Source of the DNA: Clostridia bacterium
Lineage (GTDB): Bacteria; Bacillota; Clostridia; UMGS1883
Length of the DNA: 64,000 nt
Assembly: GCA_045604905.1 (NCBI GenBank)
Contig: JAZUOX010000061.1
Location: forward strand, 1,987-65,986
Direction of reading: 5' to 3'
This document shows, piece after piece, positions 1 through 64,000 of this stretch. Positions within the stretch are counted from its first letter, which is position 1; each line of letters opens with the position of its first letter. The position numbers and the translations under genes are program-made. The notes below the pieces were generated by a model that had not been told where the DNA came from, ran no database searches, and saw only the letters and a program-made list of their open reading frames with translations.

Positions 1-620
1 GAACAGTTTGCACCAATAGCGTCAGCGCCCATACTCTCAAGCATAGCAACCATTGCCTCAGGAGAAGCACCTGTCATAAGCTTGCCGTCCTCTCCGTAAG
101 CATTTGTAACGATGATGGGAAGATTGCTGTTCTCCTTAGCTGCAAGAAGTGCCGCTTTTGTTTCGTAGCTATCGTTCATTGTTTCGATAGTAATTAAATC
201 AACACCGTACTTTACGCCAAGCTTTACTGTTTTTGCAAATGTACTGACGGCATCCTCAAAGTCAAAATCACCGTAAGGCTTAAGAAGTCTGCCGCTTGGT
301 CCTATATCAAGGGAAATATACTTTTCCCGGCAGCCTGTTGAAGCCTCTCTTGCTCTCTTTGCATTACTTACTGCTTCTTTTATAATTTCGTCAAGTTCTT
401 CTTCTGTAAACTTCAGAGAATTTGCACCAAATGTATTAGTATTTACAACATTACTGCCCGCGTCAAAATAACTTTTATGGATTCTTTCTATTATATCAGA
501 ATGCGTAATATTCCACATTTCGGGATGTTCACCCGGTTTAAGTCCCTCTTTTTGCAAAAGAGTACCCATACCACCGTCAAGTATAAGTATGTTGTTTTTT
601 ATAAAAGATTTTACATCCAT
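1..620 (-). CDS. metH: Homocysteine S-methyltransferase domain protein (MetH-type methionine synthase, N-terminal part). The C-terminal part runs off the window edge.
   Basis: Absent from the ORF track because it is truncated. Reverse translation from the ATG at 620 gives MDVKSFIKNNILILDGGMGTLLQKEGLKPGEHPEMWN...LITIETMND...GANCS, which is typical of the Hcy S-methyltransferase fold. Confidence 0.8.
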   Translation of the reverse strand, partial: MDVKSFIKNNILILDGGMGTLLQKEGLKPGEHPEMWNITHSDIIERIHKSYFDAGSNVVNTNTFGANSLKFTEEELDEIIKEAVSNAKRAREASTGCREKYISLDIGPSGRLLKPYGDFDFEDAVSTFAKTVKLGVKYGVDLITIETMNDSYETKAALLAAKENSNLPIIVTNAYGEDGKLMTGASPEAMVAMLESMGADAIGANC

Positions 621-626
621 TTCCTT

Positions 627-1298
627 TTACTCCTTATTATCCCCTACTCCGATAATTGCCGTTACCGATTTTGTCGGCGACATCAAAAGGCTTTCGTTCA
701 GAGTAAGACCGATTTTTCTGTGGCAGTCAAGCAAACTGAAAATCTGCTTCTGATATTCAAGAGGAAAATCCCCGTAACCCGGGCTAAAGCGTTGTCTTAC
801 AAATCTATACTCACTCTCTATATCTTTACAGAAAGCATCACAAAGTGCTTCTATTCTTTCTGCTCCGATTGCCTGCATCATAAGAGCTTTGCTTGGTGAC
901 ATTCTCGAATATTTTGCAATGATTCTGTCGATTTCTATGCCGACAGTTGCACCGAAAAGAATTGCTTTTTTACATCCGTTAAGATTTTTCCGAAGTGCTT
1001 TACTGGTTGTAGCGAATGTCGGAAAAACAACCTCTCCTGCTTTAATTTCAAACGGAAGTTCAGTAAAACACACCTTGCCGGAAAATACATTTTCCACCTC
1101 TGAAAGACATTCTCTGAGAAGTGCCTCAACTTCCGGAGTCATTTCCTTACAGCCTGAATAAGTGAGAATTTCTTTTATCTTAAATTGTTCCGGAATATAA
1201 TTTTTTACAAAAACTGTCGTATTCACAGTAAACACTCCCGTGGAATTTTTACCATACAATGATTTTATCAATAAAGGTACGACACAAGGTCGTAGCAC
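627..1298 (-). CDS. Stand-alone vitamin B12-dependent methionine synthase activation-domain protein
   Basis: The C-terminal part reads ...RFSPGYGDFPLEYQKQIFSLLD...LNESLLMSPTKSVTAIIGV, typical of the MetH activation domain. The real start is probably the GTG at 1226, with GGGAG 8 nt upstream, which would remove the overlap with the upstream lipoprotein gene. Confidence 0.75.
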   Translation of the reverse strand: MLRPCVVPLLIKSLYGKNSTGVFTVNTTVFVKNYIPEQFKIKEILTYSGCKEMTPEVEALLRECLSEVENVFSGKVCFTELPFEIKAGEVVFPTFATTSKALRKNLNGCKKAILFGATVGIEIDRIIAKYSRMSPSKALMMQAIGAERIEALCDAFCKDIESEYRFVRQRFSPGYGDFPLEYQKQIFSLLDCHRKIGLTLNESLLMSPTKSVTAIIGVGDNKE

Positions 1299-2191
1299 CT
1301 TTCTTTTGTGTATTCTGCACCTACACTGTACTTTATCAAAGCTTCCATACTGCCGCCCTCAAATTCCTTTGACTCTCTTTCCATTGCGGCTTCTTTTTCA
1401 TACACCCACTGAAGCTCTTCGTTTTTGATTGACGCAAACTCCCCTGCAGACTTGGTAGACTTCAGATAAGAATAAATATCATTTAAAAGATTATCCCAAT
1501 CAGTATATTCTGCATATGCCGTCTGATTAAGGTCATGCTGCGTGATAAGATTATCATAAGCATGAGCATATTTATTCTCAAGTCTTTCAATTCTTTCAAG
1601 ATAATAGTCTGCTTTTGATTTTTGGGGAGCCTGTGTATAATTTTGAGTTTTCTGCTCCGCAGCCTGCACAGAGCTTGTCGCAGAGGCATAGTCTGTTTCG
1701 TACCACAACAGCTGCTCTGCCTGTATATCTCCGCTTTTTGATGCTTCAAACACATCATCGGTTTTTTCTGTTTCAAGAATGATAATTCCATCCGCCTGAG
1801 TAGACACTGTCAGATTGCAATTAAAGAACTCTTTTATTTTTCCGTATCGGATAACGCCGCTATCATCGGCAAGCTCTGCAAGACCGGGATATACAACTTT
1901 AAGAGGAATTGCATATTCAACACAAATATTATTGCTGAAATCAAAAATATACTTCCATCCGTTTGTTCCGACATAGCAGTTGCCGTTTGCCGCTTCAAAG
2001 TCGAAATTGACCTGCCCGAATCTTTTTTCGACATCACTCAAGGATTTTCCCGATTGCAGCCACTTTTTGTCCTCTACTATGTTCTGAGGTGTCAGAGGCT
2101 TGCTTTCTATTTTTTTACTTACCAGAAGAGAGCATCCGCAAAGGGAAAATGCCAGAATTAAAATCAATATTAAAGCTGATAGTTTTTTCAT
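1268..2191 (-). CDS. Lipoprotein with a C-terminal DUF1311/LprI-like domain
   Basis: The signal peptide plus lipobox reads MKKLSALILILILAFSLCGCS. The C-terminus (...WDNLLNDIYSYLK...ELQWVYEKE...) resembles the lysozyme-inhibitor LprI / DUF1311 family. Confidence 0.7.
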   Translation of the reverse strand: MKKLSALILILILAFSLCGCSLLVSKKIESKPLTPQNIVEDKKWLQSGKSLSDVEKRFGQVNFDFEAANGNCYVGTNGWKYIFDFSNNICVEYAIPLKVVYPGLAELADDSGVIRYGKIKEFFNCNLTVSTQADGIIILETEKTDDVFEASKSGDIQAEQLLWYETDYASATSSVQAAEQKTQNYTQAPQKSKADYYLERIERLENKYAHAYDNLITQHDLNQTAYAEYTDWDNLLNDIYSYLKSTKSAGEFASIKNEELQWVYEKEAAMERESKEFEGGSMEALIKYSVGAEYTKERCYDLVSYLY

Positions 2192-2310
2192 AATCTTTCT
2201 CCGTTACTGTAAAATATATTCTTTCCTTAGGATAACACATTCGGAAAGAAAAGTAAATATTTTTAGGAGTACAATAAGAAAAAGATTGCAAATTATTTAT
2301 GCAATCTTTT

Positions 2311-2538
2311 TTAGTCTTTAAATTCAAATAATTTCTTAAGGGGTATTCTGAGAGCCTCTGCAATATCAATAAGTGTATCAAGAGTGCAGGAAGATGCCGC
2401 AGTTTCTATTCGTTGGATATAAGCATTACTTATTCCTGCTTTTTCTGCGAGTTGTAGTTGTGTCATTCCTTGTTCTTTTCTGTAATGAAGTATATTCAAT
2501 CCTATTCCGAGCCATACATCAAAATTTTTAGGTTTCAT
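2311..2538 (-). CDS. XRE-family helix-turn-helix transcriptional regulator
   Basis: This 75-aa protein carries the HTH_3 signature ...YRKEQGMTQLQLAEKAGISNAYIQRIE... Confidence 0.85.
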   Translation of the reverse strand: MKPKNFDVWLGIGLNILHYRKEQGMTQLQLAEKAGISNAYIQRIETAASSCTLDTLIDIAEALRIPLKKLFEFKD

Positions 2539-2617
2539 AAAACCACCTCAGTGTTATTATAACTTAACAAAACCGACATATACAGAAACGATTTATTTTG
2601 TTTTAATAACAATTTGT

Positions 2618-2646
2618 TTGTGTTTTTGATTATATTATGTTATAAT
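2618..2646 (+). promoter_or_regulatory. Candidate sigma-A promoter with extended -10 for SLOG paralog 1
   Basis: TTGTGT (2618-2623), a 17-nt spacer, then TGtTATAAT (TG at 2638-2639, TATAAT at 2641-2646), about 25 nt upstream of the RBS AGAGGTGG. Confidence 0.5.
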
Positions 2647-2670
2647 ACAAACAAAAGAGGTGGAAATACA

Positions 2671-3120
2671 ATGGAAAAAGTATGTTGTTTTGCAGGACAT
2701 AGCAATATATATTATACGGATGAACATTATAAATCACTTTCAGAAAAAATCGAAAATCTTATTATAAATGAAAATGTGACAGAATTCCGCGTAGGAAACT
2801 ACGGGGCATTTGACCGCCTTTGTGCAAGAGCCGTGAGAAAGTTAAAAAAGAAATATACTTATATAAACCTTATCCTTGTTATTCCCTATCTCACTTCCGA
2901 AATCATCAAAAACAAAGAATATTACGAAAGCAGCTATGACACAATCCTTGTTGCAGAAATCCCAGAAAATACCCCTCAAAAGCTTAAAATTATAAAATGC
3001 AATGAATTTATAGTCAATACCTCCGACTATCTTATATACTATATCATTAACCACTGCACAGGTGCCGACAGAACACTTGAATATGCAAAAAAGAAAAAGT
3101 TAATAACTCTTTCAATCTAA
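2671..3120 (+). CDS. SLOG-family protein (DUF1273 / YpsA-like), paralog 1
   Basis: MEKVCCFAGHS...EFRVGNYGAFDRLCARAV...LVIPY matches the DUF1273 pattern. The ATG at 2671 is preceded by AGAGGTGG. The ORF-track start at 2614 is unlikely to be used. Confidence 0.8.
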   Translation: MEKVCCFAGHSNIYYTDEHYKSLSEKIENLIINENVTEFRVGNYGAFDRLCARAVRKLKKKYTYINLILVIPYLTSEIIKNKEYYESSYDTILVAEIPENTPQKLKIIKCNEFIVNTSDYLIYYIINHCTGADRTLEYAKKKKLITLSI

Positions 3121-3125
3121 AAAAT

Positions 3126-3156
3126 GTACACTTTGGAGACAGTCCCCAAAGTGTAC
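3126..3156. terminator. Bidirectional intrinsic terminator between convergent genes
   Basis: Perfect hairpin GTACACTTTGG-agacagtcc-CCAAAGTGTAC, with an A-run upstream and TTTG downstream. Confidence 0.7.
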
Positions 3157-3180
3157 TTTGCAAAGCAAAGTGTGCATTTT

Positions 3181-4287
3181 TTATTCGTACAGAACTTCTT
3201 CCAGAACGGGATAAATTCTTTTCGCCATATTATAGAAACCCAGATCAGTCGGATGTGTGCCGTCAACAGTTGCTTCTGTCGCCTCACCGTCACCAAGAAG
3301 CGTAAATCCGTCGATAAAGTAAAGGTTTTTGTCACCCTCCGCTATAGCTTTTTCGTATGCATTCATTACAACCTCACGGTATTCAATCATTTTCTGTGCA
3401 ACTTCATTTGTTTTGATATCCGGGCACACGGGCGACGACATCATTATTATGGGAAGGCCCTGGTTCTTCTCCCTTATGATTTTGTAGAAGGCATAATATG
3501 TACTTTCGTAATGTTCTTTTGTAGGGGCATTATAGCCGTACGCATAAACAAATGCAGACATAGGAAGCTCTGCAATATGCTCTGCAAGTGCCGCTTCCCC
3601 GTGGTCACTTCCCGAAAAGCCAAGATTCATAAAATCTGCATCAAGCCACCTTGATAAAAGTGCAGGATAATTCATACCCGGTCTTGTAGCACATCCCCCT
3701 TGGGTTATTGAGGAACCGTAGAACACAATCGGCTCTTCCACAGAATAGGAAGAAGCTTCTTTCAGAGTGCATCCGTCACAAACACCGATGTGCAGAGATT
3801 CCACTCCGTTGTACAAAGGGAAGTTTATTGTGATTTCACGAAGGTCGTTATCGTCAAATTCGAAACTACCGCTATACTCTGCATCTTCACGGCTTGTGTT
3901 AAGCGGTGCGAAAGTTTTCTTGTACAAAGGTGGTGCGGACTTGTCTATCGGAGCAACGTACATATCACATCCAAGCGCACCCGTGTCTGCCATATGGGGC
4001 ATAAACGAAACAGGGGTACGTAGTTTCACCCTAATTGCCACATTCTTTGAATCCGTCACAAATCGTACTCTGCCACCCGTTGCATCATTCATAAGGGCAC
4101 GGACGCCACGATTAACCCCTTTCTCTTCCCTGAAGCATTCGGGAAGACGAGTAAGCATCCCAAGTTCATAAGGCTTGTAAAAGCCGTGAAGGGAAAAAGG
4201 CTTGTCAAAACAACTGTAGTATACTATTCCGTTTTCGTCAGGCACATTCGCCTTGAAATTAACATCAATTTCATCAATTCTTGCCAT
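3181..4287 (-). CDS. SGNH/GDSL-family hydrolase with an N-terminal beta-sandwich extension
   Basis: SGNH blocks are present: VFYGSSITQG, GFSGS, GYN and DGTHPTD. Confidence 0.8.
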   Translation of the reverse strand: MARIDEIDVNFKANVPDENGIVYYSCFDKPFSLHGFYKPYELGMLTRLPECFREEKGVNRGVRALMNDATGGRVRFVTDSKNVAIRVKLRTPVSFMPHMADTGALGCDMYVAPIDKSAPPLYKKTFAPLNTSREDAEYSGSFEFDDNDLREITINFPLYNGVESLHIGVCDGCTLKEASSYSVEEPIVFYGSSITQGGCATRPGMNYPALLSRWLDADFMNLGFSGSDHGEAALAEHIAELPMSAFVYAYGYNAPTKEHYESTYYAFYKIIREKNQGLPIIMMSSPVCPDIKTNEVAQKMIEYREVVMNAYEKAIAEGDKNLYFIDGFTLLGDGEATEATVDGTHPTDLGFYNMAKRIYPVLEEVLYE

Positions 4288-4344
4288 AAAATCACATCCT
4301 TAAGATTAGGATAACATAACTAACAGATAAAGTAAATGTTTATA

Positions 4345-4381
4345 CAAAAAAATCCGCAGGAAACTTGTCCTGCGGATTTTT
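4345..4381. terminator. Intrinsic terminator downstream of nifJ
   Basis: AAAAAAATCCGCAGGA-aactt-GTCCTGCGGATTTTT; the flanking A and T runs allow termination in both directions. Confidence 0.8.
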
Positions 4382-4394
4382 AATTAAGCAATAA

Positions 4395-7300
4395 TTACTT
4401 GCTTGCTCTTTCAACGAGTTCAGCATACTTAGCCTTAGCTGTTTCTGCTGCCTTAGCGAAGAGTTCTTTTGCTCTGTCGGGGTTAGAACGAGCAAGTGAG
4501 TTGTAACGAACTTCGTTCATAAGGAATTCTTCGTAGCTTTCTGTAGGCTCCTTAGAATCAAGCTGGAAGGGATTGAGACCTTCTGCTGTTCTTCTGGGGT
4601 CGAAACGGAAGAGGTGCCAGTAACCAGCCTGTACAGCACGCTTTTCTTCTGTCTGAGCAATGCTCATACCGCCCTTGATACCGTGGTTGATACAGGGAGC
4701 GTATGCGATAACGATTGAAGGACCGTTGTAAGAACCTGCTTCAACGAATGCCTTGATACACTGGTTGTTGTCAGCACCCTGAGCAACCTGTGCAACGTAT
4801 ACATAGCCATAGCTCATAGCGATAGCTGCAAGGTCTTTCTTCTTAACTTCCTTACCTGCTGCTGCGAACTTAGCAATAGCACCTGTAGGTGTAGCCTTTG
4901 AAGACTGACCGCCTGTGTTAGAGTAAACTTCTGTATCGAATACAAGGATGTTTACATCTTCACCGCTAGCGAGTACGTGGTCAAGACCGCCGTAACCGAT
5001 ATCGTATGCCCAACCGTCACCACCGAGAATCCATACAGATTTCTTGGAAAGATATTCCTTATCCTTAAGGATTTCAGCAGCTTCAGGTGTGTTCATCTTA
5101 GCAAGAACTTCCATAAGTTCTTCTGCTGCAACCTTGTTAGCATTTACATCTTCCTTAGTTTCAAGGAACTTGTCAATAACTGCCTTAGCTGCATCGTCAG
5201 CTGTTTCCTTAACAGCTTCTACCTTTGTAACAAGGTCTTCACGAAGAGTATTCTGAGCAAGGAACATACCAAAGCCGTACTCTGCGTTATCTTCGAAGAG
5301 TGAGTTAGCCCAAGCGGGACCTTCACCCTTAGCGTTTGTTGTGTAAGGTGTTGAGGGTGAGCTACCGCCCCAGATTGAAGAACAACCTGTTGCGTTTGCA
5401 ATGTACATCTTATCACCGTAAAGCTGTGTAACGAGCTTAGCGTAAGGTGTTTCACCACAACCTGCACAAGCGCCTGAGAACTCGAGGAGGGGCTGCTTGA
5501 ACTGGCTGCCCTTAACTGTTGTAGGCTTGAACTTCTCAAGAACTTCTGCCTTTTCGGGAATCTTGATACCGTAATCGAAGAATGCCTGCTTGTCTTCCTG
5601 AGTTTCAAGAGGCTGCATAACAAGAGCCTTCTCGCCCTTCTTACCGGGACATACGTTTGCACAAGATCCGCAACCTGTACAGTCAAGTACAGATACAGCC
5701 ATTGCAAAGTAAAGACCGTTAAGACCTGTCATATTGATATACTTGATACCCTCGGGAGCATTCTTTGCTTCCTCTTCTGTAAGAACTACAGGACGGATAC
5801 AAGCGTGAGGACAAACATAAGAACAGAAGTTACACTGGATACAGTTTTCACTCTTCCATTCGGGAACGTCGATAGCGATGCCTCTCTTTTCAAATGCAGA
5901 GCTACCCAACGGAACTTCACCGTCTGCATAAGGAACGAAAGCTGATACGGGAAGCTTCATACCTGCAAATGAGTTGATGGGATTAAGGATATTGTTGATG
6001 TAGTCAACAAGCTTACCTTCACCGTCAAACTTAACAGAAAGATCTTCGTCCTTAGCATCCTTCCATGAAGCAGGAACGTCAACCTTGATAACTCGCTGAG
6101 CACCCATGTCGATAGCGTCATGGTTCATCTTAACAATTGCTTCACCCTTCTTTGAGTAAGAAGCTGTAGCAGCGTCCTTCATATACTGAATTGCATCTGC
6201 TGCAGGAATGATGTTAGCAAGCTTGAAGAATGCTGACTGAAGTACAGTGTTGATTCTGTTGCCAAGACCGATTTCCTTACCGATCTGAACACCGTCGATT
6301 ACATAGAACTGAACGTCGTTCTCTGCAATGTAACGCTTAACCTGTCCGGGGATGTGAGCTTCAAACTCTTCAGCCTTAGTCCAGGGGCAGTTAAGAAGGA
6401 ATACACCGCCGGGCTTAACGTCAGAAACCATATCGTACTTTCTGATGTAAGAAGCCTTGTGACAAGCAACGAAGTCAGCCTTGTTTACGAGGTATGTGCT
6501 TGTAATCTTAGCATTACCGAAACGAAGGTGAGAAACTGTAAGACCGCCTGACTTCTTTGAGTCATAGTCAAAGTAAGCCTGAACGTTCATATCAGTGTGG
6601 TCACCGATAATCTTTACAGAGTTCTTGTTAGCACCAACAGTACCGTCAGCACCAAGACCCCAGAACTTACAGCTTGTTGTACCTGCAGGAGTTGTGTCGG
6701 GGTTTTCTGTAATCTGAAGTGATGTAAATGTTACATCATCATTGATACCAATTGTAAATCTCTTCTTATCAGCGTTGTTATAAACAGCGATAATCTGAGC
6801 AGGAGTTGTATCCTTTGAACCGAGACCGTAACGTCCGCCAAAGATTTCAACATCCTTGAACTGGCTGTCACGGAGAGCCGCAACAACGTCAAGGTAAAGA
6901 GGCTCACCAATGCTACCGCATTCCTTAGTTCTGTCGAGAACGCTGATTCTCTTAACAGAAGCAGGGATAGCATCGATAAGGTGCTTAGCGCTGAAGGGTC
7001 TGTAAAGTCTAACCTTGATAAGACCAACCTTTGCGCCCTTAGCGTTGAGGTAATCAACTGTTTCCTGAATAGTATCACAAGCACTACCCATTGCAACGAT
7101 TACATGTTCTGCATCAGCTGCACCGTAGTAGTTGAAGAGCTTGTAATCTGTACCGATTTCTGCATTAACCTTGTCCATATAAGCCTGGCAAAGTTCGGGA
7201 ACTGCATCATAGAACTTGTTGTTAGCTTCCTTTGCCTGGAAGAAAACGTCAGGGTTCTGAGCTGTACCGCGCTGTGCAGGATGGTAGGGGTTAAGAGAGC

Positions 7301-7916
7301 GACGACGGAATGCTTCTACTGCATCCATGTTAACGAGCTTTTTAAGCTGTTCGTCACTCCAGCACTCAACCTTCTGATATTCGTGAGAAGTTCTGAAACC
7401 GTCAAAGAAATGAAGGAAAGGAACTCTTGCCTCAAGTGTTGTGAGGTGTGCTACTGCACCAAGGTCCATAGCTTCCTGGGGATTTACAGAACAGAGCATT
7501 GCATAACCTGTCTGACGGCATGCGTATACGTCCTGATGATCACCGAAAATTGAAAGAGCGTGTGAAGCAAGTGCACGAGCAGATACATTAATAACTGAAG
7601 GCAAAAGCTCCCCTGCGATCTTGTACATGTTGGGAATCATAAGAAGAAGACCCTGAGAAGCTGTGTAAGTTGTTGTAAGAGCACCTGCTGTAAGAGAGCC
7701 GTGAACGGCACCTGCAGCACCACCCTCAGACTGCATTTCTGCAATCTTTACAGTTCTGCCGAAAATGTTCTTCTTTCCTTTTGCAGCCCATTCATCTGTA
7801 ACCTCAGCCATGTTTGAGGAAGGTGTAATGGGGTAGATAGCAGCAACGTCTGTAAACGCATAAGAGACATATGCGGCAGCGGTGTTACCATCCATGGTTT
7901 TTTTGTTTCTTGCCAT
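4395..7916 (-). CDS. nifJ: Pyruvate:ferredoxin (flavodoxin) oxidoreductase
   Basis: This 1173-aa single-chain PFOR has two ferredoxin-type CxxCxxCxxxCP motifs (CIQCNFCSYVCP, CTGCGSCANVCP) and a TPP-binding GDGWAYDIG motif. Confidence 0.97.
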   Translation of the reverse strand: MARNKKTMDGNTAAAYVSYAFTDVAAIYPITPSSNMAEVTDEWAAKGKKNIFGRTVKIAEMQSEGGAAGAVHGSLTAGALTTTYTASQGLLLMIPNMYKIAGELLPSVINVSARALASHALSIFGDHQDVYACRQTGYAMLCSVNPQEAMDLGAVAHLTTLEARVPFLHFFDGFRTSHEYQKVECWSDEQLKKLVNMDAVEAFRRRSLNPYHPAQRGTAQNPDVFFQAKEANNKFYDAVPELCQAYMDKVNAEIGTDYKLFNYYGAADAEHVIVAMGSACDTIQETVDYLNAKGAKVGLIKVRLYRPFSAKHLIDAIPASVKRISVLDRTKECGSIGEPLYLDVVAALRDSQFKDVEIFGGRYGLGSKDTTPAQIIAVYNNADKKRFTIGINDDVTFTSLQITENPDTTPAGTTSCKFWGLGADGTVGANKNSVKIIGDHTDMNVQAYFDYDSKKSGGLTVSHLRFGNAKITSTYLVNKADFVACHKASYIRKYDMVSDVKPGGVFLLNCPWTKAEEFEAHIPGQVKRYIAENDVQFYVIDGVQIGKEIGLGNRINTVLQSAFFKLANIIPAADAIQYMKDAATASYSKKGEAIVKMNHDAIDMGAQRVIKVDVPASWKDAKDEDLSVKFDGEGKLVDYINNILNPINSFAGMKLPVSAFVPYADGEVPLGSSAFEKRGIAIDVPEWKSENCIQCNFCSYVCPHACIRPVVLTEEEAKNAPEGIKYINMTGLNGLYFAMAVSVLDCTGCGSCANVCPGKKGEKALVMQPLETQEDKQAFFDYGIKIPEKAEVLEKFKPTTVKGSQFKQPLLEFSGACAGCGETPYAKLVTQLYGDKMYIANATGCSSIWGGSSPSTPYTTNAKGEGPAWANSLFEDNAEYGFGMFLAQNTLREDLVTKVEAVKETADDAAKAVIDKFLETKEDVNANKVAAEELMEVLAKMNTPEAAEILKDKEYLSKKSVWILGGDGWAYDIGYGGLDHVLASGEDVNILVFDTEVYSNTGGQSSKATPTGAIAKFAAAGKEVKKKDLAAIAMSYGYVYVAQVAQGADNNQCIKAFVEAGSYNGPSIVIAYAPCINHGIKGGMSIAQTEEKRAVQAGYWHLFRFDPRRTAEGLNPFQLDSKEPTESYEEFLMNEVRYNSLARSNPDRAKELFAKAAETAKAKYAELVERASK

Positions 7917-8026
7917 TTGATTGACCTCCTTGTGTATATAAAAATTAATTTCTGAAATGTTATAAACACGGAAAATCAGGCTTAAAACATCTTTCTAAGC
8001 CTTAAATCCCATATTTAACCTTATAT

Positions 8027-8055
8027 ATTATACCCCTTTCATCTTTAATAGTCAA
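8027..8055 (-). promoter_or_regulatory. Candidate sigma-A promoter for nifJ
   Basis: On the minus strand: TTGACT (8055-8050), a 17-nt spacer, then TATAAT (8032-8027). This implies a leader of roughly 110 nt. Confidence 0.5.
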
Positions 8056-8100
8056 GCATTTATCTCAAAAAACAGCAAAAAGCGATATTTAAATACTGAT

Positions 8101-10650
8101 TTAATTGTTTTCTGAAATTTCGCGGATTATATCCTCTATTTCCTTTTCAACAAATTCAATTTCCTTAACAAACGCAGATGCACTTATTCTCTGTGCACCG
8201 CTACCAAGAATTATCATTTGTTCAAGAGCATCACTTGTAGCAACCTGAACGTGGTATTTCTTTCCAAGCTCGTGTGCCGCTTTTTCAATATAAGCATCGG
8301 CAGTCTGCGCTTCTTTGGTATATACAACGGTAATATTATTTACTTTTTCCACTTCGCCGCGATTACCCTTTACCTTGTAAGCGTCAAAAACAAGTATCAA
8401 TTCCTGCGGTCGCATTGCCTTGTACGCACACATTTTATCAATGAGCATTTCTCTTGCATCTTCAAGGCTGTCTTTTGCAATCTCTTTCAGCTTATCCCAT
8501 GCAAAAATCACATTATACCCGTCAACAAGAAGATAACCCGGACCTATTTTCTGGGGAGTCGACCTAACCTTTGCTTTCGGGGCGTAATCCTTCGGGGTCT
8601 TCATTGCATTATGGTTTTTGCGGACAATTTTTCCGTAGGTACGCTCAAATATGCGCATCAGCTCTTCTTCGTCGTACACTTCTGTTGTTTTCTTTACATA
8701 GTGAACAGGAGTAATATCCTCCGCTTTCGGTGCAAGAATACTTTCAAGATGCATATACTCTGTCACTTGATGCCAGGGCACAGTAAAGCCTGCTCCCTGT
8801 TTACAGAAAACAGAATCGGCGGTATTGGAAATATCTCCGTCACAGTCATAACCAATACTTTCAATTATCTCATCAGCGTTTTCACATACATCATACCCCG
8901 ACAGCGCTAAGTTCAGCTTACCTTCGCCATGAGTATAGCTTGTAACGGTTCTCTGATATTCGGCAATATGTCTTACCGGGGCCTCGCCTGTAAGTATACT
9001 CATTTCTCCTGCCATTTCCGGAGGATTTATTTTTGCATTCATTTTTTCAAGGTCCATCATAGCTCTGCCGGTATTTTCCTGAGGCACTGCAAGCTCAAAA
9101 CTGTAAAACGGCTCAAGCAGGATACTCTCTGCGCATCTGAGTCCGTGGCGGACAGCTCTGTATGTTGCCTGACGAAAATCTCCGCCCTCGGTATGTTTTA
9201 TATGTGCTTTGCCCGATTTAAGCGTGATTTTCACATCAGTAACGGGACTACCCGTCAGTACACCCTTGTGATTCTTTTCTTTAAGGTGCGTGAGAATGAG
9301 TCTCTGCCAGTTCCGTGACAAATCATCCTCACGGCAATCGGTTTCGAACTGGAGCCCGCTTCCTCTTTTCAGAGGTTCTAAAAGAAGATGCACCTCTGAA
9401 TAATGGCGAAGCGGCTCATAGTGTCCTACCCCTTCTACTGGTGCAGCAATGGTTTCTTTATATACAATACTTCCCTGCTCAAAAGCTACATCAAGAGAAA
9501 ATCTCTCTTTCAGAATCCTCTGCATTATTTCAAGTTGCACATCACCCATAAGACTCAGATGTATTTCAGAAAGTATTTCGTTATATATTACATTAAGAGA
9601 ATTTTCCTCTTCTTCCAGCTTTTTAAGCTTTGCAAGTGCAATCCTTGTATCTGTTCCGTCAAGGATTGTTACTTTATAAGTAAACACACTTTCAAGAACC
9701 GCATCGGGGGCATCCTCTTCACATCCGATACCCATACCTGCATAGCTTTCACTTAGTCCGCATATGCAACACACGTCACCGGGGTAAACTGTCTGCACAT
9801 TTTTATATTTAGCACCTGAATAGATGCGGATTTCGCTGATTTTTTCTTCAATTTCTCCATAGGTGATTTTATCGCGGATGCTGAAAGTACCGCCTGTTAT
9901 TTTTGTATGGGTAAGGCGTACTCCCTTTTCGTCATCAGATATTTTAAACGCCTTTGCTGAGGGAGTTTTTCCGGCATTGAAGCTTTCTGTATATTTTGCA
10001 AAATTTTCGAGAAATACATCTATCCCATCACCTTTAAGAGCTGAACCGAAAAAGCATGGAAAAACCTTTCTTTCAAAAATCTTTCTGCGGATATCTTCAT
10101 CAGAGAGTGTTTCCGTTTCAAGGAATTTTTCCATCAATTCTTCGTCATTTACAGAAACTTCTTCCATAAAGTTTTCCGCAGAAAAATCAACACAGCCCTC
10201 GGAAAGTTCACTTTGAAGATTACCCATTACCGTACTTTTGCTTTTCTCGGAAATGTCCATTTTATTTACAAACACAAACACGGGAATCTGATGCTTTTTA
10301 AGGAGTTTCCACAGTGTTACGGTATGGCTCTGCACACCGTCAGTTCCACTTATTACAAGGATTGCGTAATCAAGGACCCATAGTACTCTTTCCGCCTCGG
10401 TAGAAAAGTCAACGTGACCGGGGGTATCAAGAAGTGTCACCTGTGCTTCGCCTAAGTTCATAACCGCCTGTTTAGAAAAGATGGTTATGCCTCTTTCCTT
10501 TTCCATTAAGTCAGTATCGAGGAATGCGTCCCGATGGTCAACTCTGCCCATTTTACGGATATCTCCGCTATGGAAAAGCATCGCTTCGGAAAGAGTTGTC
10601 TTCCCTGAGTCAACATGGGCAAGTATGCCCGTCACTATTCTTTTATCCAT
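8101..10650 (-). CDS. Fusion protein: Tet(M)/EF-G-like translational GTPase (about aa 1-640) plus a C-terminal Rae1/YacP-type NYN (PIN-like) ribonuclease domain (aa 705-849, nt 8104-8538)
   Basis: GTPase motifs AHVDSGKT, DTPGH and NKMD are present, and the Tet(M)-like N-terminus reads ILAHVDSGKTTL...ERGITI. The C-terminus GYLLVDGYNVIF...LVFDAYKVKG...TKEAQTADAYIE...VATSDALEQ aligns by eye with B. subtilis YacP/Rae1, including all four acidic residues. Confidence 0.9.
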   Translation of the reverse strand: MDKRIVTGILAHVDSGKTTLSEAMLFHSGDIRKMGRVDHRDAFLDTDLMEKERGITIFSKQAVMNLGEAQVTLLDTPGHVDFSTEAERVLWVLDYAILVISGTDGVQSHTVTLWKLLKKHQIPVFVFVNKMDISEKSKSTVMGNLQSELSEGCVDFSAENFMEEVSVNDEELMEKFLETETLSDEDIRRKIFERKVFPCFFGSALKGDGIDVFLENFAKYTESFNAGKTPSAKAFKISDDEKGVRLTHTKITGGTFSIRDKITYGEIEEKISEIRIYSGAKYKNVQTVYPGDVCCICGLSESYAGMGIGCEEDAPDAVLESVFTYKVTILDGTDTRIALAKLKKLEEEENSLNVIYNEILSEIHLSLMGDVQLEIMQRILKERFSLDVAFEQGSIVYKETIAAPVEGVGHYEPLRHYSEVHLLLEPLKRGSGLQFETDCREDDLSRNWQRLILTHLKEKNHKGVLTGSPVTDVKITLKSGKAHIKHTEGGDFRQATYRAVRHGLRCAESILLEPFYSFELAVPQENTGRAMMDLEKMNAKINPPEMAGEMSILTGEAPVRHIAEYQRTVTSYTHGEGKLNLALSGYDVCENADEIIESIGYDCDGDISNTADSVFCKQGAGFTVPWHQVTEYMHLESILAPKAEDITPVHYVKKTTEVYDEEELMRIFERTYGKIVRKNHNAMKTPKDYAPKAKVRSTPQKIGPGYLLVDGYNVIFAWDKLKEIAKDSLEDAREMLIDKMCAYKAMRPQELILVFDAYKVKGNRGEVEKVNNITVVYTKEAQTADAYIEKAAHELGKKYHVQVATSDALEQMIILGSGAQRISASAFVKEIEFVEKEIEDIIREISENN

Positions 10651-10753
10651 GACACACTACCTCCTTTTCAATCTTTTCAATATTATTTAATTTTATCATT
10701 TTATAGATTAAAGTCAAGCTAAACAATGCTTTTTGTTTCATTTTATTTTTATT

Positions 10754-10819
10754 TGACGAAAAGTTTTTTTGCATCCATTCACAGTTTGACAAAATAACCC
10801 CATGTTGAGTTGCTACAAT
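10754..10819 (+). promoter_or_regulatory. Candidate spoIIE promoter with a Spo0A-box-like site and a long spacer
   Basis: TGACGAA (10754-10760) fits the 0A-box pattern TGNCGAA. TTGACA (10786-10791) is followed by a 22-nt spacer and TACAAT (10814-10819). Confidence 0.45.
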
Positions 10820-10851
10820 CAATGTATGCTTTTTGAAAGGATGATTTACCA

Positions 10852-13182
10852 ATGAGCAAACTTTTACTTAAACCTTTGCGGAAGTTACGCGGTAAAAAAC
10901 GCAGTTTCCGGGCTACCGGCAAACAACAGTTGAAAAACGAAGACCTTATTAAGCTTTCTTTGAAATGTCTGTGCGCATTTTTGCTTTCAAGGACAAGCCT
11001 TGTGGGAGGATCTCACCCGCTGGGATTTTCGTTTTTTGCCGCGGTATTTACCGGAGGAGGAGGCTACAGATGTGCACTGTTTTCTGTACTGGGCCTTATG
11101 TTTTCAGGAGTCAGTTTTGTCTCAGTCGGCAAGTACATAATCTCAATAATACTGTTTTCTCTCATTATGGAAAGATTTCTTCCTGACAGGTACAAAAGCG
11201 GGAAAGCAGCAGCTCTGACAGCTGCATCAACCCTTCTTTTGTCAGGTGTTTTTCTGCTTTTTGCAAACTCTGCCCTTGGAGGATATCCGCTTATATATGA
11301 CTGCGTTGTATTGATTGTAGAAGTTGCCACCGTGTGGATATCAACCCTGGCATTTTCTAAATCTGTGCCCCTTGTATTTTCTCTCAGACTTCGCCACAGT
11401 CTTACTCCTGAGGAAACGGTTTCTGTTGCACTCCTTGCAGGCGGGGTCCTTTGCGGTTTCGGCGAGGCCGGAATTGAGGGAGTCCTTTCAATCAATGGAA
11501 TTCTTTGTGTCCTTGCTGTACTCATTTTTGCTGTCCGATTCGGAAGCCTTTATGGGTGCGGTGTCGGAATAATAATGGGAATTGTAAATTGTCTCAGCCA
11601 CGGAAGAATTGACGCCGGTGCTGCTTCTTTCGCTCTTTCCGGACTATGTGCAGGATATTTTGCACGTTACGGTAAAGTCCCTGCATGTATGTCCTTTATT
11701 ATTTCCAATGCACTTGTTACCATTTTTTCGAACGGTTCAACCGAAGTGCTGATAAACATATCAGATACTGTGATTGCTTCTGTGCTTCTTCAATTTTTAC
11801 CGAAAAGCTTTTTCAACACCCTCAGTCACTTTTACGGTTATGCTCCGCCTAAGGTTGAGCTTGCTGCTCAAAGATTATACTGCGCAGAAAAAACCATCAG
11901 CAGTATTGAGGATATCTCAAAAAAAATATCTGCGTTGCGAAAAAGCGAAGAGGCAAATACACTTATACTCTATAAGCGCACTGCGTATAAAGCCTGCGGA
12001 AATTGCGGGCTTCGGAAATACTGTTGGGGACGGGATATCAATTCCACCAAAGCTTCACTCGATGAGTTATGCAAAATTTTAAAGGACGGCGAAGAACCGT
12101 CACCTGAGCTTTCTCCGGAACACTGTCTTCGCAAAGAACAATTTACAGAGCATTTTAAAAGAATGTTTGAAGTTTATAAAAACGACTGCCTCTGGACTGA
12201 AAGATTGGGCGAATTTCAGTCAGCGGTATATTCCGGATACAATACTGTGTCTGCTATTTTCAGAAAAAGCGCAGATTCCCTACTCTCGGAGGGTGAATGT
12301 GATGTTGCCGCAGCAGATTCTGTAAAAATCAATCTCAGAAAAGACGGAATCCTTGCTGAAAATGTTTTTGTAAGCGGCACTAAAGAAGACACTTGCGTGC
12401 AGATAAAACTTGAGAGCTGCGGTGGTTTCGGAAGATGTGAAAACGCAGTTTGCAATGTACTTGAAAAAACCTTTAATATGCCATTTGTCAGAACAGGTCT
12501 GAGAAGCTGTGACAGCTGTATACACCGTTATGTGGTGAAGCCTTCGTTTTCTATAACAACAGCAGTTGCCGGTGCTGTAAAAGCAAACCGCAAAGTCAGT
12601 GGAGATTATGTTATCTATGCATTGCTTGACCGTCATAATTATGCAATTATTCTGTGTGACGGTATGGGAAGCGGAGAAATTGCCCGGGAGGAAAGTCGCA
12701 GTTCCGCAAAACTTCTTTTAAGATTGCTTGAAACCGGTATTAGTCCGCAGGATGCCATAAACTTTATAAATTCGATGTTACTGTGCTCTGTTACAGAAAC
12801 AGTAACTGCAATTGATTTATGCATCATTAGTCTCGACGACGGCTCTTCCTCAATTTATAAATGCGGGGGTGCCACAAGCTTTGCCAAATTAGGAAAAAGC
12901 GTCACCCATGTAGATTCCACAGGACTTCCGGCAGGCAGTTTTAACAAATGTGATACAGATATTTTTTCCGTTCCGTCTGAAAAAGGAAGTATGGTGATAC
13001 TCATTTCCGACGGTGTAATTGCATCAGAATCAGACTCTCCCCTATGGATAAAAGATGTGATTGAAAAATATGACGGAAGCGAGCCTGAAGCTGTGGCTCA
13101 GATGATACTTGAAAAAGCAAAATCATCCGGTTCTGCTACTGTGCATGATGACCTTACGGTGGTCGCCGCATATATCGGTTAA
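10852..13182 (+). CDS. spoIIE: Stage II sporulation protein E (PP2C-type phosphatase with a polytopic membrane domain)
   Basis: The 776-aa protein has about 10 hydrophobic segments in the N-terminal third and a C-terminal PP2C/SpoIIE domain (...ILCDGMGSGE...LISDGV...HDDLTVV). Confidence 0.9.
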   Translation: MSKLLLKPLRKLRGKKRSFRATGKQQLKNEDLIKLSLKCLCAFLLSRTSLVGGSHPLGFSFFAAVFTGGGGYRCALFSVLGLMFSGVSFVSVGKYIISIILFSLIMERFLPDRYKSGKAAALTAASTLLLSGVFLLFANSALGGYPLIYDCVVLIVEVATVWISTLAFSKSVPLVFSLRLRHSLTPEETVSVALLAGGVLCGFGEAGIEGVLSINGILCVLAVLIFAVRFGSLYGCGVGIIMGIVNCLSHGRIDAGAASFALSGLCAGYFARYGKVPACMSFIISNALVTIFSNGSTEVLINISDTVIASVLLQFLPKSFFNTLSHFYGYAPPKVELAAQRLYCAEKTISSIEDISKKISALRKSEEANTLILYKRTAYKACGNCGLRKYCWGRDINSTKASLDELCKILKDGEEPSPELSPEHCLRKEQFTEHFKRMFEVYKNDCLWTERLGEFQSAVYSGYNTVSAIFRKSADSLLSEGECDVAAADSVKINLRKDGILAENVFVSGTKEDTCVQIKLESCGGFGRCENAVCNVLEKTFNMPFVRTGLRSCDSCIHRYVVKPSFSITTAVAGAVKANRKVSGDYVIYALLDRHNYAIILCDGMGSGEIAREESRSSAKLLLRLLETGISPQDAINFINSMLLCSVTETVTAIDLCIISLDDGSSSIYKCGGATSFAKLGKSVTHVDSTGLPAGSFNKCDTDIFSVPSEKGSMVILISDGVIASESDSPLWIKDVIEKYDGSEPEAVAQMILEKAKSSGSATVHDDLTVVAAYIG

Positions 13183-13238
13183 ATAGAGGTTTAACATCGC
13201 GCAAAAATGTTAATAATTTCTAAAAAGGAGCTGATTTC

Positions 13239-13526
13239 ATGAAAAACAACACCAAAAAAATAGTCGTACTTGACAGACTTGATTCTTCTGAAATTGAGCA
13301 GGCTATTTTCATACTGCGCGATGAAAACTACATTAGCGAGTCTGATGCGGTAAGCGAAGCCGAAAGAATTGTTAAAAGCTATCTTGCATCATCCAACGCG
13401 ATATATAGCAGCAATGAAAAAAAGAAAAAATTCAAGCCTCAATTTTTCTTGGCTATGCTTGGATATACACTATTTACGGTTATGGCAACAATGTTCTTAT
13501 CCTCCATAATAAAATTCCCCTTATAA
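13239..13526 (+). CDS. Hypothetical small membrane-anchored protein
   Basis: This 95-aa ORF has the RBS AAAGGAG 8 nt upstream and a single C-terminal TM segment (FFLAMLGYTLFTVMATMFLSSII). I recognise no family. Confidence 0.55.
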   Translation: MKNNTKKIVVLDRLDSSEIEQAIFILRDENYISESDAVSEAERIVKSYLASSNAIYSSNEKKKKFKPQFFLAMLGYTLFTVMATMFLSSIIKFPL

Positions 13527-13563
13527 AAGAAGCACCGGACAAAATATGTCCGGTGCTTCTTTT
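13526..13563. terminator. Bidirectional intrinsic terminator
   Basis: AAAAGAAGCACCGGAC-aaaatat-GTCCGGTGCTTCTTTT lies between convergent genes. Confidence 0.8.
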
Positions 13564-13780
13564 AGTGAACTGGCTTATGTGATTCTTTCTGGGGAAGTTT
13601 TTCTTTAAATAAAAGTGTAATGCACCAAAGACCTGCAAGACCTACAACAGCGTATATTATTCTGCTCAGTATCGCTGTTTGTCCTCCGCATAAAAGTGCT
13701 ACAAGATCAACTCCAAAAAGACCTATTGAGCCCCAGTTGATTGCCCCGATTATCGCCAGTGTCAATGCTGTATTATCCAT
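13562..13780 (-). CDS. DUF378 domain-containing membrane protein
   Basis: The 72-aa protein contains ...IIGAINWGSIGLFGVDLVA..., characteristic of DUF378. Confidence 0.8.
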   Translation of the reverse strand: MDNTALTLAIIGAINWGSIGLFGVDLVALLCGGQTAILSRIIYAVVGLAGLWCITLLFKEKLPQKESHKPVH

Positions 13781-13869
13781 CTTTGCTCACTCCTTTTTAT
13801 AGTGTTCTACAAAAAGTATAATCACTTTTGCCTCTTTTTATACACAGTTTAAAATTTTCGAACAATTGT

Positions 13870-13898
13870 TTGCATTTTTTTGTTTTTTATGTTATACT
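13870..13898 (+). promoter_or_regulatory. Candidate sigma-A promoter with extended -10 for SLOG paralog 2
   Basis: TTGCAT (13870-13875), a 17-nt spacer, then TGtTATACT (TATACT at 13893-13898). The layout resembles the promoter of paralog 1; both are preceded by AACAATT. Confidence 0.5.
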
Positions 13899-13911
13899 GA
13901 AATAAAGGATC

Positions 13912-14433
13912 GTGAATTATATGTATTGTTGTTTTACCGGTCACCGACCGGAGAATCTTCCATGGAAATCAAACGAAAAAGATGCCCGGTGTCAAAAACT
14001 GAAAAGTGTTCTTTTTTCTTTAATTGAAGAAGCAATAAATGGCGGTTATACGGACTTTTACTGCGGAATGGCACGGGGTATTGATACTTATGCCGCAGAA
14101 GCAGTTATTGAGCTTTCGGCAAAATATCCTTCCGTAAAACTGCACGCGGTGCTTCCATGTCCTGACCAAAGTGAAAAATGGTCAGCAATCGACCGCGAAA
14201 GATATGAAAAACTTCTTGAAAAAACTTCTTCCCAAACACTTATAAGCCCTTTTTACACTAATACTTGTATGCTCACAAGAAACCGTTATATGGTAGATAA
14301 TTCAGAAAGACTTATAGCCGTGTGGAACGGAAACTTCCGCGGAGGCACCGCATACACGGCAAGATATGCAAAAGCTGAGAAAAAAGAGGTTTATCTGGTT
14401 CGCCCCTTAGATTCAACTTTCAAAATATTATAA
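13912..14433 (+). CDS. SLOG-family protein (DUF1273 / YpsA-like), paralog 2
   Basis: ...YCCFTGHRPENL...DFYCGMARGIDTYAAEAV...AVLPC... matches the DUF1273 pattern. The start may be the ATG at 13921 rather than the GTG at 13912. Confidence 0.8.
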   Translation: MNYMYCCFTGHRPENLPWKSNEKDARCQKLKSVLFSLIEEAINGGYTDFYCGMARGIDTYAAEAVIELSAKYPSVKLHAVLPCPDQSEKWSAIDRERYEKLLEKTSSQTLISPFYTNTCMLTRNRYMVDNSERLIAVWNGNFRGGTAYTARYAKAEKKEVYLVRPLDSTFKIL

Positions 14434-14436
14434 AAA

Positions 14437-14476
14437 GAGATGCAAAAAAAGCCCAGACCGCATTTTTCCTATCCCC
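14437..14476 (+). repeat. Ends-only mini copy of the structured repeat element (left end joined directly to right end)
   Basis: AGAGATGCAAAAAAAGCCCAGACCG matches the left end of copy A (GGGAATGTTAAAAATGCCCAGAACG) at 18 of 25 positions without gaps. CATTTTTCCTATCCCC matches the right end (CATTTTTTCCTATTCCC) at 15 of 16 positions with one T deleted. It starts 4 nt after the stop codon at 14431-14433. Confidence 0.5.
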
Positions 14477-14486
14477 AACAAAAGTG

Positions 14487-14518
14487 GGGTGTAAAGAAAT
14501 TCGATTTCTTTACACCCC
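14487..14518. terminator. Bidirectional intrinsic terminator (SLOG paralog 2 / hydF)
   Basis: GGGGTGTAAAGAAAT-tcg-ATTTCTTTACACCCC is flanked by AAAA and TTTT. Confidence 0.8.
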
Positions 14519-14523
14519 TTTTG

Positions 14524-15717
14524 TTATATACTTTTGTACAATTCCGGAAATACTTCTATACTTCTCTTTAAAATGCCGTTTATATGTGCAATAACAGTTC
14601 CGTAATTTGTAAAAGGTATGCCCTGCTTCTTTGCTTTTTCCCTGCGTGCATCCACTTCGTTTTCATTTATCATACATCCACCGCAATGAATAACAATTTT
14701 ATAGGCTGTCAAATCATCTGGAAAATCTTTTCCCGATACCGACTCAAACAGGATATTCTTTCCTGTTTGTTTTTTTATCCATCCGGGGATTTTAACAGTA
14801 CCGATATCATTACACTGTCTGTGGTGCGTGCACCCCTCTGCAATAAGAATTTTATCTCCATCACAAAGAGTATTTATTATGCCTGAAGCGTTTACTGCAT
14901 CTTCCAGAAATCCCTTGTTATACGCCATAAGGATTGAAAACGAAGTAAGTTTTATGTCAGACGGAACTATATCGTTTACTTTTTTGAACACCTGACTGTC
15001 GGTTATTACAACTGCAGGCTTTTTATTCAAATTTTTAATTGTTTCATCAAGTTCATCCGGTTGCACAACAATAGTTATTGCTCCTATGTCTAAAAGATTG
15101 CGTAGAACTTTCTGCTGAGGAAGAATTATTCTGCCCTTCGGAGCAGCCTCGTCAATAGGTGTCACAAGCACTGCAATATCTCCGCGTTTAACAAATGAGT
15201 CAACAAAGCCTTTTTCTTTTTTTTCCGGAGCTATGCGGGCAAGCATTTCTTTGAATTCAAAAATATTTTCACCACTTAACGCACTGACATAAATCCCGTT
15301 TTTTTCCACTACACCTCTGTTTTCAACAAGGTCAGATTTGTTATATGCTATTATATAAGGTATTTCTTTTTCCTCAAACAAAGACTTAAGTACACCGTCT
15401 GTAACAGTAAATCCGGTCTCCCCGTTTACTGTAAGCACTGCAATATGAATTTCGTCAAGGACTTTCTTTGTACGTTCTATTCTTTCCTGACCGAGTTCAC
15501 CTTTATCATCAAAACCGGGAGTATCTATAATAACAACCGGTCCTAGGGGTAAAAGCTCCATAGCTTTTCTGACAGGATCTGTTGTTGTACCTCTGACAGA
15601 CGACACAAGCGCTGTATCCTGCCCCGTCACCGCATTCACAAGACTCGATTTTCCTGCATTAACGGTACCGAAAAAGCCAATATGTGTTCTGTCAACCAAA
15701 AGAGCGTTGTTATTCAT
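14524..15717 (-). CDS. hydF: [FeFe]-hydrogenase H-cluster maturation GTPase HydF
   Basis: The GTPase P-loop reads GTVNAGKSSLVNA. The C-terminal cluster ligands are CTHH...HCGGC. Confidence 0.9.
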   Translation of the reverse strand: MNNNALLVDRTHIGFFGTVNAGKSSLVNAVTGQDTALVSSVRGTTTDPVRKAMELLPLGPVVIIDTPGFDDKGELGQERIERTKKVLDEIHIAVLTVNGETGFTVTDGVLKSLFEEKEIPYIIAYNKSDLVENRGVVEKNGIYVSALSGENIFEFKEMLARIAPEKKEKGFVDSFVKRGDIAVLVTPIDEAAPKGRIILPQQKVLRNLLDIGAITIVVQPDELDETIKNLNKKPAVVITDSQVFKKVNDIVPSDIKLTSFSILMAYNKGFLEDAVNASGIINTLCDGDKILIAEGCTHHRQCNDIGTVKIPGWIKKQTGKNILFESVSGKDFPDDLTAYKIVIHCGGCMINENEVDARREKAKKQGIPFTNYGTVIAHINGILKRSIEVFPELYKSI

Positions 15718-15735
15718 ACAAATTTTCCTCGTCTT

Positions 15736-16152
15736 TTAGAAATTGATATTCTTTCTGGGATTAACAATATCGCGCCAGTCGAGATCACCACGTTCAAGTC
15801 CGTGTATAAGCACTTCTGCAGTTGCAATATTCGTAGCCAACGGTATATTGTGCACGTCGCAAAGTCTGAAAAGAGCGTTTACATCAGGCTCTTGCGGTTG
15901 TGCAGTAAGCGGATCACGGAAAAAGAGCACAAGGTCAATCTCATCATATGCGATATGTGCCCCCAACTGTTGGTCTCCACCCTGCGGTCCCGAAAGAAGC
16001 CTGTGTACCGGCAGCCCCGTAGTTTCGTTAATAATGCCACCGGTGGTACCGGTAGCAATAAGATTATGCTTTGAAAGTATGCCCTTATATGCTATACAAA
16101 ACTGTACCATAAGTTCTTTCTTTTTATCATGTGCAATTAAAGCTATATTCAT
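15736..16152 (-). CDS. mgsA: Methylglyoxal synthase
   Basis: [13 protein letters not shown]...ATGTTG...GPQGGDQQ... is the canonical MgsA pattern. Confidence 0.95.
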
Positions 16153-16402
16153 TATTTAACTCCTTACTCTGTCCGACAGTAGCATTCAGAATTATATTTT
16201 GCCCTTGCCCTGTCGAAACGTTTACGCTGAGACTTTCAGCATCTTTTGTATATCGTAAAAGCACTGAAAATACATCCTTGCGGATCTTTTCTAATGTTGT
16301 ATTATCAACGGTAGTTATTCTGTCGTTTTTTATTACAGACCTGAGTCTTTCTTTAGCTTTGGTTACGGAATTGGCTTTGCGCCACAAAAAAATCCCGATC
16401 AC
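16127..16402 (-). CDS. minE: Cell division topological specificity factor MinE
   Basis: The N-terminus ...[21 protein letters not shown] fits the MinE membrane-targeting / MinD-contact region. The GTG start overlaps the minD stop (GTGA). Confidence 0.85.
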
Positions 16403-17190
16403 CTATTAAACCTACCTTCCGGAAAGAGTCTTTGAAAAAAACTCTTTTTCATATTCATAAGTTCCACATTTTCTCCTCCGAGGCGCTTTGCAATATTTCT
16501 GTAAGCCTGCCCCGCCATAGATTTCTGAACTGATGAAACATATTCGCCTTTGTTTGCCGCAACAATTATTTCTTCATCATCCGGCACAACGCCCAAAAGG
16601 TCAATAGCAAGAATATCGAGCATATCATCAATACCAAGCATACTTCCGCTTCTCACCATTTTGGGTCTAAGCTTGTTTATAACAAGCTTTATATCTTTAA
16701 TGTCGTGCTTTTCAAGAAGTCCGATAATTCTGTCAGCATCCCTTACACTGGAAACCTCCGGCATTGCCACAACAATCGCTTTTTTTGCAGCAGCAACAGC
16801 GTTTTCAAACCCCTGCTCAATTCCTGCCGGGCAATCTATAAGTATGTAGTCAAAGCTATTCTCCATCTGCCTTACAATATGCTTCATCTGCGTAGTTGTA
16901 ACTGCACTCTTATCCCTTGACTGTGCCGCAGGTAGAAGAAAAAGTCCGTCAAATCTTTTATCACGCACGAGAGCTTTTGAATAAGGGCACTTATTTTCCG
17001 CTACATCTACAAGGTCATAAACAATTCTGTTTTCAACGCCCATAATAACATCAAGATTTCTGAGTCCGATGTCAGTGTCTATCATTGCAACCTTTTTGCC
17101 GAGCATTGCAAGCGCTGCACCTATATTTGCGGTTGTGGTAGTTTTTCCGACTCCACCTTTACCGCTTGTTATAACAATAATTTCACTCAT
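16399..17190 (-). CDS. minD: Septum site-determining ATPase MinD
   Basis: MSEIIVITSGKGGVGKTTTTANIG carries the deviant Walker A motif. The ATG at 17190 follows GGGGGTGGAAAAT. The ORF-track start at 17226 is probably too long. Confidence 0.95.
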   Translation of the reverse strand: MSEIIVITSGKGGVGKTTTTANIGAALAMLGKKVAMIDTDIGLRNLDVIMGVENRIVYDLVDVAENKCPYSKALVRDKRFDGLFLLPAAQSRDKSAVTTTQMKHIVRQMENSFDYILIDCPAGIEQGFENAVAAAKKAIVVAMPEVSSVRDADRIIGLLEKHDIKDIKLVINKLRPKMVRSGSMLGIDDMLDILAIDLLGVVPDDEEIIVAANKGEYVSSVQKSMAGQAYRNIAKRLGGENVELMNMKKSFFQRLFPEGRFNR

Positions 17191-17244
17191 ATTTTCCACC
17201 CCCGGGTATTTTATCACACCAATCACGGTATGTCCACAGACTTG

Positions 17245-17823
17245 TCACAAACACTTCAGAATTATTTCGCCGTTTTCTGCCATTGCCACAGCAGGACCGA
17301 CATTTTCCGTTTTTTTATTGTAAGAACAGATATTTCCTATTCTTATTTGCGACGGTAACATATATGTGGCGTATACCAATCCGCCTTCCCTGACTCTTGC
17401 ACAACCGCGTAGAGCTCCTAATACGGTTATGTTGCCCCCGGATGTTATACAAGCGCCCGGATTTACATCTCCGTATACTATAACATCTCCCCGGAATCTG
17501 ACAACTTCACCGCTACGAAGAGTTTTTTCCACCGTTTTACAAAGTCTTTCTCCGTCCTCTAAAGAATATTCAATTTGCTTTTTTGTAAGCCTGTGTTTTT
17601 TAATTATGGATGCGTTCTTTCCGAAAATATTTTTTATAATCTTCTCAAACTGCATTTCTTCATCGTAGGAAAAAGTTATTCCTCCGTAGTCAATACAGAT
17701 TTCCGCATCCCGATAAAAGCCTTTTTCGGGCATATTCATAAGTACATTCTCAGCCTCTTTCAAAGAGGTCTCTTCAGTAAATAAAAGCTTGACACAATCT
17801 GAGTGTCCTTTTATTCTGATCAA
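17245..17823 (-). CDS. minC: Septum site-determining protein MinC
   Basis: The C-terminal beta-helix repeats read ...GDVIVYGDVNPGACITSGGNITVLGALRG... Confidence 0.85.
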   Translation of the reverse strand: MIRIKGHSDCVKLLFTEETSLKEAENVLMNMPEKGFYRDAEICIDYGGITFSYDEEMQFEKIIKNIFGKNASIIKKHRLTKKQIEYSLEDGERLCKTVEKTLRSGEVVRFRGDVIVYGDVNPGACITSGGNITVLGALRGCARVREGGLVYATYMLPSQIRIGNICSYNKKTENVGPAVAMAENGEIILKCL

Positions 17824-17833
17824 AATTTCCGCC

Positions 17834-19861
17834 CTACCTTGTTAATACATTTGTATACATATTTCCTTCTTCCGAAGAATCAAAATAGCTATCGATGACT
17901 TTTCTGACAGCACCTGCCGCCCTTGTACCGCTGCCTGCCTTTTCGATAACGCAGGCAATGGCAATCTGCGGCTTGTCATAAGGAGCATACGCAATGCATA
18001 TTCCATCTGTATACATACTTGAAGTCTGAGCACTTCCTGTCTTTGCAGCAACAGATACTTTGCATCCGTTAAAAGCAGAATGTGCTGTGCCTTCGGTAAC
18101 AACCTTACGCATACCCTCTGTTATAGCTATACGGGTTGAATCTGACATTTTCACCGTATCCAGGACCTCTTTCTCCGTTTCTGTTCCCGAGGTCTTATCT
18201 GCGTTTTCCACTGTTTTTATAAGATGCGGTCGATATCTTGTACCGCCGTTTGCTATTGTTGCGGTATAGTTTGCGAGCTGAAGTGGTGTAACAAGCGTAT
18301 CTGACTGGCCGATAGAAGTCTGACATACGTCACCGGGATACCATATTCCACCTGCTTTTTTTCTGTTTTCAGGACTTGATATAAGGCCACTTTTTTCTTC
18401 ATCTGCAAGCTCAATACCACTCTTCTGCCCGAATCCGAATTTTGTGGCATATCCACCGATTTTTTCGATACCAAGTCTTCGTCCCACATCAAAGAAGAAC
18501 ACATTACATGAATCACGGATAGCTTCAGATACATTCACATAGCCATGTGTTCCGCCAGTCTGATTATAAACCCAGCATGCCGGCTGATAGTCGTTGAAAT
18601 AGGTGTATTTACCTGTATCCAGAATCTCGTCGTCGGGAGTTATAATACCTTCTTCAAGAGCTGCCGTTCCTACAAGCAGTTTGAATGTGGATGCCGGCGA
18701 ATATGTTCCCGCAAGTGCTCTGTTAAACAGAGGCTTTGAGGGATTTTCAAGAAGACTGTTATAATCTTCGCTGAATGTTTCTATATTATATGACGGGTAT
18801 GATGCCATTGCAAGTATATCACCGGAATTTACATCTATAACAACAATACTGCCTGCATTTGCATCTCTGCCTGTGTCAGCATCTTCCGATGAGAAATTTA
18901 TCTCCCCGATTGTATCACGCAATGCGTTTTCACTTGCAAGCTGCATATCAAGATCTATCGTAAGTCTGACATTTCTTCCGCTGATCGGTTCTTTTTCAAC
19001 ATTGTAACCATTGCTGTAGCTATCTTTATTTTGCAAAGTACTTCCTGCACCGTTTGTTCCGCACAGATATTCCTCCAGATACTTTTCAATGCCGCTTTTT
19101 CCTATATGGGCATTCATACTGTAGTTGTCTTTGTTTTTCTCATACTCTTCTGCACTTATCATACCGACTCTGCCGAACATATGAGCACCCATCGACGGAT
19201 ACGGATAGCTCCTTACAGGCTGCGTTATTACAGTAACATCCGGAAATGCATCCCGCTGCTCTTTAATGACAGAAACTTCTGTTATGGGAGCATCCTCCAT
19301 AAAAAGATATGGCGACGCCATTGAAAAACCTCTTTTTATCATATTTATCCTCGTTGTTATGATAAAAAGCACTTCTTCAGCAGAATAATAAGAAGAAACC
19401 GAGTATTTTTCCATAAGCTCCGCTATGGTTTTATCTGCAGTATAATTATCTTTGAAACCATATTCTTTTTTCCATGCAGATATTTTATCTTCATCCCCAA
19501 CATATCTGTATCCGTTATCTGTCAGCTTTATAGGAATGATGCTTTCCAGAGCGGAATCCTTGTTATTTACCACTTTGTTCAGTTTTGCAATGAGTGAATT
19601 AAGTTCCTCATCCGTTCTGTCTCTGTTAGCGTAAATGTAGATGTTATGACCTGTTCTGTTAACAACAATCGGTCTACCGTTACGGTCGAGTATTTCACCT
19701 CTTGACGCAAGCAATTCTATGTTGCGCGATGTTCGTGAATTACTCTTTTCACGGTAATAGTTACCGTTTGCTATCTGCAGATTAACAAGTCTGACACCTA
19801 TCATAATAACGATAAGAGCCATCACGACATAAAGAGCTGTATATCGCCTTGTTTTCATCAA
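17834..19861 (-). CDS. mrdA: Penicillin-binding protein 2 (elongation-specific transpeptidase)
   Basis: There is an N-terminal TM anchor. The transpeptidase motifs STFK, SCN and KTGS are all present. Confidence 0.9.
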   Translation of the reverse strand: MMKTRRYTALYVVMALIVIMIGVRLVNLQIANGNYYREKSNSRTSRNIELLASRGEILDRNGRPIVVNRTGHNIYIYANRDRTDEELNSLIAKLNKVVNNKDSALESIIPIKLTDNGYRYVGDEDKISAWKKEYGFKDNYTADKTIAELMEKYSVSSYYSAEEVLFIITTRINMIKRGFSMASPYLFMEDAPITEVSVIKEQRDAFPDVTVITQPVRSYPYPSMGAHMFGRVGMISAEEYEKNKDNYSMNAHIGKSGIEKYLEEYLCGTNGAGSTLQNKDSYSNGYNVEKEPISGRNVRLTIDLDMQLASENALRDTIGEINFSSEDADTGRDANAGSIVVIDVNSGDILAMASYPSYNIETFSEDYNSLLENPSKPLFNRALAGTYSPASTFKLLVGTAALEEGIITPDDEILDTGKYTYFNDYQPACWVYNQTGGTHGYVNVSEAIRDSCNVFFFDVGRRLGIEKIGGYATKFGFGQKSGIELADEEKSGLISSPENRKKAGGIWYPGDVCQTSIGQSDTLVTPLQLANYTATIANGGTRYRPHLIKTVENADKTSGTETEKEVLDTVKMSDSTRIAITEGMRKVVTEGTAHSAFNGCKVSVAAKTGSAQTSSMYTDGICIAYAPYDKPQIAIACVIEKAGSGTRAAGAVRKVIDSYFDSSEEGNMYTNVLTR

Positions 19862-20367
19862 TTTTCCTCCCCTGCGGGAATTTTTCTCTTATTGCGTAAA
19901 GTTATAATTTTCTGATGTATGATTACAAACAAAAGTGAGAATATTGCACCGAATAAACCTTTTATAAGTATATTCATGCCTAAAAATGTTATTGTTGCGT
20001 TGTAGCCGAACATTGCTTTGAAAACAGTCAGCACTGTTTCATAAACCGTTATAGTGCTGAAAGTGACCATACTCATCAGTAGCGGTGAATTATGTATACG
20101 ATCACTCACTACAACGCTGACTATAATTGCAAGATACATATATACAAGTATGTTAAGTCCGAATATACTTCCGCACATTGCATCTGTCAGAAGCCCTGCA
20201 ACACCTCCCACTAGAGCCGCCTTAACAGTATCTGACGACACAGCAGAAATTATAACTGCAACCAGAAGGATATCGGGCGTGCATGACAATATTTTTATAT
20301 TTTCAAAAATGATACTCTGTGCCAGAAAAGCAAGGTATATACCTATAATTTTCAGAAACAGTTTCAC
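19858..20367 (-). CDS. mreD: Rod shape-determining protein MreD
   Basis: This is a 169-aa polytopic membrane protein. It sits between mreC and pbp2, with an ATGA overlap to the downstream gene. Confidence 0.8.
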   Translation of the reverse strand: MKLFLKIIGIYLAFLAQSIIFENIKILSCTPDILLVAVIISAVSSDTVKAALVGGVAGLLTDAMCGSIFGLNILVYMYLAIIVSVVVSDRIHNSPLLMSMVTFSTITVYETVLTVFKAMFGYNATITFLGMNILIKGLFGAIFSLLFVIIHQKIITLRNKRKIPAGEEN

Positions 20368-20379
20368 TTATTTTCACTC

Positions 20380-21210
20380 CTATTTAGATACCATAACCAC
20401 ATCAATATTATTGATATTGACGCTTGTCTCTATTATTGCCGTAAGGGTAAGATTGCGGTTATCTTCTTTGATTTGCGTTACTTTTCCAATCATGATACCT
20501 CTTGGGAAAATACCACCTGTTCCCGAGGTCTCTATTATATCACCGACAACCGTTTTTGCAGATTTATCAATAGAATTCATCACACATTTACCACCGCCTG
20601 ACAGGCTACCGGTTGCTTCAACTATACCCATATCTCCGCTTCTGAGGCAGATTGCACCAACAGAACTTTGTGAATCGTATATGGTTTTTACTTTGGAATA
20701 ATTATATCCTGCTTCACTTACAACACCTACAAGGCCCTCAGGAACTGTCACAACAGAGCCTTCCTTAACGCCGTCCTTAGTTCCTTTATCAACAGTAATA
20801 GTATCGTGGAACTCGCTGCTGTCACGGGCAATAACATTTGCACCGATGCTTTCAAATTCAGTTCTGCTGTCGTTAAGTTCAAGCATTGCACGAAGACGCT
20901 CATTTTCAGTTTTATACCCCTCTAGCATTCTTATATCTGCTTCAAGCGAAAGTATTGACTCTTTAAGCTTTTCGTTTTCTTCAGCTCGTTCACCCGACAG
21001 GAAAATATCTGAGAAAAAGTTTTTAACAGAGTTAACAGCAACTGCTGCACCTTTCTGTATGGGCGAAACTACTGTTCCTACTGCTTTCGACACAGGGGAA
21101 CTGCCGTTTCTCATTGATAACGCCACCACAATCAATATCACAAGAGTAACCGATGTTATTATAATTATATTCTTCTTACCCGGTTTTTTCATTTTCAGAA
21201 TTCCTTTCAC
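20380..21210 (-). CDS. mreC: Rod shape-determining protein MreC
   Basis: It has an N-terminal TM segment, a coiled-coil (...EENEKLKESILSLEADIRMLE...) and a C-terminal beta domain (...GGIFPRGIMIGKV...). Confidence 0.9.
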   Translation of the reverse strand: MKGILKMKKPGKKNIIIITSVTLVILIVVALSMRNGSSPVSKAVGTVVSPIQKGAAVAVNSVKNFFSDIFLSGERAEENEKLKESILSLEADIRMLEGYKTENERLRAMLELNDSRTEFESIGANVIARDSSEFHDTITVDKGTKDGVKEGSVVTVPEGLVGVVSEAGYNYSKVKTIYDSQSSVGAICLRSGDMGIVEATGSLSGGGKCVMNSIDKSAKTVVGDIIETSGTGGIFPRGIMIGKVTQIKEDNRNLTLTAIIETSVNINNIDVVMVSK

Positions 21211-21791
21211 AAAACAATATCAAACTCTTCTTTTAACAGTTTGACAAGAGCATTTAACGGAAGCCCTACCACATTGGAATAATCTCCCTCTGTTTTTTCT
21301 ACAAATCTGCTTCCTTGCTCCTGTATTCCGTAAGCACCTGCTTTATCCATCGGCTCACGGGATTTTATGTATTCATCTATTTCATCACCATTAAGCTCTC
21401 TGAAAGTGACAAGTGTTTTTTCGTATTTTGCAACGGATACACCATCTTTACAGTTAACCACGCAGTAACCCGTATAAACCTCGTGAGTATTGCCGCTGAG
21501 TCTCAACAGCATCCTTTTTGCATCTTCTTCGTCCTTTGGTTTGCCGAATATTTCTCCGTCAAGGCACACACATGTATCTGCCCCTATCACAACAGAATCT
21601 TCACTGCAAAGTTTTGCAACCTCACTTGCTTTCAGCATAGCAAGTTCTGTAACCATTTCCTTTGGAGGAAGTCCCTTTAGCAAGTCCTCATTAACATTTG
21701 CAGGCACTATTTCTGCATTTATACCTATGCTTTTCAAAAGTTCTTCCCGCCTCGGAGATTTTGACGCAAGAACAAAACTAATATTATCCAT
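21207..21791 (-). CDS. maf: Maf-family nucleoside triphosphate pyrophosphatase (septum formation protein)
   Basis: LASKSPRREELL...GADT...GKP...AGAYGIQ is the Maf signature. Confidence 0.92.
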   Translation of the reverse strand: MDNISFVLASKSPRREELLKSIGINAEIVPANVNEDLLKGLPPKEMVTELAMLKASEVAKLCSEDSVVIGADTCVCLDGEIFGKPKDEEDAKRMLLRLSGNTHEVYTGYCVVNCKDGVSVAKYEKTLVTFRELNGDEIDEYIKSREPMDKAGAYGIQEQGSRFVEKTEGDYSNVVGLPLNALVKLLKEEFDIVL

Positions 21792-21804
21792 ATCTACAAT
21801 TCCT

Positions 21805-22341
21805 TTATCCTAGGATTTTTTCTTTGTAAGAAATAATACTTTCTTCTATAATTTTTTCAGCTTCTTCCCTTCCCATAATTTCATTAACGGAAGTTTCCTT
21901 GTTTTCAAGCATTTTATATACTTCAAAGAAATGTGAAATCTCTCTTGACATATGTTCAGGAAGCTCATCAAGTTCTTTATATGCCGCATAAGTAGGGTCA
22001 CTGAAAGGAATTGCAATTATTTTTTCGTCGACCTTTCCTCCGTCTATCATCTTAAGAACACCTATGGGGTAGCACCTCACAAGCACCAGAGGATCAATAA
22101 CTTCCTGGCAAAGAACAAGCACATCAAGCGGATCTCCGTCATCGGCGTATGTTCTTGGAATAAATCCGTAGTTTGCAGGGTAATGCGTTGAAGTATAAAG
22201 AACTCTGTCAAGTATAATCATACCTGTTTCCTTATCGAGTTCATACTTATTTCTTCCGCCTTTGCGAATTTCTATAACTGCAAGAAAATCATCTTTTTTA
22301 ATTCTTTCAGGGTTTACATTATGCCATACATTAAACATCAA
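21805..22341 (-). CDS. ppa: Family I inorganic pyrophosphatase
   Basis: ...IEIRKGGRNKYELD...YPANYGFIP.T..DDGDPLDVLVL... matches the family. Confidence 0.93.
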   Translation of the reverse strand: MMFNVWHNVNPERIKKDDFLAVIEIRKGGRNKYELDKETGMIILDRVLYTSTHYPANYGFIPRTYADDGDPLDVLVLCQEVIDPLVLVRCYPIGVLKMIDGGKVDEKIIAIPFSDPTYAAYKELDELPEHMSREISHFFEVYKMLENKETSVNEIMGREEAEKIIEESIISYKEKILG

Positions 22342-23618
22342 ACATTCCTCCTGAGATGTTTTGGATAGTGATTTTTCGCTACACCTTCACTTAATTTATA
22401 CCAACCTATTGGATATTTTTCTTTATAAAGCATTGCTCCAAAGCCTTTTTGCGTATCACTTTCTATTGTGTTGCCTGCAAGGTAACGGTTTAAATTTTCT
22501 TCTGAAAGAGCAATTGTTCTCTTAAAATCTTCTGCTTTTAGAGACATACATAAATGGTGCGACGGAATAAATCTGTCTTTTTTTACTTCGCCCAGCCAGA
22601 GTCCCGGGCGAATACATTTTATTTTATCCAGAGAAATCATTTCTTCCGGCACAAGATAAAGATTTTCACCAAAAGACACAAATCGCCCATCAAGCCTTAT
22701 ATTGAGATTATCTTTTTCGAAGCTGCGGAAAACTTCAACAGCTTCCTTTTTTGCTTCCGCGGGATATGTCTGCTTTTTCCTCTCATTTTCTCCTTTTTTA
22801 GAAAAAAGTGCTGAAAAATGCCCCTCACCTTTTACTTTGTGAGGCATCAGCCGATGAGTCTTTACAAGTGTCATATCCGGATGCTTGTCCGTAAACGCAC
22901 TGCAGACACTCTCATTTTCTTCTTTTGAAAAAGTGCAGGTGGAATATACAAGATACCCACCGCCTCTGAGCATTTTATAAGCAGAATCCAGAATGCTGAG
23001 CTGCCGCACCGCACAGGACTGGGTATGTTCAACACTCCATTCCAAAATAGCCGTATCGTCTTTTCTGAACATTCCTTCTCCGCTACAGGGAGCATCTACC
23101 ATAATTTTGTCAAAGAACATTTCAAAGTGCTTTTCCATCTTTTCCGGATACATATTGGTAACAACCGCGTTCCTTATCCCCATACGTTCTATATTTTCAC
23201 AAAGGATTTTTGCTCGGTTCGCCACTACCTCATTCGATACCAGAAGTCCGCTTCCTCCAAGTTTTGCTGCAAGCTGAGTACTTTTTCCACCGGGCGCGGC
23301 ACAAAGGTCAAGGATTATATCTCCACACTCCACACTCATTAATTCTGCTGCAATCATTGCCGATGGCTCCTGCGAATAAAAAAGCCCCGCTATGCTCGAT
23401 GGGTGATTACCCATCTTCCCGTTATAGTAAAAACCATTTTCACACCAGGCTACCTTATCACCGCAAAAGTCCACTGTTTTACAGAGTTCTTCTGCCGATA
23501 TTTTCAGAGTATTGGCACGGAGACCGTTATATGGCGACTCATTGTAGGATGATATAAAACTGTCATATTCATCCTTCATTTCCATTTTCATTCTTTCACA
23601 AAATTTTTCGGGAAGCAT
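22338..23618 (-). CDS. RsmB/RsmF-family RNA cytosine-C5 methyltransferase
   Basis: The SAM motif DLCAAPGGKS is present, together with the catalytic DAPCSGEG and TCT(F) motifs. Confidence 0.88.
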   Translation of the reverse strand: MLPEKFCERMKMEMKDEYDSFISSYNESPYNGLRANTLKISAEELCKTVDFCGDKVAWCENGFYYNGKMGNHPSSIAGLFYSQEPSAMIAAELMSVECGDIILDLCAAPGGKSTQLAAKLGGSGLLVSNEVVANRAKILCENIERMGIRNAVVTNMYPEKMEKHFEMFFDKIMVDAPCSGEGMFRKDDTAILEWSVEHTQSCAVRQLSILDSAYKMLRGGGYLVYSTCTFSKEENESVCSAFTDKHPDMTLVKTHRLMPHKVKGEGHFSALFSKKGENERKKQTYPAEAKKEAVEVFRSFEKDNLNIRLDGRFVSFGENLYLVPEEMISLDKIKCIRPGLWLGEVKKDRFIPSHHLCMSLKAEDFKRTIALSEENLNRYLAGNTIESDTQKGFGAMLYKEKYPIGWYKLSEGVAKNHYPKHLRRNV

Positions 23619-23731
23619 AATCTACTCCTTGAATGCTTTTTATCTATGATATTATAACACATCCGTCTGTCAAAATAAAGTATTTTTTGCTATATATAAA
23701 AAATAATTCCAAAAAACATTTACAAATAAAA

Positions 23732-23757
23732 ACAGCCCACTCAAATGAGTGGGCTGT
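23732..23757 (-). terminator. Intrinsic terminator downstream of the ispH/S1 gene
   Basis: On the minus strand: ACAGCCCACTCA-tt-TGAGTGGGCTGT followed by TTTTTATTT. Confidence 0.8.
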
Positions 23758-23769
23758 AAAAAAACCAAA

Positions 23770-25833
23770 TTACTCTTCGGTTGCTTCTTCGCCAGCTTCT
23801 TCAACGGTAGCTTCGCTAGCTTCTTCAACGGGAGCTTCGCTAGCTTCCTCAGGCATAGCTTCTTCAGCTTTCTTAGCTTCTTCAAGAAGAACTCTGATTG
23901 AAAGACCAATCTTCTTTTCTTCCCAATTGATTTCAGTAATCTTTGCAGTTACCATTTCGCCAACTGTGAGAACATCTGCGGGCTTGCCAATTCTCTTATC
24001 AGCAATCTGAGAAATATGGATAAGTCCGTCAATTCCGGGTATAAGCTCAACAAACGCACCGAAAGGAACAAGGCGTACAACCTTAGCTTCTACCACTGCT
24101 CCTTCACTGAATTTAGCTTTTGCAATTTCCCAAGGGTTGTCCTCAGCTTTCTTGTAGCCGAGAGAAATCTTGTTAGTTTCCTTATCAACCTTGAGGATTG
24201 TAACTTCTACACTGTCACCAACAGAAAGAACTTCTGAGGGATGCTTGATTCTCTGCCAGCTGAGCTGTGAAATCGGGATAAGACCGTCAACACCGCCAAG
24301 GTCAACAAATGCACCAAAGTCTGTAAGAGTCTTAACAGTACCTGTATAAACCTTACCTTCTTCAACATCTGCCATAAAGCTTGCTACCTTTTCAGCACGC
24401 TCTGCAGCTGCAACAACCTTGATTGAACCGATTGCCTTCTTACCGCGTCTGTCTTCACGGATGTTTACAATCTTAAATCTTGCTTCTGTACCAACAAGAG
24501 TAGAAAGATCCTTAGTGAATCTTTCGCTTGCCATTGAAGCAGGGATAAAAATTCTTGAACCGTTAACAAGTGCAATTACGCCACGGTTAACGTCTTCAAC
24601 GATCTTACCTGTAAGTATTTCGCCTGACTCGTAAGCTGCTTCGATTGTCTGCCAACCCTTGATTGAGTCAATCTTTTTCTTGGAAAGCTTAACATAACCT
24701 TCAACATCGTTAACTCTTACAACGAATACTTCTACTTCGTCGCCAACCTTAACAATTTCACCGGGTGCAGCTGAGGGATCGTCTGAAAGTTCATCCACAG
24801 GGATGATACCGTCAGCCTTGTAGCCAAGATCAACATACACTTCAGTGGGTGTAATGCTGATAACTGTGCCTTTTACAACCTGTCCTGTATTTAAAGTGAC
24901 GAGGGATTGTTCAAACGCCTCGGCAAATGTAGGCTCTCCATTTCCTTGAATATTAGTGTTTTTTTCTTCTACCATGGTTTCCAAAACCTCCTTAATTATA
25001 CGATCAGGCGTTGATGCGCCTGCCGTTATTCCGAATGATTTGCCCAAAGTCATTATATTTTCGGGCAGCTCACCTGCATTCTCCACCAGAAAGGTGTGTT
25101 TGCAAAGTGGCACGGCAATGTCATACAACTTTTTTGTATTTGAACTGTTCTTGCCTCCGACAACTATAAATACATCACTTTCTCTTGCAAGAAGTGCAGC
25201 ATATTTCTGTCTTTCATTCGTAGCACTACATATTGTATCAAAAACTATAGCACTTTTGCAAGTGTTTTTTATAATTTTCGTAATTTTTTTCCACAATTCT
25301 CTTTCGAATGTAGTTTGAGACACAACAGTAAGCGGTTTTTCGCAGTTAAAAGAGAGATTTTCTGCCTCTTTTTCAGTTTCAATCACTGTTGCTATGTCAT
25401 TGCACCATCCATTTATTCCCTGCACCTCAGGATGATCCTTATTTCCTATAATGATTATATAGTGTCCTTCAAGATACGCTTTTTCTACAATTGAATGTAT
25501 TTTTTTTACAAAAGGACAGGTAGCATCTATATACTCTGTTTTATTTGACCGAAGCTTTTCTTCTATTTCTTTTTTTACACCGTGACTGCGGATTACAACA
25601 GTTTCTTCAGAAGTTGCCTCATCCGGTGTTTCTATTATTCTTACACCCATAGCCGAAAGCTCATCCACAACACTTTTATTGTGTATTATCGGTCCCAATG
25701 TTGCAATTTTCTTTTCACGGGTCCCTTCAATCGTAATATTTACTGCTCTGCTTACACCGAAACAAAAACCTGACTTTTCTGCTATTTTAACTTTTTTCAA
25801 AGATTTCACCACTTTACTTTGTACGAAGTCCAT
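23770..25833 (-). CDS. ispH: Bifunctional 4-hydroxy-3-methylbut-2-enyl diphosphate reductase (IspH) / ribosomal protein S1-domain fusion
   Basis: The N-terminus ...KSGFCFGVSRAV...ATCPFV...SSNT is IspH-like. The C-terminal half has four S1 repeats (...GQVVKGTVISI..., ...GEILTGKIVE..., ...GKVYTGTVKT..., ...GAVVEAKVVR...) and an acidic tail. An in-frame alternative TTG start at 25800 gives MKKVKIAEKSGFCFG. Confidence 0.92.
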   Translation of the reverse strand: MDFVQSKVVKSLKKVKIAEKSGFCFGVSRAVNITIEGTREKKIATLGPIIHNKSVVDELSAMGVRIIETPDEATSEETVVIRSHGVKKEIEEKLRSNKTEYIDATCPFVKKIHSIVEKAYLEGHYIIIIGNKDHPEVQGINGWCNDIATVIETEKEAENLSFNCEKPLTVVSQTTFERELWKKITKIIKNTCKSAIVFDTICSATNERQKYAALLARESDVFIVVGGKNSSNTKKLYDIAVPLCKHTFLVENAGELPENIMTLGKSFGITAGASTPDRIIKEVLETMVEEKNTNIQGNGEPTFAEAFEQSLVTLNTGQVVKGTVISITPTEVYVDLGYKADGIIPVDELSDDPSAAPGEIVKVGDEVEVFVVRVNDVEGYVKLSKKKIDSIKGWQTIEAAYESGEILTGKIVEDVNRGVIALVNGSRIFIPASMASERFTKDLSTLVGTEARFKIVNIREDRRGKKAIGSIKVVAAAERAEKVASFMADVEEGKVYTGTVKTLTDFGAFVDLGGVDGLIPISQLSWQRIKHPSEVLSVGDSVEVTILKVDKETNKISLGYKKAEDNPWEIAKAKFSEGAVVEAKVVRLVPFGAFVELIPGIDGLIHISQIADKRIGKPADVLTVGEMVTAKITEINWEEKKIGLSIRVLLEEAKKAEEAMPEEASEAPVEEASEATVEEAGEEATEE
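23794..23853 (-). repeat. About 2.5 tandem copies of a 24-nt unit encoding the acidic C-terminal tail of IspH/S1
   Basis: Plus-strand units are agcttcttcaacggtagcttcgct and agcttcttcaacgggagcttcgct (one mismatch), plus a partial third unit. They encode EASEAPVEEASEATVEE. Confidence 0.85.
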
Positions 25834-26377
25834 ATATAGTATCCATAAGTTTATCTGCTAAAAGCTGCATCTTTTCCTGATTCTGCATATCGTCTATGTA
25901 CTCGTCATAGGTTATAGGTTTTCCGAATGTAACACTGTTTATGGATACATATGCCGGAACTATGGGAACTCCGGACTGCATTGCAAGTCTTACAATACCT
26001 GAGTTAACACTCTTTCTTACTCCCTTTTTCATTCTTGTACCTTCCGGGAAAATGAGCGTTGCGTCGCCTCTTTTCATGATTTTAAGAGTTGCCATTACTG
26101 CTGCGGCATCTCCCCTCCCTCTCTTAATGGGAAACGCACCCAGTGCTTTTATAAACTTTCCCAATATAAAAATATGGAAAAGCTCATCTTTTGCCATAAA
26201 TGTAAGCTGCCGTCTGCAGGCTGCTGCTATAAGGACAGGGTCCATATTGCGATTATGGTTGGCACAAAGAAGAAATGCACCCTCTGACGGAATATTTTCT
26301 ACTCCTTTTTCTTTAAACAGTAAAAACACCTTAAGTATGCCTCTTGCCAATTTTAAAATAAATTTGTAAAACTTCAT
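25814..26377 (-). CDS. plsC: 1-acyl-sn-glycerol-3-phosphate acyltransferase
   Basis: The acyltransferase motifs NHNRNMD (HX4D) and FPEGTR are present. Confidence 0.9.
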   Translation of the reverse strand: MKFYKFILKLARGILKVFLLFKEKGVENIPSEGAFLLCANHNRNMDPVLIAAACRRQLTFMAKDELFHIFILGKFIKALGAFPIKRGRGDAAAVMATLKIMKRGDATLIFPEGTRMKKGVRKSVNSGIVRLAMQSGVPIVPAYVSINSVTFGKPITYDEYIDDMQNQEKMQLLADKLMDTIYGLRTK

Positions 26378-27039
26378 TGTATTTTTTTCCTCACAAATTC
26401 TGTAACTTTCTGTATTGACTCCTCAAGAGTAAGGTCTGATGTATCAATCACCGTTGCACCCTCTGCAATCTTAAGCGGTGATACCTCGCGGTGAGAGTCG
26501 TTGTAGTCACGGATTTCCATTTCTTTTTTTACATCTTCTAATTTTACATTTTCGCCTTTTTCTATAAGCTCGTCGTAGCGTCTTTTTGCCCTTGCTTCTA
26601 CCGATGCTGTAAGGAAAATTTTTATTTCAGCATCAGGAAGAACAAAAGTCCCGATATCTCTGCCATCCATTACAACATTGTGATTTTCAGCGAGTTTTCT
26701 CTGCATATCTACCAGTGCCACCCTAACCTCCGAAATTGCAGAGACATTGCTTGCTGCCATAGAAATCTCAGGAGTACGGATTTTGTCCGATACATTTTCT
26801 CCGTCAAGATAGATGTGCTGTTCAACACCCTCGTGTCTGATATCTATATCAAGAGTCGGCAGGATTGAAGATACTCCCTCGCAATCCTTTGTATCGATAC
26901 CGCTTCTTACCGCTTTCAATCCTACTGTACGGTACATTGCCCCTGTATCGATATACACAAAACCAAGCTCTTTTGCCACCTTTTTTGAAATGGTGCTTTT
27001 ACCTGCTCCTGCAGGTCCGTCAATTGCTATTTTGGTCAT
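26374..27039 (-). CDS. cmk: Cytidylate kinase
   Basis: MTKIAIDGPAGAGKSTISKKVA...YIDTGAMYR is the Cmk pattern. Confidence 0.95.
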   Translation of the reverse strand: MTKIAIDGPAGAGKSTISKKVAKELGFVYIDTGAMYRTVGLKAVRSGIDTKDCEGVSSILPTLDIDIRHEGVEQHIYLDGENVSDKIRTPEISMAASNVSAISEVRVALVDMQRKLAENHNVVMDGRDIGTFVLPDAEIKIFLTASVEARAKRRYDELIEKGENVKLEDVKKEMEIRDYNDSHREVSPLKIAEGATVIDTSDLTLEESIQKVTEFVRKKIQ

Positions 27040-28267
27040 TTATCTCTACCTCTCTTTCTGCCGCGTTTACCCCTGCAAGATAGCCTGTAGAAAAGGCGAT
27101 CTGCAAGTTAAATCCGCCGGTGTATGCATCAACATCTATAACTTCCCCTGCAAAGTAAAGCCCCTTTACAAGTTTGCTTTCCATTGTAGATGCATTGATT
27201 TCTTTAACATTTATTCCGCCGCTTGTGACGATAGCTTCGTCCACAGGGCGATATTTTTTCACAGTAAAAGAAAGATGCTTAAGACTTTCAAGAAATGCTT
27301 TTCTTTCTTCCTTAGTGATAGAATTTACTTTCTTGAATTTATCTATACCTGTTCTTTCTATTATGTAAGGAATAATCTTTGACGGAAGTAAATCTGAAAG
27401 TGCATTTTCGAAATTACGGTTATGGTATTTTTCAAAATCACGAAGAATCCTTTTATCAAGGGTAGCTTCATCAAGAGCAGGCTTAAGGTCAATTTCTATT
27501 CTGGAACCATCCGGATTATCTCCCATATGACTACTTGCTGAAAGAACAATCGGACCTGTCATTCCGTAGTGCGCAAAAAGCATTTCTCCAAAATCAGAAT
27601 ACTTTTTTTTGCCGTTTTTATCAAAGACAGTTAACTGTACATTTTTAAGGGAAAGCCCCATTACAGGTGATGTATCCTCATATGTTTCAACCGGTACAAG
27701 TGAAGGTTTGATTGTCTTTATTGTATGTCCTACCTTTTCCGAAAGCTTGTATCCGCTACCGTCAGAGCCCGTTGCCGGATAACTTCTGCCTCCTGTTGCA
27801 ACTATTACACTGTTTCCGAAAAATGTTGCGGTATCTGTCTTTACGCCTTTTATGCTGCCATTTTCCGCTAAAATTGAAACTACGTTGCCTTTAACTGTTT
27901 TAACTCCAAGTTCAAGAGTTTTTTTACGGAGTGCATTTACTATATCCTGAGCTTTGTCACTTACCGGAAAAACCCTTTCTCCGCGCTCTGTTTTAAGAGG
28001 CACACCACAGTTTTCAAAAAAATCCATTACATCAAAATTAGTAAAAGAATAAACTGCACTGTACAAAAACCTGTGATTTGTGGGGATGTTTCTGAATATA
28101 TCTTCCGTATCGCAGGCGTTTGTCACATTACATCTGCCTTTGCCTGTGATTCGGAGCTTTTTACCTACTTCATTATTCTTTTCTATGAGCGTCACATCTA
28201 TGCCCGATTGTGCAGCACTGATTGATGCCATAAGTCCTGCTGCACCGCCGCCGATTACAATCACCAT
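27020..28267 (-). CDS. NAD(P)/FAD-dependent oxidoreductase, HI0933/BaiN-like family
   Basis: The N-terminal dinucleotide fold reads VIVIGGGAAGLMA. The motifs ...GKGRCNVTN... and the C-terminal ...GLYFAGEVIDVDAYTGGFNLQ are typical of the family. Confidence 0.88.
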   Translation of the reverse strand: MVIVIGGGAAGLMASISAAQSGIDVTLIEKNNEVGKKLRITGKGRCNVTNACDTEDIFRNIPTNHRFLYSAVYSFTNFDVMDFFENCGVPLKTERGERVFPVSDKAQDIVNALRKKTLELGVKTVKGNVVSILAENGSIKGVKTDTATFFGNSVIVATGGRSYPATGSDGSGYKLSEKVGHTIKTIKPSLVPVETYEDTSPVMGLSLKNVQLTVFDKNGKKKYSDFGEMLFAHYGMTGPIVLSASSHMGDNPDGSRIEIDLKPALDEATLDKRILRDFEKYHNRNFENALSDLLPSKIIPYIIERTGIDKFKKVNSITKEERKAFLESLKHLSFTVKKYRPVDEAIVTSGGINVKEINASTMESKLVKGLYFAGEVIDVDAYTGGFNLQIAFSTGYLAGVNAAEREVEINDQNSN

Positions 28268-28268
28268 A

Positions 28269-29015
28269 CTATTTCCCCTGTTCCTGAGCTACAAAAAATA
28301 CTCTTTCACTCTTTGAAGTCGGTTTTTTGAATGTCAAACCGTCATATACACTAAGAAGCCTCATACCTGCTGCTTCTATAACGGATTTTATCTCATCAAT
28401 ACTGTAAGCCCGCTCCGAATGCACTTCATCAAAGCGGTGATAAACACCTTCTTCCTCTGTAAAGAAAGTAAGGTAAAAATCTACTGTTTTGCGTTTTTTA
28501 TCATACTCATTCTGCCATGAACAAAATGTTTTTTCATTTTCAAGAATAAATGTATTGTTTCCTATTATATTTTCAAGCTTATACTGAGTGTTTATATCAA
28601 AAACGAATAGTCCACCCGGATTAAGATAATTATTGACGAGTTTCATAACCTTCAAAAGTTCACGTTTATCCGTTATATAGTTAATACAGTCAAGGCTCGA
28701 TACTATAAAATCAACTGTACCGTAAAGTTCAAACTCGCGCATATCCTGATTGAGGTAGAGAATATCTCTTCCTTCTGATTTTTCCCGTGCTACCATAAGC
28801 ATATCTTCGGAAAGGTCAACGCCTGTCATATCTATGCCTTTATCAGAAAAAAGCTTTGTAAGATTCCCCGTACCGCAACCGAGGTCAAGACCAAGCCCGG
28901 GCTTAAGTCCGTAGCGCTGAAATATTTTATAATAGTAACTGAGCCACTCTTCATAATTGACATCATTTATAAGATTATCATAGAGATAGGCAAAACGGTT
29001 ATACATAACACTCAT
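28269..29015 (-). CDS. Class I SAM-dependent methyltransferase
   Basis: SAM motif I reads LDLGCGTGNLT. The protein is 248 aa. Confidence 0.85.
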   Translation of the reverse strand: MSVMYNRFAYLYDNLINDVNYEEWLSYYYKIFQRYGLKPGLGLDLGCGTGNLTKLFSDKGIDMTGVDLSEDMLMVAREKSEGRDILYLNQDMREFELYGTVDFIVSSLDCINYITDKRELLKVMKLVNNYLNPGGLFVFDINTQYKLENIIGNNTFILENEKTFCSWQNEYDKKRKTVDFYLTFFTEEEGVYHRFDEVHSERAYSIDEIKSVIEAAGMRLLSVYDGLTFKKPTSKSERVFFVAQEQGK

Positions 29016-29026
29016 CCTTTATAACT

Positions 29027-31207
29027 TCAATCGACTTTTGTAAGTTTTGCGTAAAGTCCAAGAAGGTTCTTCGTTCCTACGCTGTCAAAAGCTATTTCGT
29101 AGTGAACATCGTTTCCAACCGGTGTTGCAGAGATAATAAACCCTCTTCCGAATTTTTTGTGCATTACGCAGTCTCCCGCACTGAACATGTCACCTGCAGG
29201 TGCTTTCGGTTTTGTAAAAGCTGCGTCAATCAACGAATTCTCCGGAGCTCCAAATGAGCCGAAAGACGCTTTGGGAAGTACAAAATCGTCAATTTTCGGA
29301 ACATTATCGGTTATATCCTTAAGTCCGTCAGGAATTTCTGACAGAAATCTTGAAGGTTTGTATGTAGATGTTTTTCCGTAGAGCATACGGGATTGTGCCG
29401 TAGTTATATGCAGAATTTCCTTTGCTCTTGTTATACCTACATAGCAAAGTCTGCGTTCCTCCTCCATTTCGTTTGAATCAAGCGTGTTCATAAAGCTCGG
29501 GAAAATTCCCTCATCAAAAGAACATATGAACACAATCGGGAACTCAAGACCTTTTGCCGCGTGCATCGTCATAAGAACAGCGGCATCAAGCTCTTCATCA
29601 TAGTTATCTATATCACTTACAAGTGCCAGATTATCCATATAATCGTCAAAAGACGGATTCTCTGCGTTGTTTTCATAGTTTGTTGCACCGCTTATAAGCT
29701 CTTCAACATTGGCGGTACGGTCTTCAGCCTTTTCGTCTGCTTCCAGAAATAAACGGTATCCCGTTCTCTCATAAACTTCGTTAACGAGCTCGGAAATAGC
29801 AACTTCTTTTGAAAGCGCTGTAAGAGCGTCAATAAGTTCAAAAAAGCCTTCAACCGATGCTCCGAGAGTATCCTTATGCTCTCTTATAGCTTCAAGCATA
29901 CTCACACTCTCTCGTTCTGCGGCGGCAGATATTTTATCAACTGTGGTTTTGCCGATTTTTCTTGCAGGAACATTTATAATTCTCTTAAGGCTTATGTCAT
30001 CACTCGGATTTTTAATAAGCCTCAGATATGCAATCATATCACGGATTTCCTTACGGTCATAGAAGCGAAGCCCTGCAAGCACTCTGTACGGAACTGCTCT
30101 TCGCATAAATACTTCCTCAAGAACACGGGAAGATGCGTTTGCCCTGTAAAGCACTGCCATATCACTGTAAGAATAGCCGTCACGGAAAAGAGCTGACATA
30201 CGATCTGCAATATAGCTTGCCTCGTCATGCTCGTTGCCGGCTTTATATACAAGGATTTTCTCCCCTTCTCCTTTGTCGGTCCAGAGATTTTTACCTTTTC
30301 TGCCATAGTTATTCCTTATAACCTCGTTTGCCGCATCAAGAATATTCTGTGTTGAACGGTAATTCTGCTCAAGACGAACAACCTTAGCCTCACTGAAAAC
30401 CTGCTCAAAATCAAGTATATTTGAAATATCCGCACCGCGGAATTTATAAATACTCTGGTCATCATCACCAACAACACAAAGATTTCTGTGCTTTTCGGAA
30501 AGAAGTATTATAAATTCATTCTGTGCATGGTTGGTATCCTGATACTCATCCACAAGCACATAACGAAATTTATTGCGGTAAAACTCAAGAACATCCTCAT
30601 TTTCTCTGAAAAGAGTTACCGTGAGCATAATAAGGTCGTCAAAATCAAGATCGTTTGCAGTCTTAAGTTTTTTCTGATAAAGAGAATATACTCTTGCAAT
30701 CTGTTTTTTTCTGTAATCGCTTCCGCATTCTTGCTCATATTCTTCAGGAGTGTAGAGATTGTCTTTTGCAAAGGAGATTTCAGCCATAACACTTTTTGCA
30801 GGAAACGTCTTTTCATCAAATCCGAGCTGTTTTACACATTCTTTTACAAGGGATTTCTGGTCGTCTGCATCTATAATATTAAAGCTTTTATCGTAACCGA
30901 GTCTGTCAATATCACGGCGAAGAATCCTTACGCAGGCAGAGTGAAATGTCCTTACCCACATATCGTTAATGCTGTCACCGATAAGCTTTTCAACACGCTC
31001 TGCCATTTCTTTGGCAGCCTTGTTGGTAAAAGTAATTGCAAGAATGTTCCATGGTTTTACACCACATTCTTTAATCATATATGCAATTCTTGTTGTGAGC
31101 ACGCGGGTTTTGCCGCTGCCTGCACCTGCCAACACCAAAAGAGGGCCGTCAACATACATTGCGGCCTCTCTCTGCTCGTTATTAAGATTTTTTAAAATCT
31201 CATTCAT
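29027..31207 (-). CDS. pcrA: ATP-dependent DNA helicase PcrA (UvrD family)
   Basis: Helicase motifs are present: LVLAGAGSGKT, VDEYQDT and ...QNYRST... Confidence 0.95.
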   Translation of the reverse strand: MNEILKNLNNEQREAAMYVDGPLLVLAGAGSGKTRVLTTRIAYMIKECGVKPWNILAITFTNKAAKEMAERVEKLIGDSINDMWVRTFHSACVRILRRDIDRLGYDKSFNIIDADDQKSLVKECVKQLGFDEKTFPAKSVMAEISFAKDNLYTPEEYEQECGSDYRKKQIARVYSLYQKKLKTANDLDFDDLIMLTVTLFRENEDVLEFYRNKFRYVLVDEYQDTNHAQNEFIILLSEKHRNLCVVGDDDQSIYKFRGADISNILDFEQVFSEAKVVRLEQNYRSTQNILDAANEVIRNNYGRKGKNLWTDKGEGEKILVYKAGNEHDEASYIADRMSALFRDGYSYSDMAVLYRANASSRVLEEVFMRRAVPYRVLAGLRFYDRKEIRDMIAYLRLIKNPSDDISLKRIINVPARKIGKTTVDKISAAAERESVSMLEAIREHKDTLGASVEGFFELIDALTALSKEVAISELVNEVYERTGYRLFLEADEKAEDRTANVEELISGATNYENNAENPSFDDYMDNLALVSDIDNYDEELDAAVLMTMHAAKGLEFPIVFICSFDEGIFPSFMNTLDSNEMEEERRLCYVGITRAKEILHITTAQSRMLYGKTSTYKPSRFLSEIPDGLKDITDNVPKIDDFVLPKASFGSFGAPENSLIDAAFTKPKAPAGDMFSAGDCVMHKKFGRGFIISATPVGNDVHYEIAFDSVGTKNLLGLYAKLTKVD

Positions 31208-31219
31208 TTATAACAATCC

Positions 31220-32167
31220 TTATTTTTTCATTGAAATTGCTTTTTTAACGCTTTCAGCAATATCCTTTGCAGTAAGTCCGTATTCCTCGAAAAGCTCTGC
31301 GGGCTTACCACTCTTACCGAATACATCCTTTGTACCGATTCTTTGCATGGGTACAGGACATTCTTCGCAAAGAACTTCTGCAACGGCACTTCCGAGACCG
31401 CCATAGATGTTATGCTCCTCTGCAGTAACGATTGCACCTGTCTTTTCTGCAGCATTCTTTATGATTTCACGGTCAATGGGCTTAATTGTATGGATGTTCA
31501 CAACTGCAGCATCAATACCGTCGACCTTAAGAAGCTCTCTTGCCTCAAGTGCATAAGGCACCATAAGACCTGTAGCAATGATTGTAGCATCTGTACCTTC
31601 CTCGAGCTGAACGCCTTTTCCTATTTCAAACTTATATGTATTTTCGTCAAACATCTGAGGAACTGCAAGTCTTCCAAAACGGAGATATACGGGACCCTCA
31701 TATTTTATAGCCGCTTCAACAGCAGCCATAGCCTCTGCGTGGTCTGCAGGGTTAATAATTACCATACCGGGAATTGTACGCATAATACCAATATCCTCAA
31801 GACACTGATGTGTAGCACCGTCCTCACCAACAGAAATACCTGCGTGAGTAGCACCGATTTTTACGTTGAGGTTTGGGTATGCAACACCGTTACGAATCTG
31901 TTCAAAAGCTCTTCCTGCGGCAAACATTGCAAATGAGCTTGCAAATACAATCTTACCTGTAGAAGCAATACCTGCTGCCGTTGAGAGCATATTTCCCTCT
32001 GCAATACCTGTGTTTATAAATCTTTCAGGAAACTTTTTCTTGAAAGTGTCTGTCTTTGTTGATTTGGAAAGGTCGGCATCCATAACAACAATATCATACT
32101 TTTCACCAAGAGCTGCAAGAGCCATTCCGTAGCTTTCACGGGTTGCGATTTTATCACCGATAGCCAT
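31220..32167 (-). CDS. Transketolase, C-terminal (pyrimidine-binding) subunit
   Basis: This 315-aa subunit contains ...GIAEGNM...ATHAGISVGEDGATHQ... Confidence 0.93.
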   Translation of the reverse strand: MAIGDKIATRESYGMALAALGEKYDIVVMDADLSKSTKTDTFKKKFPERFINTGIAEGNMLSTAAGIASTGKIVFASSFAMFAAGRAFEQIRNGVAYPNLNVKIGATHAGISVGEDGATHQCLEDIGIMRTIPGMVIINPADHAEAMAAVEAAIKYEGPVYLRFGRLAVPQMFDENTYKFEIGKGVQLEEGTDATIIATGLMVPYALEARELLKVDGIDAAVVNIHTIKPIDREIIKNAAEKTGAIVTAEEHNIYGGLGSAVAEVLCEECPVPMQRIGTKDVFGKSGKPAELFEEYGLTAKDIAESVKKAISMKK

Positions 32168-32181
32168 TATGTTTTACCTCC

Positions 32182-33009
32182 TTACATCAATTCTGCAATT
32201 GCCTTGTCAAGCTCGGCAATTGCCTGTTCATACTGTTCTGTTTTAGGAGCGTTACCGTGCCATGAAGCCTGATTTTCCATAAATGAAACGCCCTTACCTT
32301 TAATACTCTTTGCAATAATAACAGTGGGTTTGTCCTTAACAGACTTTGCTTCTTCTATTGCATTTCTTATCTGGTCATAATCGTGAGCATCAATATTAAT
32401 AACATGCCAGTTAAAAGCTCTGAATTTTTCGTCAATGGGATATGAATTCATAACTTCGCTGATATCACCATCAATCTGAAGTCCGTTATTGTCAACAAAT
32501 GCAGTAAGATTGTCAAGCTTATAGTGAGCGGCAAACATAGCAGCTTCCCACACCTGACCTTCTTCAATTTCACCATCACCGAGGATTGTATACACACGGT
32601 AATCCTTTTTATCAAGCTTTGCCGCAAGTGCCATACCATTTGCAGCTGAGATTCCCTGTCCCAAGGAACCTGTTGACATATCAACACCGGGAATACCTTT
32701 CATATCGGGATGTCCCTGCATATTACTGTATATTTTACGAAGCTCCGCACATTTTTCAACCGGGAAGAATCCTCTTTCTGCGAGGATTCCGTAAAGCACC
32801 GGTGCACAGTGTCCCTTAGAAAGAACAAATCTGTCACGGTCAGGATCCTTAGGATTTTCCGGATTAACATTCATTTTTTCAAAGTAGAGCACCGCAAGGA
32901 TGTCTGCTATTGAAAGGCTGCCGCCGGGATGACCCGATGCGGCATTGTAAATACCCGTGATTGCATGCTTTCTTGCCTTATATGCGTGAAGCTTTGTCTG
33001 ATTACTCAT
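32182..33009 (-). CDS. Transketolase, N-terminal (TPP-binding) subunit
   Basis: ...SGHPGGSLS...LSKGH...GDGEIEEGQVWEA... is present. The ATG at 33009 follows AGGAG with an 8-nt gap. The ORF-track start is 33018. Confidence 0.93.
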   Translation of the reverse strand: MSNQTKLHAYKARKHAITGIYNAASGHPGGSLSIADILAVLYFEKMNVNPENPKDPDRDRFVLSKGHCAPVLYGILAERGFFPVEKCAELRKIYSNMQGHPDMKGIPGVDMSTGSLGQGISAANGMALAAKLDKKDYRVYTILGDGEIEEGQVWEAAMFAAHYKLDNLTAFVDNNGLQIDGDISEVMNSYPIDEKFRAFNWHVINIDAHDYDQIRNAIEEAKSVKDKPTVIIAKSIKGKGVSFMENQASWHGNAPKTEQYEQAIAELDKAIAELM

Positions 33010-33020
33010 CTGTACCACTC

Positions 33021-33422
33021 CTATTCTATATCACAAAGGGCGTTATACGCCATATTCATAACTTCTTTTAGCCTGTCCATATTACCCTCAAGGTAAAGAT
33101 ATCCAAGCAGTGTTTCAAATCCCGTTGCGTATCGGTAGTCGGTTACATCAGCATTTTTGGGAGGGTTGCTTTTTGCATTTCTTCCCCATTTAAGCACCCT
33201 TACCTCATCTTCCGTAAGCTTGTCCTCTATTGCATGAACACTTTCCGCCTGAGAATGTGCCTTTACAAATTTAACCGATTCTTTATGAAGATCAGTCACA
33301 AGTCTGTTACCTTTTTCGATAACTTTTGTTCTTATAAAAAGGTCGTAAACGCTATCCCCAATATATGCCAAAGGAAGCGGACTGTATTCCTTAGGATTTA
33401 TCTTTTTATCCGTAAAAAGCAT
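33021..33422 (-). CDS. mrnC: Mini-ribonuclease 3
   Basis: ...PLPLAYIGDSVYDLFIR...WGRNAKS... matches Mini-III. Confidence 0.9.
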   Translation of the reverse strand: MLFTDKKINPKEYSPLPLAYIGDSVYDLFIRTKVIEKGNRLVTDLHKESVKFVKAHSQAESVHAIEDKLTEDEVRVLKWGRNAKSNPPKNADVTDYRYATGFETLLGYLYLEGNMDRLKEVMNMAYNALCDIE

Positions 33423-33444
33423 TAAAACACCTTACTTCTCGATT

Positions 33445-34833
33445 TTACTTTTCATACTTCCATTTTACCCCGTCGGGAGTATCTTCAAGAACAATACCTC
33501 TTGCTTTGAGGTCATCACGGATTTTATCTGCAAGAGCCCAGTCCTTATTCTTTCTTGCCTCTGTTCTCTGTGCGATTAAAGCCTCAATTTCTTCGTCAAG
33601 GCTTGCCTTTTCTGTATTCTTAAGAAGTCCGAGAACATTTCCAAGCTCAAGAATTGTTGCCTTAACAAGCTCAAGCTCTTCCTTTGAAGAGTCCTTAAGA
33701 GAATTTGCATAGCGCACTGCTTCAAATATTGCAGAAATTGCATCAGCTGTATTAAGGTCATCTTCCATAGCTATAATGAATTTTTCACGGTAGCTGTCCA
33801 TTGCACTCTTTACTTCATCCTTTACATCACCGCTCTCGGTGTTGCCAAGAATAAAATCAATGTTATCAATACAGTTATAAATTCTCTCAAGTCCGTTCTT
33901 TGCAGCATCCATAAGCTCGTCACAGAAGTTAATGGGACTTCTGTAATGTGCAGAAAGCATAAAGAAACGGATAACCTCATAATCATATTTTGCTGCAATG
34001 TCACGAACGGTAAAGAAGTTACCCAGTGACTTTGACATTTTTTCGTTATTCACATTTATAAAGCCGTTATGAAGCCAGTAATTTGCAAAGGGCGTGCCGT
34101 TTGCACAAACGCTCTGCGCAATTTCGTTTTCGTGATGGGGGAAAATAAGGTCGAATCCACCGCTGTGAATATCAATTGTTGTGCCGAGATATCTGTTAAC
34201 CATCGCAGTACATTCAATATGCCAACCCGGTCTTCCTATACCCCAGGGGCTCTCCCAGCCGATTTCATCCTCTGTTTTTCTTTTTTTCCAAAGAGCAAAG
34301 TCCATAGGATGATGTTTTTTATCGTCAAGTTCTTTACGGACACCGCTTTCAAGGTCTTCAAGAGGCTGATGACTGAGTTTTCCATAATCCTTGTAACTTT
34401 CGACAGAGAAGTACACATCACCTTCAACCTCGTAAGCGTGACCTTTAGCTATAAGTGTCTCAACCGTTTCAATAATTGCATCAATATTTTCTGTTGCTCT
34501 GGGATGAACTGTCGCCTCTTTTATGCCGAGAGCCTGTGCATCCGTAAAGTATTCTTTAATATACTTTTCCGCAATTTCCTGAACTGTGCAACCCTCTTCC
34601 CTTGACTTATTGATAAGCTTATCGTCAACATCGGTAAAGTTCTGCACAAAATTAACCTTGTAGCCTCTGTATTCAAGAAACTGTCTTAAACAATCGAACA
34701 CAATAAATGGTCTTGCATTTCCAAGGTGGAAATAATTATATACAGTAGGTCCGCAGGAGTACATTTTTACTTCTCCCGGAACGAGAGGTTTAAATTCCTC
34801 TTTCTGTCTTGTTAAGGTGTTGTACAATCTCAT
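33445..34833 (-). CDS. cysS: Cysteine--tRNA ligase
   Basis: The HIGH-type motif (YFHLGNARP) and KMSKS are both present. Confidence 0.97.
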   Translation of the reverse strand: MRLYNTLTRQKEEFKPLVPGEVKMYSCGPTVYNYFHLGNARPFIVFDCLRQFLEYRGYKVNFVQNFTDVDDKLINKSREEGCTVQEIAEKYIKEYFTDAQALGIKEATVHPRATENIDAIIETVETLIAKGHAYEVEGDVYFSVESYKDYGKLSHQPLEDLESGVRKELDDKKHHPMDFALWKKRKTEDEIGWESPWGIGRPGWHIECTAMVNRYLGTTIDIHSGGFDLIFPHHENEIAQSVCANGTPFANYWLHNGFINVNNEKMSKSLGNFFTVRDIAAKYDYEVIRFFMLSAHYRSPINFCDELMDAAKNGLERIYNCIDNIDFILGNTESGDVKDEVKSAMDSYREKFIIAMEDDLNTADAISAIFEAVRYANSLKDSSKEELELVKATILELGNVLGLLKNTEKASLDEEIEALIAQRTEARKNKDWALADKIRDDLKARGIVLEDTPDGVKWKYEK

Positions 34834-34838
34834 AAATA

Positions 34839-35489
34839 TTACTGCCTTTCTTTTTTAAGTTCTTCTATTTGCTTTTCAAGGCGGTCAATGTGCGCCATCA
34901 TTTTACATAACTCCTGACTGACAGGATCGGGGATATGCACCTGGTCAAGGTCATTCACACGCTTTTGCCCTCGTTTAACGAGCCTTGCAGGAACGCCTAC
35001 GCAGGTACTGTCCGCCTCAACCTCACGAAGGACTACGGCATTAGCCGCAATCTTTGAATTATCGCCAACGACAAACGGTCCGAGAATTTTTGCACCGGAG
35101 CCAACCATAACATTGTTTCCCAGAGTAGGGTGTCTTTTTCCGGTGTCCTTTCCTGTACCGCCAAGCGTAACTCCCTGGTATATGGTACAATCGTCACCGA
35201 TAACCGTCGTTTCTCCGATGACAACACCGCAACCGTGGTCTATCAGCAGACCTTTACCGATGGTTGCACCCGGATGAATTTCAATCTTTGTAAAAAATCT
35301 TGAAACCTGACTGATAAGTCTGGGGATAAACCTTAACCCCCATCTGTAAAGCATATGTGCAAACCTGTGTGAAAGCACTGCGTGAAATCCCGGATAAAGA
35401 AGTACAACTTCAAACGCATTCCGTGCAGCGGGGTCACGGTCAAGTATTGATTTTATATCGTAAACTGTTCTTTTGAATATAAAAACCAC
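34839..35489 (-). CDS. cysE: Serine O-acetyltransferase
   Basis: ...DRDPAARN... and hexapeptide repeats (DHGCGVVIGETTVIGDDCTIYQGVTLGG) are present. The start codon is uncertain (see findings). Confidence 0.9.
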   Translation of the reverse strand: MVFIFKRTVYDIKSILDRDPAARNAFEVVLLYPGFHAVLSHRFAHMLYRWGLRFIPRLISQVSRFFTKIEIHPGATIGKGLLIDHGCGVVIGETTVIGDDCTIYQGVTLGGTGKDTGKRHPTLGNNVMVGSGAKILGPFVVGDNSKIAANAVVLREVEADSTCVGVPARLVKRGQKRVNDLDQVHIPDPVSQELCKMMAHIDRLEKQIEELKKERQ

Positions 35490-35511
35490 CTCTTATCACA
35501 TCAGCCTTTTT

Positions 35512-35540
35512 ATTATATAATATACCTTAGAAAAAAACAA
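35512..35540 (-). promoter_or_regulatory. Candidate sigma-A promoter for cysE-cysS
   Basis: On the minus strand: TTGTTT (35540-35535), a 17-nt spacer, then TATAAT (35517-35512). Confidence 0.45.
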
Positions 35541-35679
35541 CTATATTTTTACAAAAAAACGCTGTTTTTTGCTATTTTTTAAATCTTCAGACTTCTTTTA
35601 AATTTAGCACAGAAATATTGATTTTTATTTTTTTATATGTTAAAATAATCTCGATATTCGGTTAGAAAGGATTTTGCAA

Positions 35680-36534
35680 ATGAAAAACAAAGCATTACAA
35701 ATGCAACTCAGAAACTACGCACTGTCAATAATCGGTCCGATTATAACAGCGTTCGCAATCAGCATTTTTTATACTCCCAACTATATTGTAAGCGGTGGTG
35801 TATCAGGTATTTCCACAATACTTTTTCACCATTTCGGTATAGAGCCGGGTCTTTCGTTTGCAGTGATAAATATTCTGTTCCTTTTGATATCATTTAAGGT
35901 AATCGGCAAGGAGTTTGTTTTTAAAACTATCATAGGTGCGGCACTGATATCTGTTTTTGTTCAGTTATTCTCTACTTTTCCGCCTCTTACAACAGATATT
36001 GCTCTGGCTACGATATTCGGTTCCATTCTTTACGGACTTGGAATAGGGCTTACTTTTCTTTCCGGTAGTTCAACCGGCGGAACTGATATTCTGAGCAGAC
36101 TTTTACAGCACTTCTTCCCCCATATAAAAATCGGCAAGCTTCTTTTACTTGTAGATGCTGCGGTAATTATTACTTCACTTATAGTTTTCAGGCAAATCAA
36201 CCTTGCTCTTTGGGGCATAATTGCACTTTTCCTTTCTACATTTGCAGTTGACTGGCTTATTCAGAAACTCAATCATTCATGTCTTGTATTTATTGTAACT
36301 GATAAAGGCATTGAAATATCAAAATTTCTTGTATCCACATCCCCCCGCGGTTGCACAATCATCAATGCAACAGGTGCTTACACAATGGAAGAAAGACAGC
36401 TTCTTATCTGCGCGCTTAAGGACCATGAGCTTCCTGAATTCCAGCGCAAAATTCTCGGTATAGATGATAAAGCATTTATAATTTTCTCCGATTCACAACA
36501 GATAGTAGGTAACGGATTCCATGTTTACAGATAA
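35680..36534 (+). CDS. YitT-family membrane protein (DUF2179 C-terminal domain)
   Basis: It has five or six TM segments, including ...YTPNYIVSGGVSGIST... The ATG at 35680 follows AAAGGA. The ORF-track TTG start is 35674. Confidence 0.85.
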   Translation: MKNKALQMQLRNYALSIIGPIITAFAISIFYTPNYIVSGGVSGISTILFHHFGIEPGLSFAVINILFLLISFKVIGKEFVFKTIIGAALISVFVQLFSTFPPLTTDIALATIFGSILYGLGIGLTFLSGSSTGGTDILSRLLQHFFPHIKIGKLLLLVDAAVIITSLIVFRQINLALWGIIALFLSTFAVDWLIQKLNHSCLVFIVTDKGIEISKFLVSTSPRGCTIINATGAYTMEERQLLICALKDHELPEFQRKILGIDDKAFIIFSDSQQIVGNGFHVYR

Positions 36535-37291
36535 CTTAGTACATAACTTAACCATCAAAAGCGCATCGGAAAGAGAACCTCTTTCCGATGTTACTTATGC
36601 AGAAAATTTCTCTTCTGACGAGCTTTGCCTTATGTATATAAAAAGCGGAAAAGCTAAGCTTATTGCTGATAAAACTCTTTACCGCGTTTCTTCGGGATGC
36701 TTTGTTTTAAGCAACACAAAAATTAAATACCGCTTTTCAAAGAGGCATATTTCATCAGTTATAAAACTGAATTTTTCAGGCGATTTTTCTCATATTCCCT
36801 GTGGGGTTTATAAGTGTGCAGATAAGACAGATGTGGAGAAGATTCTTACACTTATCATAGAAGAATTTCTTCTCAGAAAAACACACTCAGATAAACTTCT
36901 TAATGCTATGACAGAAAACCTGTTTGTCATACTTTCAAGAGCAATCGAAAAAGAAACTGCTGTTGATAAGGTTATTTCCCTGCTTATGCTTGATATTCAT
37001 AAAAATTATCGCACAGGTAAAATTGATATCAATAAATACGCCGAAATGCTTGATTTAAGCAAAGACAGAGTATCGGTAATTTTTAAAAACCGGTTCGGTC
37101 ACGCACCGTACCAGTATCAGATTATGCTCAGGATGCAGGACGCAACGGATTTACTTTTGCATACCGATTTATCAATCGGTGAAATTGCGGAAAAATTAAG
37201 GTATAAAAATCAGTTGTATTTCAGCACAGCGTATAAAAAACAGACTGGTGTTTCGCCAAGCGAAATGAGAAAAAGCGACAAATCCAAATAA
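36521..37291 (+). CDS. AraC-family transcriptional regulator
   Basis: The C-terminal dual HTH reads ...INKYAEMLDLSKDRVSVIFK...IGEIAEKLRYKNQLYFSTAYKKQTGVSPSE. Confidence 0.85.
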   Translation: MFTDNLVHNLTIKSASEREPLSDVTYAENFSSDELCLMYIKSGKAKLIADKTLYRVSSGCFVLSNTKIKYRFSKRHISSVIKLNFSGDFSHIPCGVYKCADKTDVEKILTLIIEEFLLRKTHSDKLLNAMTENLFVILSRAIEKETAVDKVISLLMLDIHKNYRTGKIDINKYAEMLDLSKDRVSVIFKNRFGHAPYQYQIMLRMQDATDLLLHTDLSIGEIAEKLRYKNQLYFSTAYKKQTGVSPSEMRKSDKSK

Positions 37292-37319
37292 ATCTGTGAC
37301 ACAATCACAAATATAAAAA

Positions 37320-37339
37320 GCCCCTCAACCTCGAGGGAC
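37320..37339. terminator. Short intrinsic terminator hairpin (pairs better on the minus strand, i.e. for trmL)
   Basis: On the minus strand: AAAAAGTCCCTC-gaggtt-GAGGGGCTTTTT with one G-U pair. The plus-strand version has a C-A mismatch. Confidence 0.55.
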
Positions 37340-37408
37340 TTTTTGTTTTGAATTTCATCGGTGCGATGAGAACGATGTCCTTTTTGCTCCAAAAAGTACA
37401 CACGCCTT

Positions 37409-37906
37409 TTAGTCTATTATCCCGTACAAATAATCCGATTCCTTTGTCAGCGACTTAAAGTCACCCTGGCGGAGGGCTTCATAGGTTACGACTGCCACCG
37501 CATTTGAAAGGTTAAGGCATCTTGCGTCGCTTATCATAGGTATTCTGACACATCTTTCGGGATGGTCAATAAGAAGTTTTTCGGGGAGACCTTTTGTTTC
37601 TTTACCGAAAAGAAGAAAAGCATCATCGCCATACTCTACATCAGTATACGAAAGGGGCGCTTTTGAGCTTAAGTAGAAAAACTGTGCACCCTCGTTTTTT
37701 TCAAAAAAGTCATCAAGGTTTTCGTAATACTGAATATTCAGAAAATGCCAGTAGTCAAGTCCTGCCCTTTTAAGCTTTTTATCGTCAATCTGAAAGCCCA
37801 TAGGCTTTACTATATGGAGCCTTGCCCCTGTTGCGGCACAGGTGCGGACAATATTACCTGTGTTCTGTGGGATTTCCGGCTCTACCAATACTATGTTAAG
37901 ACTCAT
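37409..37906 (-). CDS. trmL: tRNA (cytidine/uridine-2'-O-)-methyltransferase TrmL (SpoU/TrmH superfamily)
   Basis: MSLNIVLVEPEIPQNTGNIVRTCAATG...LNLSNAV is the TrmL pattern. Confidence 0.9.
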   Translation of the reverse strand: MSLNIVLVEPEIPQNTGNIVRTCAATGARLHIVKPMGFQIDDKKLKRAGLDYWHFLNIQYYENLDDFFEKNEGAQFFYLSSKAPLSYTDVEYGDDAFLLFGKETKGLPEKLLIDHPERCVRIPMISDARCLNLSNAVAVVTYEALRQGDFKSLTKESDYLYGIID

Positions 37907-37912
37907 ATTCTA

Positions 37913-38836
37913 TTACTCCTTCATCTCGCTTCGGCTCATAATTTCATCCTTAAGTCTGAAGAAAACTCCTTCTTTTACGCCCGAAGCACAAACATACATA
38001 CGGGGACTTCCCGTCATATCCATAAGCACCTTACAGGGAGTCGCCCCTGCAAGAATGATATCTGCACGGCTTACATCCATACCTTTTATGTCCTTACGGT
38101 TTTCAAGAGGTGTGTTAAATATGCTCTGATATACCATGGCAACAGCTTCATAGGGAATCTCAATTCCGTCAAGTTCATCTGGATTAAGCAAACGTTTTTT
38201 ATAAATGGATGCAAGAGTTCTGGCACTTCCTCCTATACCGTAAAGAGGTAAGCCTTCACACTCATCAAGCCAGCTTATTCCACCGATATGTGATGATACA
38301 TATTTATAAAGATGCATCTGACTTTTTCCTGAAAGCGCTTCTGTAAGCATAACTGCACCAAGAGGCAGACTTACAGCCCGTTTTACCTCGCTATTACGGA
38401 CCAGGGTAATTTCCGTACTTCCTCCACCGGTATCAAATATCACGCCATCTGCTATACCGATTGTGTTTTTTACTGCAAGATAACTGTAATACGCCTCGTC
38501 CTCGCCGGAGATTATTTCAAAAGTTATACCTGTTTTAGCCTTTACTCGTTCTATAAAAAGGTCTTTATTTGCAGCTCTGCGCAGTGCAGCTGTGGCTATT
38601 GCTGCAATCGAAAGACACTTATATGCTCTTGCCATAAGGCAGAATTCCTCAAGGGCGTCAATAACTCTTGACATAGCTTCTTCTTTAAGAAAATTATCAC
38701 CTGTCATCCCTTCACTGAGGCGCACTGTAGAACGGACTTTTTTAAGAAGTTTCCAGTTCCCGTCTTTTTCAAGCTGATTGATACTCATCCTCACAGAATT
38801 TGAACCAAGGTCAATTATTGCAAAACAGTAGCTCAT
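37913..38836 (-). CDS. Ppx/GppA-family phosphatase
   Basis: ...AIIDLGSNSVRM...FDTGGGSTE... shows the ASKHA-fold motifs. Confidence 0.88.
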   Translation of the reverse strand: MSYCFAIIDLGSNSVRMSINQLEKDGNWKLLKKVRSTVRLSEGMTGDNFLKEEAMSRVIDALEEFCLMARAYKCLSIAAIATAALRRAANKDLFIERVKAKTGITFEIISGEDEAYYSYLAVKNTIGIADGVIFDTGGGSTEITLVRNSEVKRAVSLPLGAVMLTEALSGKSQMHLYKYVSSHIGGISWLDECEGLPLYGIGGSARTLASIYKKRLLNPDELDGIEIPYEAVAMVYQSIFNTPLENRKDIKGMDVSRADIILAGATPCKVLMDMTGSPRMYVCASGVKEGVFFRLKDEIMSRSEMKE

Positions 38837-39351
38837 AAAATGCCCTCCACTTCATCAAGAGATTCACTTAACTCATACAAAAACTCCCGTATTTCGGGAT
38901 TTGCCATACAAAGTTTCATTGCCGCTGTGACCTTTTTTACGAAATCAGGCGACAAATCATCTACCCGCATAGCCGTTGCAAGAGGACACATCCCTCTTCC
39001 GCGGATATCCATCCTGATTTCAAGTTTTTTTCCTTTTTTCGCATAAGGCACAAGGGGGAAAATCCGACAGGACAGGGGTCTTCTCTCTCTATCACATTTT
39101 CCGGTGCAGGTAAAAAGGTCAACATATTTTCCTTTATATGAAAAATCCGTATCATAAAATTCCCCCCAGGAGGGCATATTTTCATACATAGCTTCTTCCC
39201 CCGGGAAAAGATACATTCCTGTAATTTCATCTGTCACTTCACAACAAGCGCCACCGCAAAGCTGACCACAGTCAATCTTAAGCGGAGTTGTATCTTTGAG
39301 AATAGCGTAAAGCGCGTTGTAAAACTCTTTTTTTGTCATATATACTTTCAT
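38833..39351 (-). CDS. YkgJ-family cysteine-cluster protein (CxxCxxCC zinc/iron-chelating domain)
   Basis: ...CGQLCGGACCE...CRIFPL... is characteristic of the family. Confidence 0.75.
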   Translation of the reverse strand: MKVYMTKKEFYNALYAILKDTTPLKIDCGQLCGGACCEVTDEITGMYLFPGEEAMYENMPSWGEFYDTDFSYKGKYVDLFTCTGKCDRERRPLSCRIFPLVPYAKKGKKLEIRMDIRGRGMCPLATAMRVDDLSPDFVKKVTAAMKLCMANPEIREFLYELSESLDEVEGIL

Positions 39352-39445
39352 AAAAGCACCTTTATAAACCGTTTTTGTTAATTATATACCAACATTACCA
39401 ATTAGTCAATTGATAATCTTTTTAACATTATATATGCTACTTCTA

Positions 39446-39475
39446 TTGACAAACCACTACCATATATTGTATATT
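39446..39475 (+). promoter_or_regulatory. Candidate sigma-A promoter for the uracil permease-upp operon
   Basis: TTGACA (39446-39451), an 18-nt spacer, then TATATT (39470-39475). Confidence 0.4.
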
Positions 39476-39539
39476 AGTAGTTGGATAAAGTTTCTAAATT
39501 ATCCAAAAAATTTTATATAGTGCTAAGGAGGAGTTTTAA

Positions 39540-40892
39540 ATGAAACTAATTTACGGGGTTAAAGACAAACCCAAATTCGGACAGCTTATTATTTTCGCTA
39601 TCCAGCAGCTTCATGCAATTATGACAGCAACACTTGTTGTTCCTGTTATAATCGGTAACGAAATGAGTCCTGCCGCAGCTCTTGTAGGTGCAGGTGTAGG
39701 TACTCTTTTCTATGTGCTTTGCACAAAAGCTAAGAGTCCCGTTTTCCTGGGATCTTCATTTGCTTTTATCGGCTCAATGTTTGCAGCATTTGCAGGCGGT
39801 GTATCAATGTCTCTCGGTTATCTCGGTCTTATCATTGGTGCTCTTCTTGCAGGTCTTGTTTATGTAGTTATCGCAATCATCGTTAAGTTTGCCGGTGTAA
39901 AATGGATTAACAAGCTTATGCCCGCTGCAGTTATCGGACCCACAGTTGCAATTATCGGTCTTTCACTTGCTGGTAATGCAATCGGTGACCTTACAAAGGG
40001 TAGTATTCCTGATGTTCAGGCTTCACCATTGATTACAGTTCTTTGCGGTCTTGTTACTCTTATAACCACTATCGCATGCTCTGTATACGGTAAAAAGATG
40101 GGCAAACTTATCCCCTTTATCTTTGGTATTCTCGGCGGTTATGCAGTTTCACTTATATTCACACTTATCGGCAATGCATACGGCATTGATGCTATCAGAG
40201 TCCTCAATCTCGAGCCTCTCAAGGCACTTTTTGCAGGCGGTGTTACTCTCAACACATTCTTCTCAGTGCCTGACTTTACATTCCTGACTGCAATGGGCGG
40301 ATTCAAAGAACTTTCTGCTTCATATATCAGCACAATAGCTGTTGCATATATTCCTGTTGCATTCGTTGTATTTGCTGAGCACATTGCAGACCACAAGAAC
40401 ATTTCCTCCATCATCGAAAAAGACCTTCTTGAAGATCCCGGTCTTCACAGAACACTTATCGGTGACGGTATCGGCTCATTCCTTGGTTCCATATTCGGTG
40501 GTTGCCCCAATACAACTTACGGTGAATCTGTAGGATGTGTTGCTATCACAAAGAATGCTTCTGTTTATACAATCATCACAGCCGCTGTTCTTGCAATCAT
40601 CATTGCTTTCATTTCGCCCTTTATCGCATTTGTTAACTCTATCCCTTCTTGCGTAATGGGTGGAGTATGTATGGCTCTGTACGGCTTTATTGCGGTATCA
40701 GGTCTTAAGATGGTTCAGAGTGTTAACCTCAACCTTAACAAGAATCTCTTCGTTGTTTCAACAATTCTTATTGCAGGTATCGGTGGTCTTACGCTTAACT
40801 TTGGCAAAATCACTATTACATCAGTTGCATGCGCTTTAATTCTCGGTATAATCGTTAATATACTTGTATCAAAAGCGTCTGACCAGGAGTAA
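39540..40892 (+). CDS. Uracil/xanthine permease (NCS2 family)
   Basis: This 450-aa polytopic protein begins ...[14 protein letters not shown] and contains ...TYGESVG... It lies directly upstream of upp. Its RBS is AAGGAGG. Confidence 0.9.
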
Positions 40893-40911
40893 TCTTAAAG
40901 GAGACATCATA

Positions 40912-41541
40912 ATGAAAAACGTGACAATATTTGACCATCCGCTGATTCAACATAAAACAACTATATTAAGACAGACAACAACTTCAAACAAGGAATTTCG
41001 TGAGCTTGTTGAGGAAATCACAATGCTTATGTGTTTTGAAGCGCTTCGCGATCTTCCCCTTGAAGAAGTTGAAATTGAGACACCTCTTACAAAGACCACA
41101 CAAAAGATGATTAAGGGCAAAAAGCTTGCCGTTGTTCCGATTCTTCGTGCAGGTCTTGGTATGGTAAACGGTTTGCTTGACCTTGTTCCATCTGCAAAGG
41201 TTGGCCACATCGGTATGTACCGTGATGAGGAAACTATGATTCCTCATCCCTACTACTGCAAGCTTCCGGCAGATATTGACAAGCGTCTTATTGTTGTTGT
41301 TGACCCTATGCTTGCTACAGGCGGTTCGGCAATTGATGCTATTACCCAGATAAAGAAATCAGGCGGAACACAGATCAAGTTCCTGTGCTTGATTGCTGCT
41401 CCCGAAGGTATTGAGGCGCTTACAAAGGCACATCCCGATGTTGAAGTTTACTGCGCAAACGTGGATGAATGTCTTAATGAAAAGTGCTATATAGTACCAG
41501 GTCTTGGAGATGCCGGGGACAGAATTTTCGGCACAAAATAG
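40912..41541 (+). CDS. upp: Uracil phosphoribosyltransferase
   Basis: [20 protein letters not shown]...[11 protein letters not shown]... is the Upp pattern. The ATG at 40912 follows AAAGGAG. The ORF-track start at 40864 is too long. Confidence 0.95.
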
Positions 41542-41632
41542 TCGGGAATGTTAAAAATGCCCAGAACGTAAAAGGCATAAAAGTATAATAGATAAAAGCA
41601 TCACAAAAAATGAAATTTTTATGTCTGTTGAA

Positions 41633-41661
41633 GGGAATCGCACCAATGTGTGATTCCCTTT
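41633..41661 (+). repeat. 29-nt hairpin direct repeat, unit 1 (inside copy A)
   Basis: GGGAATCGCACCAATGTGTGATTCCCTTT is identical to 42004-42032. It is an 11-bp stem with one G-U pair on the plus strand. Confidence 0.9.
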
Positions 41662-41783
41662 CAGCGTGTCGATAAACCTATCGGCACGCTGGCAGACATC
41701 GAAAAAGGAAGGTAAATTTGTTCAACACGAACTCGTCGGCGTATGTGGATACGGTAGAGGGCGTGTTGGACGAAAATAAGCAG

Positions 41784-41818
41784 AAAACGGCTATAAACTG
41801 CGGGTTATAGCCGTTTTT
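41784..41818. terminator. Bidirectional terminator-like hairpin inside copy A
   Basis: AAAACGGCTATAA-actgcggg-TTATAGCCGTTTTT. Confidence 0.65.
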
Positions 41819-42003
41819 ATTAAATAAAGTTTTCTGCATAACACCTCATCCGAGTTGCTTCGCAACCCACCTTTTCCTCTCGGAGACGAGCCCCTTTTGT
41901 CAGCTTTGCAGACATTTCCCCCGACACGGGGGAATTTTCCTCAGAGGGGAAGGCGTTATTTTTATTCTCTGCTTATGGTTGACCGACTTTTTCGACAGTC
42001 TGA

Positions 42004-42032
42004 GGGAATCGCACCAATGTGTGATTCCCTTT
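42004..42032 (+). repeat. 29-nt hairpin direct repeat, unit 2 (inside copy A)
   Basis: Identical to 41633-41661 and followed by GTTTTT. Confidence 0.9.
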
Positions 42033-42173
42033 GTTTTTAAGCCTTTTATTACGAACAAACCTCACCTCTCGCTGTATCCACATACAGCTTCGGGTTTCCC
42101 CTTCGGGGTTCAGTTTGTCCGTTCTGAACATTTTTTCCTATTCCCGTTTATTAGCAAAAGAATTCTTTTTTTA

Positions 42174-42202
42174 TTGACCTTTCCTTCAATATAAGCTATA
42201 AT
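42174..42202 (+). promoter_or_regulatory. Candidate sigma-A promoter for the glycoside-hydrolase-like gene
   Basis: TTGACC (42174-42179), a 17-nt spacer, then TATAAT (42197-42202). It lies just downstream of the end of copy A. Confidence 0.55.
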
Positions 42203-42230
42203 TATAATAATATTGAAACGAGGTAATTTT

Positions 42231-44762
42231 ATGGATATCCGCGAGTTTAAAAATACATATAAAGAATTTTCTCCCTCCCTAATATGGGACTGGTGCGCAA
42301 AACCCACACCTGAGGAAATTGATTTTAAGCTTTCTTCATTTTCTTATATGGGGATTAAAAGTGTATACATTCGCCCGTCAAAGGGTCTTGCTACCCCCTA
42401 TCTTTCCGAAGATTATTTTGAGCTTATCCGCACTGCCGCAAGAAGAAGCGCACGCTACGGTATAGATATATGGGTTTTTGACGAAAATGCATCTGCAAGC
42501 GGAATCGGTGGCGGTGAAATTACCAGCGTTGACGATTACAGGCTCCGTGATTTTATAAAGGTAAACAAAACAGATATAGAAAAAACCGACGACATCTTAG
42601 CGGAAGATAATTCTTCTGCTCTGGTGCTTCGCGATATATCCGCTCTCCGAGCATCTACCCGTAACCCTATTGCCAACATTACCGACAGCTTTGTTTCAAA
42701 GTGCTTTTCCGAGGAAGTGTATGACCGCTACATCCGCGGATGCAAACGATTCATCGGATATGAAATTAAAGGCATTGTTTCAGGAATTAATTTGCCTGAT
42801 GACAGCACCATATATTCTCCTGAGGTATTCAGACGTCTTGACAACCCAGATAAAGCAAAATACGGCAAAAAGCTTCTTTCTAAAGATAAAGAAACATTGT
42901 CGTCATACTACGGCACTGTCAGTGACTGCATCAGAGAAAATTTCGTGTCACTTCTCCGTAAAAAATGCGGTGACAATAATCTTTCTCTTTCCGTATCTGT
43001 ATGCGGAAAAAGCGTCCTTTCACGTCAGAAGCAGTATATGGAAGCTGACAGTATTGTCCTCTATGCTGATGCGAAGAACCATGATATTATGGAATTCAAG
43101 CTGGCTGAATCAATAAGCTCACAGTTTAATAAACCCTTTACCGTATATCTTTCAACAGGAAAATTTGCGTCTGCAGCAATGCGGTTTAACAAAGCGGCAA
43201 AGCTTTGCGCTATGGGTGCACAGGCTGTTTCTTACAACAGTGTGGCATTCTCCCTTACAGACAGAAGAAAGTATGAGGATAATTCCCTTGTTCTCTCATC
43301 ATCCTCTGAAAAGGATATATCTGGCAGAATGTCAAGATTTTCTAAAGTTACATCTGAAACGAAATCCGCTGCAGATGTTCTTATTGTTTATTCACCCGAA
43401 AGCTATGATTTCTTCTCTGAATTATGCGAGCATTTTACTTCTCAGAACATTCAGTTTCACATAACAGAAAAGGATATATTCACATCGTTTTCAAAATGTG
43501 CTGACGGCAAAATCACAGTTGGTGAAAACGTCTACAACACTGTCGTTTATGAAAAAAATACAGTGGCATTGCCCGATGCATTTTCAGGTAAATCAATCGC
43601 ACTTGACACAACTCTTTCACCAAAAAACTGTAACATTACAGTGGACAGTACATCAACCTTGATAAGTGGTGATAAGGATTTTACCGTTAACCGCAGAAAA
43701 GATGGTGCAAACGAATATATATATATTACTACAACAAAGGGTGACACGGAAATCACCGTTTCGAATCTTACAAAAAAGCTTTTTGCTGCAGACAGTTCGA
43801 ATGGAGAAATTTACGAAATTCCCGAAACAGACAGTGTATGCAAATTTATTCTGAAAAACAATAAAACGGTACTTCTCATAGTTTCGGATGAATTTAATTA
43901 TGACATAATTCCTCCTTACACCGATGAGATTAAGCTCACCTATGGCGAAAAGGTATGTGATGTTCCCTTTGCCCTTTCGTCCGCAGGGGAAAATATTCTG
44001 CCCCTTAAGACGGTTAATGCCTGCTTTGGCAGAAAGGCGTACCGAGAAAATAACATTGATAATCTTCATAAGGAATTTTACGCTCTTCCCGACGGCGAAA
44101 CTGTAAAAGTAAAATATCCTTTTACCGCACATAAGGATAAAATCGGAACAGTTAAAGCATATTTTGAATATGCTGATAATTTTGATTTTGTTGAGCTTAA
44201 CGGAATAAGGCTTGAAAACCTTACACAAGCCGAAAACGACCCCAGATTTTTCGGTACTGATATTACCGAATATATTGCAGATGGCAAGAACACCCTTGCA
44301 GTAGAATATAAAAAGTGCAATAACTACACCCCCGATTTTAAGAGTTTCACTCCGTTGCATCTTTATTCTTTCAATACTACAAGCTTTGAGCCTGTATACC
44401 TTTCAGGAGATTTTGATGTTGACGGTGAAACAATTACACAGCTTGATGAATACACAAATGATGTAACTGAGTGCGGTATGCCCTATTACTACGGTGCTAT
44501 TACATACGTTGCTAAGCTTCCGGAAGACGGACTTTCCGGCACACTTCTTACCGTTCACGGCAATTTTGATATTTGCCGTATTAAAATCGGCAAGCGTGAG
44601 CTTACGTTCTATTCGGAAGTTCCCGAAACTGAACTTTTCAACCTTGACAGCGGAACTGTTGCGGAAATAACAGTGTTTAATACTCCCTACAACCTGCTTC
44701 GCACAACAGAGGAAAAGGCAAAACCCTTCGGTATTGAAAAAATAGAAATAATATCTCAATAA
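42231..44762 (+). CDS. Glycoside-hydrolase-like protein (N-terminal TIM-barrel-like region plus C-terminal beta-sandwich/jelly-roll regions); specificity unknown
   Basis: The N-terminal pattern ...WDW...TPEEID..L..F.YMGIKSVYIRPSKGL..PYLSEDYFELIR.AA..S..YGIDIWVFDE...SG..GG resembles uncharacterised GH-like families. The ATG at 42231 follows GAGGT. Confidence 0.6.
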   Translation: MDIREFKNTYKEFSPSLIWDWCAKPTPEEIDFKLSSFSYMGIKSVYIRPSKGLATPYLSEDYFELIRTAARRSARYGIDIWVFDENASASGIGGGEITSVDDYRLRDFIKVNKTDIEKTDDILAEDNSSALVLRDISALRASTRNPIANITDSFVSKCFSEEVYDRYIRGCKRFIGYEIKGIVSGINLPDDSTIYSPEVFRRLDNPDKAKYGKKLLSKDKETLSSYYGTVSDCIRENFVSLLRKKCGDNNLSLSVSVCGKSVLSRQKQYMEADSIVLYADAKNHDIMEFKLAESISSQFNKPFTVYLSTGKFASAAMRFNKAAKLCAMGAQAVSYNSVAFSLTDRRKYEDNSLVLSSSSEKDISGRMSRFSKVTSETKSAADVLIVYSPESYDFFSELCEHFTSQNIQFHITEKDIFTSFSKCADGKITVGENVYNTVVYEKNTVALPDAFSGKSIALDTTLSPKNCNITVDSTSTLISGDKDFTVNRRKDGANEYIYITTTKGDTEITVSNLTKKLFAADSSNGEIYEIPETDSVCKFILKNNKTVLLIVSDEFNYDIIPPYTDEIKLTYGEKVCDVPFALSSAGENILPLKTVNACFGRKAYRENNIDNLHKEFYALPDGETVKVKYPFTAHKDKIGTVKAYFEYADNFDFVELNGIRLENLTQAENDPRFFGTDITEYIADGKNTLAVEYKKCNNYTPDFKSFTPLHLYSFNTTSFEPVYLSGDFDVDGETITQLDEYTNDVTECGMPYYYGAITYVAKLPEDGLSGTLLTVHGNFDICRIKIGKRELTFYSEVPETELFNLDSGTVAEITVFNTPYNLLRTTEEKAKPFGIEKIEIISQ

Positions 44763-44801
44763 CACAAAAACTCTGTACGATTTCGTACAGAGTTTTTGTG
44801 T
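44762..44801. terminator. Bidirectional intrinsic terminator between the two convergent cassette genes
   Basis: ACACAAAAACTCTGTACGA-tt-TCGTACAGAGTTTTTGTGT is a perfect 19-bp stem. Confidence 0.85.
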
Positions 44802-45721
44802 TATTTATCTAATTCGTAAATTCTTATAGCATTCTCTCTTGCTATCTTATTAAATACGGTTTCTGTAATTCTTCCTGTATCACGCCATTCAACAAGAAGG
44901 TCACCGATTTCAACGGGATGCTGATTATTAACCATATCAGTACCGTACATAAGTCTGTCCTGGAACTCCGTCAGGAACTTCGCACCGAAATCAGGATCTC
45001 GTGTAAGTGCCATATATGGGGTACCGTCGGAAAGGTCACCGTAAAGATTCGGGTAATTGCGCATAAGATGCACCATTGCCCCCTCCTCCTCGATAGGACC
45101 TGTAGGAGGTTTTATAAGCATCCAATGATGGGTGTTGGAATATATTTTTCCGCGGCTGCCCGTAGTTTTAAGTCTGCCGATTTCTGCCCAGAATACAGGT
45201 CCATGTCCCATAATTTTAAGGTCGGGGAATTTCTGCAGAGTATGTTCAAGCTGCGGAAGACCGGGGTCGTCATAAAGACCGAAGTCGCCGTATTTCTGGT
45301 CAGAGCCGTCATAAGTTACGGGAAGACCTACCTTCTCCGCACATTTGAAAAGATTCTGCACAAGGGGATCCATAAGTTCAAGATTAGGCATAACCTCACC
45401 AAGACCTTTACACCCCTTGTCCTTATAATATGAAAGCACCCAGTCAAGCGGAGCATCTGCACGATTTGTGAGCATACGGGGGTCAACATTACAAAATGCA
45501 AAAAGTCTGTCAGGGTATTGTTCTACCATTTCAAGAACCTCTTCATTGGTCTGGGGAGAGTAAACCTCCGGACTAACAATGGGAAGCACTGCACCCTTTT
45601 CAATTCCAAGCTCGTCATAGCGTGCTATAAGTTCTTCCGCTGTACAGAAATTCCTGTCCACATTCCATGGTTTCGGAAAAGGTTTTACACGGTACGCGTG
45701 AGCATGTATATCAATAAACAT
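44801..45721 (-). CDS. Amidohydrolase-2 family (TIM-barrel metal-dependent hydrolase)
   Basis: MFIDIHAHAY... carries the HxH metal site. Other features are ...GCKGLGEV..., ...MGHGP... and ...YGTD... Confidence 0.8.
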   Translation of the reverse strand: MFIDIHAHAYRVKPFPKPWNVDRNFCTAEELIARYDELGIEKGAVLPIVSPEVYSPQTNEEVLEMVEQYPDRLFAFCNVDPRMLTNRADAPLDWVLSYYKDKGCKGLGEVMPNLELMDPLVQNLFKCAEKVGLPVTYDGSDQKYGDFGLYDDPGLPQLEHTLQKFPDLKIMGHGPVFWAEIGRLKTTGSRGKIYSNTHHWMLIKPPTGPIEEEGAMVHLMRNYPNLYGDLSDGTPYMALTRDPDFGAKFLTEFQDRLMYGTDMVNNQHPVEIGDLLVEWRDTGRITETVFNKIARENAIRIYELDK

Positions 45722-45836
45722 AAAATCAACCTCCTTGACCTTATGTTACTTGATTTCACATAAAAAAGCAATATATTATATTAACTATTTTGAATTTTCA
45801 TTATACTATATTGACCATTTTAGAGGCATAGTTACT

Positions 45837-46269
45837 GGGAATAGGAAAAAATGTTCTGAACGGACAAACGGAACTGCGGCATGCCGCAGGTTACCCGACG
45901 GTGTACAAAACCCGGGCCCCGTTCAGAGTGGTAGCGTAAGCGTGCTCTGAATGGGAGAGGAGCAACCAAGCGACTGCGTCGATATTTGCAAAGCAAATAC
46001 GACTAAAGCGTTAGTTGCGACGACCGAGAGGTGACGTTGGTTCGTAACAAAAGGCATAACAAAAAAGAAGCGTGCCGCTTCACCCATGTCGCGCACCTGC
46101 AAATGTCTAACATAGCTTCACGCGAATAAAATTACGCAAATTCCTATACGGCAAAAAAGAAAAGCCGTGCAACACGGCTTTTCAACTGAAAACGAAATAT
46201 TTATGCTTTTAGCACCAGCTGTACATTATTTTTTTGCCTTTTGTGTTCAGGGCATTTTTAACATTCCCC
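45837..46269 (-). repeat. Structured non-coding repeat element, copy B (433 nt), inverted relative to copy A
   Basis: The plus strand reads GGGAATAGGAAAAAATGTTCTGAACGGACAAAC...GTTCAGGGCATTTTTAACATTCCCC. It ends 3 nt before the stop codon of the minus-strand oxidoreductase gene. It shares blocks with copy A and has many hairpins. Confidence 0.8.
46164..46178. terminator. Terminator-like hairpin inside copy B
   Basis: GCCGTG-caa-CACGGC is flanked by AAAAAAGAAAA and TTTT. It occupies the same position in the element as the 29-nt hairpin of copy A, but has an unrelated stem sequence. Confidence 0.6.
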
Positions 46270-46272
46270 GAA

Positions 46273-47325
46273 TTACTCATCAAAGCCCATACCCCTAAGG
46301 TCTGCAACTACATTGAACTTTTCTGCATCATACATCTTCCAGATAACCTGAAGGCTCTTCATTGCAGTTCTGCCGTCAGTATCGGGTGTCTTATCATTTA
46401 AGATACAGTCAACAAAGTGTCTGATTTCAAACTGTGTCATTTTACCAACTGCAGTGTCATCCTTCCAGATTACTTTGTAACCTGTTCCTTCTTCTGCCCC
46501 GACATTATGTGCGTGATTCTGATTGTAGAGCTGAATTTCACCGTTGGGACGGTCATAACGAAGAAGACCCTTTTCACACATAATCTGGCAATCCCAACCC
46601 ATACGTGTACCGACTGCATTCCAGGTTGCACCGTGGTAACCGAGAGCACCGCTTTCGAACTTGAAGCTTGCAACACTTGTGCTTTCACGAAGAAGGAGGT
46701 TATCGCCAACCTTTGAGCCGAAGTGTGTACCTGCAACGGGTTTACCCAGGAACCAGAGGAGAACATCTACATAGTGGCAACCGTGGCTGAAGAACTGACC
46801 GCCACCAAGTCTTGCTGTGTTACCCCAGCCTGTTTCATCAAGACCTTTTGTAAGCTGTTCTGTCCAGATAGACATCTGTATAACCTTACCGTATTCACCG
46901 CTGTCAACCAATTCCTTAAGTTTAACCATACCGGGCCAGTGACGAACGGGATATGCACACATAAGCTTAACATTTTCTTCTTCACATATTTCGATAAGAC
47001 GAAGGCACTCTTCCTCTGTATTACAAAGAGGCTTTTCCATGAGAACGTGCTTACCGTTTCTTGCAAAGAACACACCACATTCATAGTGCAAATCGTGAGG
47101 AAGTGCAACTAAAACTGCATCAACATAATTAGTCATTGTCTTCCAGTCTGTTGTTATGTAGGGATTTTCAATACCCCCTTCAAGTGCAGCCGCAAGGTTC
47201 TCTGCATTTTCACGGATAATATCGCAAAATGCAGTAACCTCTACATTTTCAACGTGCTGAATGCCTGCAATATGGCTTGCCATCATTTTACCGCAACCGA
47301 TTATACCAAATCTTATTTTTTTCAT
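46273..47325 (-). CDS. Gfo/Idh/MocA-family oxidoreductase
   Basis: The N-terminal Rossmann motif reads FGIIGCGKMMASH. The family motif ...EKP... is present. The protein is 350 aa. Confidence 0.88.
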   Translation of the reverse strand: MKKIRFGIIGCGKMMASHIAGIQHVENVEVTAFCDIIRENAENLAAALEGGIENPYITTDWKTMTNYVDAVLVALPHDLHYECGVFFARNGKHVLMEKPLCNTEEECLRLIEICEEENVKLMCAYPVRHWPGMVKLKELVDSGEYGKVIQMSIWTEQLTKGLDETGWGNTARLGGGQFFSHGCHYVDVLLWFLGKPVAGTHFGSKVGDNLLLRESTSVASFKFESGALGYHGATWNAVGTRMGWDCQIMCEKGLLRYDRPNGEIQLYNQNHAHNVGAEEGTGYKVIWKDDTAVGKMTQFEIRHFVDCILNDKTPDTDGRTAMKSLQVIWKMYDAEKFNVVADLRGMGFDE

Positions 47326-47454
47326 TTTTTTGACTTCCTTTCTTTACATCTTGCTATCGGTGATGTATACTTTACTTGTATTATAACAGTTGTGTTTTGT
47401 TTTTCCATACACAAAAAGACAATAAATTTACAAATTCTGTTCGGAGTGTAAGTG

Positions 47455-48327
47455 ATGGGTATTCGTGCAAAAACCTACATAAACGACCTTGTATCGGTGG
47501 ATTCCATTGTTACAGTTTATTATCTCAGAATGACAGGCGGCGGCACAAGCGGTGACTCCCATGACTTTTGGGAGTTTCAGTATGTTGATAAGGGAGCTTA
47601 CAACATTATGGTTGACGGCAAACGCTTTGACCTTTCGGAAGGGCAGTTTATTCTGTTCCCTCCCAATGCGCACCACTATGGCACCGGTGAAAAGTATAAT
47701 GCACAGATTGGTATCGTCAGCTTCGAATCCTCCTCCCCTGCACTTTTTGAAAATCATTCCAAAGTAATTACACTTTCAAAAGCAGAAAAGGAACTTCTTT
47801 CACAAATAATTACGGTCGGTGTGGATATATTTATCCCTGCTTCTCCGGAATCGGGGCTTGTGGGACTTGTTCCACATAAAGATACTCCTCCGGCAGAGCT
47901 TGCGAAATTAAAGCACAGGCTTGAAATGTTTCTGACAGAAATCTGCATAAACAGTGAATATAACAAGGGAGCAGCACTTGGGACTAACAAGTCAAACTAT
48001 GTAAAAACACAGTTTGAGGAAATTGAAAACTTTCTGAAAAGTAACCTCGACAAAAATCTTACCCTTGCGGATATATGCCGTGAATTTTCAATCAGCACAT
48101 CAAAAATAAAACTGCTTTTTAAAGAGGAATGCGACTTAAGCCCTATCGCCTATTTCACCTTCTTGAAAATCAAAAAGGCAAAACAACTTATCCGTGAATC
48201 AAGTCTTAACTTTACACAGATATCAGAGTCCCTGGGTTTTACTTATGTACATTATTTTTCAAAGGTATTTAAAGAAAAAACAGGAATGACACCATCTGAA
48301 TACGCTAAATCGATTTTTAAAAAATAA
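47455..48327 (+). CDS. AraC-family transcriptional regulator (cupin-type sensor domain plus HTH)
   Basis: The C-terminal HTH reads ...LADICREFSISTSKIKLLFK...ISESLGFTYVHYFSKVFKEKTGMTPSEY. It is transcribed divergently from the oxidoreductase gene. Confidence 0.88.
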   Translation: MGIRAKTYINDLVSVDSIVTVYYLRMTGGGTSGDSHDFWEFQYVDKGAYNIMVDGKRFDLSEGQFILFPPNAHHYGTGEKYNAQIGIVSFESSSPALFENHSKVITLSKAEKELLSQIITVGVDIFIPASPESGLVGLVPHKDTPPAELAKLKHRLEMFLTEICINSEYNKGAALGTNKSNYVKTQFEEIENFLKSNLDKNLTLADICREFSISTSKIKLLFKEECDLSPIAYFTFLKIKKAKQLIRESSLNFTQISESLGFTYVHYFSKVFKEKTGMTPSEYAKSIFKK

Positions 48328-48357
48328 ATGCAGAAATTTTCTGCATTTATTTTTTTA
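48326..48357 (+). terminator. Intrinsic terminator after the AraC gene
   Basis: AAATGCAGAAA-t-TTTCTGCATTT followed by ATTTTTTT. Confidence 0.75.
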
Positions 48358-48410
48358 TTTAACCGCTATTTAACTTTAATGCTCTATGATATATCCTAGG
48401 AGGTGCATAG

Positions 48411-49160
48411 ATGGCAATAGAAGTATTTAACAGATATGAACACAAATATCTGCTTGACAAAGAAACCTTTGAAAAAGTAATAAAATCGCTGGATGAACAT
48501 ATGGATATGGACTCTCACAACAAAAACCATATTCCCTACACTATAGCTAATATATACTTTGATACTCCGGATGATTTCCTTATAAGAACATCTTTGTCAA
48601 GACCTGCTTACAAAGAAAAATTGCGACTTCGTTCATACGGCGTGCCTGATAGAGATTCGACGGTATTTCTTGAGATAAAAAAGAAATTCAAAGGCATTGT
48701 AAACAAACGTAGAACCCAGTTAACCCTTGACGAGGCTTATAAATTCATTTCGTCGGGAAAAGCTCCCGAGCCAAAAGAATTTATGAACACACAAGTGCTA
48801 CACGAGCTTGAATATTTTATGAAAATATATGATTTGTTTCCAAAGCTCTACTTGGCATACGACAGAATTGCATATTTTGAAAAAAGCAATAAAGATTTAA
48901 GAATTTCTTTTGATATGAATATACGGTCAAGAAGATATGATTTAGCACTGGAAAAGGGTGACTACGGAGAAAAGCTGCTTCCTGACAATGTCTATCTTAT
49001 GGAAATCAAAACTGCTCTTGCAAAGCCTCTGTGGCTCACGCATATGCTGACAGGGCTTGATATAAAGCGCAGAAGTTTTTCCAAATACGGTACGGAATTC
49101 AAAAATTTTGTAAACCAGACAAAATGTAAAGGAGTAGTTTTAAATGAACAGTTTATTTAA
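48411..49160 (+). CDS. VTC-domain (polyphosphate polymerase / CYTH-like tunnel) protein
   Basis: The N-terminus ...FNRYEHKYLL... and ...IANIYFDTPD...RSYG...FLEIKKK fit the VTC-domain pattern. Confidence 0.8.
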   Translation: MAIEVFNRYEHKYLLDKETFEKVIKSLDEHMDMDSHNKNHIPYTIANIYFDTPDDFLIRTSLSRPAYKEKLRLRSYGVPDRDSTVFLEIKKKFKGIVNKRRTQLTLDEAYKFISSGKAPEPKEFMNTQVLHELEYFMKIYDLFPKLYLAYDRIAYFEKSNKDLRISFDMNIRSRRYDLALEKGDYGEKLLPDNVYLMEIKTALAKPLWLTHMLTGLDIKRRSFSKYGTEFKNFVNQTKCKGVVLNEQFI

Positions 49161-49830
49161 TGACATACTGTCAAATGTGTCCGGTAACCTGACAGTTTCA
49201 GGTGCAGTTATCACGATGCTTATCGCAATCCTTTTTGGTGGAATTATCGGATTTACTTATTACAAAACTCAGGAAGAAAATTATCAGCGAAGTATGGCTA
49301 TTACACTTCTGATGCTCCCAGTTATACTGTCCGTAATAATTCTGTTTGTAGGCAGCAACATTGCAAGAGCATTCAGTTTAGCAGGTACTCTTTCCATTAT
49401 CCGTTTCAGAAGTGCACCCGGCGACCCGAAAGACATCGGATTTATATTTTTTGATATTGCTGCAGGTCTGGCCTGCGGTGTGGGATTCTACGGTTACGGC
49501 GCTCTTTTTGTGGTAATACTTTGCACAGTTATGATACTCGCAGAAAAATTCAAGTTCTTTGAAAAGAAAGATGCACGGAAAACGCTGAAAATCACTATTC
49601 CCGAAAATCTTAATTATCAAGGTGCATTTGATGAGATTTTAAAGAAGTATACTAAAAAATATATACTTAATCAGATAAAAACGACCGATTTAGGTTCGCT
49701 GTTTGAGCTTAATTACAGTGTTATTATGGATAAGGATAAAAACGAACAGGAATTCATAAATGAGCTAAGGTGCAGAAACGGAAACCTTAACATAGTTCTC
49801 ACGGTTTCTGCACCAATAAAAATAAAATAG
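49144..49830 (+). CDS. DUF4956-family membrane protein
   Basis: It has three or four TM segments and the motif ...LSIIRFRSAPGDPKDIGFIF... It overlaps the VTC gene by 17 nt. Confidence 0.75.
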   Translation: MNSLFNDILSNVSGNLTVSGAVITMLIAILFGGIIGFTYYKTQEENYQRSMAITLLMLPVILSVIILFVGSNIARAFSLAGTLSIIRFRSAPGDPKDIGFIFFDIAAGLACGVGFYGYGALFVVILCTVMILAEKFKFFEKKDARKTLKITIPENLNYQGAFDEILKKYTKKYILNQIKTTDLGSLFELNYSVIMDKDKNEQEFINELRCRNGNLNIVLTVSAPIKIK

Positions 49831-49843
49831 GAGGTAAAACGTA

Positions 49844-52054
49844 ATGAAAAAGCTATTAACTGTTATATTAAGTCTGTGTATTTTTTCAACAATGCTTTCA
49901 GGATTGACAGTATTTGCAGAAAAAGAAGTTACGGTAGAGCTTGACGGCACAAAAATTGATTTTGATGTTAAACCACAGATTATTGACGGGAGAACGATGG
50001 TCCCCCTGAGAAAAATATTTGAAGAAATCGGTGCATCTGTAAAATGGGACAACGACACACGAACCGTATCTGCACGCAAGAACTCAAAGACAATTTCTCT
50101 TGCCATAGATTCAGCTGACCTGCTTATTGACAAAGGCAAAACCGATAATGCAGGAAACCCCGTTACAGAAACGGTAACCCTTGACGTTCCCGCTCAAATT
50201 GTATCGGGCAGAACCCTAGTCCCTGCCCGTGCAATTTCCGAAAGCTTTGAATATAATGTGGACTGGGATGAAAATAATCAGAAAGTAGTTATTACCGACA
50301 ATGAAACAGAAGATGATACCTGGAAAGAAAATGTCGGCTCAATTAACCTTACCTCCCTCTTCTATGAGGGCGAAGGCGTTGAAATTGAAGGAAATCAGAT
50401 TAAACTCACGCAAGGCGGGGATTTCACTTTAACAGGCTGCCTTACAGACGGAAACATTACAATTTCAGCTAATGAAAAGGTCAAACTCCGCTTAAACGGA
50501 ACTGAAATCACATCAAGTGAAGGTCCATGTATTTTTGTTGAAAAAGCAGATAAAGCATATATTACCGTTTCCGCTGATAGTGAAAATGTACTTGTTGCTA
50601 AAAATAGCGCAGACGGCGCAATTTATTCAAAAGAAAACCTTGAAATCAAAGGTAACGGCAGTCTTAAGATAGAGTCTTTATCAGGTCACGGAATCAAAGC
50701 GTCTGACAATTTAACCATTGAAAACAGCTTAATTGATATAAATGCAACATCCGACGGCATCCACATAAACGATACTTTCAAGATGACAGGCGGAACAGTT
50801 GACATCACCGCTATCGGTGATGGTATTGATTGCGAATCCATTATTAATATTTCAGGCGGTAAAATCAATATAGAAACAAACGGAGTTCCCATTACTCCTG
50901 TACAGCCTGAAGCCACTTTGCAGGAAGCTCCCCACAGAGGAATGCAATCAGAAACTGCAGATGTCGAATTTGAAAAGTCAACCAAAGGAATCAATGCTGA
51001 ATGGATGCTTGTAATATCAGGCGGAGAAATCTATGTAAACTCCGCTTCTCACGGGGTTCACTGTCAGGATGAAATACAGATTGACGGTGGCAATCTGTCA
51101 TTAAGTTCAAAATACGACAAGGGTATTTCTGCCCACGGCAACCTTACAATAAACGGAGAATCTACGGTTATTGATGTGACTGAATCTACAGAAGGTATTG
51201 AAAGTAAAAATGTTATGACAATAAATGACGGCACCATTAAAGTATTATCTACAGATGATGCAATAAATGCAACCGGCGGTAACAGTGGTGAAATGATGCC
51301 CGGTGGTGGCTTTGGCAAAGGTGACCGTATACCTCCTGAAGGATTTGAAAACGGTCAGATGCCACAAAACGGTGAAACAGCTCCTATTTCCGGCACACGC
51401 CCCCAAAAAGGAAACGGCAGGTTTCACGGCACAGTTCCTCCCGAAATGCCTGAAAACGGTGAATTTGCTCCCCAAAAAGGACAGATGCCTCCTTTTGAAG
51501 AAGGGATGATTCCTGACAGAAACTTTGGCGGTATGGGCAAAAACATGAAAGAATGTCTTATTATTAACGGTGGAACTCTTGAGCTTTGTGGCAATGATGA
51601 CTGCATTGATGCAAATGGAAATATTGCCATTAACGGCGGTACCATAAAAGCTATTAACCCCACAGGTACTTTCTATGGAAATTTTGGTGTTATTGATTCA
51701 GACGGACAGTTGAATATAAGTGATAACGCAAATCTTATCCTTGCATCACAGAGTGGTAATGAGCGCAGTTTAAATCTCACACAAAACACAATTACAATTT
51801 ACTGCGAAAAAAGTCATACAAAAGAGGATAAAATCACGGTTACAGACAATCAGGGCAGTATTGTGTACGAGTACATTCCAAGCGGAAGCTATAAGGCTGT
51901 TTTAATAGCATCAAATGCTATTAAAACAGGTAAAAAATACACTATCACAATAGGCAGCGAAACCTTTGAAACAGAAATTACCGCACAGAGCACCATTATA
52001 GGAACGGCTCCCACGGGTGGAAGAGGTTTTGGCAGAATTCCAACTATGCAATAA
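49844..52054 (+). CDS. Secreted protein with copper-amine-oxidase-N-like stalk domains plus a Cthe_2159/DUF4353-type beta-helix carbohydrate-binding domain
   Basis: There is a signal peptide. Two ...DG.T.VP.R.I.E..G..V.WD... repeats are followed by repetitive beta-helix rungs (..I.I.GG.I.I....DGI...). A P/G/M-rich insert reads GGFGKGDRIPPEGFENGQMPQNGE... Confidence 0.75.
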   Translation: MKKLLTVILSLCIFSTMLSGLTVFAEKEVTVELDGTKIDFDVKPQIIDGRTMVPLRKIFEEIGASVKWDNDTRTVSARKNSKTISLAIDSADLLIDKGKTDNAGNPVTETVTLDVPAQIVSGRTLVPARAISESFEYNVDWDENNQKVVITDNETEDDTWKENVGSINLTSLFYEGEGVEIEGNQIKLTQGGDFTLTGCLTDGNITISANEKVKLRLNGTEITSSEGPCIFVEKADKAYITVSADSENVLVAKNSADGAIYSKENLEIKGNGSLKIESLSGHGIKASDNLTIENSLIDINATSDGIHINDTFKMTGGTVDITAIGDGIDCESIINISGGKINIETNGVPITPVQPEATLQEAPHRGMQSETADVEFEKSTKGINAEWMLVISGGEIYVNSASHGVHCQDEIQIDGGNLSLSSKYDKGISAHGNLTINGESTVIDVTESTEGIESKNVMTINDGTIKVLSTDDAINATGGNSGEMMPGGGFGKGDRIPPEGFENGQMPQNGETAPISGTRPQKGNGRFHGTVPPEMPENGEFAPQKGQMPPFEEGMIPDRNFGGMGKNMKECLIINGGTLELCGNDDCIDANGNIAINGGTIKAINPTGTFYGNFGVIDSDGQLNISDNANLILASQSGNERSLNLTQNTITIYCEKSHTKEDKITVTDNQGSIVYEYIPSGSYKAVLIASNAIKTGKKYTITIGSETFETEITAQSTIIGTAPTGGRGFGRIPTMQ

Positions 52055-52060
52055 TATACA

Positions 52061-52088
52061 GGAGGGATGTAAATTTTACATTCCCTCC
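52061..52088 (+). terminator. Intrinsic terminator after the Cthe_2159-like gene
   Basis: GGAGGGATGTAAA-ttt-TACATTCCCTCC (with one bulged T) followed by GTTTACTTTTTTT. Confidence 0.7.
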
Positions 52089-52138
52089 GTTTACTTTTTT
52101 TCAAAAATGTTGTATTATTTACTTGAAGGGGTGATTTC

Positions 52139-52810
52139 ATGCGACTTCTTATCGCTGAAGACGAAAAGCATCTTAACAAAACAATTTCAGAGCGCCTTAC
52201 AAAAATTGGTTACAGCATTGACAACTGTTTTGACGGTGAGGACGCGCTGTACTATATAGAAAACACACATTATGACGGAATAATACTTGATGTTATGATG
52301 CCTAAACTAAACGGATTTGAAGTATTAAAAACTATACGGCAGAAAAAAATTCTGACCCCTGTGTTAATGCTTACGGCAAAGGATTCAGATGAGGATATTA
52401 TAGAGGGACTTGATCTTGGTGCAAATGACTATCTGACAAAGCCGTTTTCCTTTGAAGTTCTTTGTGCAAGAATCCGCGCAATGCTGAGGGTTAAAGGGAA
52501 TATCACTGGCAGTATGCTTGAAATTGCAGACCTTACTGTTGATACAACAAAACGCATTGTTAAAAGGCAGAATAACGTTATCGAGCTTTCTTCAAAGGAA
52601 TACTCAATTTTGGAATATCTTATGCGTAACAAGGAAATTGTCGTTTCAAAAGAACAGATTGAGGAAAATATCAGCAACTATGACTATGAAGGTTCAAGCG
52701 ATATTATAAAGGTGTATATACATCACCTTAGGAAGAAAATTGATGAAGGGTATGAAACCAAACTTCTTCATACAATAAAAAATGCCGGATATGTAGTAAA
52801 GGTAGATTGA
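52139..52810 (+). CDS. OmpR/PhoB-family response regulator
   Basis: The receiver domain reads MRLLIAEDE...DGIILDVMMPK...LTAK. A winged-helix output domain follows. Confidence 0.93.
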   Translation: MRLLIAEDEKHLNKTISERLTKIGYSIDNCFDGEDALYYIENTHYDGIILDVMMPKLNGFEVLKTIRQKKILTPVLMLTAKDSDEDIIEGLDLGANDYLTKPFSFEVLCARIRAMLRVKGNITGSMLEIADLTVDTTKRIVKRQNNVIELSSKEYSILEYLMRNKEIVVSKEQIEENISNYDYEGSSDIIKVYIHHLRKKIDEGYETKLLHTIKNAGYVVKVD

Positions 52811-54171
52811 AAATGAAAAAGGTAACTTCTATAAAGAAAAGAATAACCATATGGTATACATCACTGATGTTTGTTATTATTACGATAGTTCTGCTTTTAG
52901 TAGGCACTCTTTCCTATCAGTTTTCCATTAACAGAATAGAAAAAGATGTTGTTTTGCAGGTTAGCCAGGTTTCTGAAAGATTTCCTTTCAGGCATAAAGA
53001 TGTTTTCCACTCGGTTGACAGTAACAGACACTTTAAAAATGTGTCGATTCACGATTTTGACGGCAACCACATTAAAGGGCAATATATTTACGATGTGGAA
53101 AGTATACCATTCCGCGACGGTCCGCCAAGGCGCGAAACTGTTGACGGCAAGGACTATATCGTATATGATGTCCGTAAGCCTGCACCTCCCGAAATAGGTG
53201 GAGGCTTTTGGATAAGAGGCTGCGAATCGGTAAATTCAACAGTTCTTCTCGGCCGCTCTGCATTTACTGTAATACTTATAATCATACCCCTGATACTTCT
53301 GCTGACCGCTATCGGTGGTTATCTTATCACTAAAAAGGCATTTTCTCCAATTAATAACATCATTCGCACAGCAAACAAAATATGCGCTGAAAAGGATATC
53401 CGTCAGCGTATAGAAATTAATCCTGCGGTGAAAAAGGACGAGCTTTACGATTTATCCGTAACTCTGAACACCATGCTTGATAAAATTGAGGGATTGATTA
53501 TGCAGGAAAAACAGTTTTCCTCAGACGCTTCTCATGAACTGAGAACGCCCATCAGTGTTATATTGGCACAGGGAGAATATCTTCTTGATATTGCGGACAC
53601 AGAAAAAGAAAAAGAACTTGCTCAGAATATTGTAGATAAGGCAAATCAGGTTTCAAAGCTTATATCTGAACTTTTGCTTCTTGCAAGAATTGACCAGAGC
53701 AGGCAGAAACTGAACACAGAAAAAATAGATTTAAGTGTACTTGTTGACATAGCCTCAGAAAATCTGACAAATATGGCAAAAGACAAAAACATTGACATCA
53801 TTACCAATGTTGAAGAAAACATTATTTTGTATGCAGACGAAACACTTCTTTTAAGTGCAATTACAAACCTTGTCACAAATGCAATAAAATATAGTGAAGA
53901 AAATAAGTCCGTCGTAATCAGTGCTTATAAATCAGGTAATAACACAAAAATAACCATTCGTGATGAAGGAATTGGAATTTCTCCCGAAAAGCTTGACAAA
54001 ATATGGGAACGTTTCTACCGTGTAGACGATGTCAGAAATGACGAATACGGCTCAAGCGGTCTCGGACTGGCTATGGTAAAAAGCATAGTAGAGCTTCACG
54101 GCGGAGAAGTTTGTGTCAGAAGCGAAGTCGGAAGAGGAACGGAATTTGCAATTACACTAAAAACTAACTAA
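52807..54171 (+). CDS. Sensor histidine kinase (2 TM, HAMP, HisKA, HATPase)
   Basis: The H-box reads SDASHELRTPIS. N, G1 and G2 boxes are present (...NAIKYS..., ...DEGIGI..., ...GSSGLGLA...). The start is either the TTG at 52807 or the ATG at 52813. Confidence 0.92.
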   Translation: MKMKKVTSIKKRITIWYTSLMFVIITIVLLLVGTLSYQFSINRIEKDVVLQVSQVSERFPFRHKDVFHSVDSNRHFKNVSIHDFDGNHIKGQYIYDVESIPFRDGPPRRETVDGKDYIVYDVRKPAPPEIGGGFWIRGCESVNSTVLLGRSAFTVILIIIPLILLLTAIGGYLITKKAFSPINNIIRTANKICAEKDIRQRIEINPAVKKDELYDLSVTLNTMLDKIEGLIMQEKQFSSDASHELRTPISVILAQGEYLLDIADTEKEKELAQNIVDKANQVSKLISELLLLARIDQSRQKLNTEKIDLSVLVDIASENLTNMAKDKNIDIITNVEENIILYADETLLLSAITNLVTNAIKYSEENKSVVISAYKSGNNTKITIRDEGIGISPEKLDKIWERFYRVDDVRNDEYGSSGLGLAMVKSIVELHGGEVCVRSEVGRGTEFAITLKTN

Positions 54172-54174
54172 CAT

Positions 54175-54208
54175 AAAAACACTGCAAAAGTATTTTTGCA
54201 GTGTTTTT
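54175..54208. terminator. Bidirectional intrinsic terminator
   Basis: AAAAACACTGCAAAA-gta-TTTTTGCAGTGTTTTTT lies between convergent genes. Confidence 0.85.
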
Positions 54209-54211
54209 TCT

Positions 54212-55039
54212 TTACAAATACTTTCCTTTTTCTAAATCATAAATAACTTGTGCTATGGCATGTTCTTCGTTGCTTACAGTTATAAAATCTGCCGCCGCCA
54301 ACGCTTCGGGGCAAGCGTTAGAAACTGCTATACCTGCCTTTGCAACTTTAAACATTGAAATATCGTTATTATAGTCACCGATTGCTACGGTTCTATTTAT
54401 ATCAATATCCAAACACTCACAAAGCTTTTGCAGAGCTGTGCCCTTACTCATTCCTTTTGGTAAAATCTCATACAAATTCTTTTCAGAACGGATAAAATCA
54501 AATTTCTCTGCTAAAGGATGCCTTGCAAGATAGTCCGCTACTTTCAAAATATCGTCAGTACTTTCACTTGTAAACAGAATCTTTGATATAGGCTCTTTAA
54601 CCTCTTTATAGTGACAGACAAGATTCGGAAGCCCCGTTACTTTTCTGAAATGCTCCATAGCACTGTTGTCTTTGTAAAAATAGGTTTTTTCAAAAGTGCA
54701 TGTCTGTATACCCATATCCTGAAATTCCTTATCTACGCACTCAACAAGCTCCATCACTTCTTCCGGCATAATGCATTTCCATAGATATTTTTTCTTTACA
54801 AAGTCATACACTCCGCCACCGTTGGCACAACCAAACGGAGCGTTTATCTTTGCTTGCTGAGTAAGATTAAGTACATAGTATGGCATTCTTCCGGTAACAA
54901 AGGTAAAAAGTCCGCCCTGCTTTTTAAAATACTCTATTGCTTCTATATTTTCGGCAGATATAGTTTTATCTTTTCTAAGTAAAGTTCCGTCAAGGTCTGT
55001 ACAAAGAAGCACTCCTTCAAATTTTTTCATATCATTCAC
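54212..55039 (-). CDS. Cof-type HAD-IIB family hydrolase
   Basis: HAD motif I reads LLCTDLDGTLL. The motif ...GDYNNDISM... is also present. Confidence 0.88.
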   Translation of the reverse strand: MNDMKKFEGVLLCTDLDGTLLRKDKTISAENIEAIEYFKKQGGLFTFVTGRMPYYVLNLTQQAKINAPFGCANGGGVYDFVKKKYLWKCIMPEEVMELVECVDKEFQDMGIQTCTFEKTYFYKDNSAMEHFRKVTGLPNLVCHYKEVKEPISKILFTSESTDDILKVADYLARHPLAEKFDFIRSEKNLYEILPKGMSKGTALQKLCECLDIDINRTVAIGDYNNDISMFKVAKAGIAVSNACPEALAAADFITVSNEEHAIAQVIYDLEKGKYL

Positions 55040-55506
55040 CTTTTGTTATTGTTTGCTTTTTCAATATATTTTAAAAGTCCCTTGCATCCTGCAAGAATAT
55101 CTTTGTATGTTCTGCCAAAATCTCCTGTATACCAAGGGTCTGCCACATCCTCGTAAGAGGCAGCAAACTCAAGTAATTTAAATATTTTTTTATCAGGGTC
55201 ATTCTCTACAATCCGCAATGTATTGCGCACATTGGCACTATCCATGCACACCAGATAATCATATTTTGCATAGTCGGATTTTTCTAAACATATTGCGCGC
55301 TTTCCTGAATATGATATACCCAGTCCATCTAAGATTTTTGCCGTTCCCCGATGCACGGGATTGCCTATTTCTTCAAAGCTGGTGGCAGCAGATGCAACAT
55401 AGAAATCACCACTTTTTCCTGATTTTTCTATAATATCCTTGAAAACAAATTCAGCCATCGGACTGCGGCATATATTACCATGGCATATAAATAAAATTTT
55501 TATCAT
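55036..55506 (-). CDS. Low-molecular-weight protein-tyrosine phosphatase
   Basis: The CX5R(S) active site reads FICHGNICRSP. A DP loop (...DVADPWY) is present. Confidence 0.92.
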   Translation of the reverse strand: MIKILFICHGNICRSPMAEFVFKDIIEKSGKSGDFYVASAATSFEEIGNPVHRGTAKILDGLGISYSGKRAICLEKSDYAKYDYLVCMDSANVRNTLRIVENDPDKKIFKLLEFAASYEDVADPWYTGDFGRTYKDILAGCKGLLKYIEKANNNKR

Positions 55507-55656
55507 AATATAACTCCATTAACGCATTTTCATAAACTCGCGAGAATACCGGACTTTCTCGCTCCGATAGTATATGTAAATATCAAAATCGGCAAACTAT
55601 TCTTTTAAATTGTATGGACTTGACACAAGTAAACTTTGATTTAGTCATGTTCTGTG

Positions 55657-56169
55657 TTATTTTCCGGTTTGATTTATCATTTCTTCATAATGTTGAATAA
55701 TAAAATCCCTTTGAGCAGGAAGTTTTTCTTTTGTTGCTCCAGCCTGACGAAGCTCTTCTTCTTCATACTGCATAATAAAATCGATTGATTTAATCAATCC
55801 ATCCAATGCCTTCTTCACCGCTTGTCCGTCGTCTGAATTATTTGCAACATCCTTGTTAATATCGATACATGATAAATGATATTTTATCATATTTATTTGT
55901 TCTTCGGAAAGTTTTCGATTATTATCCTTTTCTTTGATGACATCCAATATAACAGAAACCAAAAATACAATAAACACAATTCCGGCAATTGTTAGTAGCC
56001 ATTTGAGTCCTATGATAAAATACAAAACTGCTAAAACAACTAATCCCAAAAGCCCAAAGACGAAACAACCGCTATCCTGAATTTCTTGTTCTGACATTTG
56101 ATTAGTAGTTTCCGCCTGCTTCACTCTTATTATTTTATCTTTTTCAAGTTCCTTATTGTATGCTTTCAT
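55657..56169 (-). CDS. Hypothetical 2-TM membrane protein (170 aa)
   Basis: Two adjacent TM helices (CFVFGLLGLVVLAVLYFIIGL / LLTIAGIVFIVFLVSVILDVI) are followed by a charged helical C-terminal region. I recognise no family. The region is AT-rich. Confidence 0.6.
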   Translation of the reverse strand: MKAYNKELEKDKIIRVKQAETTNQMSEQEIQDSGCFVFGLLGLVVLAVLYFIIGLKWLLTIAGIVFIVFLVSVILDVIKEKDNNRKLSEEQINMIKYHLSCIDINKDVANNSDDGQAVKKALDGLIKSIDFIMQYEEEELRQAGATKEKLPAQRDFIIQHYEEMINQTGK

Positions 56170-56297
56170 GCGTTTTTTACGTTCTGCATTTTTTGTCTGG
56201 TAATCAGCTTCATTTTACTTACTGATTTCCTATGTACACGATTGAGAAAAGAATTAGTCTTTTTTCTACTGTCACTATACTTTTTAAATTCGTTCAT
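56166..56297 (-). CDS. Unannotated 43-aa highly basic peptide (below the ORF-track size cutoff)
   Basis: Hand translation gives MNEFKKYSDSRKKTNSFLNRVHRKSVSKMKLITRQKMQNVKNA. GGAG lies 8 nt upstream of the ATG at 56297. Its stop overlaps the downstream start (ATGA at 56166-56169). Its ATG lies 5 nt after the upstream stop. Confidence 0.5.
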   Translation of the reverse strand: MNEFKKYSDSRKKTNSFLNRVHRKSVSKMKLITRQKMQNVKNA

Positions 56298-56302
56298 ATT
56301 AA

Positions 56303-57181
56303 TTACTCCATATTCTCCGTATTCATTATTATATTTGTTGCAGATTCTTTAGAATAATACTTCTTATAATTTTTTCTCCGAATCTCTTGAAATTCTCTTG
56401 CAAATTTAAAATCAGGCTCTTTCTCTTCAAAAGTAGTCTCATCAATATTCATATCCCCATTATCATCGTATTCAAACTTTAATAAATTAAAATTGCTCAG
56501 CTCTGAAAATTCAGTTGACATCCTCTTTATGCGTTCAAGAAAATATGCAAAATCCAAAAAAGCTGCTTTGTAATTGTTTTGATTGATATAAATCTGTATA
56601 TTTTTAAATTCATTATAAAAATTCAACAATTCAGTTTTCTGCCACGAAGTATACTCTCCCTTTTTCCATTCCGGGTCATACTCAAACATCTGTTGGAATC
56701 TTGTTAGGTTTAACGAAATAAAATCTACTAAGCACTCTTTTCTAGTCGCTGTTTCTATTTCAGTAAAATTGTCAGCAGTCATTCGTTTGTAATATTCGTG
56801 ATACCAACGATGTTGCTTTTTGATATAAGAATCTAAGTCTAATATGGAATCTTTGCTAAAATCAAAATTTATCGAATATATAATATTTCTATATAGAATC
56901 TTAAATTCATGCATAAACCTTGCTCTTTGTTTTATCTGTTCTCTAATTTTAATTTCCTTATCATTAAGATAGAACACCAATGAAACTAAAGCAGATGTTG
57001 CCGCTCCAGTGCCTAATCCCAACAACAGATTTTGACACCATCCTTCATAATATAAACTATTAGAAATCAATACATATGCCAAAATCGCCAAAAAAAGAAA
57101 TAGTACCATTGACTTCAACTCAGATACAATTATTTTATACTCAGCTTTAATATTATTTAAATTTTTAATACTTTTTCTCAT
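56303..57181 (-). CDS. Hypothetical 2-TM membrane protein (292 aa) with a large cytoplasmic C-terminal domain
   Basis: The two TM helices are MVLFLFLAILAYVLI and LLLGLGTGAATSALVSLVFYL. An approximately 210-aa K/E/Y/F-rich domain follows. I recognise no family. The region is AT-rich. Confidence 0.6.
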   Translation of the reverse strand: MRKSIKNLNNIKAEYKIIVSELKSMVLFLFLAILAYVLISNSLYYEGWCQNLLLGLGTGAATSALVSLVFYLNDKEIKIREQIKQRARFMHEFKILYRNIIYSINFDFSKDSILDLDSYIKKQHRWYHEYYKRMTADNFTEIETATRKECLVDFISLNLTRFQQMFEYDPEWKKGEYTSWQKTELLNFYNEFKNIQIYINQNNYKAAFLDFAYFLERIKRMSTEFSELSNFNLLKFEYDDNGDMNIDETTFEEKEPDFKFAREFQEIRRKNYKKYYSKESATNIIMNTENME

Positions 57182-57321
57182 AAACTCACCCTTATTAACT
57201 ACACTTAAAAAGCATTATAAATCAATTTTCTCCGCTATTCGACAATATTCGACTTTTGTCAAGACTGGCTAAAACAACATTTTTGGCACAAAAGTTATAG
57301 AGATTGTTTTCGGAAATTTTC

Positions 57322-58482
57322 TCAAGTCAGCTTTAAAATGTAGTCTTTTACTTTTTCAAGGCTACTCATTTTCCATTCGTCGTCTTCGGCTTTAAGTGCA
57401 AGTGGCATAACGAAAGCAAAGTCCATATGAGCATCTTCAACATAGCCCTCGGCTTCACCGCTAAAGAAATATTCATCCCACACATCGTCATCTGCATTTT
57501 TGAAACGGTCAGGCTCAAGGTAAATCATACGCCTCTTTTCCTCCGCAATAAAGCTCTTTGCTGCTAGAGGTGCAAGAAGGTTATATTCTTCTTCATCAAT
57601 ATTTGTAAAAATATCTGGAAGCTGAGATGCTTCTATACATCCCTTTTCGCGGTTTATTTTAATACCTGCTGCCTCAAAGCTGAGTTTTTCTTCTGTAAAT
57701 ATAAGCTTAAGCAATACTGCATCATCAGTATAAAGATGTGCACGCTGATAGTCGGTGTCAAATATAAAATTGCCGAGGGAGTAGAAAATCATTTTACCTT
57801 CCTCAAACACTTCATAATTTTCGGGCACATGGGGGTGATGACCTACAACTGCATCTGCACCCATTTCAAGATATTCTATGTATCTGTCTCGGGTATAAGG
57901 TGTGGGAAGTGCCGTAAACTCCTCCCCTCCGTGGGAAATCACAACACACCATCTGCATTTTTCTTTTATTTCGCAAATCCGCTTTTCAATCAATTCCATA
58001 TCGTCCCAGCGGAAAATTCCTGCATCGGTTTTTGTTGCCGGAACACATTCTGTCATATATGAAACACAGATAATGCCTATTCCGCCTGCTTCGTCAATAT
58101 AAACAGGCTCAGATGCTTCAATCTCGTTAAGACCTGCGCCAACGGCAAGAACACCGTTTTTCTTGGCATAGTTTTTGGTAGAGATTAACCCCTCTACCCC
58201 TGCGTCCATGGTGTGATTATTACCGATGCTCCATATATCGGCACCGATTTCATTAAAAGTTCTGATAGCCTCAGGATTCATACTGTGGAAAAACACACCT
58301 CGGGAACCGTCATCAACAGCATTAATGAGTGCCCCCTCAATATTAAGACAAACATGGCCTGCACTGTGGAAAAAATCCAGCACCGAAGAGGAGAGAAAAT
58401 TCTCATCCTCCCACTTTTTATCCATATACCGGTCAAAGCCTACATCGCCTGAAAATATGATTGAAGTCTGCGTTTTTTTCAT
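57322..58482 (-). CDS. CapA-family (PGA_cap) metallophosphatase-fold protein
   Basis: ...FSGDVGFDR...NIEGA...SIGNNHTMD...ISHGGEE...VGHHPHV... shows the family motifs. Confidence 0.82.
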   Translation of the reverse strand: MKKTQTSIIFSGDVGFDRYMDKKWEDENFLSSSVLDFFHSAGHVCLNIEGALINAVDDGSRGVFFHSMNPEAIRTFNEIGADIWSIGNNHTMDAGVEGLISTKNYAKKNGVLAVGAGLNEIEASEPVYIDEAGGIGIICVSYMTECVPATKTDAGIFRWDDMELIEKRICEIKEKCRWCVVISHGGEEFTALPTPYTRDRYIEYLEMGADAVVGHHPHVPENYEVFEEGKMIFYSLGNFIFDTDYQRAHLYTDDAVLLKLIFTEEKLSFEAAGIKINREKGCIEASQLPDIFTNIDEEEYNLLAPLAAKSFIAEEKRRMIYLEPDRFKNADDDVWDEYFFSGEAEGYVEDAHMDFAFVMPLALKAEDDEWKMSSLEKVKDYILKLT

Positions 58483-58485
58483 TTT

Positions 58486-59400
58486 TTACTTCTCCTTCTT
58501 GTAGTTAAGCACAGTTATACCTATGCAGATAAGCACAAGGGCGATAAGAAGATTTACATACGATACACCGCTTGCCTCTGTAAGCATAAGCTCAGATAAA
58601 AGCACACCGAATACAGGTATCATAAAGCTGAACACAGTAACTCTTGATACCGGGTTATGCTTGAGAAGTACACCCCACAGTGCATAAGCTATTGCAGAAA
58701 GGAACGAAAGATATGTAAGAACACCAACCGCCTCAAGGCTTTCTATCTGAATTCTTCCACCCATAAGAGCACCTGCAACAACCATTACTGTACCGCCAAT
58801 AATAAACTGATATCCGCTGATTACAACAGGGTCCTCATCGTTAGAATAGCGTTTCATAAGAACGGAAGAAACGGCATACGCAACTGTTGAGAAAAGGACA
58901 AATGCATCGCCCCAGTTAACTGTAAGGTCAAGTCCGTTAAGGTTAACTATGATAATTCCTGCAAATCCCAGAATACAAGCAATAATTTTCTTTACAGTAA
59001 GCTTTTCCTGACGGAAAATAAGGCTTGCTATAATAATTGAAAAGAATGTGTTTGAACCGCTTATTATAGTACCTTTAACTCCACTTGTAAGGCTGAGTCC
59101 CATATAGAAAAAGAAGTACTGTATTATAGTCTGGAAAAGGCCAACCGTGGCAACTTTTCCCAGGTTCTCCTGCTTTGGAAAAAGAAACTTTTTTCTTGCA
59201 ATAGAGTAAATTACAATTGTGATAATTCCTGCAAAGAAAAATCTTATACCTGCAAAAAGAATTGTGGATGGAACAGTCGCCTCAGGGCGGATAAGCTCAT
59301 AACCTATTTTGATAAAAGGTGTGGCACTGCCCCAAAGTGCACAACAAAGAATTGCTGCAAGTGATACGAACCATACATTTGTAAAAAGCTTATTTTTCAT
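58486..59400 (-). CDS. DMT-superfamily (EamA) transporter
   Basis: It has 10 TM segments forming two EamA repeats. Confidence 0.85.
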   Translation of the reverse strand: MKNKLFTNVWFVSLAAILCCALWGSATPFIKIGYELIRPEATVPSTILFAGIRFFFAGIITIVIYSIARKKFLFPKQENLGKVATVGLFQTIIQYFFFYMGLSLTSGVKGTIISGSNTFFSIIIASLIFRQEKLTVKKIIACILGFAGIIIVNLNGLDLTVNWGDAFVLFSTVAYAVSSVLMKRYSNDEDPVVISGYQFIIGGTVMVVAGALMGGRIQIESLEAVGVLTYLSFLSAIAYALWGVLLKHNPVSRVTVFSFMIPVFGVLLSELMLTEASGVSYVNLLIALVLICIGITVLNYKKEK

Positions 59401-59401
59401 T

Positions 59402-60388
59402 TTAATTTTCTCCTTCCAACGGATATGTTATGCCGATTTGTTTTCTGATAAAGTCCATTTCTTTAAGTATCGCTATACTTTCAGATATGGGCATTATGCT
59501 ACTTTCTGTTCTGCCTGCAAAAATAACGGTGCAGGCTTCTATGATTTCTTCTTCAAATCCATCGCCTATGCTTGGCATCGGAATCACTTTTTCTTTGCCG
59601 TCTTTTGCAAGAATTATTTCTTGTGCTCCGTAAAATGTCGGCAGCTTTATATAACCATCTGTACCATATATAAAAGCAGTTTCGGGCTTTGCAACTTCAA
59701 TGGCACAAGAAAGGCTCGCTATCATACCGTCAGTGTATTCCAGTGTCATCTGTGTATGTAGGTCAACACCGTTCCGTGTTACTGCTTGTGCGGTTATTTT
59801 TCTGTTTCTGCCAAAAAGGTATGCTGTAAGATTGAGAGGATATATTCCGACATCAAGGAGTGCTCCCCCTGCTATGGCATTGTCAAAAAGTATGGATGCA
59901 TTTTCAGGCGTTTCCCTGTAACAGAAATCCGCTTCAAAACCTTTTATTATACCTATCTCTCCATTTTCAATCATTGCCTTTGTTTCTTTTATTGCAGGAA
60001 GAAATCTTGTCCACATAGCTTCCATAAGAAACACACCGTTTTCTTTTGCACATTCTGAAAGCTTTTCTGCCTGATATGCATTTACACATATGGGCTTTTC
60101 GCAAAGGACATGCTTTTTATTTTCTATAAAAAGCTCTGCACAAGATTTGTGAAACGGATGAATTGTGGAAATATATACTGCATCAATTTTATCCGACAGC
60201 GCCATTTCTTCATAGCTCGAAAACACATTTCCAATTCCGTATTTATCTGCAAATTCAGAAGCTTTATCATATGAACGGGACGCTACTGCAGTAATCTCGG
60301 CTCCATCCACATTTTTAATTGCCGCTGCAAATTTATTTGCAATATTACCGGGGCCCGCTATTCCCCACCTTATTTTTTTTAAACTCAT
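59402..60388 (-). CDS. Gfo/Idh/MocA-family oxidoreductase
   Basis: The Rossmann N-terminus reads IRWGIAGPGNIANKF. The motif ...CEKP... is present. Confidence 0.88.
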   Translation of the reverse strand: MSLKKIRWGIAGPGNIANKFAAAIKNVDGAEITAVASRSYDKASEFADKYGIGNVFSSYEEMALSDKIDAVYISTIHPFHKSCAELFIENKKHVLCEKPICVNAYQAEKLSECAKENGVFLMEAMWTRFLPAIKETKAMIENGEIGIIKGFEADFCYRETPENASILFDNAIAGGALLDVGIYPLNLTAYLFGRNRKITAQAVTRNGVDLHTQMTLEYTDGMIASLSCAIEVAKPETAFIYGTDGYIKLPTFYGAQEIILAKDGKEKVIPMPSIGDGFEEEIIEACTVIFAGRTESSIMPISESIAILKEMDFIRKQIGITYPLEGEN

Positions 60389-61623
60389 TTATTACCTCTC
60401 CCAAAATATTTTCTCATAAACAGCATAAGTATAAATCCGCAAAGCGGAAATACTCCCGCTATAATAAATCCGGAACGCATACCAATCTGCTCAGCGGTAA
60501 TTCCAATCATTTCGCTCAGGGATTGAGCAAAAGTACTTACACCGATTTTATCCGATACTATTCCCACAATCTGCGGCACTATTGATGCCCCCATATCTCC
60601 GCCTGCCGCCATAAGTGCATACGCTGCAACACTCATCCCGGGGATTTTATCCTCTGTATAAATAAGACTGCCGGGCCAGAGCATCGATGTGCACAACCCC
60701 GCAACAGCACAAGCAACAAGTGCAACTGCCGGGCTATGTACCATACCTGCACACATATAACAGAAAAATGCACCAAGAAGACCGTAAAGAATTACTTTCT
60801 CTATGTTTTTTCCCACTTTGGCATATGTTGTTCTTCCGATTCCCAAAAGAGCACCAAACAAAGCAAGTCCGAAGACATCCCCCCATACTTTCGGTATTCC
60901 AAGTGCTTTTTCAGCAAATCCCGAGGTCCATTGCGACATTGTACACTCTGCCGCGCCACCGAAAAATATACAAAGCACACAAAGCATTAGTCCTCTGCTG
61001 AAACCTGTTGTTTTCCCTTTTTCATCTCCACCGATTTTCATAGGAGGAATTTCAGACACAAGAAACATTATCCAGCTTGCAAGCGGTACAATAGTCCACA
61101 AAATTGCAAGATACATCCAGTTTGTTTTTCCGAAAGCTTTAAGGAATAATGTGCTTATGATAACTACTGCCACAACACCCCATGCGTATACGGAATGAAG
61201 CTTACTCATTTCCCTCTCCGGGTTATCAGATGGAATGGCAGCTATAACAGGACTCATCAGAACTTCTGCAAGCCCTGAACCTATTGAAGCGATTACCGTT
61301 CCAACAATTATCCACAGATACGCATTTTCCGGAAAGAAATGTGGCACAATCGCATAAATAAGCATACCTACAGCCGAAATAAACGGTGTATATCTGACCG
61401 TTTTTTCAATGTTAAAATACTTTGTGAAAAAGCTGAAAATCAGGTCAATCAATAGCTGCGTTGCAAAGTTCATCACAACAAGAAACCCCATCTGTGTGTA
61501 AGATATTTTGTACATTTCGCGAAAAGTCACAAACAGAAGCGGCGAAATATTTGCTACTGCCGACATTGTTAAGCCTGTCGTATAACAGGCATATTTTGTA
61601 ATTTTATATCGATTTTTTTCCAT
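60385..61623 (-). CDS. MFS transporter
   Basis: This is a 412-aa protein with 12 TM segments. Confidence 0.8.
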   Translation of the reverse strand: MEKNRYKITKYACYTTGLTMSAVANISPLLFVTFREMYKISYTQMGFLVVMNFATQLLIDLIFSFFTKYFNIEKTVRYTPFISAVGMLIYAIVPHFFPENAYLWIIVGTVIASIGSGLAEVLMSPVIAAIPSDNPEREMSKLHSVYAWGVVAVVIISTLFLKAFGKTNWMYLAILWTIVPLASWIMFLVSEIPPMKIGGDEKGKTTGFSRGLMLCVLCIFFGGAAECTMSQWTSGFAEKALGIPKVWGDVFGLALFGALLGIGRTTYAKVGKNIEKVILYGLLGAFFCYMCAGMVHSPAVALVACAVAGLCTSMLWPGSLIYTEDKIPGMSVAAYALMAAGGDMGASIVPQIVGIVSDKIGVSTFAQSLSEMIGITAEQIGMRSGFIIAGVFPLCGFILMLFMRKYFGRGNK

Positions 61624-61632
61624 AGTACACCT

Positions 61633-62946
61633 TTACTGAATTTTAACCTTTTGTTTTGCTATTACAAAATGAATAAACATAACTGCAATCACTATAAGTA
61701 CAAATGACACAAGAGAAAGTAACTGCTGTGCATTTACATACATTCCGAAAATCATATTACCGTTATTCTGCACCGCCGAAAGCACAGCACCCCCGATTAT
61801 CGATGCTGCAAAGCCGCACAATCCGCTGATTGAATTCTTTATTGCCATTGCCTGAGTTATGCAATTAAGAGGTACATAGCTGTATGCAATATTGAAAGAG
61901 TTCTGATTAGTACCTGCCAGAGACACATTATAAAGAACTGTAAAGATTATTACCAACCACCATGTAGACGGTGTTGTAAATATATTCACAAAAAATGCTA
62001 TTGCCGCAAATGCAAGCCCAAGCTCCATACCTTTGGCAAAGCTGCGTTTGTCGGAATATACCGCAAACGGCTTTGAAATAAGCATCCTTGCAGCATTTGA
62101 AACTATGTTTATAAGCTGAATAACAAATACGCTTATTGCAAGCTCCTTAGTCTTATATACGCCCATAAAGCCAACTGTGAAGTAAACTGCAAATTTCTGA
62201 AGACTTTCCATTATAATAACATTACGGAAATTTTTATTTATAAATGTATTTTTTATAACCTCACCCAATGATATGGCTGACTCTTCCTCCTGCGCCTGAT
62301 CACTTTCGCTTTTTATGAGTTTCAGACAAATAAAGTTTCCTATGTTGATTACAAGAATACTAAAGGAAATAAACAGAAATCCTCCGTTAAGATTTCCGAG
62401 ACTTTCGAATTTGTCTATTATGTAACCGAAAACTGCAGTGAAAATAATACCGGCTATAAGTGAGGTAACCTCTTTATTTGCAGAATAAACTGCTCTCAGA
62501 GATGGCTCAACATGAGAATTTGCCCATTTGAAGAGCATTGACGAAATAAGGTATTTGATAGCGTACGCAAGCATTATCGAAACAATTACCAGTGTTCTTC
62601 TCAAATCAGGACTTACCGGCAAAAAAGGTACCAGATACAGAATCACAAAAAAACAGATACTTACTGTATCGCATATCATAACTATTTTCTTAGTTGAGGT
62701 CTTTGTTTTTACCAGAAATATTGATAAAAGCTGAAAAACAAATGCAAGACTTACAAAGGATGAAATTATGCCTATATACCTGTCACTAACCTCAAGCGCT
62801 GAAAGAAGCTTTGCAAGGAAAGCATCAGACACAAGAAGCATAACGAAATACTCAAAGGCACACTGTACCATATAAGCATTTCTGGACCGTTTGTATTCCT
62901 TTGTTTCAAATCTGTTATCCATATTATTTAAACGCCTTCTTCCCAT
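61633..62946 (-). CDS. MFS transporter (possibly glycoside-pentoside-hexuronide-like)
   Basis: This 437-aa protein has about 12 TM segments. An alternative start is the second Met (MDNRFETKEY). Confidence 0.75.
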   Translation of the reverse strand: MGRRRLNNMDNRFETKEYKRSRNAYMVQCAFEYFVMLLVSDAFLAKLLSALEVSDRYIGIISSFVSLAFVFQLLSIFLVKTKTSTKKIVMICDTVSICFFVILYLVPFLPVSPDLRRTLVIVSIMLAYAIKYLISSMLFKWANSHVEPSLRAVYSANKEVTSLIAGIIFTAVFGYIIDKFESLGNLNGGFLFISFSILVINIGNFICLKLIKSESDQAQEEESAISLGEVIKNTFINKNFRNVIIMESLQKFAVYFTVGFMGVYKTKELAISVFVIQLINIVSNAARMLISKPFAVYSDKRSFAKGMELGLAFAAIAFFVNIFTTPSTWWLVIIFTVLYNVSLAGTNQNSFNIAYSYVPLNCITQAMAIKNSISGLCGFAASIIGGAVLSAVQNNGNMIFGMYVNAQQLLSLVSFVLIVIAVMFIHFVIAKQKVKIQ

Positions 62947-63006
62947 AATCCCTCATAATATATCATATCATAACTTGCCGGAAATGTCCAGCAATCCGTA
63001 TAAATA

Positions 63007-63043
63007 AAATTGGTGCAAACAGTAAAAGTTTACACCAATTTTA
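63007..63043 (-). terminator. Intrinsic terminator after the aldo/keto reductase gene
   Basis: On the minus strand: AAAATTGGTGTAAAC-ttttact-GTTTGCACCAATTTT. Confidence 0.7.
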
Positions 63044-63982
63044 TTACATAATTTCCTTAAATATTTGTTTCACTTCTGCATCTTCAAGCACGATGTCTGC
63101 ACCCTGCATTGAATCTTCTATCTGCGCTAATCTGCTTCCACCGATTACTGGGAAAGTGTCAGGAACCGCGATTGAGCACATTGCTCCGCATACTATTGCT
63201 CCGACAGTTGTATTATACTTTTTTGCAAGAGATTTCATATATTCTGCTTTTTCAAGATTCTTCTCACACAAATAGCGCTTTTTCGCTTTTTCAGAAAGAG
63301 CATCCACGCCCTGCTCGACAACTTTTGAGAAAAATCCCTTTGCCTGTGAGGAATATGCCACAACAGGCATATCTGCATTTTTGTAGAAGCTGAATTCATC
63401 CCTATCCATCCCTACAAGTCCGCCTCTTTCTCCAAGGCAATACGCAGGATTGAAACGAATCTGACTTGCAGAAAACCCGTCAATACCGCGTTCTTTGGCA
63501 TACTTATTCACTTTTTCTATTCTATCTGACTGCCAGTTAGATGCACCGAATTTCTTTATTTTGCCTTCTTTAACAAGACGGTTCATAAGTTCTGCTATTT
63601 TTTCAGGCTCAATCACTCTGTCGTCACGGTGAAGCCAGTAAAATTCTATACAGTCTGTGTTAAGTGCTTTAAGACTTTCTTCAAGGTCGGAAACAATGTC
63701 TTTTTCCGTAACTCTTGAAACTTCGCCTGCATCCGGCTCAAAATATCCGCCTTTTGTATAAATGTACATTTCGGAAGCTTTTCTGTCCTTTATCCACTTT
63801 CCGACAATTTCCTCAGAAATCCCTTTCGCATAAAGTCTGGCAGTATCAATATGTGTTCCACCTTTTTCGCGGAATTTATCCATTATGGCAAAAGCATCTT
63901 CCTCAGAAATTCCATCTCCGAAATATGCTGTTCCCAGAAATATTTTTGAGGCTTTAACTCCAAAAGAATCCGAATATCTCAT
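63044..63982 (-). CDS. Aldo/keto reductase
   Basis: ...IDTARLYAKG...GASNW... are present. The protein is 312 aa. An AGGAGG RBS lies upstream. Confidence 0.88.
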   Translation of the reverse strand: MRYSDSFGVKASKIFLGTAYFGDGISEEDAFAIMDKFREKGGTHIDTARLYAKGISEEIVGKWIKDRKASEMYIYTKGGYFEPDAGEVSRVTEKDIVSDLEESLKALNTDCIEFYWLHRDDRVIEPEKIAELMNRLVKEGKIKKFGASNWQSDRIEKVNKYAKERGIDGFSASQIRFNPAYCLGERGGLVGMDRDEFSFYKNADMPVVAYSSQAKGFFSKVVEQGVDALSEKAKKRYLCEKNLEKAEYMKSLAKKYNTTVGAIVCGAMCSIAVPDTFPVIGGSRLAQIEDSMQGADIVLEDAEVKQIFKEIM

Positions 63983-64000
63983 TTTCCTACCTCCTTATTA

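Follow-up and report, generated by a model that had tools for sequence, protein, structure and literature searches.

A Clostridia protein family joining a translational GTPase, sister to the Tet ribosomal-protection proteins, to a Rae1/YacP-type NYN endoribonuclease domain

A 64,000-nucleotide stretch of a Clostridia bacterium contig (JAZUOX010000061.1; hereafter the window) encodes an 849-aa protein which, as judged from its sequence, joins a GTPase-competent, five-domain factor-like body to a catalytically intact NYN endoribonuclease domain of the Rae1 type. Sequence comparison also places the GTPase in a distinct family that is sister to the Tet ribosomal-protection proteins and not one of them. 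The function that we infer as most likely is that of a GTP-gated nuclease that is anchored at the ribosomal factor-binding site and cuts mRNA on ribosomes that have stalled or collided. We give the explanation as a whole, namely a distinct GTPase with a tethered Rae1-type NYN domain acting on the ribosome by the five-step mechanism described below, about an even chance of being correct.

The architecture is already in print. TetM-like/NYN_YacP fusions in Clostridia were recorded by Atkinson (2015, BMC Genomics; PMC4342817) and by Matelska et al. (2017, NAR; PMC5499597), and the window protein, with GTP_EFTU, EF-G domains II–V and a C-terminal NYN_YacP domain in a Clostridia genome, is a member of the same group, identical in architecture and taxon. 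In their passages on these fusions the GTPase is filed under Tet and no function is given; the same passages do not mention a separate clade, the extension, the tether motif or NYN-less orthologues. What is new is the assignment to a non-Tet clade, the domain-IV tip and extension, the tether with its helix, and the NYN-less orthologues. No functional study of the fusion was found in the literature searched, as the earlier reading had also supposed.

The coding sequence begins with ATG and forms a single uninterrupted reading frame (Table 1), with a promoter-like site read in the sequence about 40 nt 5′ of the ATG. A Pfam domain search agreed with the initial proposal that a five-domain GTPase and NYN_YacP share one ORF. 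GTP_EFTU was found at residues 5–222 (E 3.5e-47), EFG_III at 321–391 with 26.1 bits, slightly below its cut-off of 27, and NYN_YacP (PF05991) at 707–846 (E 5e-49, 166.9 bits against a cut-off of 24.6). The motifs of the translational GTPase superfamily are intact, as had been claimed, and all five could be read: G1 AHVDSGKT, G2 RGIT, G3 DTPGH with the catalytic His of DxxGH, G4 NKMD and G5 GSAL. Rfam gave no match for a regulatory leader RNA between 7800 and 11000 at E ≤ 1, no attenuator-like terminator was found upstream of the ORF, and the space before the ATG is too short to hold a leader peptide or attenuator like that of tet(M).

Table 1. Coordinates in the window of the fusion gene, its upstream sites and the domains that it encodes
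Feature	Position	Strand	Evidence
Complete coding sequence, 849 codons + stop	8101..10650	-	ORF, Pfam, protein clusters
Promoter-like site TTGACT, 16 nt, TAAAAT, with upstream TG	10690..10717	-	match in a consensus scan only, which does not establish function
Shine-Dalgarno sequence AAGGAGG, 9 nt before ATG	10660..10666	-	direct sequence reading
G domain, aa 1–225, G1–G5, catalytic His79 of DTPGH	9976..10650	-	Pfam GTP_EFTU 5–222
Domain II, aa 226–320	9691..9975	-	Pfam EF-G_D2 234–301
Domain III, aa 321–393	9472..9690	-	Pfam EFG_III 321–391, AF2 fold, whole-model match to EF-G structures
Domain IV, aa 394–508, with family-specific tip loops	9127..9471	-	Pfam EFG_IV 394–507; loops compared with Tet, EF-G
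Domain V, aa 509–591	8878..9126	-	Pfam EFG_C 511–591
Family-specific C-terminal GTPase extension, aa 592–636	8743..8877	-	family alignment
Flexible tether, aa 637–705, with conserved helix and basic stretch before NYN	8536..8742	-	AF2, family alignment
Rae1/YacP-type NYN endoribonuclease domain, aa 706–849, D710/D756/D785/D807	8104..8535	-	Pfam NYN_YacP, PDB, fold match

Chimeric calls do occur in metagenome data, for example a protein combining CbiA with partial EF-G domains IV–V and NYN (P0122), but the probability that the present ORF is an assembly or frameshift artefact joining two genes is negligible, and this reading was rejected. The same uninterrupted six-domain architecture is repeated in more than 120 protein clusters of 840–907 aa and is kept in distant representatives with identity as low as 31% in the linker region. 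G1 and DGYN share one frame in 76 of 80 loci from independent genomes of different species, the scan covering the 80 best loci, all of them fused. The fusion is also carried by cultured isolates, including Agathobacter rectalis, Monoglobus pectinilyticus, Ruminococcus sp. YRD2003 and Eubacterium xylanophilum ATCC 35991.

An alignment of 85 fused sequences (43–75% identity) was examined for conservation. Every G-motif residue and His79 were invariant (K17, T56, D75, H79, K130 and D132), as were the four NYN aspartates D710, D756, D785 and D807 in 85/85 sequences. As the catalytic residues of both the GTPase and the NYN domain are invariant, we conclude from the alignment that selection acts on the two modules together. 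The most conserved region of the protein is domain IV, in which the mean frequency of the commonest residue is 0.79. Fused members were found in Oscillospiraceae, Ruminococcus, Faecalibacterium, Lachnospiraceae (Blautia, Dorea, Agathobacter), Monoglobus and others, and the Clostridia family to which the window protein belongs is large and vertically inherited. Orthologues of the GTPase that lack the NYN domain are present across Lactobacillaceae, on chromosomes; their existence shows that the GTPase has a role independent of a covalently attached nuclease.

The gene sits between PFOR and spoIIE, among housekeeping genes, and its GC content is that of its surroundings. No mobile-element, transposon or plasmid context was found for it. 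PFOR follows downstream in close relatives and otherwise in just 1 of the 80 genome loci. No conserved operon partner was found, the commonest neighbour family occurring in 5 of 70 loci, and the HTH neighbours that Matelska mentions were not seen again at the fusion loci examined. From the matching GC content, the gene's own promoter-like site and strong Shine-Dalgarno sequence, the lack of mobile context or a conserved neighbour, and the wide distribution, we conclude that the fusion gene is housekeeping in character. A stress or phage response had been suggested from the sequence; it finds no support in these surroundings, in the absence of conserved neighbours or in the lack of any defence-system match by PADLOC in the window. 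Nor is a phage link supported: of two ‘Bacteriophage sp.’ records with the gene, both flagged as unverified, the one inspected has housekeeping genes of bacteria.

Profile, alignment and fold match agreed that the C-terminal domain is Rae1-like with its acidic residues kept, which bears out the original call and excludes a C-terminal 145 aa unrelated to NYN/YacP. The motifs LVDGYN, VFDAY, TADAYIE and ATSD are present, and their aspartates align with D7, D53, D81 and D104 of Bacillus subtilis Rae1, for which the published catalytic mutant is D7N D81N (PMC10351889). The B. subtilis Rae1 structures 5mq8 and 5mq9 matched the domain with E 1.5e-29, and 5mq9/5mq8 were the best fold match of the AF2 model of the NYN part (Foldseek, TM 0.70–0.75, 42% identity). 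NYN domains of the fusions are 42–55% identical to free-standing Rae1 proteins and have the same active site.

The window protein does not have the features of a free-standing Rae1, which is about 170 aa long and encoded beside rlmB and sigH; the gene order rlmB-NYN-sigH was found in Clostridioides difficile and B. subtilis and not at the window locus. A profile search with free-standing Rae1 gave matches from Peptostreptococcaceae and Bacillaceae only. In M. pectinilyticus the fused gene is the sole NYN_YacP match in the sequence present in PLSDB and the rlmB locus is without yacP, a hint that the fusion may be the sole Rae1 homologue in some genomes; Monoglobus was not among the best 40 matches listed for a cysS probe. 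The rpmG-secE-nusG neighbourhood of A. rectalis and Monoglobus no longer carries rlmB-yacP-sigH.

The GTPase had been described as Tet(M)-like, which is correct for a sister clade and incorrect for a member of the Tet group. It is 30–33% identical to Tet proteins (Tet(M), Tet(O), Tet(36) and TetB(P)) and 26–29% identical to EF-G. Its best NCBIfam match was NF012153 (tet_protect), at 401 bits against a cut-off of 775, and scores were likewise far below the cut-offs for NF033148 (286 against 1100), Tet(M) (242 against 1420) and Tet(Q) (251 against 1425). In a simple neighbour-joining tree of 585 columns, fused and NYN-less forms made up one clade (bootstrap 100/100), separate from Tet and sister to the Tet(M)/Tet(O)/Tet(36)/TetB(P) clade, also with 100/100 support. 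The closest solved structures were Tet(M) and Tet(O) (241 bits). Membership in EF-G was rejected on the TIGR00484 score (277 bits against 659), on loop I (GHYEPLRHY), which is four residues shorter than in EF-G and without GGxGQY, and on the short G′ region, around which matches to EF-G were split.

The tip loops of domain IV, GV-GHYEPLRHYSEVH, NWQ...GVLTGS and GKAHIKHTEGGDFRQATYRA, are specific to this family when compared with Tet and EF-G. In loop III, Tet(M), Tet(O) and Tet(36) have GLYYSPVSTPADF, whereas the window protein has GKAHIKHTEGGDF, conserved across the fusion family, such that YYSPVS of Tet is replaced by AHIKHTEGG. The Y506-S508-P509 region of Tet(M) loop III is the one that displaces the drug. 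Loop I of domain IV is also unlike that of Tet.

A linker of about 65 aa between the two modules had been proposed. Part of this stretch is really a 45-aa extension of the GTPase (592–636; ...YDxDxDxxNxADSVFCxxGAGFxVxWxxVxxYMH) that the NYN-less proteins of Lactobacillaceae share and that Tet and EF-G lack; S613, F615, C616 and G619 are invariant among the 85 fused sequences. It is followed by a tether (about 637–705) modelled with low confidence (AF2 pLDDT <50 at 642–659 and 670–697) that contains a nearly invariant helix at 661–673, EELMRIFERTYGK (consensus EELxxIFERTYG), in which E663, L664, F668, E669, Y672 and G673 are nearly invariant in the same sequences. The distance from H634 to D710 is 67–128 residues across the family, and the inter-domain geometry of the full-length AF2 model is unreliable (pTM 0.55). 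Neither extension nor tether gave a Pfam match even at E ≤ 10, and a search for structural neighbours found none. A likeness by eye between the tether helix (EELMRIFERTYG) and the C-terminal tail of free-standing Rae1 (SEEVLKTFEKWRRG) was without profile support and is not claimed.

A mechanism consistent with this architecture would have five steps. Like EF-G and Tet(M), the GTP form would dock at the factor-binding site of the ribosome. The highly conserved domain-IV tip would probe the decoding centre, and the protein would thereby select a particular stalled state, perhaps that of a leading ribosome whose A site is vacant or that of a collided ribosome in the rotated conformation. The tethered nuclease, barred from an A site occupied by domain IV, would cut the mRNA outside, where it enters or exits the ribosome, most likely in the gap between the stalled ribosome and one collided behind it; free-standing Rae1 is now reported to cut in that gap. 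The truncated mRNA would pass to ribosome rescue by tmRNA, and GTP hydrolysis, with His79 and the sarcin-ricin loop, would release the factor. What we infer in this scheme is that the protein binds ribosomes, which RNA it cuts and at what position, that cutting is coupled to GTP, and that tmRNA follows.

The sequence-only reading had instead placed the cut in the A site, with the GTPase delivering the NYN domain there to cleave the A-site codon as RelE does. A nuclease delivered to the ribosome is still the natural reading of the architecture, but cleavage in the A site is very unlikely. Domain IV fills the 30S A site in every known EF-G and Tet complex; given this binding mode, an NYN domain on the C-terminus of the same molecule would be barred from the A site while bound. 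In the fusion, domain IV would itself occupy that site, and the NYN domain hangs by its long tether off the far end of domain V. EF-G- and Tet-type factors do bind the A-site side of the ribosome, and the first docking model put Rae1 in the A site, with cleavage proposed at that place (summarised in PMC10351889), but this model has been withdrawn by its own authors (Deves et al.), who now place the cut 12 nt upstream, at the tail of the stalled ribosome. Rae1 has since been placed at collided ribosomes, which it feeds to tmRNA, in a 2026 preprint (PMC13622287) that attributes the absence of a ribosome-bound Rae1 structure to transient binding.

It is also highly improbable that the protein protects ribosomes against tetracycline or another antibiotic, the RNase adding a new twist (Atkinson, 2015). 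The tet_protect match, the closest structures, the sister position in the tree and the TetM, TetW, TetO or TetS family names that PGAP gives to many members all point that way. Identity to Tet proteins is low, however, all Tet scores fall far under their cut-offs, and loops I and III differ, the latter without YYSPVS. In contrast to tet(M) in L012, neither a leader peptide nor an attenuator precedes the gene, and its spread over whole Clostridia orders and Lactobacillaceae chromosomes looks like that of a housekeeping gene. Alternatively, the nuclease might target the ribosome, either processing rRNA or tRNA or taking damaged or idle ribosomes out of service by cutting rRNA near the factor-binding site. 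Elements of the rRNA would also lie close to a nuclease tethered there, and yacP lies within an rRNA/tRNA-processing cluster, cysS-mrnC-rlmB-yacP, which first suggested such a role. We consider this reading unlikely, as every Rae1 substrate validated to date is a translated mRNA and the fusion NYN domain, close in sequence to free-standing Rae1, has an unchanged active site.

Beyond an mRNA nuclease for stalled or collided ribosomes, a broader reading that covers the NYN-less proteins can be offered tentatively. The GTPase, fused or not, would be an unrecognised ribosome-rescue factor that licenses Rae1-type mRNA cleavage, in cis through the tether in Clostridia and in trans in Lactobacillaceae, where free Rae1 would be recruited, perhaps via the shared 45-aa extension. 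Within the EF-G family it would correspond to the eukaryotic surveillance GTPases Hbs1/GTPBP and would detect stalling or collision from the factor-binding site, which would make the fusion a ‘Rosetta stone’ that points to GTP-gated no-go decay in Firmicutes.

The fusion could serve as a handle on mRNA cutting at stalled ribosomes and on the way in which Rae1 recognises ribosomes that have stalled or collided. A non-hydrolysable GTP analogue or a His79 mutation could in principle trap it on the ribosome, and the geometry of a Rae1-type nuclease there would then be directly observable. The family occurs in many dominant gut and rumen Clostridia (Faecalibacterium, Blautia, Dorea, Agathobacter, Ruminococcus), and these carriers may depend on the fusion for most or all of their Rae1 activity. 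Because fused and NYN-less proteins are widely auto-annotated as TetM/TetW/TetO/TetS tetracycline resistance or as EF-G, the Tet annotations probably inflate resistance-gene counts in microbiome surveys.

Several known systems share features with the fusion. Tet(M) and Tet(O) are likewise five-domain translational GTPases with a short G domain, but lack the extension, tether and NYN domain and differ in domain-IV loops I and III; the window gene, unlike theirs, is chromosomal and without a leader peptide. Fold, domain order and intact GTPase motifs are common to EF-G, as is a loop-III histidine at the site of the SYH histidine of Thermus thermophilus EF-G, whereas the low identity, shorter loop I and G′ and scores below the EF-G cut-offs set the window protein apart. 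B. subtilis Rae1/YacP has the same NYN_YacP domain with all four active-site aspartates, and ribosome dependence is presumably common to both. Rae1 is a free 170-aa protein that binds ribosomes only transiently and is encoded in the rlmB-rae1-sigH cluster, whereas the fused domain is covalently tethered to a 636-aa GTPase and encoded elsewhere; the last ~25 residues of Rae1 are absent from most fused members, including the window protein. SmrB of Escherichia coli and MutS2 of B. subtilis, SMR-domain nucleases or sensors at stalled or collided ribosomes, where mRNA cutting feeds tmRNA (PMC13622287), are functional analogies only. Their folds are unrelated, they have no GTPase, and they read the disome interface (uS7, uS11, uS3) rather than the factor-binding site. 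With Hbs1-Dom34, Ski7 and GTPBP1/2 the fusion shares the concept of a translational GTPase relative that senses a stall and is coupled to destruction of the mRNA. These factors work with no-go-decay nucleases or the exosome; they belong to the EF1A family and their nuclease or exosome is a separate polypeptide, whereas the fusion belongs to the EF-G family and carries its nuclease in the same chain.

The fused gene has the position and length that the sequence-only reading had given, lies on the minus strand and starts with ATG, and a profile search confirmed the proposed GTPase–NYN_YacP architecture by identifying six Pfam domains in its product. GTPase motifs G1 to G4 had been described as intact; all of G1 to G5 are, including the catalytic His79 of DTPGH. 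Crystal structures of B. subtilis Rae1/YacP aligned with the NYN half (E = 1.5e-29), and in this alignment D7, D53, D81 and D104 of Rae1 correspond to D710, D756, D785 and D807 of the fused protein, in agreement with the likeness and the conserved acidic residues noted by eye. The published catalytic mutant of Rae1 is D7N D81N (PMC10351889). When the C-terminal 264 aa were modelled with AlphaFold2, Rae1 was the best match to the predicted fold among all PDB chains (TM 0.70–0.75, normalised to Rae1; 42% identity), and the predicted structure of the whole protein matched EF-G structures.

Coordinates of the fused gene in the window and of the domains in its product
Feature	Position	Strand	Basis
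Fused-gene ORF, ATG start, 849 aa	8101..10650	minus	ORF read
GTP_EFTU	aa 5-222		Pfam
EF-G_D2	aa 234-301		Pfam
EFG_III	aa 321-391		Pfam
EFG_IV	aa 394-507		Pfam
EFG_C	aa 511-591		Pfam
NYN_YacP	aa 707-846		Pfam, 5e-49, 166.9 bits vs cut-off 24.6

The region between the two modules had been taken for a linker and is more than that. Residues 592–636 form a conserved extension of the GTPase (…DSVFCxxGAGFxVxWxxVxxYMH) that is absent from Tet proteins and EF-G. The segment that follows is indeed linker-like, being poorly conserved, modelled with low confidence and variable in length (H634 and D710 are 67 to 128 residues apart in different family members), but it contains a short, nearly invariant helix, [DE]ELxxIFERTYG. 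Neither the extension nor the following segment matched a Pfam family or a solved structure.

An assembly or frameshift artefact could in principle have joined two genes into this single ORF; its relatives exclude this explanation. The same six Pfam domains were present in more than 120 protein clusters of 840–907 aa (57–87% identity). When the inter-domain region alone (aa 590–706) was searched against 1.84 billion representatives, 607 relatives were recovered, and every full-length relative examined (803–950 aa; at least 31% identity in this region) carried the GTPase as well as the NYN domain. A genome scan with one genome per species identified at least 597 relatives, the best 80 of which came from different species; G1 and DGYN lay in a single unbroken frame of 840–920 codons in 76 of these 80 loci, and in the other four a contig end cut the gene or the script picked another ORF. 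One protein from the homologue searches, P0122 (624 aa), begins with CbiA/AAA_26 and continues with the last part of EF-G domain IV, then domain V, the extension and NYN; a chimeric assembly or a gene-calling error is the probable explanation, a genuine rearranged variant without the G domain the alternative.

The DNA of the window is unremarkable chromosome from a spore-forming member of the Clostridia, with genes for PFOR, SpoIIE, HydF, a MinD-like ATPase and a class B PBP nearby and even GC content around the fused gene. The fused gene has a promoter-like site and a strong Shine-Dalgarno sequence and no leader, and the downstream PFOR gene has a promoter-like site of its own; this adjacency was kept in relatives of at least 67% identity and was gone in more distant ones. 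No neighbour family recurred in more than five of the 70–80 best genome loci. The suggested stress or phage response was not borne out, as no mobile-element, defence-island or phage signal was found for the fused gene. The gene for the sporulation phosphatase SpoIIE lies upstream and divergent both in the window (10852–13182, plus strand) and in a 75%-identical relative (L001, 6011–8341), where a MatE gene intervenes; since the pairing occurred in none of the best 80 genome loci, we regard it as lineage-specific synteny with no functional link. Toxin–antitoxin pairs were seen at three unrelated loci, namely BrnT/CopG directly upstream in A. rectalis (L010, 5319–5827), YafQ/RelB directly downstream of a Levilactobacillus gene lacking the NYN domain (L106, 9027–9621) and YafQ/RelB about 7 kb upstream of a fused gene (L006, 539–1070); none of these pairs came up again when the neighbours at 80 loci were clustered. 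A second 849-aa ORF in the window (42213–44762, plus strand, TTG start) matched no Pfam family at 1e-5; it encodes a large, unassigned protein unrelated to the fused gene, and the equal length is a coincidence.

The family was found in Oscillospiraceae, Ruminococcus, Acutalibacteraceae, Faecalibacterium, Oscillibacter, Anaerotruncus and Ruminiclostridium, and also in Monoglobus, Eubacterium, Blautia, Dorea, Faecalimonas and Agathobacter. The best genome match listed had only 72% identity in the C-terminal region, indicating that the 600 matched stretches examined did not include the window's own species. A fused gene on a 6.7-kb contig of a Bacteroidota-labelled MAG (L088, CAVEPP010000094.1, 'Alloprevotella sp.' bin) is more likely binning contamination than horizontal transfer. 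Matches also came from two human faecal scaffolds that GenBank lists as 'UNVERIFIED: Bacteriophage sp.', MT835563.1 and MT835514.1; in the former (L104, 5397–8024) a full 875-aa fused ORF adjoins genes for a peptidoglycan-binding protein and an NAD(P)H-hydrate dehydratase, and bacterial DNA within a virome data set seems a better reading than a gene of phage origin. Many PLSDB 'plasmid' records (NZ_OY725736/739/740, Monoglobus; NZ_OY725717, Collinsella; NZ_CP143948, A. rectalis; NZ_CP1496xx-1497xx, C. difficile) carry core chromosomal genes (rpoB/C, ribosomal protein operons, nusG, rlmB, cysS) and appear to be chromosome pieces, which calls for caution in reading plasmid matches as evidence of mobility.

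The GTPase had been called Tet(M)/EF-G-like, with a Tet(M)/Tet(O)-like N-terminus, and its top NCBIfam match was tet_protect, but with 401 bits against a cut-off of 775; the cut-offs of all NCBIfam Tet and EF-G models were missed widely. Identity to the fused GTPase was 30–33% for true Tet(M), (O), (S), (W), (36) and B(P) and 24–29% for EF-G. A neighbour-joining tree was built from 585 columns of the GTPase body with 100 bootstraps. In this simple distance tree, whose deep order is provisional, fused and NYN-less proteins formed their own clade (bootstrap 100), sister to the Tet clade (100), and both together stood apart from EF-G. The domain-IV loops also differ. Loop I of the family is GV-GH[YF]EPLRHY[AS]EVH, whereas that of EF-G is four residues longer and that of Tet reads PPNPFWA; loop III is G[KR]AHxKHTEGGDFRQATYRA, in place of which Tet has GLYYSPVSTPADF and EF-G has GSYHEVDSSEMAF. 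Thus, the Tet likeness holds as a sister relationship only, and the fused GTPase is not a Tet resistance protein. A role in antibiotic protection is disfavoured by the tip loops, the NCBIfam scores, the phylogeny and the ordinary chromosomal context with neither leader nor mobile elements. Across 85 fused sequences conservation was highest in domain IV (0.79; NYN, 0.72; G domain, 0.66), suggesting that this domain makes a contact under tight constraint, which presumably lies at the decoding centre.

NYN-less proteins of 640–665 aa, without PF05991, were found by protein search on chromosomes across Lactobacillaceae under varying names (EF-G, GTP-binding protein, TetM family), and a tblastn search of plasmid records identified a 644-aa protein on Ligilactobacillus salivarius megaplasmid pMP118 that is 50% identical over residues 3–636 and ends after the extension. 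In the tree they formed one group nested among the fused proteins, and only 1 of the 100 bootstrap replicates kept the fused proteins together as a monophyletic group of their own; loss of the NYN domain in the Lactobacillaceae lineage is the tentative reading of this simple tree. Nearly all fused proteins keep AHxKHTEGG in loop III (aa 474–500 of the alignment), most NYN-less proteins have ASNVHSVGG(DF), and one (P0369) keeps GHIKHTVGG. From these sequences, the domain-IV tip may have changed together with nuclease loss. Neighbourhoods of NYN-less loci varied, and rae1 was not found among the neighbours. On pMP118 (L009, 5399–7917) the gene lies next to, and divergent from, a duplicate rpsN (encoding ribosomal protein S14) and a gene annotated as 'putative metal homeostasis protein', and at the fused locus L006 (3600–6699) zinc-related cobW/ZnuA/DUF1980 genes lie a few kb upstream; such neighbours may point to zinc-dependent remodelling of ribosomes or be there by chance. 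The only hint that free Rae1 may be absent beside the fusion came from Monoglobus pectinilyticus, in whose available records the fused gene was the sole NYN_YacP match and no yacP was present downstream of rlmB.

The fusion architecture has been reported previously, Matelska et al. being among the sources, and full-text literature searches found no functional study of it, in keeping with the earlier reading, which knew of none. In the two recent Rae1 papers, EF-G and GTPase are absent as terms, and 'fusion' or 'fused' never referred to this architecture in the uses checked. The searched literature contained no description of the separate clade, the family signature or the NYN-less orthologues. 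We conclude that the window protein is a new member of a family reported yet unstudied.

Factors of the EF-G family occupy the factor site and reach into the 30S A site with domain IV, and the sarcin-ricin loop triggers GTP hydrolysis via the DxxGH histidine. As the sequence-only reading proposed, the fused protein is likely a ribosome-targeted nuclease. Its further suggestion that the NYN domain cuts mRNA in the A site is disfavoured, both by steric exclusion by domain IV and by revised data that now assign Rae1 to the trailing edge of stalled ribosomes. We propose that, on a ribosome that has stalled or collided, the fused protein would dock at the factor site, that its domain-IV tip would read the ribosome state, and that the long tether would bring the NYN domain to mRNA lying outside the A site. 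The mRNA nearest the factor site is that in the entry channel of the same ribosome, and in a disome this channel meets the exit side of the leading, stalled ribosome, the place where Rae1 cuts; for this reason the inter-ribosome gap is favoured for cleavage. Cutting of mRNA in this gap would be followed by tmRNA rescue and GTP-driven release, a scheme that we consider an even call. An rRNA-directed role of the tethered nuclease seems improbable.

The fusion meets a live question, how Rae1 finds collided ribosomes, and offers a route to trapping a complex of a Rae1-type nuclease with the ribosome. In B. subtilis, Rae1 turns collided ribosomes into tmRNA substrates (PMC13622287), and the discussion of that preprint has the SMR domains of SmrB and MutS2 touching the collided ribosome at uS3 and the stalled ribosome at uS7 and uS11.

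Follow-up and report, generated by a model that had tools for sequence, protein, structure and literature searches.

What are the two related non-coding sequences that lie in inverted orientation around a pair of genes in this 64,000-nt window (the whole stretch of DNA analysed), each close behind the stop codon of a gene that reads into it? The initial annotation took them for diverged copies of a large element bracketing a 2-gene cassette, formed by a GH-like gene and an amidohydrolase gene. We find instead that copies A and B are expanded members of a multi-copy family with a unit of ~230 nt, and not a pair of large elements.

The copies themselves are real: their coordinates (A, 41544-42145, plus strand; B, 45837-46269, minus strand) and shared ends are exact as first described, and both the 24-mer of the outer end and the 33-mer of the inner end are confined to A and B, with 0 expected from shuffles. 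Common blocks of 42, 43 and 38 nt are 88%, 86% and 95% identical, and the view that the two are old and diverged is supported. A begins 2 nt after the stop codon of upp (TAG, 41539-41541; unit from 41544), and B 3 nt after that of the Gfo/Idh/MocA gene (TAA, 46275-46273; unit from 46269), in keeping with the adjacency originally noted. The hairpins and the motif of GTTGAA followed by a hairpin are likewise present in A and B, and both turn out to be features of the whole family. The promoter similarity seen past the inner ends, CAATATA(A)G(C)TATAAT, is genuine, but lies outside the repeat unit. One correction concerns the termini, which within each copy are imperfect inverted repeats of one another, and whose W positions covary (CAGAAC/GTTCTG in A, CTGAAC/GTTCAG in B). 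Another concerns size, as the large extent of A and B is secondary, due to a nested insert in A, and to an expanded arm and a nested repeat in B.

Family searches among MAGs and metagenomes of gut and rumen Clostridia/Oscillospiraceae recovered ~170 copies, spread over 120 loci, along with empty orthologous sites, so that the further copies whose existence the initial annotation had left to be checked do exist. An exact 23-mer matched 58 loci in ~20 MAGs, another block matched 61 metagenome loci, and covariance-model searches gave 89 plus 64 matches. Units are typically 217-253 nt long (~230 nt), and none exceeds 602 nt; the family is multi-copy, has no coding capacity and shows presence/absence polymorphism. 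A small ORF in the head was rejected, its AUG not being conserved (ATG, ACG or AAG), as was an antisense frame through the 3' domain, where hp1 and hp2 vary in length by amounts not divisible by three and so disrupt the frame. The head was also considered as a promoter (TGnTAAAAT-like) and dismissed: the motif is not kept in sub-families, and a start there would delete the 5' strand of P1.

The family is absent from the databases and the literature that we searched. Rfam 15 gave no match at the gathering threshold anywhere in the window, and at E<=10 only noise for positions 41400-46400 and for canonical units from loci L122 and L008; ROOL, GOLLD, OLE, HEARO and raiA, the large RNAs singled out at the outset, gave no match, and it holds that no described Rfam family fits A and B. 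The canonical unit had no blastn match in PLSDB (72,556 plasmids) or INPHARED (50,697 phage records). Viral contigs scanned with the 3' block of the unit gave no match; scanned with the middle block, they yielded one phage contig, which carries two units. Literature searches by unit sequence strings, and by MITE, Oscillospiraceae and stop codon, returned no description of the family. When the ORFs of the first 58 loci were clustered, no recurrent transposase, integrase or other mobile-element protein emerged, the largest recurrent clusters being syntenic housekeeping genes and AraC-type regulators; nor is there a recombinase at the A-B locus, where the lack of a transposase or integrase had already been remarked.

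The unit folds as a three-way junction of P1, P2 and P3, a consensus structure for which the covariation evidence is very strong. The termini form P1, a long closing helix; the P2 arm encloses an AU-rich spacer and a terminator-like hairpin, T1; and P3 is the sequence-conserved 3' domain, bearing two small hairpins. Paired cells amount to 97.7%; shuffles give 87.1%, and sliding the pairing gives 31-47%. Cells changed on both sides number 224 against 76.5 +/- 7 in shuffles, and the covariation score of 0.306 (0.119 in shuffles) was reached by 0 of 500 shuffles. P2 is a 10-bp helix in which 10/10 pairs have changes in both strands, with pairing in 96% of cells. Covariation is seen family-wide in P1 as well, whose outer part, in divergent sub-families, has been swapped wholesale yet still pairs. 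The canonical unit has a fold z-score of -9.3 on one strand and -10.0 on the other, and non-canonical helix cells comprise ~58 G.U against 66 A.C (excluding one invariant G.U and a 3-bp mini-helix); with no G.U excess and equal folding of both strands, there is therefore no strand-specific RNA signature. UUCG/GNRA tetraloops were not used as an RNA signature because the loops are ambiguous (CCC-TTC-GGG), and no partner was identified for the conserved unpaired strings of the unit. Of the early proposal of a new large structured RNA, the covarying structure is present, whereas "large" does not suit a unit of ~230 nt.

Copy A and its surroundings can be resolved into the following parts.

41544-42145, plus strand: copy A, a family unit split by a nested insert (CM R1, 117.9 bits).
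41544-41567, plus strand: head of A, with the 5' strand of P1 (GGGAATGTTAAAAATG) and the junction CCCAGAAC; pairs with the tail at 42123-42145.
41568-41577, plus strand: 5' strand of P2 (GTAAAAGGCA), with its partner at 42041-42049 (GCCTTTTAT).
41631-41660, plus strand: internal hairpin T1, AAGGGAATCGCAC caat GTGTGATTCCCTT, duplicated at 42003-42030.
41662-42002, plus strand: 341-nt insert nested at T1 and flanked by the duplicated T1 hairpin.
42003-42030, plus strand: second T1 copy, followed by TGTTTTT (terminator-like site, 42002-42031).
42050-42145, plus strand: conserved 3' domain, the best-conserved part of the family.
42174-42202, plus strand: promoter-like site of the GH-like gene, TTGACC-17-TATAAT, with 11/12 matches and conserved in L122.

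With nhmmer, model positions 2-117 fall at 41544-41660 and 88-235 at 42002-42145, and the T1 duplication is a direct repeat of 45 nt at 84% identity. The 341-nt insert holds an inverted, degenerate fragment of a unit's 3' half (~41727-41780) and a terminator-like hairpin (41784-41817), and an inverted repeat in A joins 41730-41752 with 42074-42096. The 3' domain comprises P3 (ACGAACAAAC / GTTTGTCCGT), TCACCTCTCG, hp1 (42071-42088), CTTCGGG, hp2 (42097-42108), TTCTGAAC and the tail CATTTTTTCCTATTCCC (42129-42145). The promoter-like site starts 29 nt past A and is outside the unit. At the relative's loci L122/L124, a standard 249-nt unit follows upp, without the 341-nt insert of A (L122); A is therefore its orthologue, carrying a nested insert.

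Copy B has been expanded in a different manner, and belongs to a larger variable segment.

45837-46269, minus strand: copy B, a unit of the expanded-hp1 sub-family with a nested 78-nt repeat (CM R1, 138.3 bits, model 1-236).
46159-46183, minus strand: internal hairpin T1 of B, GAAAAGCCGTG ttg CACGGCTTTTC, then TTTTTT (terminator-like site).
46076-46153, minus strand: nested 78-nt repeat of another family, its end formed by its own hairpin and T-run (46081-46061).
45908-46023, minus strand: expanded hp1 arm of 116 nt, ~91% identical to the hp1 expansions of L105 and L049.
44797-46271, minus strand: lineage-specific segment of 1,475 nt, made up of B, a promoter and the amidohydrolase gene (44801-45721).
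44758-44805: bidirectional terminator separating the GH-like gene from the amidohydrolase gene; its 23-bp arms match perfectly, and it is kept in the relative.

Copies of the nested 78-nt repeat, 90-97% identical, occur in L034, L028 and L022, and the repeat is also found in L122. The 1,475-nt segment, with the gfo stop codon on one side and the shared bidirectional terminator on the other, could be delimited by comparison with relatives reached through homologue searches (exact-protein look-ups of upp and Gfo gave no record). In the relative, whose Gfo is 84% identical, upp, unit, promoter and GH-like gene keep the same order and orientation, and its loci L122-L124 lack the segment altogether, the gfo stop being followed 22 nt later by the hairpin and the GH-like stop. 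L121 and L122 already hint at variation in whether B, the 341-nt insert of A and the 3' half of B are present. Could A and B nonetheless flank, as MITEs, a composite module able to mobilise or invert the GH-like and amidohydrolase pair? Their inverted orientation around two genes and the lineage specificity of the segment with B and the amidohydrolase gene would suit such a module, but the relative retains its synteny without either B or the amidohydrolase gene, so that the ancestral state included A and the GH-like gene, and just one unit lies in the variable segment. Each copy, moreover, follows its own upstream stop codon, as is the rule in the family, and the locus has no recombinase. We consider a composite transposon or invertible cassette extremely improbable, and reject it on synteny; judged from the relative's sequence, which lacks B and the amidohydrolase gene, the bracketing of two genes by A and B is coincidental. 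The pair that the initial annotation saw as framing a cassette thus comes apart into copies that each belong to their own upstream gene, and A and B are inverted because the outer genes are convergent. Of the MITE-like reading, what stands is the population behaviour, with unoccupied sites, nested copies and deletion derivatives, and not the 2-gene cassette that moves or inverts.

Most units are placed alike. Of 86 units, 61 start -2 to +12 nt from a co-directional stop codon, against just 4/86 in which a convergent stop is equally near the tail, and in most units the head begins 0-6 nt past the stop codon. The genes upstream are diverse housekeeping genes (pgk, tpiA, carB, nrdD, polA, infB, mnmE, argJ, upp), and the slot runs from the stop codon to the terminator or to the ribosome-binding site of the next gene, with the unit in the orientation of the gene it follows. 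On the phage contig, two units lie antisense to genes and do not adjoin a stop codon. A third member within the window is an internal-deletion derivative that starts 2 nt past the stop of a YpsA/SLOG-family gene (13912-14433, Pfam assignment).

14436-14476, plus strand: mini copy of 41 nt, P1 only (CM R1, 35.7 bits, E = 7e-8).
14486-14518: perfect terminator hairpin after the mini copy, GGGGTGTAAAGAAAT tcg ATTTCTTTACACCCC.

The 5' arm of this hairpin resembles the family head, and such a hairpin is also found after ~20 other units. Indeed, a direct repeat of the unit's own head follows 20/102 units (~20%), 1-11 nt after the unit and 15-35 nt long, matching its own head at 15.7/18 positions against 12.1 for other heads; it is often completed into a hairpin, as the 5' arm of a perfect hairpin with a T-run. 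Some of these repeats run to 35-75 nt and are partial second units. A downstream hairpin is present in both L006 and L028, and the unit only in L006. Inside the unit, T1 has strong terminator features in 26/99 units and moderate ones in 47/99, the rest being weak or without a T-run. Both A and B carry T1 with a T-run, a terminator-like feature that lends something to the early reading as an "oversized terminator or insulator", although a unit of ~230 nt is not large. The conserved 3' domain of many units comes after such a terminator-like hairpin, and may therefore be little transcribed.

Orthologous units are conserved at or above the level of neighbouring coding DNA, and are thus kept by selection: identities of unit against flanking coding sequence are 99.1 vs 91/90, 100 vs 95, 96 vs 89/84, 94.3 vs 87/89 and 99.1 vs 93/91 (%). 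That A and B form part of a selected, conserved element, as first suspected, is supported. Paralogous units within one MAG are at most 88% identical, with no near-identical copies of the kind left by recent bursts. At the same time, the copies have moved in the past, as shown by orthologous sites occupied in some genomes and empty in others, by nesting and by tandem partial copies: 6 species have a unit in the pgk-tpiA slot and 2 have none, 1 has a unit in the tpiA 3' slot and 3 have none, relatives lack copy B, and the family includes nested units, tandem partial units and minis, with deletion derivatives that keep both ends in the window (14436-14476), L026 and L023. One MITE feature is present: terminal inverted repeats, imperfect and ~16-25 nt long, formed by the head GGGATGTTAAAAATG..CAGAAC with the tail GTTCTGAACATTTTTTCCTATCCC, which covary. 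Others were sought and not found: there is no short direct repeat as a target-site duplication in the flanks of at least 43 copies or in four comparisons of filled and empty sites, no conserved target string at insertion sites, and no autonomous IS with the same ends among the units, the first 58 loci, PLSDB and INPHARED.

Taken together, our best reading is of a selected REP/MITE-like 3'-end module. More specifically, we lean, with a confidence just short of even, towards a cis-acting unit anchored at the stop codon, spread by rare copying and then kept by selection. RNA polymerase would read the unit as the upstream gene's 3' UTR or as an intercistronic spacer, and the unit would act in cis there; we infer transcription of the modelled strand from co-orientation with, and adjacency to, the upstream ORF. 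T1 may terminate or pause transcription, bidirectionally where genes converge, while the P1/P2/P3 fold could pack the remainder tightly, insulating the genes nearby and shielding the 3' end. This fold might be opened via P1 when the upstream gene is translated, since the 5' strand of P1 is within reach of the terminating ribosome. Spread would have come about through rare copy-and-insert or recombination events into the slot between stop and terminator, the resulting copies being retained by selection, a history that we liken to that of domesticated REP/BIME, SPRITE or bcr1-type repeats. Against such a cis-acting unit tell the lack of a strand-specific RNA signature, the conserved 3' domain placed behind a terminator-like hairpin in many units, the two antisense units of the phage contig that adjoin no stop codon, and the conserved unpaired strings for which no partner was identified.

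Could the units, on the other hand, be primarily selfish, non-autonomous mobile DNA (MITE/REPIN-like), with any effects on the host incidental? The folded single strand, consisting of the P1 termini and the conserved 3' domain, would then be the substrate of an unlinked enzyme, for instance an HUH/Y1 transposase or an Xer-type or other recombinase, and the unit would insert beside terminator hairpins without target duplication. Much fits: the imperfect terminal inverted repeats, deletion derivatives with both ends, and filled and empty sites; nesting into the T1 hairpin of another unit, with the hairpin duplicated; the own-head repeat after 20/102 units, often made into a hairpin; the hairpin resident in both L006 and L028 with the unit in L006 alone; complementarity that is Watson-Crick only and without strand bias; frequent contig breaks at units; and two copies in a phage contig. 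A selfish element does not, however, readily explain why paralogues within a genome never exceed 88% identity, why orthologous copies are conserved at or above coding DNA, or why orientation tracks the upstream gene and not the direction of replication, A and B being opposite within 4 kb. Nor do we find a target-site duplication or target string, or a recurrent transposase or integrase (first 58 loci clustered); the 72,556 plasmids and 50,697 phage records contain no copy either. On balance we think this explanation unlikely, albeit with a good deal in its favour. A related thought, to which we attach a small though appreciable probability, is that the family is a new stop-codon-anchored nucleic-acid device, either a ribosome-opened RNA junction or a folded single-stranded DNA element that targets terminator hairpins. 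As RNA, it would let the fate of the mRNA 3' end (termination, read-through, decay) report on upstream translation, an equivalent of leader-peptide attenuation at the 3' end of dozens of housekeeping genes; as single-stranded DNA, it would be a new kind of element without a transposase of its own.

A translation-sensing 3' attenuator is a more specific proposal, in which read-through into downstream DNA depends on translation of the upstream gene: the terminating ribosome covers the head (region 1) and frees the tail (region 2), which pairs with a downstream head-like repeat (region 3) and so blocks the terminator hairpin (regions 3:4). The head 0-6 nt past the stop codon in most units, the own-head copy 1-11 nt beyond ~20% of them, often as the 5' arm of a perfect hairpin with a T-run, and the co-variation of head, tail and hairpin arm in sub-families (GGGGCTGTAGCAAAATGC, and an AAAATCG variant) all lend themselves to such a switch. 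Yet ~80% of units, A and B included, have no downstream head repeat, and many such units face a convergent gene, leaving nothing downstream to regulate; the 35-75 nt repeats are partial second units and suggest duplication and not design, the perfect hairpin is much stabler than the pairing of tail with repeat, and G.U is not tolerated. We regard it as quite improbable. Very improbable, to our minds, is that the unit is an independent gene whose product, a structured RNA, acts in trans, as a new class of large ncRNA comparable to OLE, ROOL, GOLLD or raiA: strong covariation, conserved unpaired strings and a junction architecture would suit such an RNA, but the head starts 0-6 nt past the stop codon and so leaves no space for a promoter, dozens of diverged copies per genome lie at unrelated genes, the unit contains a terminator-like hairpin, and Rfam has no match.

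How does a cis-acting 3'-end unit compare with repeats already described? REP and BIME sequences of Enterobacteria and Pseudomonas, and REPINs, are, like the family, multi-copy extragenic palindromic repeats in 3' UTRs and between operon genes, and REPs and BIMEs share with it tandem or nested clusters, conservation at orthologous sites and complementarity that is kept. According to PMC12306157, which cites Liang 2015, REPs often lie <=15 nt from the stop codon, where they affect the terminating ribosome and stall it. REPs are, however, simple hairpins of 20-40 nt with a GTAG or CGTC tag and a link to RAYTs (PMC3733652), whereas the unit is ~230 nt long, asymmetric and strictly oriented, with a three-way junction, a conserved 3' domain and no GTAG tag. 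No RAYT gene was seen at the loci, and GTAG-type palindromes occur as separate small repeats nested in L023 and L053. Closer in size, at 155-310 bp, are the bcr repeats of the Bacillus cereus group, bcr1 among them: interspersed in these Firmicutes, they are transcribed, vary in distribution between strains and have a cruciform-like fold kept by compensatory changes (PMC3184786). Yet bcr1 has flanking 5-bp direct repeats and behaves as a recent mobile element, while the unit has no target duplication, old paralogues, orthologues under purifying selection and stop-codon anchoring. SPRITE, BOX and RUP of Streptococcus pneumoniae, Correia/nemis of Neisseria and ERIC are likewise small repeats that code for no protein and have predicted RNA structures; they are transcribed together with their neighbours and alter termination or mRNA stability, and SPRITE, a transcribed, structured repeat like bcr1, resembles a Rho-independent terminator (PMC3184786). 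These have no sequence similarity to the unit, nor a junction of several helices that covary wholesale, and none has been reported with ~70% of its copies starting a few nt past the stop codon.

Recombination sites offer a further comparison. The attC sites and the CTX-phage attP(+) are folded single-stranded recombination sites, imperfect palindromes in which pairing rather than sequence is conserved; attC sites begin at or just past the stop of the preceding gene and keep their stem bulges. They measure 57-141 nt, have RYYYAAC/GTTRRRY cores and stand in arrays of promoterless cassettes beside intI, and are not known from Clostridia. The unit differs in its cores (CAGAAC / GTTCTGA), its ~230 nt and its place behind core housekeeping genes of conserved operons; among the first 58 loci clustered, no integrase lay near units. 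The tail-head junction TTCCTAT-N8-15-ATGT(T)AAA may resemble the Firmicute dif sequence; no dif-like site is present in the loci. As for PATEs derived from IS200/IS605, the unit has no hairpin in its first 35 nt, and left flanks share just the stop codon and A-richness, without a fixed 4-5-nt target.

In gut Clostridia, transcription is believed to run uncoupled from translation, and the biology of 3' UTRs has hardly been studied. Should the units act at the RNA level, they would amount to a widespread and unnoticed shaping of the 3' ends of core mRNAs in these bacteria, including those of glycolysis genes, IF-2, Pol I and NrdD. Should they act at the DNA level, the repeat would recognise the stop-to-terminator slot by some rule, and would show how repeats seed the insertion of new genes, such as the amidohydrolase gene beside B. 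In either case, units take up "intergenic" space in many uncultured Oscillospiraceae and interrupt metagenome assemblies, contigs frequently breaking at them, and a covariance model for units would improve annotation.

Copies A and B, the two non-coding repeats behind upp and behind the Gfo/Idh/MocA gene (gfo), stand up as repeats: an outer-end 24-mer and an inner-end 33-mer are confined to them in the 64-kb window (shuffled expectation, 0), and both adjoin stop codons, as the initial annotation had it. Their size, which had earned them the description of a large element, proves secondary: the family unit is ~230 nt, and A and B are expanded members. A third, mini copy is an internal-deletion derivative, followed by a perfect hairpin whose 5' arm is similar to the family head (the head being the 5', outer end of a unit, and the tail its 3', inner end).

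Family members in the window and the repeat nested in copy B
14436-14476: mini copy, 41 nt, downstream of a YpsA/SLOG-family gene (2 nt from its stop codon)
41544-42145, plus strand: copy A, starting 2 nt past the upp TAG
45837-46269, minus strand: copy B, starting 3 nt past the Gfo/Idh/MocA TAA
46076-46153, minus strand: 78-nt repeat of another family, nested in B

Copy A runs from model positions 2-117 through a 341-nt insert (41662-42002) to model positions 88-235; hairpin T1 is duplicated on either side of the insert, which holds a degenerate, inverted fragment of a unit's 3' half, and the copy is rich in extra hairpins (fold z = -16.8). In B, hairpin hp1 is enlarged by 116 nt, an expansion ~91% identical to units at two collected loci, L105 and L049. 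Three blocks common to A and B came out of the repeat finder: one of 42 nt (88%), one of 43 nt (86%) and one of 38 nt (95%). Overlooked at first reading, the two ends of a copy match one another as imperfect inverted repeats, and their single variable base covaries (A has CAGAAC/GTTCTG, B has CTGAAC/GTTCAG); a compensatory change is also present in another long-range pairing, AAAAGGC/GCCTTTT.

In the databases searched, the suspected novelty of the element stands, and further copies are present in related Clostridia. Scanning one genome per species, we found the exact inner-end 23-mer at 58 loci in ~20 MAGs (up to 9 per MAG), with an outer-to-inner end distance of 217-253 nt; the hosts, all labelled Clostridia or Oscillospiraceae, come from the gut of human, pig, sheep and roe-deer. 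A profile made from 43 copies yielded 58 full-length copies, the family covariance model (R1) gave 89 matches in 464 kb, and a metagenome scan with a different conserved block raised the tally by 61 loci and 64 matches, divergent sub-families among them. Rfam 15 holds no match to the window copies or to canonical units; nowhere in window positions 1-64000 does any of its families reach the gathering score, and there is no tRNA, riboswitch or leader. DNA similar to the unit was not found in PLSDB or INPHARED, and a literature search for the conserved strings or for such a repeat turned up no describing paper.

The predicted consensus fold of the unit, obtained with RNAalifold and pair counts from 43 units that MAFFT had aligned without regard to structure, is a strongly supported three-way junction of helices P1, P2 and P3. 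P1 pairs the termini (head GGGAUG-UU-AAAAAUG-CC-CAGA, tail UCUG-AA-CAUUUUU-UCC-UAUCCC); P2 is a helix of 10 bp around an AU-rich spacer and hairpin T1, which is preceded by GKTGRAAA; and P3 pairs ACGAACAAAC with GUUUGUCCGU, enclosing UUCACCUCUCG, hairpin hp1, CUUCGGGUAACC and hairpin hp2. Paired cells amount to 97.7%; the figure is 87.1% once columns are shuffled, and shifting the partners by 1-3 columns brings it down to 31-47%. Changes on both sides affect 224 cells, where shuffles give 76.5 +/- 7. All 10 pairs of P2 covary, with nearly no one-sided intermediates. Divergent sub-families have swapped the outer P1 wholesale with pairing kept (GGGAT/ATCCC; GGGGCTGTAGC.../...GCCCC; CCGCGCGG/CCTCGCGCGG) and turn the internal loop GCCC/GAAC into fully paired GCGC/GCGC. 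The canonical unit has a fold z of -9.3.

Position was examined in 86 non-identical units with flanks of at least 200 nt on each side. In 61 of them the head is preceded, at a distance of -2 to +12 nt (most often 2-5 nt), by the stop of a co-directional ORF no shorter than 60 codons, whereas a convergent ORF ends equally near the tail in only 4 of the 86. The genes in front of the units serve housekeeping and are unrelated to one another (pgk, tpiA, carB, nrdD, polA, infB, mnmE, argJ, an M24 peptidase, upp). Unit orientation follows the upstream gene and not replication direction; A and B, 4 kb apart and opposite in orientation, each agree with their own. One IMG/VR contig, L059, a predicted phage contig with capsid, P22-like portal and large terminase, carries two units (2637-2859 and 7332-7545) antisense to the structural genes and without an adjoining co-directional stop codon; it is a possible route for horizontal spread.

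Units come and go at orthologous sites, and the empty slots envisaged in the initial annotation do occur: the pgk-tpiA spacer holds a unit in six species and none in two (one species has a different sub-type there), and the slot after tpiA is occupied in one species and empty in three. No target-site duplication or fixed target string was seen around units. Once in place, orthologous units are conserved equally to or above the neighbouring coding DNA (99.1% against 91/90%; 100 against 95; 96 against 89/84; 94.3 against 87/89; 99.1 against 93/91), whilst paralogous units, compared between the loci of a single MAG, never exceed 88% identity. Given this conservation and divergence, the family looks like an old one with maintained copies, and not a recently bursting MITE.

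The local history bears on the idea that A and B form an inverted pair bracketing a two-gene cassette. In three syntenic relatives (L122-L124; Gfo protein 84% identical) the order is AraC, gfo, then, convergent with gfo, the GH-like gene, a unit, upp and a permease. Their post-upp unit is standard (249 nt, 152 bits), and beyond it come the promoter known from the window, TTGACC-17-TATAAT, and then the GH-like gene; copy A is accordingly orthologous to this unit and has gained the 341-nt insert since. The GH-like gene (42231-44762, plus strand; 72% nucleotide identity in the relatives) encodes an 843-aa protein with no Pfam match at E<=1e-5. Behind gfo, the relatives have 22 nt, then a bidirectional hairpin also present in the window, then the stop of the GH-like gene; they lack window positions 44797-46271 (1,475 nt: B, promoter and amidohydrolase gene), and in remoter relatives (Gfo 73% identical) gfo is followed by a plain terminator. 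The amidohydrolase gene (44801-45721, minus strand; PF04909) has one 99%-identical relative, its next homologues being at most 68% identical; it was probably acquired horizontally, since these distant homologues lie in unrelated phyla and the closest syntenic relatives lack the gene. The supposed cassette is thus not one unit: copy A belongs to the ancestral state, as does the GH-like gene, and B and the amidohydrolase gene are later arrivals that entered the same kind of stop-to-terminator slot as single units. The contig L121, 91.5% identical to the window, lacks the 3' half of B (~238 nt). Compared with window 46081-45800, its positions 1-30 join the 78-nt-repeat hairpin directly to the amidohydrolase promoter; the contig ends there, short of where the 5' half of B would lie. 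The similarity said to run past the element into the -10 region is borne out: both inner-gene promoters (42190-42204, plus; 45794-45808, minus) have CAATATA(A)G(C)TATAAT in common, which L122 and L121 retain, yet this motif lies outside the repeat unit. It could be a shared operator, or merely an AT-rich -10 region.

What, then, does the family do? The reading we favour, tentatively and with slightly less than even confidence, is a selected 3'-end module. The unit would be read as 3' UTR or intercistronic spacer, T1 would cause termination or pausing of transcription, the P1/P2/P3 fold would form a compact block that insulates and protects, the terminating ribosome would come within reach of the head, and spread would occur by rare insertion or recombination events targeting the stop-to-terminator slot. 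Co-orientation with and tight spacing to the upstream ORF, purifying selection and the terminator-like T1 hairpins inside units, both window copies included, argue for such an RNA role, as by analogy does the precedent of REPs, which near stop codons affect terminating ribosomes (PMC12306157). Against a simple sense-RNA role stand the antisense phage units, the conserved 3' domain downstream of a hairpin and T-run in many units, the antisense strand, which folds equally well (z = -10.0), and non-canonical helix cells with no G.U excess (G.U ~58, A.C 66, not counting a single invariant G.U or a mini-helix of 3 bp). Watson-Crick-only pairing would fit an element working in both transcription directions, plausible at many convergent gene pairs; alternatively, it would fit a single-stranded DNA fold, as in the main rival, a mobile element that is purely selfish and depends on an unlinked enzyme for its movement, which we consider rather unlikely.

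Some units are followed by a second copy of their head. A direct repeat of a unit's own head (at least 14 of 18 positions) lies 1-11 nt past the unit in 20 of 102 units, matching the own head better than the heads of other units (mean 15.7 against 12.1; coding-sequence control maximum 12). What comes after this repeat is its perfect complement, which makes a terminator hairpin, or part of a second unit, or a different repeat family with an identical 17-nt head. L006 and L028, with flanks 95-96% identical, both have the hairpin and only L006 has the unit, whose head and tail bear the hairpin's private variant. Perhaps head, tail and a downstream repeat of the head act together as a translation-sensing 3' attenuator; ~20% of units fit, and we give this idea a slim chance. 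Two further readings are poorly supported: a free-standing ncRNA gene is very unlikely, and a composite transposon of A, B and the inner genes is the least likely of all.

The nearest known kinds, as described in PMC3184786, PMC3733652 and PMC12306157, are REP/BIME, bcr1, SPRITE/BOX/RUP and Correia/ERIC, which the family resembles in population behaviour and 3'-UTR habitat. It differs from them in size, in its fold, an asymmetric three-way junction that includes a domain conserved in sequence, in the lack of target duplication and in its strict anchoring to stop codons; we file it as a kind of structured intergenic repeat outside every named family.

Other repeats keep it company. The 78-nt family nested in B, 90-97% identical between genomes and often tandem, ends in its own hairpin and T-run (L034 2984-3059 and 3076-3153; L028 1763-1840; L022 6672-6748; L122 3025-3215). 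Another is rich in (T/G)CGAAAT/GCGAAGT heptamers, and an inverted copy lies ~90 nt on (L010 ~760-955; L021 ~1670-1760; L046 ~880-1070; L043; L048; L017 3197-3325); it opens with the main family's 17-nt head, GGGATGTTAAAAATGC, and the head is therefore common to more than one family. Two more small repeats lie inside or beside units (L023 1782-1917; L053 4559-4777; L028 ~7850; L042 ~3520): a REP-like, GTAG-tagged palindrome, TGTAGGG..GGCTTGC.., and the motif GGGCTTTCGCTCGCGCGGCACTC(A/G)CCGTGCC.

Follow-up and report, generated by a model that had tools for sequence, protein, structure and literature searches.

The question raised by this locus is whether two non-coding elements that share their ends form a structured RNA belonging to the genes beside them, as a first, sequence-only reading had proposed, or are two copies of something more widespread. 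The window, that is, the whole stretch of DNA analysed, comprises 64,000 nt (64 kb) of contig JAZUOX010000061.1 from a Clostridia bacterium (assembly GCA_045604905.1). Each end motif occurs exactly 2 times in it, against ~0 occurrences expected. The two elements, copy A and copy B, have three blocks in common (5′ end, middle, and 3′ end, of 42, 43, and 38 nt, respectively) with 86-95% identity, the interiors between these blocks being unrelated in sequence. Based on the relatives described here, the element is a new structured repeat family and not a locus-specific regulator. Copies A and B are probably members of a previously undescribed multi-copy, non-coding, MITE-like structured repeat family of uncultured gut and rumen Clostridia, for which, on our best reading, the comparable known repeats are bcr1, BOX, and SPRITE.

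Census of the element family

Two scans with different patterns were used to collect relatives. A genome scan with a degenerate pattern of the first arm, restricted to a single genome for each species, returned 33 stretches, ~20 of them true copies. These belong to MAGs labelled Clostridia, Oscillospiraceae, and Lachnospiraceae from yak, goat, deer, and similar gut samples, with at most 4 copies per MAG matching the exact pattern. For the metagenome scan, the pattern consisted of the two conserved junction strands, being independent of the paired regions P1, P2, P3, and P5 defined below; 107 stretches were obtained, human-gut assemblies among them. Altogether, the collection scans revealed more than 100 relatives, all of them from uncultured Clostridia of the ruminant and human gut. 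A profile search of the 0.95 Mb of fetched sequence gave 136 core matches, and 69 complete elements were extracted, most of them 205-260 nt long. The shortest is L003, with 143 nt, and the longest is copy A, with 602 nt; this range of 143-602 nt compares with a limit of <~600 bp for MITEs, with which the family shares being small, non-coding, and multi-copy.

No conserved reading frame was found inside the element. An ATG in the antisense arm was considered as a sign of a coding role and discarded, given that it opens no conserved frame, that in copy B a stop is reached at codon 3, and that many members have no ATG. Also, a known RNA family is ruled out by the lack of an Rfam 15 match on the core of either copy: no match at the gathering score is found anywhere in the window, and at E<=10 none overlaps the conserved core of copy A or B on either strand. 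Two weak matches to unrelated eukaryotic families (E 1.2 and E 4) do overlap copy A. There is no tRNA or tmRNA in the window. A typical full-length member has no blastn match in the plasmid and phage collections, and a viral origin was rejected on the grounds that the 3′-end pattern is missing in viral contigs and that phages give no blastn match to the full element. No description of the family was found in the literature, and no genes identical to those of the upp, GFO-family, and amidohydrolase proteins of the window were found on record.

A covarying fold closed by the element ends

The element ends are imperfect inverted repeats of ~24 nt (GGGRATGTWAAAAA..CAGAAC and its imperfect complement), which are conserved and covary, as terminal repeats comparable to those of MITEs. 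They pair as a long closing helix, P1, around a variable arm, P2, and a conserved core. The core, of ~110 nt, is composed of the helix P3 and, inside it, the hairpin P5, which is optional, a conserved junction, and the hairpin P4. In the structure obtained with RNAalifold, P3 encloses the optional P5, three invariant C-G pairs, and P4, and the variable region corresponds to the loop of P2. The variable arm P2, in which insertions are tolerated, carries a hairpin resembling a terminator of the upstream gene.

The fold is kept by compensatory changes. In an alignment of 63 non-redundant members (A2), where the RNAalifold structure comprises 45 pairs, standard pairs occupy 95.9% of the cells and 35 of the 45 pairs have compensatory changes on both sides. 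Column shuffling, repeated 500 times, never attained any of the five measures used, and sliding the 3′ partners by 1-3 columns as a control reduced pairing to 35-48%. The outer and inner pairs of P1 covary family-wide, as do 10/10 pairs of P2. Collecting homologs and aligning them by structure, as the sequence-only reading had suggested, thus gives support for covariation and for the closed three-helix architecture that it had drawn from two copies, with P1 enclosing the variable arm P2, the P3 domain, and variable hairpins.

The segments it had quoted for P1, P2, and P3 are present at their coordinates in both copies, and its two examples of covariation are real. In P1, CAGAAC/GTTCTG of copy A is replaced by CTGAAC/GTTCAG in copy B, and at this pair the family has AU in 50 members, GC in 10, and UA in 2. 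In P2, the change from U-A to C-G between 41569-41576/42041-42048 and 46048-46056/46235-46243 recurs family-wide. The hairpin stems are, as claimed, unrelated between the copies, both in the interiors and in P5. The flaws are minor. The sequences given for the third P1 segment (42121-42126) and for P3 (42113-42122) are correct, but the two overlap by 2 nt. The 'AC' of CAGAAC is part of P3 in the consensus structure. The P3 pairing of 42051-42060 with 42113-42122 exists, but on the strand that had been proposed it contains an A.C mismatch, and copy B has one further mismatch.

The two unpaired junction strands are invariant in the metagenome set because the scan pattern fixed them. In the genome-scan set, where slight variation is seen, they are still well conserved.

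Anatomy of copies A and B

Copy A (41544..42145, 602 nt) has the orientation of the upstream upp gene (40864..41541, plus strand) and begins 2 nt after its stop codon (41539-41541). Its conserved fold lies on the minus strand, where the covariance model R1 scores 114.4 bits. The closing-helix arm at the stop-codon side, GGGAATGTTAAAAATGCCCAGAAC (41544..41567), pairs with the arm GTTCTGAACATTTTTTCCTATTCCC (42121..42145), and inside this helix the P2 strands at 41568..41576 and 42041..42049 pair with each other. According to the covariance-model alignment, the conserved core (42050..42122, minus strand) is made up of P3 (42051-42061 with 42112-42122), the junction strands (42062-42071 and 42088-42095), P4 (42072-42087), and P5 (42098-42108). 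The folding energy of the core with the 3′ arm (42035-42145) is -35.1 kcal/mol (z -5.5) on the minus strand versus -26.1 kcal/mol (z -3.6) on the plus strand.

Most of the length of copy A corresponds to an insertion in P2. The ancestral P2 interior (41577..41661) aligns with the P2 interior of the orthologous element in L141; it includes the first copy of the direct repeat D1 and terminates in the hairpin GGGAATCGCAC..GTGTGATTCCC (41633-41658), which holds the place of the family's conserved terminator-like hairpin. The following ~371 nt (approximately 41662..42032, plus strand) are specific to copy A, being missing in L141, and are flanked by 45-nt direct repeats at 41617-41661 and 41988-42032. 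This insertion contains a weak, degenerate inverted family core at 41694-41787 on the plus strand (19.2 bits, E 0.03 with the family covariance model), and it is likely that it holds a nested, inverted, and degenerate family member. Also present are a terminator-like hairpin (41784-41817), a second copy of the P2 hairpin (42004-42029), and a 50-nt motif (41836-41886) with 90% identity to sequences in L069 and L094.

Copy B (45837..46268, 432 nt) is inverted relative to copy A and has the orientation of its own upstream gene, a GFO/IDH/MocA oxidoreductase gene (46273..47325, minus strand) whose stop codon (46273-46275) lies 4 nt before the element. Its conserved fold is on the plus strand, with 40.5 bits for model R1. 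The closing-helix arm at 45837..45861 pairs with the stop-side arm at 46245-46268, which together with the P2 strand 46235-46243 occupies 46235..46268. The P5 hairpin, CTGCGGC AT GCCGCAG (45874..45889, plus strand), is unrelated in sequence to that of copy A. In place of a simple P4 hairpin there is an expansion of ~125 nt (45901..46024, plus strand), with a folding energy of -58.2 kcal/mol on the plus strand versus -50.8 kcal/mol on the minus strand. It shows 91% identity over 111 nt to L031, located elsewhere in the L027 genome, and is missing in the ortholog of copy B in L027 (7058-7290, 233 nt). The junction strand CGAGAGGTGACG, the 3′ strand of P3 (46037-46045), and the P2 strand (46048-46056) follow at 46025..46056 on the plus strand. 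The P2 interior (46057..46234) contains a terminator hairpin for the upstream gene, detected by a terminator scan on the minus strand at 46159-46183, and a small extra motif (46067-46096). This motif is also found at L027 5915-5946, and upp is followed by related sequence in L027 and L144.

The strand that folds

Folding is best on the strand antisense to the upstream gene. The minimum free energy is lower on this strand in 15/16 members of the genome set and in 49/51 of the metagenome set, by a mean of 10.8 kcal/mol. Moreover, the wobble pairs of the consensus point to the same strand, with 187 cells being G.U on the antisense strand versus 30 that are A.C there and would be G.U on the sense strand. 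The bias is evident for the inner part of P1 (93 versus 4), P3 (56 versus 7), and P4 (18 versus 2); it is absent for the P2 stem (10 versus 11), and the P2 interior is also strand-neutral. The P5 hairpins fold better on the antisense strand in 47/50 members and, as their sequences differ between copies, they are near-independent replicates in this comparison. Their loops on the antisense strand include 4 GNRA, 4 CUUG, and 10 C(GNA)G, 18 in all, versus 0 on the sense strand. For example, the minimal element, L003, reaches -80.5 kcal/mol (z -11.8) on the antisense strand versus -61.5 kcal/mol on the sense strand.

The opposite call, an RNA folding in the sense of the upstream gene, had been made tentatively from copies A and B and is contradicted for the core by wobble pairs, loops, and folding energy. 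The G-U hairpins on the plus strand of copy A that had led to it lie, all of them, within or at the edge of the ~371-nt insertion missing in L141 and are therefore outside the family architecture; one of them, GTTCAACACG/CGTGTTGGAC, is the P3 of the likely nested inverted copy. Because of this insertion, copy A as a whole is among the few exceptions to the antisense folding preference.

Selection for folding that acts only on the antisense strand implies that a single-stranded form of the bottom strand is required, and this strand would act either as RNA or as single-stranded DNA. No sigma-70-like promoter was found at a fixed distance on the folding strand, a match of 9/12 anywhere in 100 nt being present in only 8/67 members and at scattered positions.

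Position behind stop codons

The element is oriented with its upstream gene and usually starts 0-7 nt past the stop codon, in an A-rich stretch. In the genome set, the stop codon of a same-strand ORF lies 0-12 nt before the first arm in 16/16 elements, and the downstream gene may have either orientation. In the larger set, the distance from a same-strand stop codon to the element start is at most 7 nt for 41/60 elements and at most 40 nt for 48/60, whereas at the other end a converging ORF ends within 7 nt in only 2/62. The exceptions to the stop-codon position include copies in tandem, as well as L079, with a tRNA gene, and L107, with a divergent gene start. Replication-strand effects were discarded as a cause of this orientation, given that copies A and B are inverted within 4.7 kb, each behind its own gene, and that the same holds in L027.

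The upstream genes are unrelated to each other, and no functional theme was recognised among them. They include recA, mreB, the genes of class II fructose-bisphosphate aldolase (fba), RNase Y (rny), uracil-DNA glycosylase (udg), and isocitrate dehydrogenase (icd), a phage capsid gene, trkH, the genes of an SPFH protein and an altronate dehydratase, upp, and the GFO-family gene. Both flanks are A-rich on the sense strand. In the 9 nt past the element, the antisense strand has a mean of 4.9 T, with at least 5 T in 41/67 members, versus a mean of 2.0 T and 4/67 members in the sense direction. A palindromic terminator-like hairpin, GGGNNTGTAAAAAA..TTTTTTACANNCCC, follows many elements within ~10 nt.

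Gain, loss, and rearrangement of copies

Copies come and go at orthologous sites, they may be truncated, placed in tandem, and probably nested, and they swap parts with each other. For the same gene pair, L124 has an element of 234 nt, and in L044 the start codon of the second gene follows the stop codon of the first after 7 nt only. L075 carries the element where L130 has a plain terminator, and L029 has a full element where L137 retains a 14-nt remnant of the first arm and a terminator. Tandem copies are present in L004, L050, and L062.

The series of loci at upp is the most detailed one. L141, whose upp is 99% identical to that of the window at the protein level, has a complete element of 249 nt with different P4 and P5. 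In L125 and L027, where upp is 87% identical (DNA, last 300 nt), the element is complete in the first (226 nt, with a core 95.5% identical to that of copy A), and in the second the first arm is replaced and the core retained. The core is deleted in L142 and L144 (upp 98% and 92%, protein), and in L143 (96%, protein) the element is missing and a simple terminator is found. Such presence/absence polymorphism at orthologous sites, seen for L124/L044, for L075/L130, and in the upp series, is another feature shared with MITEs. It also disagrees with the locus-specific RNA of 430-600 nt that had been anticipated, the family unit being one of ~140-260 nt that is multi-copy and is decayed, replaced, or missing at orthologous sites; the size of 430-600 nt is an accident of the insertions in copies A and B.

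The cores of copy A, L125, and L027 share 95-97% identity, versus 87-91% for the adjacent upp coding sequence. This excess could mean selection in place, which would speak against a mobile repeat. As a proof of function, however, conservation in place loses weight in view of L141, where P4 and P5 differ, and of L142 and L144, where the core is deleted.

In 11/67 elements, the flanks carry direct repeats of 6 nt or longer, up to 1 mismatch being allowed; when the flank pairs were shuffled 300 times, 5.2 +/- 2.0 elements had them and never more than 10. These repeats are A-rich and 6-8 nt long and give a modest signal, most copies, including copy A, having none. The clearest ones, GTAAAAA (L065) and TAGAAAA (L111), include the stop codon itself.

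No autonomous partner, either a transposase or a reverse transcriptase flanked by the same ends, was found in the 0.95 Mb of fetched loci. Long autonomous versions were also sought as partner arms up to 4 kb away and as inverted end motifs around an ORF, and only chance matches were obtained. The element ends may resemble the inverted repeats of the IS6/IS26 family.

A probable mobile repeat and its alternatives

A non-autonomous mobile repeat fits the multi-copy occurrence, the inverted-repeat ends, the presence/absence differences, and the existence of copies that are mosaic, nested, tandem, or decayed. It also agrees with the missing promoter, with host genes that are unrelated to each other, and with short A-rich duplications being in excess. 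According to this explanation, the family would spread, or would once have spread, in trans by means of an enzyme, with insertion into the A-run between the stop codon and the native terminator and duplication of ~7 bp. Selection for the fold would act on the single-stranded bottom strand, either as single-stranded DNA during mobilisation or as a transcript. Once inserted, the element would ride in the 3′ untranslated region, where its internal hairpin could end the upstream transcript.

In a more specific and rather improbable version, the element would be a bacterial SINE-like retroposon, or another element mobilised as a single strand, with the bottom-strand RNA as its mobile intermediate. 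This RNA would end in its own P1 helix followed by a U-tract, and the U tail would pair with the A-run after stop codons and prime copying into the sense strand. Such a route would explain why the orientation is fixed, why the junction reads 'TAAAAA|GGGGAT', why the duplications are A-rich, and why only the antisense strand is selected for folding. No reverse transcriptase that could serve it was found in the 0.95 Mb of fetched loci.

The serious rival, which we consider possible though clearly on the unlikely side, is a cellular role of the family as bottom-strand non-coding RNAs, each copy being transcribed toward the 3′ end of the upstream gene. Such an RNA would have ~200 nt and paired ends, finishing at P1 and a U-rich tract, the latter overlapping with the stop-codon complement. 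Its target might be the 3′ end of the upstream mRNA, or it might block antisense transcription into the gene. It is consistent with the fold, the wobble pairs, and the GNRA and CUUG loops of this strand, with the T-rich stretch past P1, and with the conserved junction nucleotides. Moreover, the cores of copy A, L125, and L027 are more conserved than the neighbouring upp coding sequence, and at a few loci (L107, L079) a co-oriented gene or a tRNA lies just downstream. However, no promoter is found at a consistent distance, and a terminator-like palindrome is often located directly upstream on this strand. In L124, the context is that of an operon, with only 27 nt from the element to the next start codon. 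Also, the core is deleted or missing at orthologous sites (L142, L144, L143), and the upstream genes have no common functional theme. A conserved unpaired junction and a strand-specific fold are, in general, more typical of a functional RNA than of a transposon end, which is an argument against the mobile-repeat reading.

The model of the sequence-only reading, a structured RNA of the sense strand located in the 3′ untranslated region of the upstream gene and closed by P1, is very improbable. In its favour, the position 0-7 nt after the stop codon assures transcription in the sense direction, and a ribosome terminating there would lie over the first arm. Moreover, the hairpin inside the element, with its U-tract, is a better terminator in the sense direction, and neither P2 nor its interior shows strand bias. 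Nonetheless, the core on this strand has C.A or A.C mismatches where the antisense strand has G.U (187 versus 30 cells), the folding energy is weaker in 49/51 members, and no stable loop motifs are present. In addition, the internal terminator comes after the first P1 strand and before the second, and the 3′ half of the element would therefore be missing from most transcripts of the sense strand.

Integron attC sites also start at the stop codon of the preceding gene or behind it, and they fold on the bottom strand, with a conserved structure and a variable centre. A folded single-stranded DNA recombination site of this kind shares with the family the post-stop-codon position, the bottom-strand folding, the conservation of structure over sequence, and the variable centre, but is hardly credible in view of the lack of a RYYYAAC/GTTRRRY core at the helix ends, of an Rfam match at E<=10 on the core of either copy, of arrays, and of a nearby integrase, the copies being single and scattered behind housekeeping genes and those of the window mutually inverted, and of the empty site of L044, which keeps the upstream gene without the element, so that gene and element have not moved as one cassette.

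Comparison with known repeats

With a non-autonomous mobile repeat as the preferred explanation, the uncultured Clostridia of gut and rumen gain their own counterpart of the structured repeats of the bcr1, BOX, and REP type. In the Bacillus cereus group, bcr1 is an interspersed non-coding repeat of ~155 bp whose distribution varies between close strains and whose copies are flanked by short direct repeats; the compensatory base changes that preserve its fold were read as acting at the RNA level (PMC3184786). The present family resembles it as a small non-coding repeat of Firmicutes with compensatory changes, a modest excess of flanking direct repeats, and an unstable distribution. However, no sequence similarity is seen between them, and the present family differs by its long closing helix, its three-way core, in which the junction is conserved, a variable arm that accommodates 100-450 nt of inserted sequence, its strict post-stop-codon position, and a fold predicted for the strand antisense to that of the host gene.

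BOX elements of Streptococcus pneumoniae are modular and MITE-like, have 67-637 bp, and lack a transposase of their own (PMC3184786). Conserved end modules, a variable middle, and a similar size range are common to both. Nonetheless, in BOX the variable part is formed by a repeated module, boxB, whereas that of the present family consists of unrelated sequence and a hairpin, and for BOX neither adjacency to stop codons nor a conserved multi-helix core is reported. SPRITE, a pneumococcal repeat similar to a Rho-independent terminator and biased to gene 3′ ends (PMC3184786), has in common with the family the terminator-like motif and the 3′-end bias. In this case, the repeat is of ~105 bp and essentially a hairpin, whereas the present family adds a covarying core and is oriented to one gene only.

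REP and REPIN sequences are extragenic palindromes at gene ends that persist vertically and are thought to be handled as strand-specific single-stranded DNA (PMC3184786). REPs are GC-rich hairpins of 20-40 nt, many of them tagged with GTAG or CGTC at one end, and are associated with a RAYT gene. Both they and the elements described here are strand-specific extragenic repeats at gene ends. The latter, however, are 5-10x larger (at least 140 nt), are branched, and have no end tag that we could find; no RAYT-like gene was present among the few flanking genes checked. What sets the family apart is the branched core with its conserved junction strands together with the consistent evidence of selection for folding on the antisense strand only.

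The usual transposon model leaves two features unexplained, the branched core that covaries on one strand and the oriented insertion near stop codons. A classical cut-and-paste transposase, for example, explains neither a need for folding of one strand nor an orientation relative to the gene. If the folding strand is in fact an RNA or a single-stranded DNA intermediate, the family would open a so far unknown mobilisation mechanism to direct testing. Moreover, such elements will be mistaken for candidate riboswitches or sRNAs in metagenome screens. They also mark the ends of operons and alter the 3′ untranslated regions and terminators of core genes, as for recA, mreB, and fba.

Gene pair enclosed by the two elements

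The inverted elements, copy A and copy B, flank a pair of genes in the window, an ORF of about 843-849 aa (42231-44762, plus strand), for which no match was found in Pfam, and an Amidohydro_2 gene (44801-45721, minus strand). The same arrangement, with the ORF and the Amidohydro_2 gene between two inverted elements, is observed in L027, one of the loci fetched from uncultured gut or rumen Clostridia, and orthologs of the ORF of ~841-842 aa are located after upp in L141, L142, and L144. Between these two convergent genes lies an inverted repeat (window 44758-44805) whose 23-bp arms match perfectly around a 2-nt loop; it looks like a strong bidirectional terminator, and it also explains the weak miRNA-like matches to Rfam. 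Just past copy B, a regulator of the AraC family and a protein with a VTC domain are encoded (window 47452-49160), neither having an evident connection to the elements.

Repeats inserted in and adjoining the elements

The interior of P2, the variable arm, carries in copy B an insertion of a second small repeat (window 46067-46096), in which a short GC hairpin precedes AYCCATGTCGC(G)CAC; this repeat is present at 5915-5946 of L027 as well. Downstream of upp, both L027 and L144 have it too, in place of the first arm of the element linked to upp. Moreover, the insertion of copy A contains a 50-nt motif, ATAACACCTCATCCGAGTTGCTTCGCAACCCACC... (window 41836-41886), to which sequences adjoining other elements, in L069 (360-410) and L094 (3764-3812), show 90% identity. 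The motif may correspond to the end of a related subfamily.

Many sense-downstream flanks hold palindromic hairpins that resemble terminators, follow the pattern GGGNNTGTAAAAAA..TTTTTTACANNCCC and lie no more than about 10 nt from the far end of the element (L025, 2593-2623; L053, 406-438; L004, 7308-7336), their arms being similar to the first arm of the element itself.

Other settings of the family

The first-arm profile matches weakly at window 14438-14463 (plus strand; E 0.0018), with the core absent nearby; this site may be either a remnant or a chance match. Outside the window, the element of L038 (1474-1725) comes after a gene resembling those for phage major capsid proteins (Pfam Phage_capsid_3/4), which places the family in prophage-like DNA too. 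Finally, the first arm of the L079 element (6401-6617) lies 8 nt from the 5' end of an opposite-strand tRNA gene, which places the folding strand co-oriented with, and just upstream of, this tRNA gene.
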